Of a stretch of 64,000 nt of DNA, positions 1-64,000 are shown in pieces. Numbering within the stretch: the stretch's first letter is position 1; every line of letters starts with the position of its first letter. The stretch comes from Saccostrea cucullata (Eukaryota). The DNA lies in assembly GCF_032062105.1 (NCBI RefSeq), contig NW_026920384.1, forward strand, positions 1 to 64,000, written 5' to 3'. Position numbers and translations under genes: made by a program. The notes under the pieces are model-generated. The model saw only the letters and a program-made list of their open reading frames with translations. It had not been told where the DNA came from and made no database searches.

Positions 1-53660: not shown

Positions 53661-54894
53661 ATGAGTGACTCAAAGTTTAAAGGTGAGAACTCCTCTCAGG
53701 TACGAAATACTGGTTTAACGCTTCTACCCGCAGCGGTCAGTGGAGCATTAAGCCACATGTCCGTTATCGACACCAGCCTTCGGGCTATAACGGAAAAGAT
53801 GGACTCTTTTAATACTCTGCAAGAGTCGTTGAATAACATGCAGAAGGATCTGTGGAATGAGGACGGACTAGATGACAGAATTAGATACATCGCTAAACAG
53901 CATGAAGACAACCAGTCATAAATTGAAACTTTAAAACAGGAGAATATTACCCTCCGTAAGGAACTTCAGCTGTTGAAGTCGATTGTTGTGAATTTAGACA
54001 GGAAAGTTACACAACAAGAAAGTGAGATTGTAGACCTGAGAGGAAGATCTATGAGAGATAACATTCTAATCCATAATCTGGCAGAAGAGGAAAACGAGGA
54101 TCTAAATGCAAAAGTTCACCAGATCATAAGAGATCATTTAAAACTGGATATCAGTTTTGTCAGAATCCATCGTAACGGACCTCGAATGCAAGAAAATAAA
54201 CCCAGAACCATTACGGGAAAACTACACGACTCTAAAGATAAGGACCAGATTCTTGCAGCCCAAAGAGCTCTGCGGGAAAAGGAGAAAAAAGAGAACAAGG
54301 AGAAAGGTGTCTTACCTTGCCACATTACACCTCAAACACCAGTGCAAATTAACGAAAGTAGAAGGAGGCTTAAGGAGATCAATACACAGTACAGAATGAA
54401 CAAAATAGAGACTAAAATAATTGGGAATAAAGTTGTGTTTCCCAACGGAAATGTGTGTCGGGAAAAGGTTACCACGCCTAGAGCTGAAGATCTACTCTTT
54501 GTGGACGAGGCAGAAGGAAAAGTTAAACGAGATAGAAGCGGTGACAAGTGATCCTATCTATGAGGGTGGCAATGTCTTCAAAGCAGTGGCAACAAAAGCG
54601 AGTACGTATGCAGAAGTCAGACAGTTTTACAAAAAAAGTTATGAGTGACCGAACTCCGCCAACGCGCACCATTACGTCCTAGCATATCGGATACAAGATG
54701 CACAAGGGAACATCCGCGATGGATACTGCGATGATGGAAAATACGGCGCAGGTAGGAGAGTGGTCCGACTTTTAGGAGATCAGAGTGCCACTAACGTCGC
54801 ATTCGTTATTTCAAGGAAATCGGGAAATCATATCGGACCAAGGCGCTTCGATATCATATGCGATGCCGTGATCAATGCTGCCAATAAACTCTGA
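53661..54894 (+). pseudogene. LINE ORF1 (coiled coil, L1-type RRM, CTD) fused to a C-terminal IMPACT/YigZ (UPF0029) domain; disrupted
   Basis: DLRGRSMRDNILIHNL..EENE...RIHR...KPRTI (L1 ORF1-type), then SDPIYEGGNVFKA...NAHHYVLAYRI...DGYCDDGKYGAGRRVVRLL...NVAFVISRKSGNHIGPRRFDII, stop 54892-54894. Lesions: TAA at 53919, a frameshift near 54510-54520, and TGA at 54646. Confidence 0.8.
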
Positions 54895-55455
54895 ACAGTT
54901 AAAGGAATGAATTATTTAACACCCAATTTTTTTCTGTTATCTTTGGATAATGTCTCTCTAGACTTAATAAGTACTTTACATGTACACATTTTCTTTCTAT
55001 AGGTGTATGAGAAAGCGCTTACGTACATTTATATGCATATACCAGTTTAACTCTTGTATCTGAAAGCAATATACATGTACATTAAGTTTTGATACTGCCT
55101 GTAACAATGCAATATATGTAAGTTCCCCTTTTCTTGTCTTTTTTCGAAATTTAATTGTAATTCTGTATATACATATATTACCATTCTATTAGTAGATAGG
55201 TCTATAGAAAACATAATATTCATCTTTTTGTTTAAAAAAATGGAGTTAAAAATGTTTTAAATTTATTTACCCTATTCCTATTGTCTCCTAAAAGCTACAA
55301 CGTTTTTTTTAATTTGAAAATAGTAAATATTATTTGTTTGTATATCTTTTTTTACGGTTAAAAGGTTCATGCTTGTCGTATGTTTTTTCCGGGAGTGTAT
55401 AGTTTTTACGGACACACTTTAGTTTAATGTTGTAGTAATAATGTCCGGTCAAGAG

Positions 55456-56482
55456 TAGACTGGCCTGCCTGTCTGATATCCGATATACAGACAGGTGATC
55501 AGTAATGTAAAGAGTCCTCTACCGGCCGCGCTCATTGGCTGATAAAAAGTCTCGCTGACGTAGAATTTAAATACCTCGGGGAAACCAAAACAGGTCATAG
55601 AGTGCTATATTATGGATGATTATCGTTACCTCGAGTTTTCTTTGCATAAGAAATTGCATTGTCAGAAATAAATTGTGAAAGATATTCAACATTAAATTTT
55701 CTAAAGCCTTTGAAAGAAAGCTTTGACTAACGATACCGTGGTTGTTTTACCGACGGGCTACGAAAAGAGTTTGATTTACGAGGTGCTGCCTCTTTCCCTC
55801 TTTCCTCTAGTATATTCAGCCACATAGTTTTTCTGACACAAATCATAGAACTCTCGCATTTTTTGTCCAAGTTAATTAATTTTTGAAAACAATTTCTACA
55901 AAGTATTCCGCTTTCAACACTTATATACCATGTATACAGCCATGCTTTTTTTAAAACAGTTCTTTTAGACCAATATCTGTATTTGCTTTTGATTCAATTA
56001 ATCTAACACGGTCACTAATATTTCAACATACAATACATGTACAAATACATGTACATGTATTCCTTCTTTCAGGTGTTTTTTTTCACAGGAGTGTTGAACA
56101 TTTCATTCTAGGCCTATGTACAAGACATTTCACTTCGCTGAATTTATTCTAAATTTTCAGGCGTGATGTAACAGATCAGCAAACCCCTATCACATTGCAT
56201 GGCATACATTAATTGGATAAAATACAACTGCAACAACTCTGCAAACTAGATTTGTTTATTAGAATTGACATATTTTAATTACCGCAGGAAACATACGATA
56301 AATCGGTTTAAAGTTCCCCACTAAGTCAACAGATAGCTTTATTGTGTGATTATTTCCCATGCTGTATCGTAGCAGCAGCACGGCGATAGATGGCGCGTCA
56401 CTCAAGCCAGGAATCCCTGGCTTTAATGGCGGTGATCACCTGTCTTTTCCTGCGTACGCTAAAGACAGGCAATGCCAGTCTA
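55456..56482 (+). mobile_element. Non-autonomous AcademH-like DNA transposon inserted between LINE ORF1 and ORF2
   Basis: TIR tagactggcctgcctgtct / agacaggcaatgccagtcta; 9-bp degenerate TSD GGTCAAGAG (55447-55455) / GGTTAAGAA (56483-56491); RecQ-type helicase motif I remnant DTVVVLPTGYEKSLIYEVLP at 55732-55791. Confidence 0.75.
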
Positions 56483-56668
56483 GGTTAAGAAGGGCACAAA
56501 ATTATTTTTTGTTGATAATTTTTCTCTTCGTTATGACCACATAAGAGGCTACGAAACCTGTTGCTTGTAAATATGTTTCATTTTTGTTTAACTCTATCAG
56601 TTTCCTTCTTCTCTTTCTTACTGCTTTTATTTTTCGGGTTTTGACAATACAAATTTACCACGCGTGTT

Positions 56669-59600
56669 ATGGGGGACCAAGTTGACAATAACCAGTTAAA
56701 AATACTCACAGTAAACTGCCAGGGCCTGGGTGATAAAAACAAAAGAAGAGATGTTTTGAATTACCTCAAAGGTAAAAGGCACAATGTATATTTTCTTCAA
56801 GATACACACTTTACATTTAGTGAAGAAAATTTTTTACAGTCACAATGGGGATATAAGGTCTTTTTTAGTTCATTTAAGTCAAATTCTCGCGGGGTTGCAA
56901 TACTTTTCAATAACAATTGTGAGTTTGAAGTACATAAAACTAGATGACACTGGAAATTTCTTGATTGTAGATCTAACTATTGAGGGTTTAAACTTTTAAT
57001 TGGTAAATATTTATGGTCCAAATTTAGATACACCAATCTTTTATTCAAACCTTTTGAAAAAAAAAATTGAAGATTTTTATTCCTCACAGTATATAATAAT
57101 GGATGGGGATTTTAATTTGATCTTAGATAAAGATTTGGACTCCATGAATTATAAGAACATAAATAACCCAAATGCAAGAGAAGAAGTGTTAAATTTAAAA
57201 GATACTCTGAATCTGATAGATGTCTTTCGCGAAAATAATCCCAAACTTAGACAATTCACATGGAGACGAAAAAATCCAATTAAACAGGCAAGACTTGACT
57301 TCTTCTTTATGTCTGAATCTTTATTGCCCATGATACCTAATATAAAACATGAAAATAGTTATCGCTCTAACCATTCTCCAGTTGTTGCATATTGTAAACT
57401 AAATGAGTTAACAAAAGGAAAAGGTTTCTGGAAATTAAACAATTCTCTGTTAACAGATGGAGACTATGTGGAATTGATTAAGCAAAAGATAACTGAAGTC
57501 AAAAGCCAGTATGCATGTCCAGTTTATAACATGGAAAACTTAGGTACTGTGAGTGATAAAAATTTACAATTTACAATATGTGATAAATTATTTCTAGATA
57601 CTCTGCTAATGAAAATTAGGAGGAAAACAATATCATATTCTTCTTTCAAGAAAAAGAAAATAAAAGAGCGTGAAGCTCAGTTAGAAAAAGAGATATTAGA
57701 ACTGGAACAGAACATAACAGAAAATACTGTAGATAATCTATGAAACAATCAAAAAGAAATTGAAAAAATCAGATTAATAAAATGTAAGGCCAATACATTA
57801 GATCTCGAGTTAAATGGATTGAGGAAGGAGAAAAACCGACAAAATATTTTGCAAGTTTAGAGTCTAGAAATTATATCAGTAAACAAATTCCTAAAATTAT
57901 TAAAGAAGATGGGTGTACGATATCCAATCAAGAGGACATTTTAAATGAAACAAAGATAATTTATGAAAATTTATACAAAACAAGAGAAAATGTAAAAACA
58001 GATGATAGCATTTACAATAGACTAAAAGATTATGATATACCAAGACTAAGTGTGAGGAAATCAGCAAGTTTAGAGGAACCAATAACTAAAGATGAAGTTT
58101 TATATTTCTTAAAAAACATGAAAAATGATAAAAGTCAAGGACCAGATGGATTTACTTGCGAGTGTTTTAAGTTCTTTTGGAAAGATATTGGTATATTTGT
58201 GACAAGGTCAATAAATAGTGCAAATGAATCAATGCAATTTTCAGATGTAAATAGATTAGGAATAATAACTTGTATACCAAAGGCAGGAAAACCAAAAGAA
58301 TTTTAAAAAAAAAATGGCGCCCCATTAGCCTTTTAAATGTTATATATAAATTAGCATCTGGGTGTATAGCTGAACGAATAAAAAAAGTTTTAAATAAATG
58401 AATACATGCAGATCAAACTGGATTTTTAAAAGGAAGATATATTGGAGAAAATATCAGATTGATTTATGACATAATGGATTATACAGAATGCAACCAAATA
58501 CCAGGACTTTTAATGCTTATAGACTTTGAAAAGGCTTTTGATACTACATCGTGGAATTTTATTTATGAAACACTTGATTTTTTTCAATTTTGGAACATCA
58601 ATTAAAAGCTGGATAAAGACTTTTTACAGCAATATAAAGCCCTGTGTCATACATAATGGGTTTATCTCTAATTATATATATCCAGAAAGGGGATGTAGAC
58701 AGGGGGATCCTATATCTCCATACCTCTTCCTATTGTGTGCTGAAATTTTGGGCATTTTAATTCGCAAAAATGAAGATATAAAGGGTATAACAATAGATGG
58801 AGAAGAGTATAAGATTTCTCAGTATGCAGACGACACATCACTTATTTCTGATGGATCGCCTGAATCTATGGATGGAATCCTCAGAGAGAATTAGACTACT
58901 TTGCAAATTTATCAGGGCTCAAAATAAATATTCAAAAAACGAAAATGATATGCATTGGTAGTAAAAAATTTTCAAAAGATGTATATCATCATTCTAGGTG
59001 GAAGTTTGACTTGAATAGCACAACTCTTGATCTTTTAGGGATTAAGTTTTCTGTAAATTTAAAAGACATGATTAATCTTAATTATACATCAAAGTTAAGT
59101 GAAATTAAAAAGGTATTGAATCAGTGGAAACTAAGAAAATTACCCCCCATTGGTAGGTTAACTGTAATTAAGACATTGATTATCCCTAAATTAAATCACC
59201 TGATTCTTACTTTACCTAATCCACCATTAGAAATTATAAAAGTATTTGAGGATGAAATTTATTTTTTTCTTTGGGGAAGTAAAGTCCATAAAATAAAAAG
59301 AAATACTATAATTCAAGACTACAGAGATGGTGGCCTTAGAATTGTTGATTATTCAGAGTTTATAATAGCATTAAAATCAAGTTAGATAAGAATATTAATT
59401 CACTCTGATTCTAAGTGGGTAAAATTATTTCAATCACAATTAAACACAGATATTAAAAATCTTTGGTTAATGGGTACAGACTTTACTGCTAAATTATTTA
59501 AGAAAATAACAAACACTTTTTGGGTAGATGTCCTTAAAAGCTGGCTCAAAATATGCTTTGCAGAACAAGAGAAAAATAAAAAGATATTCCATGAACACAT

Positions 59601-60490
59601 ATCGTATAATCCAAAAATAATCATGGTTGGGTCTTCTGTCTTTCTTAAAAGCTACTTTAATGCTGGTTTTGTTTTTATAAGTTACTTGTTCAACTTAGAT
59701 AATAATTTCTTAAGTTTAGACGCTTTTAAAGACCTTGGTGTAAAAGCAAATTTTGTTGAATTTTCTGGTTTGAAACAGGCTGTGTGTGATAGATTTGTTA
59801 GCAAAAACCAAATGAATATATTTCTTTCTTATGGTCCAAATTTACCCAGTTCTTTGAAGATGTTTTACATTAATATGAAAGGCTGTAAAGACATGTATGA
59901 CATTCTTATTAAAAGAAAGAAAGAAACAAGTACTTCCATTTTAAAATGGAATGAAAAGGGATATCTATTCACCATGCAAGAATGGAGTAAAATTTTTGAA
60001 CTCCCATTTAAAATTACACAAGAATCTAAACTGCAATGGCTACAATTTCAAATTTTACATAGAATAGTTCCTACAAATTTATATCTTTTTAAACTTAAGA
60101 TAAAAGAATCTCCAGCATGCTGTTTCTGTAAGACTGACATTGAGTCAATTGAACATCTTTTTGTTGAATGTAATTTAGTAAAAGAGCTTTGGAGTGATAT
60201 TGAAGAATGGTTTTCATGTAAGTTTAATATATCTGTAATTTTTGACAGAACAACGATATTATTTGGCAAACATAAGAATAAGGATGTCCATAAAGTGCAA
60301 AATTTGATGACCCTGATAATTAAGAATTATATTTTTTCGACTAAATATAAAAATCCTTCTGTTCTAAGTATAATGACTTTAAAAACAATTATTGTGGAAA
60401 GATTCTTGATTGAGAAATTTTTACTTTTGAAACACTGAAAATATACAGAGTATGAGAATAACTGGCAGAGCATCTGTGATATGATATGAT
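56669..60490 (+). pseudogene. LINE ORF2 (APE endonuclease, RT, zf-RVT) with multiple frameshifts and stops
   Basis: LTVNCQGL, FLQDTH, NIYGPN, GDFN, RLDFF, SNHSPV, RGCRQGDPISPYLF, QYADD, CCFC...ESIEHLFVEC spread over several ORF fragments. Confidence 0.9.
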
Positions 60491-60873
60491 TCATATGTAC
60501 AAGTCTACATATACATATGTATTTAAGAATTTTTTCAAGAAACAAAATCTTAATCTTAACACACCCCCCTTAATGTAAAGAAAAAAACCAACACTATGCC
60601 CCCTATATTTCTTTTGTTTTTGATTTTCTCTTTTTAATGTTCTTTTCTCTCTCCCTCTTTCTTCTTCTCCTCCTTTATCTATCCTATATTCAAACAACTT
60701 TCACATGTGTTTAATTTAATGTGAACTTGTGGATGTCTTTCTGTAAATTTAATACTTGTATACTTGTCTATAATAGATACTTGAAGGAAGATATATTTGT
60801 GAACATACTTTTGTAGATACTTGTAAGATATAAAAGTGAAAATTAAATAAAATAAATAAATAAATAAAAAAAA

Positions 60874-61915
60874 ACTATATGGAAAAATACCTGAACTGTC
60901 TGATGTCGACTTTGCTAACTACATAAAAAATAATTGGAAACGTTACCTAGACGACTGCTTCATATTTTGGACCAGGAGTGAAGAAGACTTAACTAAATTC
61001 CATTCACTTCTTAGTAACCTCCATGATTCCATACAATTTACGATAGAAAAAAGTCGTACGAACTTCCATTTTTAGATCTTCTTATTATAAAGAATGGATC
61101 GTATATAACTACAAACTTGTACTGTTAACCTACGGACACGCACCAATATTTGGATTTTAGATTGTGCCACCCATCCCACACAAAACGTAATTTTCCGTTT
61201 AATTTAGCAGGAAGAATTTGTATAATTATTACAGATCAAAACCTACGATGTAGACGTTTGGAAGAATTCAAAATATATTTAAGACGACAAAATTATCCGA
61301 TGGATCTAATAAACATTGGAATAGAAAAGGCATCCGAAATTCCAATAGAGGACCTGAGAAATCCACGCCATATAGACGACACCAATAATGACGGGAAAAT
61401 AGCCTTTGTAGTTACCCATAATCCAAGGAACAGAAACATCCTTATGGACGCTAAAAGATTTTATCCCATTTTAGAACAATCGGAAAACATGAAAAGTTTG
61501 GTTCAACCAAATGATATCATAAACAGTCGACGACAAGCACCAAATCTTAAAAAACTACACAGGAGGAAATTCCAACCATTAAAAAATGCGGAGATCCGAG
61601 ATGCGGAACGTGTACATATTTAGAAGAGGGGAATACAATCCAACTTAAATCAGGAATGGAATTTCGAACCAACTCATCTATGAACTGTAAATCGCAAAAC
61701 GTCATCTACTGTGCCATCTGTCTGACGTTTCAAGAATATTATATTGGAAAAACGGGAAAACTAAATGCCAGGGTTCGTGTGCACAAACAACAAATCAAAG
61801 ACCCTAGTGTGCGTAATACACCGTGTTGTGAACATTTCGCAAAATGTGGCAAAGGAATATTTAAGATTTTCCCTTTTTATAAACTCCCAAATGAAAACGA
61901 AAATTTACTTTTAAC
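60874..61915 (+). mobile_element. Decayed Penelope-like element with C-terminal GIY-YIG endonuclease (canonical domain order)
   Basis: WKRYLDDCFIFW, IQFT, PFLD, PTDTHQYL...CHPSH, then NCKSQNVIY...YIGKT...R.R.H...EHF. Confidence 0.85.
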
Positions 61916-62045
61916 ACAATCCAAAACAAAAAGGGAAAATCAAAATTCCCTTTTTTTCACCCATGGTTTACAATCTGAAGTCATTTTGGTCTTAAAATCC
62001 TTATTTGTGTCTCAAAAAGTTCCTTTTTTGAAGATTTTTCTTAAG

Positions 62046-62930
62046 TATTTGAGGAACGTTCCTCTTTATACACTTCAGATGCATTTGTTATGACCAGAGA
62101 TTTGAGGAACGTTCCTCTTTCTACACTTCTGGTGCATTTGTTATCACCAAACATTTGAGGAACGTTCCTCTCTCTCTCTCTCTGAACTTCAGATTCATTT
62201 AGTATGACCAGGCATTTGAGGAACGTTCCTCTCTCTTAACTTCAGATTCATTTAGTATGACCAGACATTTGAGGAACGTTCCTCTCTCTGAACTTCCGAT
62301 GCATTTGTTATGACCAGACATTTGAGGAACATTCCTCTCGCTAAACTAAGATGAATTTATTATCACCAGACATTTGAGTAACGTTCCTCTCTTACATGTG
62401 CACATACAGCGTGTATTTTTAAATACTTTAAGAATCTTAACACATGAGACATTTGAGGAACGTTCCTCTCTCAAATTCACTTTTTCCGAAGACATCTCAT
62501 GAATGGTCAAACATCAGGCATTAGAGGAACGTTCCTCGCTCGAATTTAATTATTACTGTAGGCACCTCAAGGATTGTCAAATATCAGGCATTTGAGGAAC
62601 GTTCCTCTCACAAATGGTTGTCTCATGAATTGTCAAACATTAGGCATTTCAGGAACTTTCCTCACTAAAATCTAACATTGTTCACACAGGATACTTACAC
62701 GTATGAGAAACGTTCCTCTCTTAGATTTGTATATGTTGATACCTTATTCATATTAAATCATGCATTTGAGGAACGTTCCTCTCACAAATGGTTGTATTTC
62801 TGTTGATTACTTATACCAAATGAAGCTTGCAACCAGTGCATTTGAGGAACGTTCCTCTGTCTTGTAATGAATATCTGTTGATACATTGCAAAGCCCACTT
62901 AAGAATATCTTTAAAGGAACGTTCCTCTCT
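62046..62930. repeat. Array of 15 copies of the palindrome GAGGAACGTTCCTC (usually CATTT-core-T) with variable spacers
   Basis: Cores start at 62051, 62104, 62157, 62218, 62271, 62324, 62376, 62455, 62524, 62594, 62650, 62705, 62768, 62844 and 62914; period 52-79 bp. Confidence 0.9.
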
Positions 62931-63856
62931 AACATTATCATGTGTTTTGTGATATCATATTAGTTTTTATCGTTCATGAAGAATTTGGGAAAATTTCTCT
63001 CTTTTATATGAAATGCAGTAAATATTCATATTAGAAACATTTTTTATCTGTACACACTCTACAGAATATATATGAAAAATCATTTTGTCATTTTATAAAG
63101 TACTTTTTGAATTAAGGCTTTCTTAAAGTATACTATAAACTAGGTACAGGAACAAACAAATTTTTCCACTTCGGAACAAGCATGTACAATGTGCAGTGTT
63201 CATGTATCAACTCAAAGGGCTTTTTCACTGAATGGCAGTGTGATCACATATTACAATGTCTTGGTTAACAGGTTAATACCCAGAGTATTTTTCCTTTCTA
63301 CCACGAAATTAAACCAAAGTTGTGATTAAGGTCAACCATGTTTCTTTCTCGGTTACATCTTTCCCTCATAATAGAGACGATTCCAATTCTTTGGTCTCCA
63401 AAGGTTCATAGCATTTTTTCATCAGTCAAAGTAAAACAGCCTAAACAAGTTTCTTGGGTGTCATCTTCTGTAGGAAAAATCTCACATTCAGTACAGCGGC
63501 ATGTCGTATTATCAAAAATGTGAATCAGGCAAAGTCAGAATAATCAAAACATAGTGTACATAATAACAAGTTTAGATGTATCATCTAAAAATTAAATAGA
63601 CTGGAAAAATCGATATAAAAAAATTGCAAAACTTAAATTAAAATTTTGAACTTTAAATTGCCCATGAATTATGAAAGCATTTCCATACTGTATTAAGAAT
63701 ATTGCAAATTTGACACTTTCTATCTTTCTCATACTATTTTAATGAAATACTGTAAATGTTTTATATTTAGAGTGTACTATATTTGGCGGAACTTGATATT
63801 TTAATAAGTTAGTGTAGGTATCACTACTGAATTAAATATCCCCTTAGATTCCAAAA

Positions 63857-64000
63857 AATCCCCTGTTGTCCCCCTGTCAGTCCCTGACATTTTCCTGTCT
63901 CTCCCTGACTTTCTCCTATGATCCCCTGTCGTTGTCCCTGCTGTCCCTGTCCAGTCCCTGTCGTCCCCTGTCGTTGTCCCTGCCTTCCCTGTCTACTCCC
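63857..64000. repeat. Short-period TCCCTG(TC) minisatellite running off the window end
   Basis: Repeated tcccctgtc/gtccctg units about 11 bp apart. Confidence 0.75.

What the first reader, a model, noticed from the sequence alone, without database searches (positions are those of the whole stretch)
53661..54894. L1/Tx1 retrotransposon ORF1 ends in an IMPACT/YigZ (UPF0029) domain, missed by the ORF track
Seen: after the L1-type coiled coil and RRM, 54541-54894 translates to SDPIYEGGNVFKA...AHHYVLAYRI...DGYCDDGKYGAGRRVVRLL...NVAFVISR...HIGPRRFDII. Known: this follows the IMPACT/Yih1/YigZ ancient-domain signature (ATHN..AYRI...DDGE..AG..LL...NV.VVVSR..GG..LGP.RF..I); host IMPACT has an RWD domain instead and dampens GCN2/eIF2-alpha signalling. 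Inference: a LINE lineage captured this domain as an ORF1 accessory module, either for nucleic-acid binding in the RNP or to modulate translational stress defence. I am not aware of it being described as an ORF1 accessory domain.
Basis: partly seen in the sequence, partly recalled or inferred. Interest (0 to 1): 0.8.

Follow-up and report, generated by a model that had tools for sequence, protein, structure and literature searches.

The report
Oyster LINE ORF1 carries IMPACT domain
A family of L1-like jumping genes in an oyster genome has permanently added the 'ancient' domain of the translation regulator IMPACT, whose function is unknown, to the end of its RNA-packaging protein; the copy in this window is a broken member of that family.

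Summary
Window 54649-54891 matches Pfam UPF0029 (E 2.5e-10, above the cut-off). It lies at the 3' end of a decayed LINE ORF1 (one stop, three small indels).

Other copies in the same genome (Saccostrea cucullata, by contig match) have one open 411-aa ORF1. It reads coiled coil, RRM, CTD, then IMPACT domain. About 730 nt downstream lies an L1-type ORF2 (APE, RT, zf-RVT), followed by a poly(A) tail and target-site duplications.

- **Fold:** the predicted structure matches human L1 ORF1p and Yih1/YigZ.
- **Spread:** the genome holds at least 149 UPF0029 matches in several LINE families. The same architecture occurs in Ostrea, Crassostrea, Pinctada and Tegillarca. 666 clusters (50% identity) match the whole-ORF1 profile at E<=1e-30.
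- **Constraint:** the domain keeps the UPF0029 signature residues, is the most conserved ORF1 segment, and shows dN/dS of about 0-0.4.
- **Origin:** it resembles eukaryotic IMPACT (100 bits) far more than bacterial YigZ (29-36 bits). It lacks the RWD domain, so a GCN1/GCN2 route is unlikely.

Its function is inferred only. I found no published description, though earlier notes of this scan reported the same thing elsewhere in this genome. I rate it a new variant of a known kind.

The parts
53565..53572 (+). 5' target-site duplication (CTATATGG), followed by 13 unmatched nt
   Evidence: The same 8-mer directly follows the poly(A) tail at 60875-60882.
53586..53660 (+). Remnant of the 5' UTR; this copy lacks about 98 nt of the family's 5' end
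   Evidence: Homology with other copies starts at 53586. Other copies share a further 98 nt upstream.
53661..54894 (+). ORF1, decayed: one stop, a 2-bp deletion, a 1-bp insertion and a 1-bp deletion
   Evidence: Open 411-aa versions occur in L004 and L005.
53730..54032 (+). Coiled-coil region of ORF1 (residues about 24-124)
   Evidence: AF2 model helices 24-65 and 70-124. Foldseek matches the human L1 ORF1p trimer 2yko/2ykp.
54048..54455 (+). RRM (residues about 130-212) and CTD (about 221-265) of ORF1
   Evidence: The AF2 secondary structure is beta-alpha-beta-beta-alpha, followed by the CTD. Foldseek: 2yko E 2.3e-6, 2ldy RRM-CTD 6.6e-4, 2w7a.
54541..54894 (+). IMPACT/UPF0029 'ancient' domain, the C-terminal end of ORF1 including the stop
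   Evidence: Pfam PF01205 E 2.5e-10 for the window piece and 1.4e-13 for an open copy. PDB 6bqi Yih1 by sequence, E 8.8e-9, and by fold, 2.7e-7.
54895..56668 (+). Spacer between the ORFs (about 730 nt in other copies), interrupted here
   Evidence: Other copies pass from 55449 to 56516 with only 56 nt between.
55455..56482 (+). Nested insertion of an unrelated interspersed repeat of about 1.03 kb
   Evidence: It is absent from other copies of the LINE. At least 40 further matches occur elsewhere in the genome.
56669..60438 (+). ORF2, decayed into at least 6 frames: APE endonuclease, reverse transcriptase, zf-RVT
   Evidence: Pfam hits on the pieces. The open 1272-aa version in L026 carries Exo_endo_phos, RVT_1 and zf-RVT. 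It matches human L1 ORF2p at E 7.7e-96 over its whole length.
60439..60874 (+). 3' UTR and A-rich/poly(A) tail
   Evidence: Homology with other copies ends at 60874-60878. All copies end in A-runs followed by different flanks.
60875..60882 (+). 3' target-site duplication (CTATATGG)

Best explanation
Window 53586-60874 is a decayed, slightly 5'-truncated copy of an L1-superfamily (L1/Tx1) LINE of the oyster Saccostrea. Its ORF1 protein is a normal type II ORF1p (coiled coil, RRM, CTD) with one extra C-terminal domain: the UPF0029 'ancient' domain of the eukaryotic protein IMPACT.

Shown:
- The fusion is in one frame in open copies.
- It is linked to ORF2 across many families and several bivalve genera.
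- It keeps the UPF0029 signature residues.
- It is as conserved as the RNA-binding core.

Inferred:
- An ancestor LINE captured the 3' part of a host IMPACT coding sequence. The element's version is intronless, whereas the host gene has an intron inside the domain.
- The module has been kept because it is needed for retrotransposition.

Most likely mode of action (inference, about 0.35): the coiled coil should make a trimer, as in L1, which would present three copies of the domain on the RNA-bound ORF1p. The domain uses its conserved loop face to bind the same universally conserved partner as cellular IMPACT/YigZ. That partner is plausibly part of the translation machinery. Binding would couple ORF1p to the ribosome that translates the LINE RNA, which would favour binding of its own RNA (cis-preference) or translation of ORF2 across the 730-nt spacer. 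It cannot act through the known GCN1-competition route, because it has no RWD domain.
For: - **Domain identity:** Pfam UPF0029 above the cut-off. Yih1 6bqi by sequence and by fold, together with YigZ 1vi7 and TT1547 2cve.
- **ORF1p core:** Foldseek matches human L1 ORF1p 2yko/2ykp/2ykq/2ldy. The AF2 model has mean pLDDT 81.
- **One frame:** open 411-aa ORFs in L004 and L005.
- **Linkage in this family:** at least 10 copies cover the whole ORF1, and 6 continue into ORF2. L026 has both ORFs open.
- **Linkage in other families:** other families of this genome have the APE start 720-790 nt after ORF1. The same holds for Pinctada L031 and the unnamed contig L064.
- **Family size:** at least 149 UPF0029 matches in this genome. 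666 50%-identity clusters match at E<=1e-30. Of 143 new representatives, 135 carry the domain. The domain is C-terminal in 212 of 251 proteins.
- **Constraint:** the invariant or near-invariant residues are H, YR, DDGE.GAG, R and G..RF. Mean pairwise identity is 0.32 for IMPACT, 0.30 for the RRM, 0.27 for the CTD and 0.18 for the coiled coil. Divergence of the domain tracks that of RRM+CTD (r 0.55; 0 of 999 permutations reach it). dN/dS of the IMPACT part is 0.00-0.41 in pairs with dS>=0.1.
- **Eukaryotic origin:** the profile of the element's domains scores 100 bits on Yih1 against 36 and 29 bits on the bacterial proteins, which also have a 2-residue insertion in the DDGE motif. Identity to a protein with RWD plus UPF0029 is 35-38%.
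- **Host gene:** the domain of the host gene is split by an intron.
Against: - No experiment or computation here addresses what the domain binds.
- The function of the ancient domain is itself unknown (PMC7140605, PMC4503747).
- The mildly basic pI (median 8.7) is the same as in a host-type domain, so it does not discriminate between roles.
- dN/dS between dispersed copies mixes selection on active lineages with neutral decay after insertion.
- RNA support is weak. Oligo-dT RNA-seq depth is only about 1-5x, on both strands, with no reads on the spacer. Contigs from RNA libraries may contain DNA.
- Pfam Transposase_22 does not hit the core by sequence.
- A single capture is assumed, not tested with an ORF2 tree.
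Confidence: 0.85

Rival explanations
1. The domain is an extra nucleic-acid-binding or chaperone surface of the ORF1p RNP. It acts directly on the LINE RNA or on the DNA target, not on a host protein or the ribosome.
For: The YigZ/IMPACT fold has been proposed to bind conserved molecules through its invariant loops (PMC4503747). The domain is mildly basic. It sits right after the RNA-binding RRM-CTD.
Against: The pI is no higher than in a host-type domain and is lower than that of RRM+CTD, 9.5. No nucleic-acid-binding data exist for UPF0029. Type II ORF1p already has a complete RNA-binding unit.
Confidence: 0.25
2. The domain mimics or competes with host IMPACT to damp GCN2/eIF2-alpha stress signalling or another IMPACT-dependent pathway (actin, CDK). 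That would keep translation permissive for the element.
For: The domain derives from eukaryotic IMPACT. IMPACT/Yih1 inhibits GCN2 (PMC7140605, PMC6550387). The Yih1 fragment 133-258 still binds Cdc28 (PMC4503747).
Against: GCN1 competition needs the RWD domain (PMC7140605). No RWD is detectable in ORF1. The residues kept are those shared with bacteria, which have no GCN2.
Confidence: 0.1
3. Chance event or neutral passenger: a processed IMPACT pseudogene landed next to a LINE ORF1 and is carried along without function.
For: The window copy alone is broken and out of frame.
Against: The fusion is in frame in open copies. It is present in many families and genera. It is the best-conserved ORF1 segment and keeps the family signature. 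dN/dS is low.
Confidence: 0.02
4. These are host genes (an expanded IMPACT-like gene family) and not transposon proteins. The link with ORF2 is incidental.
For: NCBI and UniProt annotate them as 'protein IMPACT homolog' or 'IMPACT-like protein'. One Ostrea edulis locus has the ORF1 without an ORF2 within 8 kb.
Against: The 5' and 3' ends are shared, and copies carry a poly(A) tail, target-site duplications and different flanks. ORF2 lies at a fixed distance in several families and species. There are dozens to hundreds of copies.
Confidence: 0.03

Closest known systems
Type II ORF1p of L1 elements (coiled coil, RRM, CTD; human L1 ORF1p, PDB 2yko/2ykp; Khazina & Weichenrieder classification as summarised in PMC4120745)
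   Same: The order of coiled coil, single RRM and CTD is the same. The fold matches at Foldseek E 2e-6 over about 200-230 columns. It is encoded upstream of an APE-RT ORF2 that aligns with human L1 ORF2p over its full length.
   Different: An additional domain of about 115 residues follows the CTD. Sequence similarity is too low for Pfam Transposase_22. The spacer between the ORFs is long, about 730 nt.
Eukaryotic IMPACT / yeast Yih1 (RWD plus ancient domain; PDB 6bqi)
   Same: The ancient domain is homologous (profile 100 bits, E 7e-28), C-terminal, and has the same signature motifs without the bacterial insertion.
   Different: There is no RWD domain or linker, so the GCN1-competition mechanism is not available. 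It is fused to an RNA-binding, presumably trimeric transposon protein, is multicopy, and is intronless, whereas the host gene has an intron in the domain.
Bacterial YigZ / TTHA1053 (UPF0029 plus DUF1949; PDB 1vi7, 2cve)
   Same: The N-terminal domain has the same fold (Foldseek E 1e-4; rmsd 2.3 A over 122 columns for 2cve). The invariant residues are shared.
   Different: Sequence similarity is much weaker (29-36 bits). There is no DUF1949 domain. The bacterial proteins have two extra residues in the DDGE..AG motif.
LINE ORF1s with accessory domains: esterase (type IV) and PHD (type III and variants) in CR1/L2 elements (PMC4120745)
   Same: The principle is the same: a host-derived globular domain shuffled into ORF1 and kept in a whole lineage.
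   Different: The domain is different (UPF0029), the LINE superfamily is different (L1/Tx1) and so are the hosts (bivalve molluscs). It is not among the five ORF1 types listed there.

Membership tests
UPF0029 / IMPACT ancient domain (Pfam PF01205) | Profile match above the curated cut-off (27 bits) | tested here: met
   40.7 bits for the window piece, 51.2 bits for an open copy, and up to 79.9 bits in sister families.
UPF0029 / IMPACT ancient domain (Pfam PF01205) | Signature residues: H-N..A-Y-R, D-D-G-E..A-G, R..G-G..L-G..R-F | tested here: met
   They are invariant or nearly invariant in alignments A1, A2 and A3. In this particular family GG is reduced to G-N.
UPF0029 / IMPACT ancient domain (Pfam PF01205) | YigZ N-terminal-domain fold | tested here: met
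   Foldseek: 6bqi 2.7e-7, 1vi7 9.8e-5, 2cve 1.2e-4. pLDDT of the domain is about 88-95.
IMPACT/Yih1 orthologues (GCN2 regulators) | N-terminal RWD domain that binds GCN1 | tested here: not met
   No PF05773 hit at E<=1. The N-terminus is coiled coil, RRM and CTD.
Bacterial YigZ | C-terminal DUF1949 domain after UPF0029 | tested here: not met
   ORF1 ends within 9 residues of the domain in 212 of 251 family proteins. There is no Pfam hit.
Type II (L1-like) ORF1p | Coiled coil followed by one RRM and a CTD | tested here: met
   AF2 secondary structure. Foldseek matches the human ORF1p trimer and 2ldy RRM-CTD.
Type II (L1-like) ORF1p | Sequence membership in Pfam Transposase_22 (PF02994 and related) | tested here: not met
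   No hit at E<=1. The relation is seen only by fold.
Type II (L1-like) ORF1p | Trimer formation through the coiled coil | not tested
   No complex prediction was run. This is inferred from the 100-residue helix and the match to the 2yko trimer chains.
L1 superfamily LINE (L1/Tx1) | ORF2 with N-terminal APE endonuclease, RT and a C-terminal zinc-binding domain | tested here: met
   Pfam Exo_endo_phos, RVT_1 and zf-RVT. Human L1 ORF2p matches at E 7.7e-96 over residues 8-1204.
L1 superfamily LINE (L1/Tx1) | Poly(A) tail and target-site duplication | tested here: met
   Copies end in A-runs, followed by unrelated flanks in the five copies whose 3' ends were read, the window copy included. The window copy has an 8-bp duplication.
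Tx1 clade specifically | Placement in an RT phylogeny with reference elements; sequence-specific insertion in many Tx1 members | not testable with these tools
   No Repbase or Dfam references were on hand. The different flanks show no obvious target specificity. Bivalve L1-superfamily LINEs are reported as Tx1 or L1-Tx1 in PMC10294476.

The most novel reading that the evidence does not exclude
The IMPACT ancient domain is a ribosome- or translation-machinery-binding module that this LINE lineage uses to hold its ORF1p on the ribosome translating its own RNA. That would enforce cis-preference or ORF2 translation. If so, these elements are a natural gain-of-function experiment that reveals the long-unknown function of a domain conserved from bacteria to humans.
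Probability: 0.25. Interest if true: 0.8.

Novelty: new variant of a known kind. Interest (0 to 1): 0.6.

Why it matters
LINE ORF1 proteins are classified into five types built from RRM, CCHC, coiled coil, CTD, PHD and esterase domains (PMC4120745). A UPF0029 domain is not among them. Here it is fixed in a large lineage that shows signs of recent activity: hundreds of sequence clusters, many open copies, and the best-conserved part of the protein.

Two things follow:
- It widens the known repertoire of host domains recruited by non-LTR retrotransposons, this time in the L1 superfamily and in molluscs.
- The ancient domain of IMPACT/YigZ is universally conserved, yet its function is unknown. 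A transposon that needs it, detached from the RWD domain and from GCN2 regulation, offers an independent and experimentally tractable context in which to find its ligand.

There is also a practical point. Gene annotations of oysters call these transposon proteins 'protein IMPACT homolog' or 'IMPACT-like', which inflates the apparent IMPACT gene family.

Tried and rejected
- **Word search restricted to the domain:** only 6 hits. It was too insensitive to find host IMPACT.
- **The search for related loci with the domain alignment on bacterial genomes:** No YigZ sequences were obtained, so no UPF0029 tree was built. Origin rests on profile scores against PDB chains and on one protein with RWD plus UPF0029.
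- **The fetch from genomes for sister families and the host gene:** I used the 1.5-kb flanks of search loci instead.
- **Taxonomy of the divergent clades:** two cluster-member runs and the third word search returned almost only unnamed ENA, JGI and Logan proteins. The range outside pteriomorph bivalves is therefore unknown. The Atlas says 'commonest Mollusca'.
- **Literature:** eight searches and six papers gave no report of UPF0029 in a transposon. Repbase and Dfam could not be consulted.
- **RNA reads:** low coverage, not decisive.
- **pI comparison:** uninformative.
- no complex prediction was run. The two host IMPACT exons were read separately and were not joined.

Full report
**Observation**

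Window 54541-54894 reads through the quoted motifs. The piece 54649-54891 matches Pfam UPF0029 at E 2.5e-10, 40.7 bits against a cut-off of 27.

Upstream, 53661-54548 encodes a long helical region and an RRM-like segment in the neighbouring frame. In this copy the reading frame is interrupted by:
- a TAA stop at 53919;
- a 2-bp deletion near 54515;
- a 1-bp insertion near 54633;
- a 1-bp deletion near 54651.

These are judged against open copies.

**The element**

A DNA search of the window's own genome (1.17 Gb, 23,869 contigs) found at least 10 further copies covering the whole 1.26 kb at 91-96% identity.

Homology with them begins at 53586 and runs to 55449. It skips 55450-56515, where other copies have 56 nt, and continues through ORF2 to 60874. 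The skipped part is a nested copy of another repeat.

Other copies share a further 98 nt at the 5' end. All end in A-runs followed by unrelated flanks. The window copy is flanked by an 8-bp duplication, CTATATGG.

A full element is about 6.4 kb:
- a 5' UTR of about 173 nt;
- ORF1 of 411 aa;
- a spacer of about 730 nt;
- ORF2 of 1272 aa;
- a 3' UTR and poly(A) tail.

L004 and L005 have an open ORF1. L026 has both ORFs open.

ORF2 carries Exo_endo_phos, RVT_1 and zf-RVT. It aligns with human L1 ORF2p over residues 8-1204 at E 7.7e-96, far better than with R2 proteins. So this is an L1-superfamily LINE. I could not separate Tx1 from L1 proper. Bivalve elements of this superfamily are reported as Tx1 or L1-Tx1 (PMC10294476).

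P0002, annotated from Saccostrea cucullata, is 98% identical. It lies on a contig of 107,319 bp, the length of contig C12111 of this genome. The genome is therefore that species.

**ORF1 anatomy**

In the open copy, UPF0029 occupies residues 306-404 (E 1.4e-13). Yih1 (PDB 6bqi) matches residues 295-401 at E 8.8e-9.

An AlphaFold model built on 22 homologues has mean pLDDT 81. It shows:
- helices at 24-124;
- an RRM-like beta-alpha-beta-beta-alpha unit at 134-210;
- a small alpha/beta CTD at 221-260;
- a compact alpha/beta domain at 300-410 with pLDDT of about 88-95.

Foldseek against the PDB gives two sets of hits:
- the ancient-domain structures: Yih1 6bqi (2.7e-7), YigZ 1vi7 (1e-4) and TT1547 2cve (1e-4; rmsd 2.3 A);
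- the human L1 ORF1p trimer 2yko/2ykp/2ykq (2e-6 to 9e-5), the RRM-CTD structure 2ldy and the RRM structure 2w7a.

The protein is thus a type II ORF1p with an extra C-terminal IMPACT domain. Pfam Transposase_22 does not detect the core by sequence. No RWD or DUF1949 domain is present.

**How general the fusion is**

A scan of the genome with PF01205 gave at least 149 matches. This is a lower bound, because only 150 candidates were scored. Many lie in open frames of 396-482 aa that belong to several distinct families.

In those families the start of an APE endonuclease 60-69% identical to this family's ORF2 lies 720-790 nt after the ORF1 stop. The single intron-containing host IMPACT gene is on contig C1292.

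Proteins with the same architecture, 38-84% identical, are annotated in Saccostrea echinata, Ostrea edulis, Crassostrea virginica, C. gigas, C. angulata, Pinctada imbricata and Tegillarca granosa. They are named 'uncharacterized', 'protein IMPACT homolog' or 'IMPACT-like'.

The Pinctada locus has a decayed ORF2, homologous over its full length, about 600 nt downstream. A divergent 619-aa member on an unnamed ENA contig is followed after 358 nt by an open 1270-aa APE-RT-zfRVT gene.

A profile search of 1.84 billion cluster representatives gave 666 clusters at E<=1e-30. Of 143 new representatives among the best 150, 135 carry the domain. The 8 without it are 179-377 aa and may be fragments.

The domain ends within 9 residues of the C-terminus in 212 of 251 proteins. 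The Atlas clusters with this architecture are 'commonest Mollusca'. The taxa of most divergent members are unknown.

**Constraint**

Across 22 close and 31 distant members, the invariant or nearly invariant positions of the domain are exactly the UPF0029 signature: H, Y-R, D-D-G-E, G-A-G, R, G and R-F.

Over 139 full-length proteins the mean pairwise identities are:

| ORF1 segment | Mean pairwise identity |
|---|---|
| IMPACT domain | 0.32 |
| RRM | 0.30 |
| CTD | 0.27 |
| Coiled coil | 0.18 |

Divergence of the domain tracks that of RRM+CTD (r 0.55; 0 of 999 label permutations reach it). This fits co-inheritance, not repeated swapping.

Between the open copy and six copies with dS>=0.1, Nei-Gojobori dN/dS is 0.00-0.41 for the domain and 0.11-0.23 for the whole ORF1. 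This holds even though post-insertion decay pushes the ratio towards 1.

**Origin**

A profile of 20 of the element's domains scores 100.2 bits (E 7e-28) on fungal Yih1. It scores only 35.7 bits on Thermus TTHA1053 and 29.4 bits on E. coli YigZ. Both bacterial proteins also have two extra residues inside the DDGE..AG motif.

A protein with RWD plus UPF0029 (P0290) is 35-38% identical to the element's domains. The same protein is 63% identical to one exon of the oyster's host gene.

The host gene has an intron between the DDGE-containing exon and the RW-GG-RF exon. I read the two exons separately and did not join them. The element's version is continuous.

The domain therefore comes from eukaryotic IMPACT, probably through a spliced RNA. 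The donor lineage and the date are not resolved.

**Mechanism**

Shown:
- architecture;
- linkage to ORF2;
- conservation.

Inferred:
- ORF1p trimerises through its coiled coil, as L1 ORF1p does, and so displays three ancient domains on the RNP.
- The residues kept are those shared with bacteria, so the domain most likely binds the same universal partner as cellular UPF0029 proteins.

The function of that domain is still unknown (PMC7140605). Its invariant residues cluster on one face (PMC4503747), and Yih1 associates with ribosomes (PMC4503747).

My preferred reading, at about 0.35, is coupling of ORF1p to the translating ribosome. This would help cis-preference or translation of ORF2 across the long spacer. 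A direct nucleic-acid role (about 0.25) is the main rival.

**Expression**

Two oligo-dT RNA-seq runs labelled with the same species gave about 1-5x depth over ORF1, including the IMPACT part, and over ORF2. Most reads were 95-99% alike, they lay on both strands, and none fell on the first 600 nt of the spacer.

One contig from a metatranscriptome library bridges the CTD-IMPACT junction (L027 880-1340). Such libraries can contain DNA. This is compatible with low-level transcription of related copies but proves little.

**Novelty**

Full-text searches for UPF0029, Impact_N, YigZ or IMPACT together with ORF1, LINE or retrotransposon terms found nothing. Four papers were also checked:
- a survey of L1 ORF1 diversity (PMC5203782);
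- bivalve LINE diversity (PMC10294476);
- gastropod LINE diversity (PMC11203168);
- the ORF1 classification (PMC4120745).

None of these four mentions the domain in a transposon.

Repbase and Dfam could not be checked. Their oyster L1-Tx1 consensus sequences probably contain the ORF.

Earlier notes of this scan (s1-700994, s1-730918) report the same fusion on other pieces of this genome. I reached the same reading independently.

**Verdict:** real, ordinary as a broken copy, but representative of a large family with an undescribed ORF1 accessory domain. It is a new variant of a known kind.

Noticed in passing
window 51916-53091 (+): The C-terminal part of a reverse transcriptase (RVT_1, E 4e-18) from a different LINE lies just upstream. 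The IMPACT-bearing element sits about 470 nt after it.
   Followed up: partly
window 55455-56482: A nested repeat of about 1.03 kb inside the spacer between the ORFs, with at least 40 other matches in the genome at 80-95% identity. At some loci its first 350 nt occur in both orientations close together, which suggests a larger element with inverted ends.
   Followed up: partly
L002 = G000:C19598:32909-37170: A second locus matches the window over the LINE, its flanks and the nested insertion at about 96% identity. It is a segmental duplication or an uncollapsed haplotype.
   Followed up: no
L032 (Ostrea edulis OX387706.1), 8001-9960: An open 406-aa ORF1-IMPACT is followed by about 720 nt and then an A-rich tail. 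No ORF2 homology lies within 8 kb. This may be an ORF1-only (HAL1-like) retrocopy, or a transcript polyadenylated at the end of the spacer.
   Followed up: partly
L069 = G000:C1292:493030-496167 (-): The host IMPACT gene. Its ancient domain is split by an intron between the DDGE exon and the RW-GG-RF exon. It appears to be the only intron-containing UPF0029 locus among at least 149 matches.
   Followed up: partly
P0144, P0113, P0075 and about 25 other family proteins: Some divergent family members carry 60-156 further residues after the IMPACT domain. Their nature was not examined.
   Followed up: no
ESM Atlas fold search, rows 4, 8 and 9: A 419-aa cluster in which all members carry a NADAR domain aligns with ORF1 residues 80-378. 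Arthropod clusters with Baculo_FP_2nd, with or without PHD, align with the coiled-coil/RRM part. These may be other L1-like ORF1 proteins with accessory domains.
   Followed up: no
L027:1509-2108 (equivalent to window about 54890-55450): No RNA-seq read at >=95% identity falls on the first 600 nt of the spacer, although ORF1 and ORF2 are covered. Either the spacer diverges faster between expressed copies or the transcripts are not continuous.
   Followed up: no
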